From positions 1 through 25,282 of the forward strand of contig JALZWC010000121.1 in assembly GCA_023300255.1 (NCBI GenBank): a stretch of DNA of 25,282 bases, given 5' to 3'. Origin of the DNA: Saprospiraceae bacterium (GTDB lineage: Bacteria > Bacteroidota > Bacteroidia > Chitinophagales > Saprospiraceae). The translations under genes were made by a program, and so were the position numbers. Shown here piece after piece: positions 1-25,282 of this stretch (positions are counted from its first letter, which is position 1; each line of letters opens with the position of its first letter). Under the pieces are notes generated by a model. That model saw only the letters and a program-made list of their open reading frames with translations. It made no database searches and was not told the origin of the DNA.

Positions 1-69
1 TAAGAAACCAAAAAAATAAGTCCGTAGCCCTGCTATGCATTGATTTTTTCAATTCCTTACACGAAAAAA
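1..69. repeat. Partial dispersed repeat (CCGTAGCCC-W-GCTATGC family) at the left window edge; hairpin plus T-run downstream of argE
   Basis: Positions 22-38 (ccgtagccctgctatgc) and the following ~30 nt (ttgattttttcaattccttacacgaaaaaa) align to the reverse complement of 25222-25269. cgtagc/gctatg forms a stem. Confidence 0.7.
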
Positions 70-109
70 CCTTATTCCTAAATTTACCCGTTTAATTAAC
101 ACGACCTAC

Positions 110-1174
110 TTATAAACAAAACCCTGTTAGTAACTTTAAATAAATGTCAATTCCTTCCTCAATCTCCTTCAAATATATGAATTCATTTGCGGTATGAGAA
201 CGGGCTGATTTTCCACAACCAATTTTAATAGTTGTAAATGGTAATAATGCTTGATCAGATAAGGTAGGGGAACCATAATGTGCTAAGCCCATTGCTTTAC
301 CTTTTAAAACAAAAGGATGGCTTAGCGCAATTTTGGAAGAATTTAATCTAAAAGAACGAGCAGTTAGAGTAGACTCCGTGTGCTCTTGAATGATATTAAA
401 TACTTCCTCATTACTATATTCTTCATTCGTTCGGATATCTATGACAAAACTGCAAGTGTCTGGAACTACATTATGCTGGGTTCCAGCAGCTATTTGAGTA
501 ACTGTCATTTTAGTTTTACCTAATACTTGGGAAGCTTTTTCAAATTCATAGCTCTTTAACCAATCAATATCTTTTAAGGCAATATACAAAGCATTCACCC
601 CTTCTGATCTTGCCGCATGTCCAGATTCCCCTTTAGCTTCTCCGTCTACCACCATTAATCCTTTTTCTGCTATAGCCATACGCATTTGTGTGGGTTCTCC
701 AATAATGCCTAGTGCAATGGGTGCTATTTGATCTCGCACTGCTGCAATACCATTAGGTCCAGAAATTTCTTCTTCCGCAGAAGCGACCAATAATAGATTG
801 TAAGGCAGATCTTGTTCATATAAATGCAAAAAGGTAGCTATTAATGCGACTAAAGAACCACCTGCATCATTACTTCCAAGCCCAAATAGTTTACCTCCGC
901 TGATTTCTGGATGGAAAGGATCTTTGGTATAACCACTAGCTGGTTTTACAGTGTCATGATGAGAATTAAGTAAGACAGTCGGTTTACCAGAAGACCAATA
1001 CTTTGATTGGACTATAATATTATTACCTATTCTTTTGGGAGTAAGGCCATGCTTTCTAAAAAACAATTCAATTAGATCTCCAGTTGCTTGTTCTTGTCTG
1101 GATAACGAAGGGGTACTGATTAGCTTCGTTAATAGATCAATAGCTTCTTCTTTTATTCTTGTATTTATAGGCAT
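110..1174 (-). CDS. argE: M20 family metallopeptidase, acetylornithine deacetylase (ArgE-like)
   Basis: Motifs NSHHDTV, GSNDAGG, EEE, IGEPT and HTANE; overlaps the argB stop by 10 nt. Confidence 0.8.
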   Translation of the reverse strand: MPINTRIKEEAIDLLTKLISTPSLSRQEQATGDLIELFFRKHGLTPKRIGNNIIVQSKYWSSGKPTVLLNSHHDTVKPASGYTKDPFHPEISGGKLFGLGSNDAGGSLVALIATFLHLYEQDLPYNLLLVASAEEEISGPNGIAAVRDQIAPIALGIIGEPTQMRMAIAEKGLMVVDGEAKGESGHAARSEGVNALYIALKDIDWLKSYEFEKASQVLGKTKMTVTQIAAGTQHNVVPDTCSFVIDIRTNEEYSNEEVFNIIQEHTESTLTARSFRLNSSKIALSHPFVLKGKAMGLAHYGSPTLSDQALLPFTTIKIGCGKSARSHTANEFIYLKEIEEGIDIYLKLLTGFCL

Positions 1175-1944
1175 AGTTTTGTTCCCTTTATAGTCGTGTT
1201 TTCTAAGGCATGAATACCTGCAATATATACATTTTCTACACCATTCTGCATAGCAAAAAAAGCACCTTCCATTTTTGGGATCATTCCATCAGAAATAACA
1301 CCTGCTTTTTTGTAGGCTTGAAATTGATCCGCATTAATACTTGGAATAACAGAAGCGTCATCTTTTGGATCACTTAATACACCATCTTTTTCAAAACATA
1401 GAACCAACTTCGTTTGAAAATACTGGCTCATAGCCGCCGCAATAGTAGAAGCAATACTATCTGCATTAGTGTTCAGCAATTGCCCTTTTTTATCATGCGT
1501 AATAGCACAAAAAGCAGGTGTAAAATCAGCTTGTAATAACTGACTAATCGCTAATCCATTTACCGCATCAATATCTCCAACAAAGCCATAATCTACTTCT
1601 TGAACAATTCTTTTATGGGATTGAATTGTATTTAAATCTGCTCCAGACAGGCCTATCGCATTACAATTAATTGCTTGCAGTTTAGCTACTATATTTTTGT
1701 TAATCAGACCTGCGTATATCATGGTTACGATTTCTAGTGTAGCAGCATCTGTTACACGGCGACCATCAATCATTGTTGGTTCAATGCCTAAGCTACGCAT
1801 CATTTCACTGGCTCGTCTACCTCCTCCATGTATGAGTATTTTTTTTTCTGGTAGCTTGGCAAAATCTTGTAAGACTTTGGCGAGAATAGTTTTTTTGTTA
1901 ATTATGTTGCCACCTATTTTCAGGATCGTTAAGGGTGCTTTCAT
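1165..1944 (-). CDS. argB: Acetylglutamate kinase
   Basis: Motifs KIGGN, HGGG, DGRRVTD, NTNAD and GMIPK of the amino-acid kinase family. Confidence 0.93.
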   Translation of the reverse strand: MKAPLTILKIGGNIINKKTILAKVLQDFAKLPEKKILIHGGGRRASEMMRSLGIEPTMIDGRRVTDAATLEIVTMIYAGLINKNIVAKLQAINCNAIGLSGADLNTIQSHKRIVQEVDYGFVGDIDAVNGLAISQLLQADFTPAFCAITHDKKGQLLNTNADSIASTIAAAMSQYFQTKLVLCFEKDGVLSDPKDDASVIPSINADQFQAYKKAGVISDGMIPKMEGAFFAMQNGVENVYIAGIHALENTTIKGTKLCL

Positions 1945-2070
1945 CGTTATCTATTTTGTATTTTTTGTTAATACAATGATAAATATTTTTTTGGTGATTA
2001 TTAGGAATAGTAGAAATGTTACTACTAATTATATTGTATGCTTTCGGGTTTTGTAGATGGATTGATATAC

Positions 2071-2093
2071 GGTTTAAGTTACAAACTTAAACC
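2071..2093 (-). promoter_or_regulatory. Putative -7 promoter element of argB (TAAGTTTG, 2089-2082) inside a perfect 10-bp inverted repeat
   Basis: ggtttaagtt-aca-aacttaaacc; matches the Bacteroidota TAnnTTTG consensus on the minus strand. No clear -33 element. Confidence 0.45.
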
Positions 2094-2192
2094 ATCGATT
2101 ATGCGAGACCCTTGGGTTATAGGAATACCCTTTATTAAAGTAGTTTTGTTTTTGAGTCACTTAACGCTGCGTTTTTCTTATTTATTCCTCTT

Positions 2193-4388
2193 CTATCGAC
2201 TCAACTCCATTTGATTCCGAACCAATTGAAAATAATGGTTTCTACGAAGGTATAATTCTTGATGTGTTCCTTGTTCAATAATTTCTCCATCTTCAATAAC
2301 TATAATATTATCTGCATTGACAACCGTATTCAGTCGATGTGCTATAATGACAATCGTTCTATCAGTAAACGAATCCTGGATATTATCCATTACTAACATC
2401 TCATTATAAGAATCTAGAGAGTTAGTCGCTTCATCTAAGAACAAATATTTGAAATCTTTATAAATCGCTCGAGCAATTAAGATGCCTTGCTTTTGTCCTT
2501 CGCTTAAGCCGCCTCCGTGGTTGCCAATCATTGTATTATAAGTCAATGGAAATTGCTCTATAAAAGAATGTACATTTGCAATCCTAGCAGCTTTTAGTAA
2601 TTTCTTTTTATCAATTTTATCGCCATCTCCTAATGCAATATTCCTAGCAATGGTATCTGAAAAAATATATCCATCTTGCAAAACGGCACTGCAATGGTCT
2701 CTCCAAAATCGACCTTGAATATTTTTTAAATCCACATCGCCCACCGTAATAGCCCCTTTACTTGGTGGATAAAAACCTAGCAACAACTTTAATAAAGTAC
2801 TTTTTCCACTACCACTAGAACCTACTATAGCCGTCGTTTGTCCTTCTGGTATTACGAGATTAATTTGTTTTAAAACCTCTGGTGAATTAGGGCCATTATA
2901 ATTGAAGCTGACATTTTTTAATTCTAAATCTCCATAGTCTGGAAGAACATCTAATTTATTAATAGAATCTTCTTCTAATTCTCTACGATGAATTTCATTC
3001 ATCCGCTGCACACTTATTCGTGCATCTTCAGACATAATAGCAAACTGTACTAGCTGTTCTACTGGTCCATTTAATTGACCTATAATATATTGAATAGCAA
3101 CTAACACGCCTATTGAAAATTCATGATTCACAACAGCACTAGCAGCAACGACAGTGATTAAAATATTTTGTGTTTCCGTAATTAAAGAAGCACCAACTCT
3201 TTGCTGTTGGTTTATTTTTAAAAACGCTGTTCTAGTAACATACAATTTTGATTGCACTCGTTCCCAATCCCATCGCTTACGGCGTTCTGCATTATGCAGT
3301 TTTATATCTTTCATACCGCTAATCATTTGGACCAAAGCACTTTGGTTAGCAGTAGCATGTTCAAAACGTTTTGCGTCTAGGTTTCGTCGCTTGCCCATAC
3401 AGTAATACAGCCACAAGACATATAGTGTAACGCCAACTAAAAAAATCAAAAATATCTTTACACTATAAATCAGCAAAATAATTCCGAACACAACGAAATT
3501 AGCAACAGAAAATATAGCATGAATAGCATAAGAGGTAAGGAACCGTTCTATTCGTTCATTATCAGAAATACGCTGTAGTATATCTCCTACAAAATGAGAG
3601 TCAAAATAACGCAATGGCATCCGAGTCAACTTGAGTATAAAATCGGACATCAAATTAAGGTTCACCCTAACACCGATATGTACGACAATTATACCCCTAA
3701 ACCACTCTGCTGCTAGTCGAGTAATAAACAGAACCATCTGAGCAATAAGTACTAGCCAAATAAAATTAAGCTGCTTATTATCTACGCCTACATCAATTAA
3801 GGATTGAATCAGAAAAGGGAAAATTCCTTGAAGGATCGATACTAAAAAAACGCCTAATACTAATTGTAGTAATAGTGCTTTATATTTTTTGACATGATCA
3901 AACAAATACCCTAGACCACTACTTTCGGCTTCTCCATCTTCTCTCGCAAAATCAGGTGTAGTTTCCAACATTAGTAAGACCCCACTATCCGCTCCAAATT
4001 GGCGAACATCTGCCCAATGTTTAATAAATGCTTCTTTAGTAATTTTCTCTAATCGAGTGGCGGGATTGCCAACGATTACATGGGTATCCGTAGCCTCATA
4101 AACGACTACAAAATGATTGTTATCCCAATGGGCTATCGCAGGCAAAGGCATATCATCTGCCAGTCGGTTGTAAGGAACCGAGGCCGCTAGCGTTTTTAAA
4201 CCTATTTGTTCAGCAGCATCGCTGATACCTAATAAGGAAACGCCATTTCTATTTAAATAAGTAAGTTCTCGTAAATAATCTAAGGAGTAATATTGACCAT
4301 GGTATTTTGAAACCATGCGCAAGCAGGCTGCGCCACAATCCATCGAATCATATTGCTCATAAAAAGGGAATTTTTTCGATATTTTCAC
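2193..4388 (-). CDS. Peptidase-domain-containing ABC transporter (C39 + TMD + NBD; PCAT/SunT-like)
   Basis: QYDSMDCG (Cys18), HWDNNHFVV (His92), a membrane domain, Walker A GSSGSGKS, signature LSEGQ, Walker B LDEAT and IAHRL. GTG start. Confidence 0.9.
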   Translation of the reverse strand: MKISKKFPFYEQYDSMDCGAACLRMVSKYHGQYYSLDYLRELTYLNRNGVSLLGISDAAEQIGLKTLAASVPYNRLADDMPLPAIAHWDNNHFVVVYEATDTHVIVGNPATRLEKITKEAFIKHWADVRQFGADSGVLLMLETTPDFAREDGEAESSGLGYLFDHVKKYKALLLQLVLGVFLVSILQGIFPFLIQSLIDVGVDNKQLNFIWLVLIAQMVLFITRLAAEWFRGIIVVHIGVRVNLNLMSDFILKLTRMPLRYFDSHFVGDILQRISDNERIERFLTSYAIHAIFSVANFVVFGIILLIYSVKIFLIFLVGVTLYVLWLYYCMGKRRNLDAKRFEHATANQSALVQMISGMKDIKLHNAERRKRWDWERVQSKLYVTRTAFLKINQQQRVGASLITETQNILITVVAASAVVNHEFSIGVLVAIQYIIGQLNGPVEQLVQFAIMSEDARISVQRMNEIHRRELEEDSINKLDVLPDYGDLELKNVSFNYNGPNSPEVLKQINLVIPEGQTTAIVGSSGSGKSTLLKLLLGFYPPSKGAITVGDVDLKNIQGRFWRDHCSAVLQDGYIFSDTIARNIALGDGDKIDKKKLLKAARIANVHSFIEQFPLTYNTMIGNHGGGLSEGQKQGILIARAIYKDFKYLFLDEATNSLDSYNEMLVMDNIQDSFTDRTIVIIAHRLNTVVNADNIIVIEDGEIIEQGTHQELYLRRNHYFQLVRNQMELSR

Positions 4389-5013
4389 TAGTACGAAATC
4401 AAGTTTATTGGGGGTATTTCGTTTCTCATCGTTTAGATTTAGTCATTTCAACTAAAATGTATTTAGGCAAAATAAAATAATAATTTAAATTGCCTTAAAG
4501 AAAATTGGACTTGTCTAAAGTCTATTTTCCTCCCCCTTCGTTATAAATATTGCAACGTTTAAATAGATGAACTTAATTTGGTAATTGCATAAAATTGGAT
4601 CGCCAATTATTTTTTTAAGCAATTATCTGAATTATTTAATAGATCAAACATTAACGTTAATGGAGCATATTAACGATCCTATCACCAACTTTAGTCTAAA
4701 CAAAAGTAGAATAGGCTCCATCGTGTGGATAGACATATATTAATTATAATAAATTGATTAACAGGTGGTTATCGTCTAGCGGTGTGCCTAATACGGCCCA
4801 ACAACTATGCCGATAAACATAAATATAATGTTTTTATATTAATTGGTATCATTCAATCTATTTTCGGTAGGTTAAATTAATTATTCGGTATTAAACGATC
4901 TAGTTATTTCTATTTTTTTATATTTTAATTATTTTTAATATCTACCCTGTTAAAGGTAAGCATTTTCTTGAAATGCCAATTAATAGCAAAAGGTCGAAAT
5001 CCTGAAAAAGACT

Positions 5014-5021
5014 TATGTTTG
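5014..5021 (+). promoter_or_regulatory. Putative -7 promoter element upstream of the pseudouridine synthase gene
   Basis: TATGTTTG matches TAnnTTTG; no good -33 element. Confidence 0.35.
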
Positions 5022-5058
5022 CTAAAAAACTGACTAAATAAAGGACACAATAGATTTT

Positions 5059-5121
5059 TTTTAACCACATAGATACATAGGTCACATAGGTGTTATGGTC
5101 TATGTACCTATGTGGTTAAAA
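5059..5121. repeat. Palindromic element family A (TTTTAACCACATAG...CTATGTGGTTAAAA), copy 1
   Basis: Perfect 14-bp terminal inverted repeat with internal tandem (C/T)ACATAG units; homologous copies at 7107-7176 and 9792-9864. Confidence 0.9.
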
Positions 5122-5186
5122 TATTACATTTAATTTTGTCCAAACACTTACTTATACTAAAAGTTCTTAAGAAATTTAATCTTTCT

Positions 5187-6860
5187 ATGATCCCTTGCTT
5201 TATACCTTTCTCTGAACCGATAGCTCACATTCCATTACCAGAACGATTTACCTTCCCTTTTTACTATGATCCAAATCCATTATGTGTGCTTGCTGCAAAA
5301 GATATACAAAACCATATTGAAACGCAGCAAGACTGGGTGCATAACTTTGGGCTAGATCCTTCTAAAACAGGATATATAATTGGGAAAATGTTCGGAGTAT
5401 TGGTTGTACAAAATGAAGCTCAAGAAATTGGCTATCTAGCTGCCTTTTCTGGAAAATTAGCAGATCAAAACCATCATCCAAAATTCGTTCCTCCAGTCTT
5501 CGATATACTAGCAGAAGATTGCTTCTTTAATGAAGGAATGCGGCAGTTAACTGCCATGAATGAGCAAGTAGATTTATTAGAAGCCGCACCTGAATATTTA
5601 GAGAGCAAGCGGTTATTCGAAGAAGAAAAAGCATTAGCTACAGAAAAAATAGCCGCAGAAAAAGCAAAAATAAGCACTGCAAAAAAAGCTAGAAGAGTAC
5701 GCAGGAAAGAAGGAGAGGCTACACTAAATCCAGAAGAGCTAATTGAATTAAAAAAGACTTTAGCCATAGAAAGCCTGAGAAATCGGCGAGCATTTCAAGA
5801 CTATGCATCCTATTGGGAAGATAGAGTAGTGAAGTACCAACAGGCATTCGATCATTATCAAATCCCAATCACTACTTTAAAAGAAGGACGTAAAAGTAAA
5901 TCTGGAGAACTACAACAGCAGCTTCATGAAGAGTATAATTTTTTAAATATTTCTGGAGAAACTAAAAATTTGTTTGAGATATTTGAACAAACCACTGTAA
6001 AAAAACCACCTGCTGGTTCAGGAGAATGTTCCGCACCAAAATTACTACAATACGCATTTCAACATCAATTAAAGCCTATCGCTATGGCGGAATTTTGGTG
6101 GGGAGAATCTTTGTCAGAAATCAGAAGACATAAACAATTTTATCCTGCGTGTAGAGGAAAGTGCGAGCCAATTTTAGCACACATGTTAAAAGGGATTGAA
6201 ATGGAAGTAAATCCTATGTTGACCAATCCAGCTGAAGGTAAACAATTAACCACGGTCTATGAAGATGAAGCGATTATCATTGTTAATAAACCTGCTGAAT
6301 TTTTATCCGTTCCAGGAAAGAATATCGAAGACTCTGTTTGGCTCAGAATGAAGCAAAAATTCCCAATGGCGACAGGACCGTTAATTGTCCATAGATTAGA
6401 CATGTCTACCTCTGGACTAATGATCATTGCTAAATCTAAAGAAGCACATAAAATTATCCAACAACAATTTATTAATCGAACTATTAAGAAAAGATACATC
6501 GCGCTATTAGATGGTATTGTGAAGGAGGATACGGGTATTATTACCCTTCCATTGAGGGTAGATATAGATGACCGCCCTAGACAAATTGTTTGTTATGATC
6601 ATGGCAAAAAGTCTCGTACCAATTGGGAGGTACTAGAACGAAAGGATCAGCAAACTCGAATCCATTTTTTCCCAATCACTGGCCGTACGCATCAATTGCG
6701 GGTACATGCAGCGCATCCACGTGGATTACATACGCCTATTATTGGAGATGATTTATATGGTCTTAAAGGAAAGCGATTGCATTTACATGCGGAATGGATA
6801 TCGTTTACGCATCCTGATTCGGGAGAGGAGATGGAAGTGGAGGTCGAGGCTGAATTTTGA
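5187..6860 (+). CDS. RluA-family RNA pseudouridine synthase with long N-terminal extension
   Basis: C-terminal NKP, VHRLD (catalytic Asp), TGRTHQLRVH, GDDLYG and LHLHA motifs. Start moved to ATG 5187 because the track start at 5112 lies inside repeat A1. Confidence 0.88.
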   Translation: MIPCFIPFSEPIAHIPLPERFTFPFYYDPNPLCVLAAKDIQNHIETQQDWVHNFGLDPSKTGYIIGKMFGVLVVQNEAQEIGYLAAFSGKLADQNHHPKFVPPVFDILAEDCFFNEGMRQLTAMNEQVDLLEAAPEYLESKRLFEEEKALATEKIAAEKAKISTAKKARRVRRKEGEATLNPEELIELKKTLAIESLRNRRAFQDYASYWEDRVVKYQQAFDHYQIPITTLKEGRKSKSGELQQQLHEEYNFLNISGETKNLFEIFEQTTVKKPPAGSGECSAPKLLQYAFQHQLKPIAMAEFWWGESLSEIRRHKQFYPACRGKCEPILAHMLKGIEMEVNPMLTNPAEGKQLTTVYEDEAIIIVNKPAEFLSVPGKNIEDSVWLRMKQKFPMATGPLIVHRLDMSTSGLMIIAKSKEAHKIIQQQFINRTIKKRYIALLDGIVKEDTGIITLPLRVDIDDRPRQIVCYDHGKKSRTNWEVLERKDQQTRIHFFPITGRTHQLRVHAAHPRGLHTPIIGDDLYGLKGKRLHLHAEWISFTHPDSGEEMEVEVEAEF

Positions 6861-6917
6861 GATAGAGAGGTTATAGTATACGGAGGTGCAGAATATGATT
6901 TGATTATTACGAGAAAG

Positions 6918-6963
6918 GTGGGCGACACTTTAATGAACAGTCTCCTTTAAAAGTTTCGCCCAC
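6918..6963. repeat. Imperfect inverted repeat (possible terminator-like hairpin) after the rluA-like gene
   Basis: gtgggcgacactttaa pairs with ttaaaagtttcgcccac. Confidence 0.5.
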
Positions 6964-7010
6964 TTTGTCCACAGTTACATATACTTTAATATGCCTTACG
7001 TGATGCTGAT

Positions 7011-7063
7011 TTACCACATAGTTCACAGACAAAACGCAATGAAAACTATCTGAACTACTATGT
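7011..7063. repeat. Degenerate family A copy
   Basis: ttaccacatagttcacag ... ctatctgaactactatgt; flanked by the inverted pair tttgtcca (6964) and tggacaaa (7074). Confidence 0.45.
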
Positions 7064-7106
7064 ACTAAGTACTTGGACAAAATTAAATTGACAAAATAGA
7101 TTTGTA

Positions 7107-7176
7107 TTTAACCACATAGGTACATAGAACACATAGGATTTCTATGCTATGTGTTCTATGTATCTATGTGGTTAAA
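7107..7176. repeat. Palindromic element family A, copy 2
   Basis: tttaaccacatag-gtacatag-aacacatag ... ctatgtgtt-ctatgtat-ctatgtggttaaa. Confidence 0.9.
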
Positions 7177-7236
7177 ATAAGCATTAATTTGATGGTGGCT
7201 TTGCCACTATATAATTCTACATTTTTGAAAACAACT

Positions 7237-8973
7237 CTATTCTTCTGGCTTCTGCCCTTCTTGTTTCATTTGAGGAAAGAATAATACTTCTTGAATAGAG
7301 CTTTGATTTGTTAACATCATTGTTAGTCGATCAATACCAATACCTAAACCAGAGGTAGGTGGCATTCCGTATTCTAAAGCACGAACAAAGTCTTCATCCA
7401 ATACCATCGCTTCATCATCTCCACGTGCAGCTAATTTGAATTGATCTTCAAATCTTGCTCGTTGATCTATTGGATCGTTTAACTCAGAATAAGCGTTCGC
7501 AATTTCTTTTCCGTTTACGAATAACTCAAACCGTTCCGCTAAGCCTTCTATGCTTCGGTGTTTCTTTGCCAAAGGAGACATCTCCACAGGATAGTCTGTA
7601 ATGTAAGTTGGCTGGATCAAATTATCTTCGACTTTTTCTCCGAATATTTCATCAATTAACTTTCCTTTACCCATCGACTTATCGATTGATATATGTAGGT
7701 CTTTACAAACTTTCTTTAAACCATCTTCGTCCATTTCTGATACATCGATTCCTGTATACTCTTTGATAGAATCGAACATACTTAAGCGGCGATACGGTGG
7801 TGTGAAATCAATTTCCGTCTCCCCAACTTGCGCCTTCATCGTGCCGTTTACTTCTTGGGCTATGTAGCCAATACAATTCTCTACCATCTCCATCATCCAG
7901 ATATAATCCTTATAAGCTACATATATCTCCATAGAAGTGAATTCTGGATTATGCGTTCGATCCATTCCTTCATTACGGAACATCTTGCCTATTTCATATA
8001 CCCCATCAAAGCCCCCTACGATTAATCGCTTTAGGTATAACTCATTTGCAATACGCATGAATAGCTGCATGTCCAAGCTATTATGATGAGTAGCAAATGG
8101 TCGAGCAGCAGCACCTCCATGTATTGGCTGTAAAATTGGCGTCTCCACTTCTAACCAACCTTTCTCATCGAAGAAAGCACGCATAGATTTCACGACCTTT
8201 GATCGCTTCAAGAAGATTTCTTTTACCTGTGGGTTCACCGTCAAATCTACATACCGTTGGCGGTACCGTAATTCTGGATCTTTGAATTCATCATAGACTT
8301 TTCCTTCCTTATCTACTTTTACAATTGGTAAGGTCTTTAAAGATTTTCCTAGGAAAGTCAATTCTGTTACATGTAAGGTTACCTCTCCCATTTGAGTGGA
8401 AAACAAATAGCCTGCTACACCTATGAAATCTCCAATATGCAATTGCTTAACTAAGGCATTAATCTTCGTTTGCTCTTCTTCCGTCGCCCCAATAGTTCCT
8501 TTCTTGATATATAATTGAATTCTTCCTTCTGAATCTTGTAGTTTAGCGAAAGGCCCTCGCTGTCCCATAAAACGACCTGCCATATGTACAGCTGGACGTT
8601 TATCCTGTTGAAATTCTCCCATTGCATTGCCTCGTAGACCGCCAACGAAATCTTCCAAAGACATACTCGCCTTATCTATTCCTGCATCAAATTCTACTTG
8701 CTCTGTTAAGCCAAAACCTCCTTCTAATAATGGAGCCGTTTTAAATTTATTTTTAGGCAGTAATTCTGCTATCTGTTTGGCCTTTTCTGGGCCGATTCCT
8801 TTTAAATTTTCAATCTCTTTGATTAAGTTTTTTTGAAAATCGGCTGTTGTAAAATCAGACGATTTAAAATTAACTTCCACTTTGGCCGCAGGAAATGGGT
8901 CAATACCCAAGTCTTTAATTTTTTGCAAAGACTCCCGTCGTACCTTTTCCTGTTCGCTTAACTGTTGTGACAT
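7237..8973 (-). CDS. lysS: Lysine--tRNA ligase (class II) with N-terminal insertion
   Basis: Motifs [41 protein letters not shown] and GLGIGIDRL. Confidence 0.96.
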
Positions 8974-9052
8974 AATTGATATTTTCTAATCCTGATACTT
9001 TCTAGTCCTTTGAGAATTCGTCTATCAAAGGACATCCGTTCTTTTTAATGGG

Positions 9053-9083
9053 CAAAAATAACCTTATATAAAGACACTTCAAA
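9053..9083 (-). promoter_or_regulatory. Bacteroidota housekeeping promoter of lysS
   Basis: TTTG (9083-9080), 19-nt spacer, TATTTTTG (9060-9053). Confidence 0.65.
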
Positions 9084-9200
9084 AAAATTACGAAACTGTT
9101 CAACAAAGTGTGTTAAACAGCAGTCACATACGAAACATAAATTCGATGAGCCTAATTCTACGTTTTTCTGCGAATTCAGCGTGCAATAATCCCCTCTTCC

Positions 9201-9752
9201 CTATTTCTGCGTTACCGTTAATAACTCTAGTTCAAATGCTAATACCGTATATGGGGGTATTTTATCTGGAAACCCCTTTTCTCCATAGGCTAAAGCCGAA
9301 GGTATCAAAAATAAAGCTTTAGCACCAGGGCGCATTAATTCTAATCCTTCATTCCACCCATCAACCATGTTTCCGATATAAAATTCCATTGGCTTTCCTC
9401 TCTTATACGAGGTATCAAAAACTTGTCCGTCCAAGGTATATCCTTTATAATTAACGCTTACCCAGTCTCCCCACTTAGCTATATCTCCATTTCCCGACTC
9501 AATCATTTGATAATATAATCCAGAAGGCGTTGATTCTACCTCGATTCCTTGATCCATCACGTAGTTTATAATCGTGTTCTTATCTTTTTCAGCTTGGGTG
9601 CTTGGATTCGCAATTAATTCAGAAGCTAAAGAGAAAAGTAAATTGTCTTCATCTGCTGATTTTTTTACTTCTATTTTTGTTGTTGGGACTGGTTTGGCTG
9701 GCCCACAAGCTAGGAGAGATAGAGATAATAGATAGAGGGTTATACGAAGCAT
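9201..9752 (-). CDS. FKBP-type peptidyl-prolyl cis-trans isomerase, predicted lipoprotein
   Basis: SGLYY, VNYKG.TLDG.VFDTS, GWNEGL, IPSALAYG and IPPYTVL.FELEL motifs; lipobox LLAC at residue 16 from ATG 9752. The track start at 9821 lies inside repeat A3. Confidence 0.88.
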   Translation of the reverse strand: MLRITLYLLSLSLLACGPAKPVPTTKIEVKKSADEDNLLFSLASELIANPSTQAEKDKNTIINYVMDQGIEVESTPSGLYYQMIESGNGDIAKWGDWVSVNYKGYTLDGQVFDTSYKRGKPMEFYIGNMVDGWNEGLELMRPGAKALFLIPSALAYGEKGFPDKIPPYTVLAFELELLTVTQK

Positions 9753-9791
9753 AGTTAATTTATTATAACGTACATGAATGAAGCTAGTAAT

Positions 9792-9864
9792 TTTTAACCA
9801 CATAGTGTACATAGGGCACATAGTTTTGCCTTGCTATGTGTCCTATGTACCTATGTGGTTAAAA
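9792..9864. repeat. Palindromic element family A, copy 3
   Basis: ttttaaccacatag ... ctatgtggttaaaa perfect 14-bp terminal inverted repeat, three CATAG units per arm. Confidence 0.9.
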
Positions 9865-9883
9865 TACATCGCTTCATGGTAAT

Positions 9884-9923
9884 AAAAAACGCCCTTCCTC
9901 GTGATCGAGAAAGGGCGCTTTTT
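9884..9923 (-). terminator. Intrinsic terminator of ftsH (potentially bidirectional)
   Basis: Stem cgcccttcctcg/cgagaaagggcg with a 4-nt loop and A/T runs on both sides, about 20 nt after the ftsH stop. Confidence 0.8.
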
Positions 9924-9944
9924 ATACTTTAGTCTGTTAGTATC

Positions 9945-11927
9945 TTAGACATCCGCAGTAGTTACACCGTTCTCGCTTGCCTTATCCGCCGCTTTAGCCG
10001 CCGCCTTCTCTGCTGCAGCTGCAGCTTGATGTGCGCCAGGGCCAATCAAACGTTCTACGTCAGATTTTAATAACACTTCCTTATCTAATAATTGTTTAGC
10101 AAGTGCCTCCAATTCTGTAGCTCGTTCTTTTAAAAGTGCCTTTGCTCGAATGTATTGAGATTCGATTAATATACGAACTTCTTCATCAATCAATTTAGCG
10201 GTATCATCTGAATACGGTTTGCTAAATTGATCTTGCTGCATACCATGAAATGATACATTACCTACTTTTTCATTCATACCATAAATGGCAATCATACCGT
10301 AAGCCATTTTCGTCACTTGATCCAAATCACTTTGTGCACCTGTAGATATTTTATCGAAAATGTTAGACTCGGCAGCTCTACCACCTAGCGTCATACACAT
10401 TCTATCTAGCAATTGTTCTGTCCGAGTAATGTATTCTTCCTTTGGAAGATATTGAGCATAGCCCAAAGTCCCCACGCCCCTAGGAACAATTGTTACTTTT
10501 ACTAATGGAGAAGCATGCTCTAAAAACCAACCACAGATTGCATGACCTGCTTCGTGGTAAGCAATGATTTCTTTTTCCTTTGGAGAAATTAACTTATTCT
10601 TCTTTTCTAAACCACCAATCACTCTATCCAAAGCATAATTGAAATCATCTAAATTTACTTCCGTCTTATCTCTACGTGCAGCAACTAATGCCGCTTCATT
10701 ACAAACATTTGCAATTTCTGCTCCTGCAAAACCAGGCGTCATCTCTGCTAATACATCTGCCTTAATATCTGAACCTGTCTTAATTTTCTTTAAGTGAACC
10801 TTGAAAATCGCTTCTCTACCTTTTAAATCTGGTCGATCAATACCAATCTGGCGATCAAAACGTCCCGGTCTTAATAAGGCATTATCTAGTACATCAGGTC
10901 GGTTAGTTGCCGCCATTAGGATCACTCCTTTATCGGTGCTAAAACCATCCATTTCTACTAACAACTGATTCAAGGTATTTTCTCTTTCATCATTTCCACC
11001 TTGCATCGCACCTTTCCCTCTTGCTCGACCAATCGCATCAATCTCATCAATAAAGACAATACATGGTGCTTTTTCTCTAGCCTGCTTGAATAAATCTCTT
11101 ACTCTAGAAGCACCTACCCCAACAAACATTTCTACGAAATCAGAACCAGAGATAGAGAAAAATGGTACTCCTGCTTCTCCTGCTACTGCTTTCGCTAATA
11201 AAGTCTTACCAGTACCGGGAGGGCCTACTAGTAAAACTCCTTTTGGTATTTTACCACCTAAAGCAGTGTATTTTTTTGGATGTTTTAAGAAGTCTACCAC
11301 TTCCATTACTTCCACTTTTGCTTCATCTAAACCCGCTACATCTTGGAACGTAACATTTACTTTGGATTTACTATTATCAAACAAGGTAGCCTTAGATTTT
11401 CCAATATTGAAAATCTGAGAACCAGCACCACCGGCACCGCCACCAACTCGCCTCATAATAAATATCCAAATACCAATGATAATCAACAAAGGAAGTATCC
11501 AACTAAGAATGGGCGTTACCCAATCTTCTTGATTTTTATATTTTATACCAAATTGATCTTCCCCAGGCAAATCCTCATGTAACCCCTGAAGGTCTTTTGC
11601 GAATGTTTCTGCAAAGCCAATATTGAAAACATAATGAGGTCGATCACCAAATTTGCTCTTAGAAGCATCCTTGTATTTTTCTGCTGACAAGCGATCCGTC
11701 TTTAGGAAAACATGTGCGTAGGTTTTATTTACTACGTCTACCTTCTCCACAGCACCATCCTTTGCCATCTCTTTGAATCGCAACCAATCAATCTCCTTAT
11801 TTCCAACACTAGACACATTGAAGAGCTGTAATGCAATTAGGAACAACGCAATCATTCCATAAATCCAATAGGAATTGAATTTTGGGCCTGAAGGTTTTCC
11901 ATCTGAATCATTTCGATTATCTTCCAT
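9945..11927 (-). CDS. ftsH: ATP-dependent zinc metalloprotease FtsH
   Basis: Two transmembrane segments, [23 protein letters not shown] and HEAGH. Confidence 0.97.
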
Positions 11928-11983
11928 TATAATTTATTCTTATCGTTTTTAGTACCTTTTCAAAACCATGTAGGTTTTATAAA

Positions 11984-12100
11984 AGAGAAGCGAGAGCAGA
12001 AATGTGTTTCGTTTAAACCTGCCTGACAGGGGCACGTAGACAGGAATAGATGATAATTCATTGTTTTTTAAACGAAATAAATCTCTGCTTTTGCTTCTCT
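11984..12100. repeat. Long imperfect palindrome between rsfS and ftsH with a nested CCTGCCTG...CAGG element
   Basis: Arms agagaagcgagagcagaaatgtgtttcgtttaaa and tttaaacgaaataaatctctgcttttgcttctct; internal 12018-12044 cctgcctgacagg...gacagg. Confidence 0.65.
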
Positions 12101-12187
12101 ACTTTGTATAGTGAATTTATTAATATAATTCACCTAATTTAATTCTTGAAAATAACTTCTAAATCAAAGGATTTATTATAACACTTT

Positions 12188-12571
12188 TTACAGGTTTGTA
12201 TATTCTGTTATTTTAGCATCACTCCATAAGTCCTCCAATTCATAAAAAGCTCTTTTTTCTGGATGAAATATATGGACCATAGTGGTAAAGTAATCTACTA
12301 AGACCCAAAATCCACCTTGTTTACCTTCTATATGAGATGGAGCACCTCCTAGTTCTTCCTTAATTACTTTTTGTATATTAGAAGCGATGGCATTTACCTG
12401 TGTGGTAGATTCGCCTTCACATATAATAAAGAAGTCAGTTGGTGCCTCTCCTAATTCTCTTAAATCTAACTTGATGATATTTTGACCTTTAATGTCTTGG
12501 ATAGCGTCAATGATTAGATCATTTAGTTCTTGGGAGGAGTGCTTAATTGTACTTAATTGTGCTTGATTCAA
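12188..12571 (-). CDS. rsfS: Ribosome silencing factor RsfS
   Basis: DAIQDIKG, FIICEG.S..QV.AI, WVLVDY, VHIF...R.FY.LE.LW.D; TTG start. Confidence 0.93.
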   Translation of the reverse strand: MNQAQLSTIKHSSQELNDLIIDAIQDIKGQNIIKLDLRELGEAPTDFFIICEGESTTQVNAIASNIQKVIKEELGGAPSHIEGKQGGFWVLVDYFTTMVHIFHPEKRAFYELEDLWSDAKITEYTNL

Positions 12572-12831
12572 ATGATTGATTTATTGTTTACATAAACTGT
12601 GAATCTTCACAGCAGTTTCATTCAATTTCGTCTTTTATATTGAATAATCCCACCATTACTAAAGAGGAACTTAAAATAAGTAGCTCGCAATCTGTAAAAT
12701 TACAAAAAAAATACACGTAACTTCCGTTCTTCTTACCAAATGGCATTCAATTTTTTGCTATTTGTTGTATTTTTTTGACATTATTGCTTGTATTTATAAA
12801 AATACTAGTTAAAACTTATAAAACACCTCAA

Positions 12832-13596
12832 TTGAATTCCATAGATAACACTGTTTTTATAGGAAAGGTTCTATTTTCTTTAGAACGAATTGCTTCTACC
12901 AACCTATATGCACTCGATTTATTAGACGAAGAAAAGCCTATTGAAGGAACAATTGTGGTAGCCCATGATCAATATGCTGGTCGCGGACAGGTAAATAAGC
13001 ATTGGGAGAGTGAGCCTGGCAAAAACTTAACCTGTAGTATTATTCTATATCCTGACTTTCTTCCCGCTCGACAGCAGTTTGTATTGAGTCAGATTGTTGC
13101 GCTTAGTATAGCCGATACTTTAAGGTCTTTTATCCCCGATGGGGTGAAGATTAAATGGCCAAATGATCTATATATTTTCGATAAAAAAATCACTGGCACC
13201 TTAATACAGAATGCACTACAAGGATCAACCATTAAATCTACTGTCATTGGCATTGGTTTGAATGTCAATCAAATAAATTTTATAAGCGCTGCTCCTAACC
13301 CAACTTCTATTTATCTGGAAACGAATAAAGTTGTTGATCTACATATCGTCCTAACTAAATTTTGCCAAAGCTTAGAAAAATGGTATCTAAAATTGAAAGC
13401 TGGTAAAGTGGAGGAGATTCAGACTGCTTACTTCAATCAGCTCTTTCGAAGAAATGAAATACATAGTTACCGACGACCTGATGGTCGTATCTTTTCTGGC
13501 CGTATCCAAGGAACAAACGCAATTGGACAATTAGTCGTTGCTACGGAAGAAGGAGAGGAGCTGTTTTCGCTGAAAGAAATTGGGTATGTTTTGTAG
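12832..13596 (+). CDS. birA: Biotin--[acetyl-CoA-carboxylase] ligase (no N-terminal HTH)
   Basis: STN, Q.AGRGQ...W, IKWPND, KITGTL and GIGLNVN motifs. The start is uncertain: TTG 12832 is preferred, the track gives 12775. Confidence 0.9.
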   Translation: MNSIDNTVFIGKVLFSLERIASTNLYALDLLDEEKPIEGTIVVAHDQYAGRGQVNKHWESEPGKNLTCSIILYPDFLPARQQFVLSQIVALSIADTLRSFIPDGVKIKWPNDLYIFDKKITGTLIQNALQGSTIKSTVIGIGLNVNQINFISAAPNPTSIYLETNKVVDLHIVLTKFCQSLEKWYLKLKAGKVEEIQTAYFNQLFRRNEIHSYRRPDGRIFSGRIQGTNAIGQLVVATEEGEELFSLKEIGYVL

Positions 13597-13635
13597 CATA
13601 TCGCTTGGAAAAAGCTAATTTGTATATACTTAAGC

Positions 13636-13765
13636 ATCGACTAAAGCCAATGTTAATTTTGAACGCAGAGACGCAAAGATGCAGAGTTTTGGATTTTTTC
13701 TACGAAAAAATCTCTGCACCTCTGCACCTCTGCGTTCAATTTTTTTTTCATTGGCGAAAGCCGAT
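13636..13765. repeat. Palindromic element family B (AACGCAGAG octamer arms) with outer ATTGGC-N4-GCCAAT-type mini-hairpins, copy 1
   Basis: Core 13659-13739: ttgaacgcagag-acgcaaag-atgcagag ... ctctgcac-ctctgcac-ctctgcgttcaa. Flanks atcgactaaagccaat and attggcgaaagccgat. Confidence 0.85.
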
Positions 13766-13831
13766 AGGCTTTATTCTATTTTTGATTAAATACTCTATGG
13801 AGAAAATGCCTACACGAAAAATGCTAATCAA

Positions 13832-14773
13832 CTATCTCCGTCCCACCATCCGTATTCGCTGTAATAATTTTTGAGAATATTCTGGCTTGGCATTAATAAA
13901 GAATACACCTGTTAGCATAATGGCCGCAGCCAGTATAGATTGAGAAGTGATGATTTCGTCTCGAAAAGACCAACCTAGAAACATAGCGACTATTGGATTA
14001 ACATAAGTACTAGTAGATACTTTATCCGGAGAGACTTCTGACAGTAAAAAATTGAAAGCAGAAAAAGCTATAATAGAACCAAATATAATTAAATAGATCA
14101 TCGCCAAATAAGTAACGTTCTGTAACTCGAACCAATTTACCTGCATTGGGTTTTCTAAAAAAGAACTTACTATTAATAAGAAAATACCTCCTATAATCAT
14201 TTGTAAGGAACTACTAGTCATTTTTGATTTAGGCATATCTGCAGTTCCTAAAAATAAGGAACCATATCCCCAAGAGAACATACTGACAAATATAGCTAAT
14301 ACCCCTTTCCATTGATTCGGATTAGCCACTAATGTTTTTTGACTGACTAGTAAATACATACCGATCATTCCAAATAGAATTCCCACGTAGGCTTGCTTAT
14401 GAGGTTTCTTTCCTTGTACTCCCCACATCATAAACAAGATTAATAAGGGTTGTCCTGAAATGATTAATGCGGTAAACCCAGAATCTATAAATTGTAATCC
14501 CCAAAAAACAAAGCCACCGCCAATCCCCAACATTAATACGCCTGCAAAAAGGGTATTCAATAATTGCTTTTGCGTCATTGGCTGGTACTTTCCTACCAGA
14601 AAGGTCATAGCCAACAATAATAAGCCTGCCGTTCCATATCGAGAACCTGCCATTAAAAAAGGAGGTAGCTCGTCCATTGCAAACGCCGAAAAAAGATAAG
14701 TGGAGCCCCATATAATGTAGATGGCTGCAAAGGAACCTATGATTAATAATTTGTGCTTGTCGAACGTTGGCAT
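13832..14773 (-). CDS. EamA/DMT family transporter
   Basis: About 10 hydrophobic segments; IYIIWGSTY, YVNPIVA.FLG motifs. Confidence 0.9.
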   Translation of the reverse strand: MPTFDKHKLLIIGSFAAIYIIWGSTYLFSAFAMDELPPFLMAGSRYGTAGLLLLAMTFLVGKYQPMTQKQLLNTLFAGVLMLGIGGGFVFWGLQFIDSGFTALIISGQPLLILFMMWGVQGKKPHKQAYVGILFGMIGMYLLVSQKTLVANPNQWKGVLAIFVSMFSWGYGSLFLGTADMPKSKMTSSSLQMIIGGIFLLIVSSFLENPMQVNWFELQNVTYLAMIYLIIFGSIIAFSAFNFLLSEVSPDKVSTSTYVNPIVAMFLGWSFRDEIITSQSILAAAIMLTGVFFINAKPEYSQKLLQRIRMVGRR

Positions 14774-14807
14774 GTATTGGTAGTAGGTTGTAACTTGAAA
14801 ATAGTTG

Positions 14808-14815
14808 CAAAAATA
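14808..14815 (-). promoter_or_regulatory. Putative -7 promoter element of the EamA gene
   Basis: TATTTTTG 35 nt upstream of the start; -33 element weak. Confidence 0.45.
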
Positions 14816-14954
14816 GCTTAAACGGCTATCATAAATGAGGTTGGTTGCAATTTAAAAGCTACATAACTTTATAAAGGGCTATATAGTTCCGAATAGGGCT
14901 TAAAAAGATTTAATAAACAATAATTGAGGTAGGTAGCAGAGCTATATACTCATA

Positions 14955-14987
14955 TTGTAAGATGTTAAAACTAATTGATTATATTTG
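14955..14987 (+). promoter_or_regulatory. Putative promoter of the HTH/ParB-ATPase/TOPRIM islet
   Basis: TATATTTG at 14980-14987 and TTG at 14955-14957 (22-nt spacer, slightly long). Confidence 0.45.
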
Positions 14988-15000
14988 GTGATAATTACCA

Positions 15001-15179
15001 ATAAAAGTTAAGCCGATTTTAGATAAAAAAGGATTAACTCAGCCTTGGTTAGCAACCAAACTAAACTTATAACATAGTTATAATAAAATATAAGGTAATC
15101 AAATGTAGGAGTGTTATTTAAATTTACTAAAATACTAGATTCGAGAGCTAAAGATTTAATTAAAAAAAGGAAAAAATAG
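15001..15179 (+). pseudogene. Decayed XRE/Cro-type helix-turn-helix regulator
   Basis: One frame reads IKVKPILDKKGLTQPWLATKLNL*HSYNKI*GNQ; a second frame from 15111 reads VLFKFTKILDSRAKDLIKKRKK*. Together they resemble small Bacteroidota HTH proteins of the IKEVL..KG..Q.WLA..LGKSYN...QP....L..IA.IL.V...DLI type, with stops and a frameshift. Confidence 0.6.
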
Positions 15180-15190
15180 ATCTTGAAAAT

Positions 15191-17335
15191 ATGAATAAAG
15201 ATAAAGATAAATATATAGTAAAACATATTGATCGATTGTTATTAGATCCTAATAATTATAGGTTTATTGATAATAAAGACTATCGTTCTATTACTATCTC
15301 AGAAATTGGAGATCCAAGAATACAACAGAGAACACGTAATTTCTTAATAGGAAAAAATGAAGAAGGAATCAGTGATCTAATTACCAGTTTTAAAACTAAT
15401 GGTATTTTAAAACTTGACCCTATACAAGTAAGAGAAATTCCTAAAAGTAAGAACTTCATTGTTATAGAGGGTAATCGTCGTACCGCAGCTCTAAAATATT
15501 TATATGAGGAATTTGAAAAAAATAATGATGTAGGTAAACTTACTGGAGAAAATTTTAAAAGTGTAGACGTTATATTGGTTTCTGATGAAAGTCCTATTCA
15601 GCACTTGATCACAATGGGACTACACCACATAAGTGGGAAGAGGAAATGGAGTTCAGTTAATCAAGCGCAGTTAATTCATGATTTGCGCCATAAACACAGT
15701 ATGAGTGAGGAGAAAATTTGTAGTGCCCTCTCTATTAACAAACATAGCCTTCGGAGAAGTCTTCGTACACTTGCACTTATAGAGAGGTATAAATTAAGTG
15801 ACTATGGCGACCAATTTCAAACCAATAGATATGCAATATTCCAAGAGATTGTTACCAGAGTTGAAATGAAAGATTGGTTAAATTGGAATGAGGCAAATTA
15901 CCGAGCAGACAATAGAATGAATGAAGAAAAATTATTTTCATGGATTTCATTTGAAGAATTTATTGATATAGATGAATATGATGCAAAAGAAACCAAAACG
16001 ATTAAAGAGCCCATTATTACAAAAAGCCATGAAATAAGAGAACTATCAAAATTTATTCACGATAAAGAAGCTATTGAACAAATGGTAGAGTCTAGAAGTA
16101 TTACTGCTGGATTTGCTATTAGTGATGCAGTCGGTGCTTCTCGTTTACAAAAAGCGATTGAAAATATTGAAAAAGAAGTTCAAGCAGCATTTAGCTTTAG
16201 TGAATATTTAGATAATGAAAATTACTATAAAGTAGCAATACTAAGAGATAAACTAGATAGACTAATTCCAAGCAGTAAAAATCTTGGAGAACTTTCACAA
16301 AATAATTTATCTAAATATTTCACGAAAATTAATACTCACTTCACAAGGGTTACCGTTAAAAAATATCGAAAACTTATTAACCTTAATGTAGAACGATTGA
16401 CAAGAGTCAATATAATAGTAGGAGGAAACAATGCTGGTAAAACTTCCCTTATCGAGGTTTTTTATCTATTAACTCGATTAAATAATATCCCATCATTGAT
16501 AGAATTGGAAAAGTATCGAGGACGATTTTATGATCAATTTCATACAAAATGGTTTGATAAGCTTTTTATTGATAGAATTGAAATCGAAAGTATATTCAAT
16601 AATACTCCAATAATTCTTTCAATAGAAAAATTAGAAACGGATGAGAATATAGATAAAAGCCAGTACCTTAATTCAATCACATCAAATGCTATAATCAACG
16701 GGGACGAATTAGAAAGTACTATACATCTATTTAGTAATAAAGAACCAGAACTATATTTTCAAAAAAGCCAATTTATGTGTGAAGCTACTTTTAGTAGCCC
16801 TTATCGTTACAATGGTGCTTTACTAAAAAAAGCTCATGCACGAGCTGTTGAGAATCAATATTTAGATGAAATTATTCAATTTATACAAGATAAATTAGAT
16901 GCTCGTATTCAGAAAATAGAGATGATAAGTATTGAAGACGAAAGTCGTTTTATGGTAAGTTCAACAAATCTTAATCACGCCATAGATATTACAAAATACG
17001 GAGAGGGACTTCAGCGAGTATTTGAAATAGCTTTGTTAATGGGGTATAGTAGAAATGGGATTATATGCATAGATGAACTGGATAGTGCCATACATAAAAA
17101 TTTACTACGTGATTTTACTGAATTTATACAAGCTGCGGCTGTAAAATTTAATGTACAAGTTTTTTTAACTACTCATAGTAAAGAATGTATAGATGCTTTT
17201 GTGGAGAATAACTATCCAGACGATGAATTGACCGCTTTTGCTTTGAGCGAAGAAAATGGTAATGTTGTTTGCAAGCACCTTACAGGAAATAAACTCAAGC
17301 AACTAGTTGATTCGATAAATATTGATATTCGATAA
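15191..17335 (+). CDS. ParB/Srx-like N-terminal domain fused to an ABC-class (AAA_15/AAA_21-like) ATPase
   Basis: N-terminal LLLDPNNYRF, IEGNRR (93-97), HISGKRKW and an HTH-like segment. C-terminal Walker A GGNNAGKT (411-418), degenerate signature YGEG, Walker B IDELD and H-loop TTHS. Confidence 0.78.
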   Translation: MNKDKDKYIVKHIDRLLLDPNNYRFIDNKDYRSITISEIGDPRIQQRTRNFLIGKNEEGISDLITSFKTNGILKLDPIQVREIPKSKNFIVIEGNRRTAALKYLYEEFEKNNDVGKLTGENFKSVDVILVSDESPIQHLITMGLHHISGKRKWSSVNQAQLIHDLRHKHSMSEEKICSALSINKHSLRRSLRTLALIERYKLSDYGDQFQTNRYAIFQEIVTRVEMKDWLNWNEANYRADNRMNEEKLFSWISFEEFIDIDEYDAKETKTIKEPIITKSHEIRELSKFIHDKEAIEQMVESRSITAGFAISDAVGASRLQKAIENIEKEVQAAFSFSEYLDNENYYKVAILRDKLDRLIPSSKNLGELSQNNLSKYFTKINTHFTRVTVKKYRKLINLNVERLTRVNIIVGGNNAGKTSLIEVFYLLTRLNNIPSLIELEKYRGRFYDQFHTKWFDKLFIDRIEIESIFNNTPIILSIEKLETDENIDKSQYLNSITSNAIINGDELESTIHLFSNKEPELYFQKSQFMCEATFSSPYRYNGALLKKAHARAVENQYLDEIIQFIQDKLDARIQKIEMISIEDESRFMVSSTNLNHAIDITKYGEGLQRVFEIALLMGYSRNGIICIDELDSAIHKNLLRDFTEFIQAAAVKFNVQVFLTTHSKECIDAFVENNYPDDELTAFALSEENGNVVCKHLTGNKLKQLVDSINIDIR

Positions 17336-17340
17336 ATTTT

Positions 17341-18231
17341 ATGACACAAATAATTACAATCTTCTGCGAAGGCCCTCATGATGTTGCATTTATTTATCGA
17401 ATGCTAAAATCAATAAGTTATGAATCTTACGCCTCCTGTAAAATAGGGAAGTTACCTCCCCCTTTCAATCAATTAATTGCTAATGAAATTGAAAAAAGTG
17501 ATATTAAAAACCTTAATCTTATTGAAGTTAGAAGAGGGTTTTTACCTGCCAAGGTTCTACAAAAAGAAGATAAATATATATTCCTGTATTCACTCGGTGG
17601 AGATAGCAAATCACAAGCTCGACAAAAAATGGTAGGTGATATTCTATCTTTCATTTCTGAGCCAGGAGAAATTAGTGTAATACCAGAAGGAACAAATTTT
17701 TCAGTTATCTACCTTTTTGATTCAGATAATCAAGGAGTTGGTGTTAGATTAAATGCTCTTAACCGAGAAATTAATAGAAGCTTAGGCGCAAAAGGAACAA
17801 TAAATTTTACATCGAATGGTAGTTTTCAAATAAAAAATAAAATTAATTTTGGAGCGTTTATATTTACTGGAACAGATAATGACACTGGAACTTTAGAATC
17901 TATATTACTGCCTTTAATGAAAGAGGGAAACAATACAATATTTGAAGCAGCTAAACATTACATTAGTACAAATCATGACCCTAAGCGTTTATTTTCATTA
18001 AAAACTAGTATAGATCCTACAACTAAGTTAACTATTGAACAAAGAGGTACAAGCTCAAGAGATAGATATAAATTTTATCCATCAAAATCAATTATAGGGA
18101 CTGCTGGACAGTTACAACGTTCTGGTAAATCCAATGTCGTTTGTATAAGTGATTCTGATTATATAACAATTGATAAAATACAACGCAATCCTAAATGTAT
18201 TGAGATAGTGGAATTTTTAAATAAAATTTAA
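17341..18231 (+). CDS. TOPRIM-motif protein (DUF3226-like), putative nuclease partner of the ATPase
   Basis: IFCEGPHD (E10), GGDSK, YLFDSD (D127/D129) and GTLESIL; starts 5 nt after the ATPase stop. Confidence 0.65.
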   Translation: MTQIITIFCEGPHDVAFIYRMLKSISYESYASCKIGKLPPPFNQLIANEIEKSDIKNLNLIEVRRGFLPAKVLQKEDKYIFLYSLGGDSKSQARQKMVGDILSFISEPGEISVIPEGTNFSVIYLFDSDNQGVGVRLNALNREINRSLGAKGTINFTSNGSFQIKNKINFGAFIFTGTDNDTGTLESILLPLMKEGNNTIFEAAKHYISTNHDPKRLFSLKTSIDPTTKLTIEQRGTSSRDRYKFYPSKSIIGTAGQLQRSGKSNVVCISDSDYITIDKIQRNPKCIEIVEFLNKI

Positions 18232-18280
18232 TAAACTAATGCTCTAGGTGTATTGCAACCGCATAGAAAATCTATCCCTT

Positions 18281-21200
18281 TTAAAACAAAACCGCCTTCT
18301 TATTCAAAACAACCTCCACCATACCCCCACCCATCGGATAGTTAATAAAACAGCGAACTCGACCATCTCCGAAAATAGTAGCAATACTTTCGGCAGCTAG
18401 ATAAAGCCAAGTAGATAAAGCGAGCGCTTTATTTTTCCATTGCTTACTGTCACCAGTGAAACCACTATTTTGTATAATCACCCATCCTTTGTCTGTCTCC
18501 AAAACTAGATCCACTATTTTATCAAATAATCGCCCTTTGTGGTGGTGACGAATTGGATATTTTTTAAAAATCTTAGTCGGCTGAAATTCTTTGTCTAAGT
18601 AATCTAAATACCTTTCCGTATGATCCACTAAAAGTTGGTACTCCAGTAGCTCTTCTACTCCATATCTTTCTAATAAATCCTTTGCTATGTTTTCTCGATC
18701 TTGTCTCTCCATATCCTTACTATCTGCGGTAAGAAAGGCTTTAATAGCTTTTGCTAACACATAGTCTCGACCTTCCTCAGCAGGAATAATAGCTTTACCG
18801 TATTGACGAATTTTCGATGGTCTTGGCGCAATCTCTGTCGGATAACTTTCTCGTTCTACATCTATTTCATAAGGAATAAAAACGCCCTTCCCTCGCCGTT
18901 CTGTAAGAAAAGTGATTTCAGGTATTGCTAGTTCAGAGGTAGTAAAATCTCTAGGAAAAGGAGTCGTGTTTGTTTCTTTTAATAAAATTTGGTCATTCCA
19001 AACCCAAGGCGATTCATCCGTAAAATGATCTAAAGTTGGCACCGATTCATCTCCTTTATGCCATACTCGATTCAGCCATTTGGTTGGTACGCCTCTAGTT
19101 GGAAATACTAAGTAATCTCTAGCTCTTGTGACCCCTACATATAAGACCCTCGCTTCTTCTGCTAAAGCATTTGCTTGGGCTTGAACTTTTACCTTGCTGG
19201 AATTTAAACGTTCTTCTAGATTGGTTCCTCCAATTTGGTCGGAGTATGGATTAACCCAATAGCGCAACCAACGATTTCCGAGGATGTTATTTAAATCTAC
19301 TTCCTTTGTTTCTGCGACGATCGCTGTTCCCCAGACGTTATCTCTTAATTTGCCTTCCAAGGAATGGCAGACTACTATAGGCCACTCTAATCCTTTACTT
19401 TTATGATAAGTCATTACATTAACAGAATCCGCTCCAGCTCCTGAGCTTTGCAAATCTGCCTTATTGTAATCCATTTCATTAAGCCAAAGTAAGAAGCCTC
19501 CTAAGGTCGCTGCAGAATGTAATCTATTACAGGCATCTTCGTATTTTAAAGCCAATTTTCTAAGCTCGTCAATATTAGCTAATCGCTGTTCTTTATTCCC
19601 CCAAGTAGAGATGATCCGTCGTAGATCTAATTCGTCTAGTACTAGATTTATAATTTCGGAAGAGGATAGTTCTTTTACTTGATCTCTTAATTCTAATAGC
19701 TGTTTGACATATGGATTATCTTGCCCCCATCTCCACTCTTGAGTAGCTTCTTTTTCTACTTCTTTTAAAAATTCTAAACGTTCATCAACGATTGTGGCTA
19801 AGGCTTGCCCGGAAGCTAGTTTTAAAATTTCTGCTACAGATAAAGGATCCTTTTTACTAACAATAAATTTTAGACACGCCAGTACTAATTTTGATTCGGT
19901 CCGCTGCAATAAGCCATTCCTAGAGATCGCTGCCTTCAATCCAGCTCGATGCAACGCTTCTGCCATTTCTCCACAAGCTATATTAGAACGACAAAGAATA
20001 GCGACATCTCCTGGGCGAGCTAATCGGGGTTCTGCCTCTTCTTTTGGAAAAACCAAAGCACCTTCTGCTAACATGTTTTTAATAGCCGTAGCTATACTAT
20101 TTTCCATCCAAGGTTTACCTGGAGCTCTTCCTTTTCCATCATACTCAAAATGCCAATGCTGTAGAGGCTTTTTTAAGAATTTTAATTCCTCTTGATCCTT
20201 TACTAAAATTTTTAAGGTTTCCTCTGTTCGCTTAGGACTTAGTGCGACTTGTTCTTTAGGTAAATTATCAAAAGCTTTGGTAAAAAGTCCGTTGGTAGCA
20301 TGAACGACTCCCGTTCTAGATCGCCAAGAAAATTCTTGAATATCCTCTTCTTTCACGCCACCTGTTTGTTCTATGATGGCTTGCATCAATGCGGGGTCTG
20401 CCCCTCTAAAGCCGTAGATGGATTGTTTCGGATCACCTACCCATATAGAATGTTTAGCAAACTGAGATAACTTTAAAAATATTTCTAATTGAATAGGACT
20501 GGTATCCTGAAATTCATCTACCATTAAGAGGTCTAGTTCCTCTTTCAAGACCATTTGCACCTGCTTGTTTTCCAATAACCTTTTGACATGTAATTCCATG
20601 TCAATATAATCAATAAGCCCTCGACGTTTTTTATAAGAATCGTACTCTTCTATTGCCTCAATAGCAATATCAAAGATAGTATCAATAAAGGCTTTTATAT
20701 CTTCTTGAAATTCAGGCATAGACTCATGCACTCTAGCTAACTCCTGTAATTCAAAAATAGCATCTTTACTTTTTGCGCCTACTTTTATTTTGCTAATTTT
20801 CACCCATTCATACCACTCTAGTCCATTTCCTAAATTTAGTTTACGTTGTATTTTTTTAAGATCGTCTCCTCCCTTTTCTGTCACCTTCGTACTATCTTCG
20901 TTTCCTTCTAATGTTAAAATTGTTGCTTGTAATGTTCTTTTCAAATCATCCGTTAAGCCCTGAAAAGTTTTACCCGTTTTCTTTCCTAAATATTGTTTGA
21001 AGGACTTGAAAGACTCTTCTTTACTTTTTTGTAAAACTTCCAAAGAGAAATCATTAGAACGAGCGATATCTGTAACATTCTTTACTTCTTTTCTCCAATC
21101 ATAAGGCCCTCTTTTATTTAAGCCTAGCTTAGTGCTTAGCTCTTCCATTTGTGCCATCCGATTAGCCGTCAATACCGTCGTCAAAGATTGATTGAATAAC

Positions 21201-21538
21201 AGTTGGTGATCTTCATCTGCTATAATATCTACCTGAGGAGATACGCCTGCCTCAAAAGCAAACCGCTTTAGTAACTGGACACCTAATCCATGTACCGTTC
21301 CAATCATCGCATTCGTCAATTGGTCTGCTTCATCAGATAGCTGTTGTTCTAATAATTTCACCCGAACTCGTTCTTGTAATTCTGCTGCTGCTTTTTTAGT
21401 AAAGGTAGTTGCTATAATTCCACTAGCTCGAACGCCTCCTTTTAATAAAGCGACCATCTCTTCTGTTAGTCGATAAGTTTTACCACTTCCTGCTCCTGCG
21501 GAAATGATCTTGATATTTTGGAAAGAAGTGTTTGTCAT
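18281..21538 (-). CDS. UvrD/AddA-like superfamily 1 helicase with degenerate C-terminal PD-(D/E)XK-like domain
   Basis: SAGAGSGKT, TFTKKAA, VDEFQD, VGDPKQSIYGFRGAD, SWRS, TYHKSKGLEW and YVGVTRAR motifs. Confidence 0.88.
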   Translation of the reverse strand: MTNTSFQNIKIISAGAGSGKTYRLTEEMVALLKGGVRASGIIATTFTKKAAAELQERVRVKLLEQQLSDEADQLTNAMIGTVHGLGVQLLKRFAFEAGVSPQVDIIADEDHQLLFNQSLTTVLTANRMAQMEELSTKLGLNKRGPYDWRKEVKNVTDIARSNDFSLEVLQKSKEESFKSFKQYLGKKTGKTFQGLTDDLKRTLQATILTLEGNEDSTKVTEKGGDDLKKIQRKLNLGNGLEWYEWVKISKIKVGAKSKDAIFELQELARVHESMPEFQEDIKAFIDTIFDIAIEAIEEYDSYKKRRGLIDYIDMELHVKRLLENKQVQMVLKEELDLLMVDEFQDTSPIQLEIFLKLSQFAKHSIWVGDPKQSIYGFRGADPALMQAIIEQTGGVKEEDIQEFSWRSRTGVVHATNGLFTKAFDNLPKEQVALSPKRTEETLKILVKDQEELKFLKKPLQHWHFEYDGKGRAPGKPWMENSIATAIKNMLAEGALVFPKEEAEPRLARPGDVAILCRSNIACGEMAEALHRAGLKAAISRNGLLQRTESKLVLACLKFIVSKKDPLSVAEILKLASGQALATIVDERLEFLKEVEKEATQEWRWGQDNPYVKQLLELRDQVKELSSSEIINLVLDELDLRRIISTWGNKEQRLANIDELRKLALKYEDACNRLHSAATLGGFLLWLNEMDYNKADLQSSGAGADSVNVMTYHKSKGLEWPIVVCHSLEGKLRDNVWGTAIVAETKEVDLNNILGNRWLRYWVNPYSDQIGGTNLEERLNSSKVKVQAQANALAEEARVLYVGVTRARDYLVFPTRGVPTKWLNRVWHKGDESVPTLDHFTDESPWVWNDQILLKETNTTPFPRDFTTSELAIPEITFLTERRGKGVFIPYEIDVERESYPTEIAPRPSKIRQYGKAIIPAEEGRDYVLAKAIKAFLTADSKDMERQDRENIAKDLLERYGVEELLEYQLLVDHTERYLDYLDKEFQPTKIFKKYPIRHHHKGRLFDKIVDLVLETDKGWVIIQNSGFTGDSKQWKNKALALSTWLYLAAESIATIFGDGRVRCFINYPMGGGMVEVVLNKKAVLF

Positions 21539-21644
21539 TTTTTGATATTATTAAGTAGTTAGGACTAGCTAACTGGCTTAGATGCTGTTCACGAGATACT
21601 AAGAGTTATGTTGGCGCAAGAATCTTCTCTTCGACTTGTTCTGT

Positions 21645-21756
21645 ATTGGCTTACGCCAATATTCAGTTTTTTAACGCAGAGACGCAGAGTTGCAGAGCAT
21701 ATTTGACTCTGCAACTCTGCGCCTCTGCGTTCAAATTATTATTGGCGATAGCCAAT
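21645..21756. repeat. Palindromic element family B with outer ATTGGC-N4-GCCAAT mini-hairpins, copy 2
   Basis: Core 21671-21734: ttaacgcagag-acgcagag-ttgcagag ... ctctgcaa-ctctgcgc-ctctgcgttcaa. Flanks attggcttacgccaat and attggcgatagccaat. Confidence 0.85.
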
Positions 21757-21814
21757 GCTAAATAATCACTCTCTAGTTGAAAAAACATCAATTGATTTGT
21801 AATCAAATAAGTTG

Positions 21815-21846
21815 CAAACTTACATAATAAACGCAAAATATTCAAA
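21815..21846 (-). promoter_or_regulatory. Promoter of the helicase gene
   Basis: TTTG (21846-21843), 20-nt spacer, TAAGTTTG (21822-21815). Confidence 0.6.
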
Positions 21847-21978
21847 TCACAATTAATATCTACTTATCAATGTGAGTACTTTTTAGCCCAAAAACAGACC
21901 CACTAAAATTCCTGTGCGAAAATTTAACTGTTTATCAATGAGTTATGAATTATGATTTAAAAATTTCTTTCAAATTTA

Positions 21979-22010
21979 CTTGCTTTAACTTTAAAAGTCC
22001 CCTACCTTTG
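21979..22010 (+). promoter_or_regulatory. Promoter of the rplM-rpsI-rpsB-tsf operon
   Basis: TTG (21980-21982), 20-nt spacer, TACCTTTG (22003-22010). Confidence 0.7.
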
Positions 22011-22101
22011 CGCTTCCTTTTGAAAAAGGTTTTTTATCAATGAATAAGAAGGTGTTTTCATCTAAATAAGATCAAAACACTTCTATTAAAGATTAATTAT
22101 C

Positions 22102-22545
22102 GTGGATACATTAAGTTATAAGACGAAATCAGAGAATCAAGCCTCTGTTGTACGAAAATGGTACATCGTAGATGCAGATGGAGAAATAGTAGGTCGTTTG
22201 GCTTCTAAAATTGCTACTGTACTAAGAGGTAAGCATAAGCCATCTTATACACCTCACTTTGATGCTGGAGATAATGTGATCATTATCAATGCAGAAAAAG
22301 TACGTTTTACTGGTGCTAAGTGGGCTCAGAAAGAATACATTTCTTATTCTTTATACCCTGGTGGACAGAAAAAAGTAAAAGCTAAAGAAATGGCAGCAAA
22401 GAAGCCTCGCTTCGTCATTGAAAAAGCAATTAAAGGAATGTTACCTAAGAATAAATTAGGTAGAGCGCAATTCAAAAAATTATTTGTGTATGAAGGTGGT
22501 GAACATCCTCACTTTGCACAAAAGCCAGAAGCATTTAAATTTTAA
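22102..22545 (+). CDS. rplM: 50S ribosomal protein L13
   Basis: WYIVDA, LRGKHKP.YTPH.D.GD, KGMLPKN; GTG start. Confidence 0.97.
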
Positions 22546-22557
22546 AAAAAAATTAGG

Positions 22558-22640
22558 AGGAGTCAGTAATCAGGAGTCAGGAGTCAGGCAAAGCACACTA
22601 GATATTTTGCCTGACTCTTGACTCCTCGCACCTGACCCCT
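22558..22640. repeat. Heptamer-register palindrome (AGGAGTC x5 / GACTCCT x5) in the rplM-rpsI spacer
   Basis: aggagtc-agtaatc-aggagtc-aggagtc-aggcaaa, 13-nt loop, tttgcct-gactctt-gactcct-cgcacct-gacccct. Confidence 0.85.
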
Positions 22641-22658
22641 TAAAATAAAATAGTAAAT

Positions 22659-23045
22659 ATGGAAACGATTAATGCGATAGGAAGAAGAAAAGCTTCAGTT
22701 GCAAGAGTTTACCTTAGCAAGGGAGACGGCCAAGTACTAATCAATGGCAAGCAACTAAAGGAATACTTTCCTCAAATACACATCCAAGATTCTGTTGTAG
22801 ATCCGTTTAAAATAGTAGAAGCTGAAAAGTTATATGATATTAAGGTGAATGTAAAAGGAGGTGGTTTTAAAGGACAAGCAGAAGCAACTAGAATGGGCAT
22901 TGCTAGAGCTTTAGTAAAACTAAATGAAGAATTTAGAAGTCCGTTAAAGGCTAAGAAATACTTAACTAGAGATGCAAGAGTAGTGGAGCGTAAGAAGTAT
23001 GGTAAGCCGAAGGCAAGAAAGAGCTTCCAGTTCTCTAAGCGTTAA
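22659..23045 (+). CDS. rpsI: 30S ribosomal protein S9
   Basis: GRRK..VARV, V.GGG..GQA, LTRD.R.VERKKYG, C-terminal QFSKR. Confidence 0.97.
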   Translation: METINAIGRRKASVARVYLSKGDGQVLINGKQLKEYFPQIHIQDSVVDPFKIVEAEKLYDIKVNVKGGGFKGQAEATRMGIARALVKLNEEFRSPLKAKKYLTRDARVVERKKYGKPKARKSFQFSKR

Positions 23046-23138
23046 AACTTATTGTTACGCTGTTTTTATTGGGAGCTATTCCCTTTTGGAAACCGTGGAA
23101 CAATTTCATTCATTTAAAAATCATTCAATTTATATATA

Positions 23139-23879
23139 ATGACGACACCGAGCTATAAAGACTTATTAGATGCAGGGGTGCATTTTGGACACTTGAAAAG
23201 AAAATGGAATCCTAAGATGACGCCATATATTTTTATGGAGCGTAAAGGAATTCATGTAATAGATATCAACCGAACTATCGAATGTATGGAAGCTGCCGGT
23301 AAGGCAATGAAGTCTATCGCTAAGTCAGGTAAGAAGATTATGTTTGTTGCCACTAAGAAGCAAGCAAAATTTTTAGCGCAAGAAGCAGCTGAGTCTGTAG
23401 GTATGCCTTTTGTTACGGAAAGATGGTTAGGAGGGATGATGACGAATTTTTCAACAATTCGTAAGTCTATCAAGAAAATGCAGGGGATTGATCGTTTGTT
23501 AGCAGATCCAAATTTAAGTGTAACGAAGAAGGAGAAGTTGACAATGACAAGAGAGCGGGATAAGATGCATAAGATTTTAGGAGGTATTGCTAACTTGAAT
23601 AGATTACCATCTGCAGTTTTTATCGTAGATATTCACCACGAGCATATTGCAGTTGAAGAATCTCACAAATTAGGCCTGAAGACATTTGGTATCGTAGATA
23701 CTAACTCTGACCCTAATTTAGTAGACTTTCCAATTCCTGCAAATGATGACGCTTCTAAATCTGTTAAATTAATTACAGACTATATCGTAGGCTGTATTAA
23801 GGAAGGATTAGCAGAGCGTACTCCAAAAGGAGGAGATAAGAAAGCTGTTGTTGGTAAAGGTGCAGTCACTAAGGCTTAA
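23139..23879 (+). CDS. rpsB: 30S ribosomal protein S2
   Basis: AGVHFGH...WNPKM, RWLGG..TN, VDTNSDP, IPANDDA. Confidence 0.97.
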   Translation: MTTPSYKDLLDAGVHFGHLKRKWNPKMTPYIFMERKGIHVIDINRTIECMEAAGKAMKSIAKSGKKIMFVATKKQAKFLAQEAAESVGMPFVTERWLGGMMTNFSTIRKSIKKMQGIDRLLADPNLSVTKKEKLTMTRERDKMHKILGGIANLNRLPSAVFIVDIHHEHIAVEESHKLGLKTFGIVDTNSDPNLVDFPIPANDDASKSVKLITDYIVGCIKEGLAERTPKGGDKKAVVGKGAVTKA

Positions 23880-23894
23880 AAACAGCTTAGTAGT

Positions 23895-24015
23895 GGGACA
23901 AAATAAATTTACCAATTCTTTAAGCTTTCAATTTAAAATACCAAAAACCTCCCTATGGTCGGTTGTTTGTCATCTTAAATTAAAATCAAATTGGTAAATC
24001 TATTTTTTACGTCCC
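23895..24015. repeat. Long imperfect palindrome in the rpsB-tsf spacer
   Basis: gggac-aaaataaatttaccaatt pairs with aattggtaaatctatttt...gtccc (17 of 18 in the core); inner tttcaatttaa/ttaaattaaaa. Confidence 0.65.
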
Positions 24016-24138
24016 TTAAGCAAGAAGATTAAAAAAAATACTCGTTGCGATCAACAATTTGGTTTTAAAAACCGTAAAGAATCAGCGACAGTATTTTTAT
24101 TCTAACTCATTTTATTAAACTAAAAAATATAATCAGCC

Positions 24139-24984
24139 ATGGGTAGTATTTCTGCAAAGGATGTGAAAAAATTGCGTGATTTGACGGGCGCAGGCATGAT
24201 GGATTGTAAAAAAGCATTAGCTGAATCTGACGGTGATGTAGAAAAGGCAATTGAATTCTTACGTAAGAGAGGCCAAAAATTGGCTGGTAAGAGAGCAGAT
24301 AGAGAAGCTAAAGAAGGCGTTGTAATGGCGAAGACTTCTTCTGACAGAAATAACGGTGTATTGATTCGTTTAAGCTGTGAAACAGATTTCGTTGCTAAGA
24401 CGGAAAGCTTTGTAGCTTTAGCGGATAGTATAGCAGAAATTGCCTTGACAAACCTTCCGAGCTCTTTAGATGATTTATTAGCATTGCCTTTCGATAAGGA
24501 ATTATCAGTTGGTAAAAAGGTTGAAGAGCAAGTAGGTGTCATCGGAGAGAAGCTAGAAGTGAATAAGTACGAAAAAATCGAAACTAAGGCTGGTGAGGGT
24601 CAAGTGATTCCTTACATCCACGCTGGTTACCGTGCAGGCGTATTAGCTTCTTTGAATTTAGAAGGTCCACAATTTGTCGATTCAGGAAAAGACGTAGCAA
24701 TGCAAATTGCAGCGATGAGACCTGTTGCTTTAGACAAAGACGGCGTAGATTCTGATACAATCGCGAAAGAGATTGAAATTGGTAAAGAGCAAGCTAGACA
24801 AGAAGGTAAGCCAGAAGCGATTCTTGAGAAAATTGCAGCAGGTAAATTGAATAAATTCTTCAAAGAAAGAACTTTATTGAATCAAATGTTTGTAAAAGAT
24901 AATAAGAAGACAATTACTCAATACTTACAAAGTGTTGATAAAGACCTTACTGTTACAGCCTTTAAGCATGTTGAATTAGGTTAA
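24139..24984 (+). CDS. tsf: Translation elongation factor Ts
   Basis: VKKLR..TGAGMMDCKKAL, CETDFVA, QIAAM.P, GKLNKFFKE..LL.Q.FVKD. Confidence 0.97.
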   Translation: MGSISAKDVKKLRDLTGAGMMDCKKALAESDGDVEKAIEFLRKRGQKLAGKRADREAKEGVVMAKTSSDRNNGVLIRLSCETDFVAKTESFVALADSIAEIALTNLPSSLDDLLALPFDKELSVGKKVEEQVGVIGEKLEVNKYEKIETKAGEGQVIPYIHAGYRAGVLASLNLEGPQFVDSGKDVAMQIAAMRPVALDKDGVDSDTIAKEIEIGKEQARQEGKPEAILEKIAAGKLNKFFKERTLLNQMFVKDNKKTITQYLQSVDKDLTVTAFKHVELG

Positions 24985-24999
24985 TACATGCTATTCTAT

Positions 25000-25042
25000 A
25001 AAAAAAAGCGAATTATTCTTTTGAGTAATTCGCTTTTTTTTT
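25000..25042 (+). terminator. Intrinsic terminator after tsf
   Basis: Stem gcgaattattc/gagtaattcgc with a tttt loop, followed by a 9-T run. Confidence 0.85.
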
Positions 25043-25221
25043 GGCTATGGTTTAAATTGACCCTGGATTGTTGATTGAATTAAGACAACTATTCTCTCGA
25101 TAATTCAAATTTAGTTAATTCCTATTCACCATTTAAAGAATAAAATAGCGTTTTTTTTAGAAAAATCCTATTGCATTCTTAGACAAAGTGTAAGAATAAA
25201 TTGGTCGTTTTAAGCTAGACA

Positions 25222-25282
25222 TTTTTTCTTCTAAGGAATGCTAAAAAATTAAGCATAGCTGGGCTACGGTTCCTTTTTTAGG
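25222..25282. repeat. Partial dispersed repeat (same family as 1-69, inverted) at the right window edge
   Basis: gcatagctgggctacgg (25253-25269) is the reverse complement of 22-38 with one mismatch; similarity continues through the preceding ~30 nt. Confidence 0.7.

Follow-up and report, generated by a model that had tools for sequence, protein, structure and literature searches.

The AbiL system (AbiLi/AbiLii) and the RloAB pair of Campylobacter each consist of two genes, one encoding an ABC ATPase and the other a Toprim-class nuclease. PARIS is built from the ABC ATPase AriA and the Toprim tRNA nuclease AriB, a DUF4435 protein; its trigger is the anti-restriction protein Ocr and its substrate is tRNA. 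In OLD and Gabija GajA the ABC ATPase and the Toprim nuclease are domains of one polypeptide. Menshen comprises a ParB-DUF262 sensor (NsnA), an ABC ATPase (NsnB) and a nuclease (NsnC), and some NsnC proteins bear the Toprim-class domains DUF4276 or RloB. PDC-M38 is one of 145 computationally predicted candidate systems (Payne et al., bioRxiv 10.1101/2024.01.29.577857). In the literature covered, we found no main-text mention of PDC-M38 or DUF3226 and no dissection of the domains of PDC-M38.

The window that we analysed is a stretch of 25,282 nucleotides from a Saprospiraceae bacterium (GenBank assembly GCA_023300255.1, contig JALZWC010000121.1). Two intact open reading frames, gene 1 (714 aa) and gene 2 (296 aa), lie in it on the same strand with a gap of 5 nt, as a sequence-only reading of this DNA had described when it called them a tightly linked two-gene unit. 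The features of the locus are:

14911 to 18282, forward strand: whole inserted segment, 3.37 kb; nucleotide homology to the empty site breaks at 14910 and restarts at 18283
14911 to 15190, forward strand: AT-rich leader of the cassette, upstream of gene 1
14980 to 14987, forward strand: candidate Bacteroidota -7 motif TATATTTG in the leader; the motif is not enriched across the window
about 15045 to 15059, forward strand: small palindrome TTGGTT-AGC-AACCAA in the leader, candidate only
about 15067 to 15083, forward strand: small palindrome TTATAAC-ATA-GTTATAA in the leader, candidate only
15191 to 17335, forward strand: gene 1, ParB_N and HTH head fused to an ABC ATPase (PDC-M38A; PDLC04607, E 7.5e-285)
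15209 to 15640, forward strand: ParB_N-like domain, aa about 7 to 150, with invariant DPNNYR and EGNRR (the ParB GERR-box), by profile homology
15653 to 16264, forward strand: HTH and helical region, aa about 155 to 358, completing a portable module of ~360 aa, by hhalign and from free-standing copies
16340 to 17332, forward strand: ABC ATPase, aa 384 to 714, by Pfam (AAA_21/AAA_15), PADLOC and Foldseek
17341 to 18231, forward strand: gene 2, DUF3226 protein (PDC-M38B), Toprim-like putative nuclease, 296 aa (PDLC04615, E 6.8e-105)
17368 to 17370, 17719 to 17721 and 17725 to 17727, forward strand: codons of the gene 2 acidic residues E10, D127 and D129

Both proteins were matched over their full length by the PDC-M38 profiles of PADLOC-DB v2. 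Residues 3 to 714 of gene 1 aligned to positions 4 to 714 of the 715 in PDLC04607 (PDC-M38A), and residues 2 to 295 of gene 2 to positions 3 to 290 of the 293 in PDLC04615 (PDC-M38B). The window pair thus shares with PDC-M38 the full-length A and B profiles, the gene order and the ParB-headed 715-position A model, and we saw no structural difference. What sets the window copy apart is its setting: it is a solo insertion amid housekeeping genes with no restriction-modification (RM) or BREX locus around it, whereas the type I RM embedding that prompted the prediction of PDC-M38 is frequent among related loci. As judged from these profile matches, the locus is a copy of the PADLOC candidate PDC-M38 and not a new kind of system. 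The sequence-only reading had taken it for a candidate new system whose three-module layout had not been described; this claim fails because an existing PADLOC model matches both proteins end to end.

The claim of novelty is also undercut by Menshen, in which the same logic of ParB sensor, ABC ATPase and nuclease had been described, but in three separate genes rather than two. The Menshen sensor is of the ParB-DUF262 + ParBDB type while the head of gene 1 is ParB_N + HTH, and the DUF3696 tail of NsnB and the inPIN N-domains of the Menshen effectors are both absent here: neither protein matched DUF262, DUF3696 or PIN in Pfam or PADLOC, and NsnB matched gene 1 weakly (4.2e-13, PADLOC). AbiL and RloAB have the same two-gene arrangement as the window pair, but AbiLi and RloA lack the ParB/HTH head and gene 2 did not match the AbiLii and RloB profiles. 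With PARIS the pair shares the logic of an ATPase that holds a separate Toprim effector; unlike gene 1, however, AriA has no ParB head, and gene 2 belongs to DUF3226 with no Pfam match to DUF4435. OLD and GajA lack the head as well and, in contrast to their single polypeptide, the cassette has its domains on separate genes and no GajB-type partner. The comparison with PARIS and OLD drawn in the sequence-only reading is reasonable.

Comparison with the closest same-genus genomes revealed an insertion polymorphism. In the two closest relatives the site is present without the cassette, and the gene order Hel-EamA-BirA-RsfS-FtsH is retained in the empty-site relatives, where the spacing between the helicase and EamA genes is 263 or 800 nt. 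The GC content of the inserted segment is about 0.30 as compared to 0.36-0.39 for the flanks. These comparisons indicate that the 3.37-kb segment is a recently inserted, horizontally acquired element, and the practical outcome for the window is one of annotation, namely a recently acquired copy of PDC-M38. A 17-nt imperfect direct repeat (14902-14918 and 18220-18236) flanks the insert; it is AT-rich and may have arisen by chance. In the leader, hairpins considered as RNA were not significant (z -0.31), and scans for sigma-70 promoters and terminators found nothing exceeding the shuffled background. The neighboring gene, which is convergent to the cassette and encodes a UvrD-like helicase of 1085 aa, was considered as a GajB-like third component and rejected: 14 of 15 genomes of the same genus keep it, and it is also present at the relatives' empty site, as expected of a conserved core gene.

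The two genes are strictly linked. The A-then-B pair was found together in all 80 related loci. In 77 of these loci the next gene downstream, on the same strand, belongs to the gene 2 family, with intergenic distances of -47 to +11 nt, so the two genes are not side by side by chance; in the remaining three, the partner is a short DUF3226 protein whose gene overlaps gene 1 at its stop codon. The linked loci come from Bacteroidota, Campylobacterota, Spirochaetota, Desulfobacterota, Verrucomicrobiota, Planctomycetota, Bacillota and others. Homologues of gene 1, of about 708 aa, fall into at least 952 clusters when grouped at 90% identity, and at least 225 species genomes carry the cassette. Its distribution is patchy, with the full fusion occurring in 4 of the 401 genomes sampled from the phylum, and a tblastn search of phage and plasmid collections with gene 1 gave no match.

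The context of these loci is of a kind typical for defence genes. The nearest upstream gene encodes type I HsdS in 21 of 70 loci and the nearest downstream gene encodes type I HsdR in 18 of 72, and about 25-30% of the loci are placed between hsdS and hsdR. The PrrC and Rlo genes share this kind of placement inside type I hsd loci. The majority of loci, including the window copy, have no adjoining RM system. The cassette is thus widespread, sharply conserved and located where defence genes sit; it is probably defensive, and the window copy is probably functional.

The N-terminal half of gene 1, for which a ParB-like and HTH-like module had been proposed, proved to be related to chromosomal ParB. 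A profile of the head aligned with that of 19 chromosomal ParB proteins (hhalign, 94.6%, E 6.7e-8, 121 columns), and the alignment runs through the HTH as far as residue 197. Pfam ParB_N (7.3e-5) and TIGR00180 (2.9e-9) both matched the N-terminus, each below its own cut-off, and in a profile search of the PDB four of the top five matches were Noc/ParB, all of them weak. On this profile evidence, the N-terminal ~360 aa are a canonical ParB_N + HTH module. The earlier comparison of the head to the DUF262 domain of SspE was therefore imprecise, as the head is of the canonical ParB_N type and gene 1 had no Pfam match to DUF262 (DGxQR and QRxxxW motifs) at E up to 1.

In an alignment of 118 sequences, the invariant residues of the head are D19-N21-N22-Y23-R24, E93-G-N-R-R97 and H146/G149/K150/W153. 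Residues G94-N-R-R97 align onto the ParB G-E-R-R, such that the two arginines of the GERR box are retained while its glutamate is replaced by N95. The region of ParB Box III (ENxQR) reads HHISGKRKW in the head, and the Box III residues are not conserved. Owing to this lack of Box III conservation and to the replacement by N95, CTP-type nucleotide gating by the head is uncertain.

The head is followed by a disordered linker (residues 360-372 in the predicted model of gene 1) and the same ~360-aa module recurs as a free-standing protein. Its reading frame is coupled in translation to that of an Mrr_cat nuclease, and a DNA methyltransferase may or may not accompany the two; this arrangement fits a DNA-directed role in sensing or targeting. 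The head is thus a portable unit, newly recognised here. PDC-M38A variants that consist of the ATPase without a head exist (models PDLC04608-04611; a second cassette), and the partners of these unfused relatives were mostly unrecognised by local profiles.

The C-terminal half of gene 1 carries intact catalytic motifs, consistent with the proposal of a complete ABC-class ATPase: Walker A at 411-418, a signature-like G604-E-G606, Walker B and D-loop at 624-631 with E629, and the H-loop with H662. All are conserved across the family, with G416-K417-T418, G604-E-G606, D628-E629-D631 and H662 invariant among the 118 sequences. Pfam AAA_21 (1.6e-14) and AAA_15 (7.3e-12) matched above their cut-offs. 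The closest named relative of this half is AbiLi (PADLOC, 2.7e-31, spanning the entire AbiLi model), and the AriA models matched it at 1.7e-17. In a Foldseek search with the full-length gene 1 model, which was dominated by ABC ATPases and so bears on the ATPase half and not on the head, the neighbors were PtuA, Rad50, SMC, OLD (6p74) and GajA (8u7i) at 1e-8 to 1e-11. The predicted model has no long coiled-coil arms of the SMC type. By homology, then, gene 1 ends in a complete ABC ATPase of the OLD/Rad50 class.

Gene 2 had been assigned TOPRIM-type motifs at E10 and D127xD129. All 109 sequences of its family matched DUF3226, and their alignment shows no variation at E10, G11, H13, D14, D127 and E186, with D129 kept in at least 90% of them; the motifs quoted earlier for both genes are thus present and conserved across the family. 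Their positions are Toprim-like, as in the AF2 model (pLDDT 90.4) together with the alignment E10 directly follows the first strand (3-9) and D127-x-D129 ends another (119-127), and in local hhalign alignments the motifs pair with the CEG and DxD of RloB and the OLD Toprim. The only significant Foldseek match of the model in the PDB was PH0156 (2p62), a DUF3226 structure, and of its 576 matches, the 50 that were listed included no OLD, GajA or AriB chain. In a published HHpred table, PH0156 is the best match for a PARIS AriB (DUF4435). A Foldseek search of viral structures (BFVD) gave no match below E 0.04, and PDB sequence searches with either protein or with the gene 2 family profile returned nothing useful.

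Profile comparisons of DUF3226 proteins gave different outcomes for the long and the short form. The long family, to which gene 2 belongs, scored 2-3% against RloB and the OLD Toprim, which is not significant, and 0.7% against DUF4435. The short DUF3226 partners scored 85% against RloB, with both motifs in register, and 46% against the OLD Toprim. In the controls, the RloB-OLD positive reached 47%, which the short partners equal with their score against the OLD Toprim, and the ParB negative 0.05%; hhalign is insensitive with these alignments because the positive control itself reached only 47%. DUF3226 proteins also gave weak Pfam and PADLOC matches to Toprim, OLD-like_TOPRIM, RloB, AbiLii and GajA. 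These data suggest that the short form is a bridge, new here, from the gene 2 family to RloB/Toprim. Motif geometry and such transitive links make gene 2 a putative Toprim-class nuclease.

We consider it likely that the cassette is a member of PDC-M38 with a core of ATPase and Toprim-class nuclease of the AbiL, RloAB and PARIS kind, and that it works as follows. In the uninfected cell, the ATPase of gene 1 would keep the DUF3226 nuclease of gene 2 inactive. The ParB_N + HTH head would be the sensor and would bind the DNA of an invader or, possibly, an anti-restriction protein that mimics DNA. This binding would be coupled to the ATPase cycle such that the metal-dependent nuclease is released or activated, and the freed nuclease would cut nucleic acid, either tRNA as PARIS does or DNA, thereby stopping the infection. 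Defence activity, trigger and substrate, as well as an abortive or a direct outcome, are all what we infer.

One possibility is that the cassette backs up RM as a sentinel, following the logic of PrrC and PARIS, and is triggered by phage anti-restriction proteins and not by DNA itself; the head would then be a bait for DNA mimics (Ocr, ArdA), or the type I enzyme would be monitored directly. The placement between hsdS and hsdR favors this idea, as does the triggering by Ocr reported for PARIS, the best-understood ATPase and Toprim pair; a DNA-binding surface would also be a natural target of DNA mimics. However, since most loci, including the one in the window, adjoin no RM system, the cassette must act on its own there, and the coupling of the same head to Mrr-type DNA nucleases argues for recognition of DNA. 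We therefore think a role as RM sentinel unlikely.

It could also be speculated that the head is itself the enzyme and that the ATPase and the DUF3226 protein regulate or assist it, the latter not being a nuclease effector. Both NTPases and nucleases occur in the ParB/Srx superfamily, e.g. Osa and, as proposed, DndB; the head has invariant polar and basic residues of its own (D19, N21, N22, R24, E93, R96, R97, H146, K150); and the long DUF3226 form is tied to Toprim only indirectly. This is very unlikely, however, as the invariant E and D127 and the near-invariant D129 of gene 2 occupy Toprim positions in all of its family alignment (109 sequences), the headless PDC-M38A variants make the head an add-on to an ATPase-DUF3226 core, and the free-standing head comes with a dedicated nuclease, Mrr_cat, which suggests that the head is not the effector. 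A function outside defence, either as a partition-like DNA-maintenance module in which ParB loads an SMC-like ATPase or as a toxin-antitoxin addiction module, has a precedent in chromosome segregation, where ParB loads SMC, an ABC ATPase, and in Pfam the AAA_21 family bears the name of a putative AbiEii toxin (type IV TA system). Yet the genome encodes a bona fide chromosomal ParB elsewhere (C934), no ParA partner gene adjoins the cassette in the window, and the ATPase model is without the SMC arms. Together with the sparse distribution, the presence or absence of the locus between close relatives and the embedding in RM operons, this makes a non-defensive function highly improbable.

The joining of a canonical ParB_N + HTH head to an ATPase of the AbiL/PARIS class prompts the question of whether a ParB DNA-loading module can serve as an immune sensor. 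Like partition ParB, the head might clamp or scan DNA under nucleotide control, a function here turned to sensing infection for an ATPase-Toprim effector, and the same head would independently gate Mrr-type restriction nucleases. Loading of the head on foreign DNA, or capture of a DNA mimic, would in that case act through the ABC ATPase to release the DUF3226 nuclease. We regard this as a tentative and rather doubtful proposal; if true, it would mean that 'ParB-licensed' nucleases form a class of their own that has not been described so far. The free-standing head with its Mrr nuclease offers a second, simpler system in which to address the same immune-sensor question.

The two open reading frames proposed in the sequence-only reading were found at exactly the same positions, 5 nt apart:

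15191-17335, + strand, gene 1 (P0001), 714 aa
17341-18231, + strand, gene 2 (P0002), 296 aa

The motifs quoted for both genes are all present and conserved family-wide. Among 118 gene 1 sequences, D19/N21/N22/Y23/R24, E93-G-N-R-R97 and H146/G149/K150/W153 were invariant, as were the ATPase residues G416-K417-T418, G604-E-G606, D628-E629-D631 and H662. Among 109 gene 2 sequences, E10, G11, H13, D14, D127, R136 and E186 were invariant and D129 was almost so. This conservation suggests that both genes are intact and under selection.

The PDC-M38A (ATPase) and PDC-M38B (partner) models of PADLOC-DB v2 matched the two proteins over their entire length. The proposal that the pair is a candidate new defence system therefore fails, since by these matches it belongs to the catalogued candidate system PDC-M38; the accompanying domain interpretation was largely right. 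Payne et al. predicted 145 such PDC candidates from their position inside BREX, DISARM and type I RM loci (“guilt by embedding”).

In the window the cassette sits among housekeeping genes, with FtsH, a class II aminoacyl-tRNA synthetase, FKBP, RsfS, BirA and EamA on one side and a UvrD-like helicase, L13, S9, S2 and EF-Ts on the other. The order helicase-EamA-BirA-RsfS-FtsH is preserved in the two closest relatives, where the helicase and EamA genes are 263 or 800 nt apart as compared to 3.5 kb in the window. Nucleotide homology with the relatives’ site ends at 14910 and restarts at 18283. These breakpoints make the cassette an insertion of 3.37 kb, and it was acquired recently.

14911-18282, inserted segment, 3.37 kb, a leader and the two genes alone, without a mobility gene
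18281-21538, - strand, UvrD-like helicase, 1085 aa, convergent with the cassette

The GC content of the two-gene unit is ~0.30, compared to 0.36-0.39 in the flanks. An imperfect 17-nt direct repeat flanks the insert (AAAAAGATTTAATAAAC / AATAAAATTTAATAAAC, at 14902-14918 and 18220-18236); it may be the scar of a recombination event or, the DNA being AT-rich, a coincidence. The leader carries a candidate TAnnTTTG promoter motif (14980-14987) upstream of two perfect small palindromes, TTGGTT-AGC-AACCAA (15045-15059) and TTATAAC-ATA-GTTATAA (15067-15083). Assessed as RNA structure, the palindromes were not significant; they may serve as operator sites for the product of gene 1, which carries an HTH. 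The helicase partially matched GajB models and was considered as a Gabija-like partner. This possibility was ruled out: of 15 genomes from the same genus, 14 keep the gene, and it occurs at the empty site too, so it is a core gene.

Homologues of gene 1 form at least 952 clusters, almost all of 705-715 aa and annotated solely as “AAA family ATPase”. When one genome per species was scanned, relatives were found in 225 species, the majority in Bacteroidota and others in Campylobacterota, Spirochaetota, Desulfobacterota, Ignavibacteriota, Verrucomicrobiota, Planctomycetota, Acidobacteriota, Bacillota and Proteobacteria. Within the phylum, just 4 of 401 sampled genomes had the full fusion. No copy of the cassette was found in phage and plasmid records, collections that both under-sample these phyla. 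A same-strand DUF3226 gene lay 3' of gene 1 in all 80 fetched loci (long form in 77, spaced -47 to +11 nt from gene 1; short form in three), and linkage of the PDC-M38 pair is obligate. The nearest upstream gene encoded a type I specificity subunit (HsdS) in 21 of 70 loci and the nearest downstream gene a type I restriction subunit (HsdR) in 18 of 72. The cassette is thus frequently embedded between hsdS and hsdR, a defence-type context.

Residues 384-714 of gene 1 form an OLD/AbiL/AriA-class ABC ATPase. This half exceeded the cut-offs of both AAA_21 and AAA_15 in Pfam, and it spanned the PADLOC AbiLi model entirely (E 2.7e-31); AriA came next (1.7e-17), and HEC-01A, NsnB and GajA matched more weakly. 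With the AF2 model (pLDDT 83.9), Foldseek retrieved retron/Septu PtuA, Rad50, SMC heads, OLD and GajA (E 1e-8 to 1e-11).

Single-sequence matches of the N-terminal half to ParB_N and TIGR00180 were below cut-off. We aligned a 45-sequence profile of this half (~360 aa) to an alignment of 19 bona fide chromosomal ParB proteins of related genomes. The two aligned over 121 columns (hhalign probability 94.6%, E 6.7e-8), spanning the ParB arginine box (G94-N-R-R97 on G-E-R-R) and continuing across the ParB helix-turn-helix. Noc/ParB structures were four of the five top matches in a PDB profile search, every one weak, and protein atlas neighbors were stand-alone ParB_N proteins, ParB_N+AAA_15+AAA_21 fusions and ParB_N+HTH_ParB partition proteins. 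Together with the lack of a Pfam DUF262 match in the head, these data identify the N-terminal ~360 aa as a canonical ParB_N + HTH module. The ParB/Srx-type assignment was thus upheld, but not the suggested likeness to the DUF262 branch. In the head, N95 replaces the GERR glutamate and Box III of ParB is not conserved, which leaves CTP-type gating plausible rather than proven.

The gene 2 product is a DUF3226 protein, as PF11536 matched all 109 family members. The sole significant PDB match of its confident AF2 model (pLDDT 90.4) was the DUF3226 crystal structure PH0156 (2p62). As had been read from the sequence, the TOPRIM-type acidic motifs are present, and in the model they occupy Toprim positions: E10 lies just past strand 1 (residues 3-9), and D127-x-D129 closes strand 119-127. 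Profile comparison of the long family gave non-significant hhalign probabilities of 2% to RloB, 3% to OLD Toprim and 0.7% to DUF4435. Even the RloB-versus-OLD positive control reached just 47%, so hhalign has little sensitivity here. At three loci the fusion is partnered by a minimal DUF3226 protein of 183-188 aa, in which ~110 C-terminal residues of the long form are missing:

L085:4941-5507, short DUF3226, Aliarcobacter MAG
L098:2477-3037, short DUF3226, Methyloprofundus MAG
L103:3724-4275, short DUF3226, Mariprofundaceae MAG

In Pfam and PADLOC these weakly matched Toprim (2.6e-4), OLD-like_TOPRIM, RloB, AbiLii and the Toprim region of GajA. Against RloB the short form reached 85% (E 6.3e-6) with CEG and DxD motifs in register, against OLD Toprim 46%, and against a ParB negative control 0.05%. 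On these alignments the short form is the clearest sequence bridge from DUF3226 to RloB/Toprim. In a published table PH0156/2P62 is also the top HHpred entry (>97%) for one lactococcal PARIS AriB (PMC11381338). A Toprim-class assignment of gene 2 is likely.

The N-half profile retrieved 3053 clusters at 50% identity, 325 of them at E <=1e-30. The best 150 of the 3053 fell into two length classes, ~700-745 aa (fused) and ~355-380 aa (free-standing). In each of the four informative contexts, the gene downstream of the free-standing head encoded an Mrr_cat nuclease (PD-(D/E)xK, ~250-300 aa) and was translationally coupled to it:

L006:779-4113, - strand, head + Mrr_cat, N6/N4 DNA methyltransferase upstream
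L007:129-3344, + strand, head + Mrr_cat, N6/N4 DNA methyltransferase upstream
L208:901-4398, head + Mrr_cat, N6/N4 DNA methyltransferase upstream
L210:5001-6982, head + Mrr_cat, no such methyltransferase

In PADLOC, this head matched just part of PDC-M38A and, weakly, PD-Lambda-5_A; the nuclease matched PDC-S02 alone, weakly. A catalogue entry for the pair as a system in its own right seems to be lacking. Other PDC-M38A models in PADLOC (PDLC04608-04611) comprise the ATPase alone, and the source table of Payne et al. has two cassette types under PDC-M38. The free-standing heads and the ATPase-only models therefore show that the ParB_N + HTH head is a portable add-on, joined by evolution to different nucleases. 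A DNA-directed sensing or targeting role fits such a unit better than a catalytic one. The head + Mrr pair is new from the present analysis and adds to the value of the cassette, which lies in the mechanistic question of a ParB head as immune sensor.

An ATPase-gated nuclease with the ParB head as sensor is the best-supported reading. The ABC ATPase would hold and gate the Toprim-like nuclease (DUF3226). Invading DNA would be sensed by the ParB/HTH head, and an ATP-dependent rearrangement would then release or activate the nuclease. Because the cassette is so often embedded in hsd loci, the head might instead sense a DNA-mimic anti-restriction protein. Defence itself, like the trigger, substrate and outcome, is what we infer. 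AbiL, RloAB and PARIS make up the recognised class with an ABC ATPase and a separate Toprim nuclease, of which PARIS alone has been dissected mechanistically. The ParB-sensor/ABC-ATPase/nuclease logic has been described for Menshen; however, Menshen has three genes, a DUF262-type ParB and other accessory domains, whereas the cassette has two genes and a ParB_N + HTH head.

One further ATPase gene in the window had a weak PADLOC match to mad3, which we attribute to generic ABC ATPase similarity:

2193-4388, - strand, ABC transporter of bacteriocin or peptide-export type, 731 aa (Peptidase_C39 + ABC_membrane + ABC_tran)

Elsewhere in the same MAG there are five RloB-family (Toprim) matches (C437:5425-6108, C374:3405-3914, C80:1103-1642, and on contigs C740 and C919), which point to several further AbiL/Rlo-like ATPase-nuclease modules in this genome.
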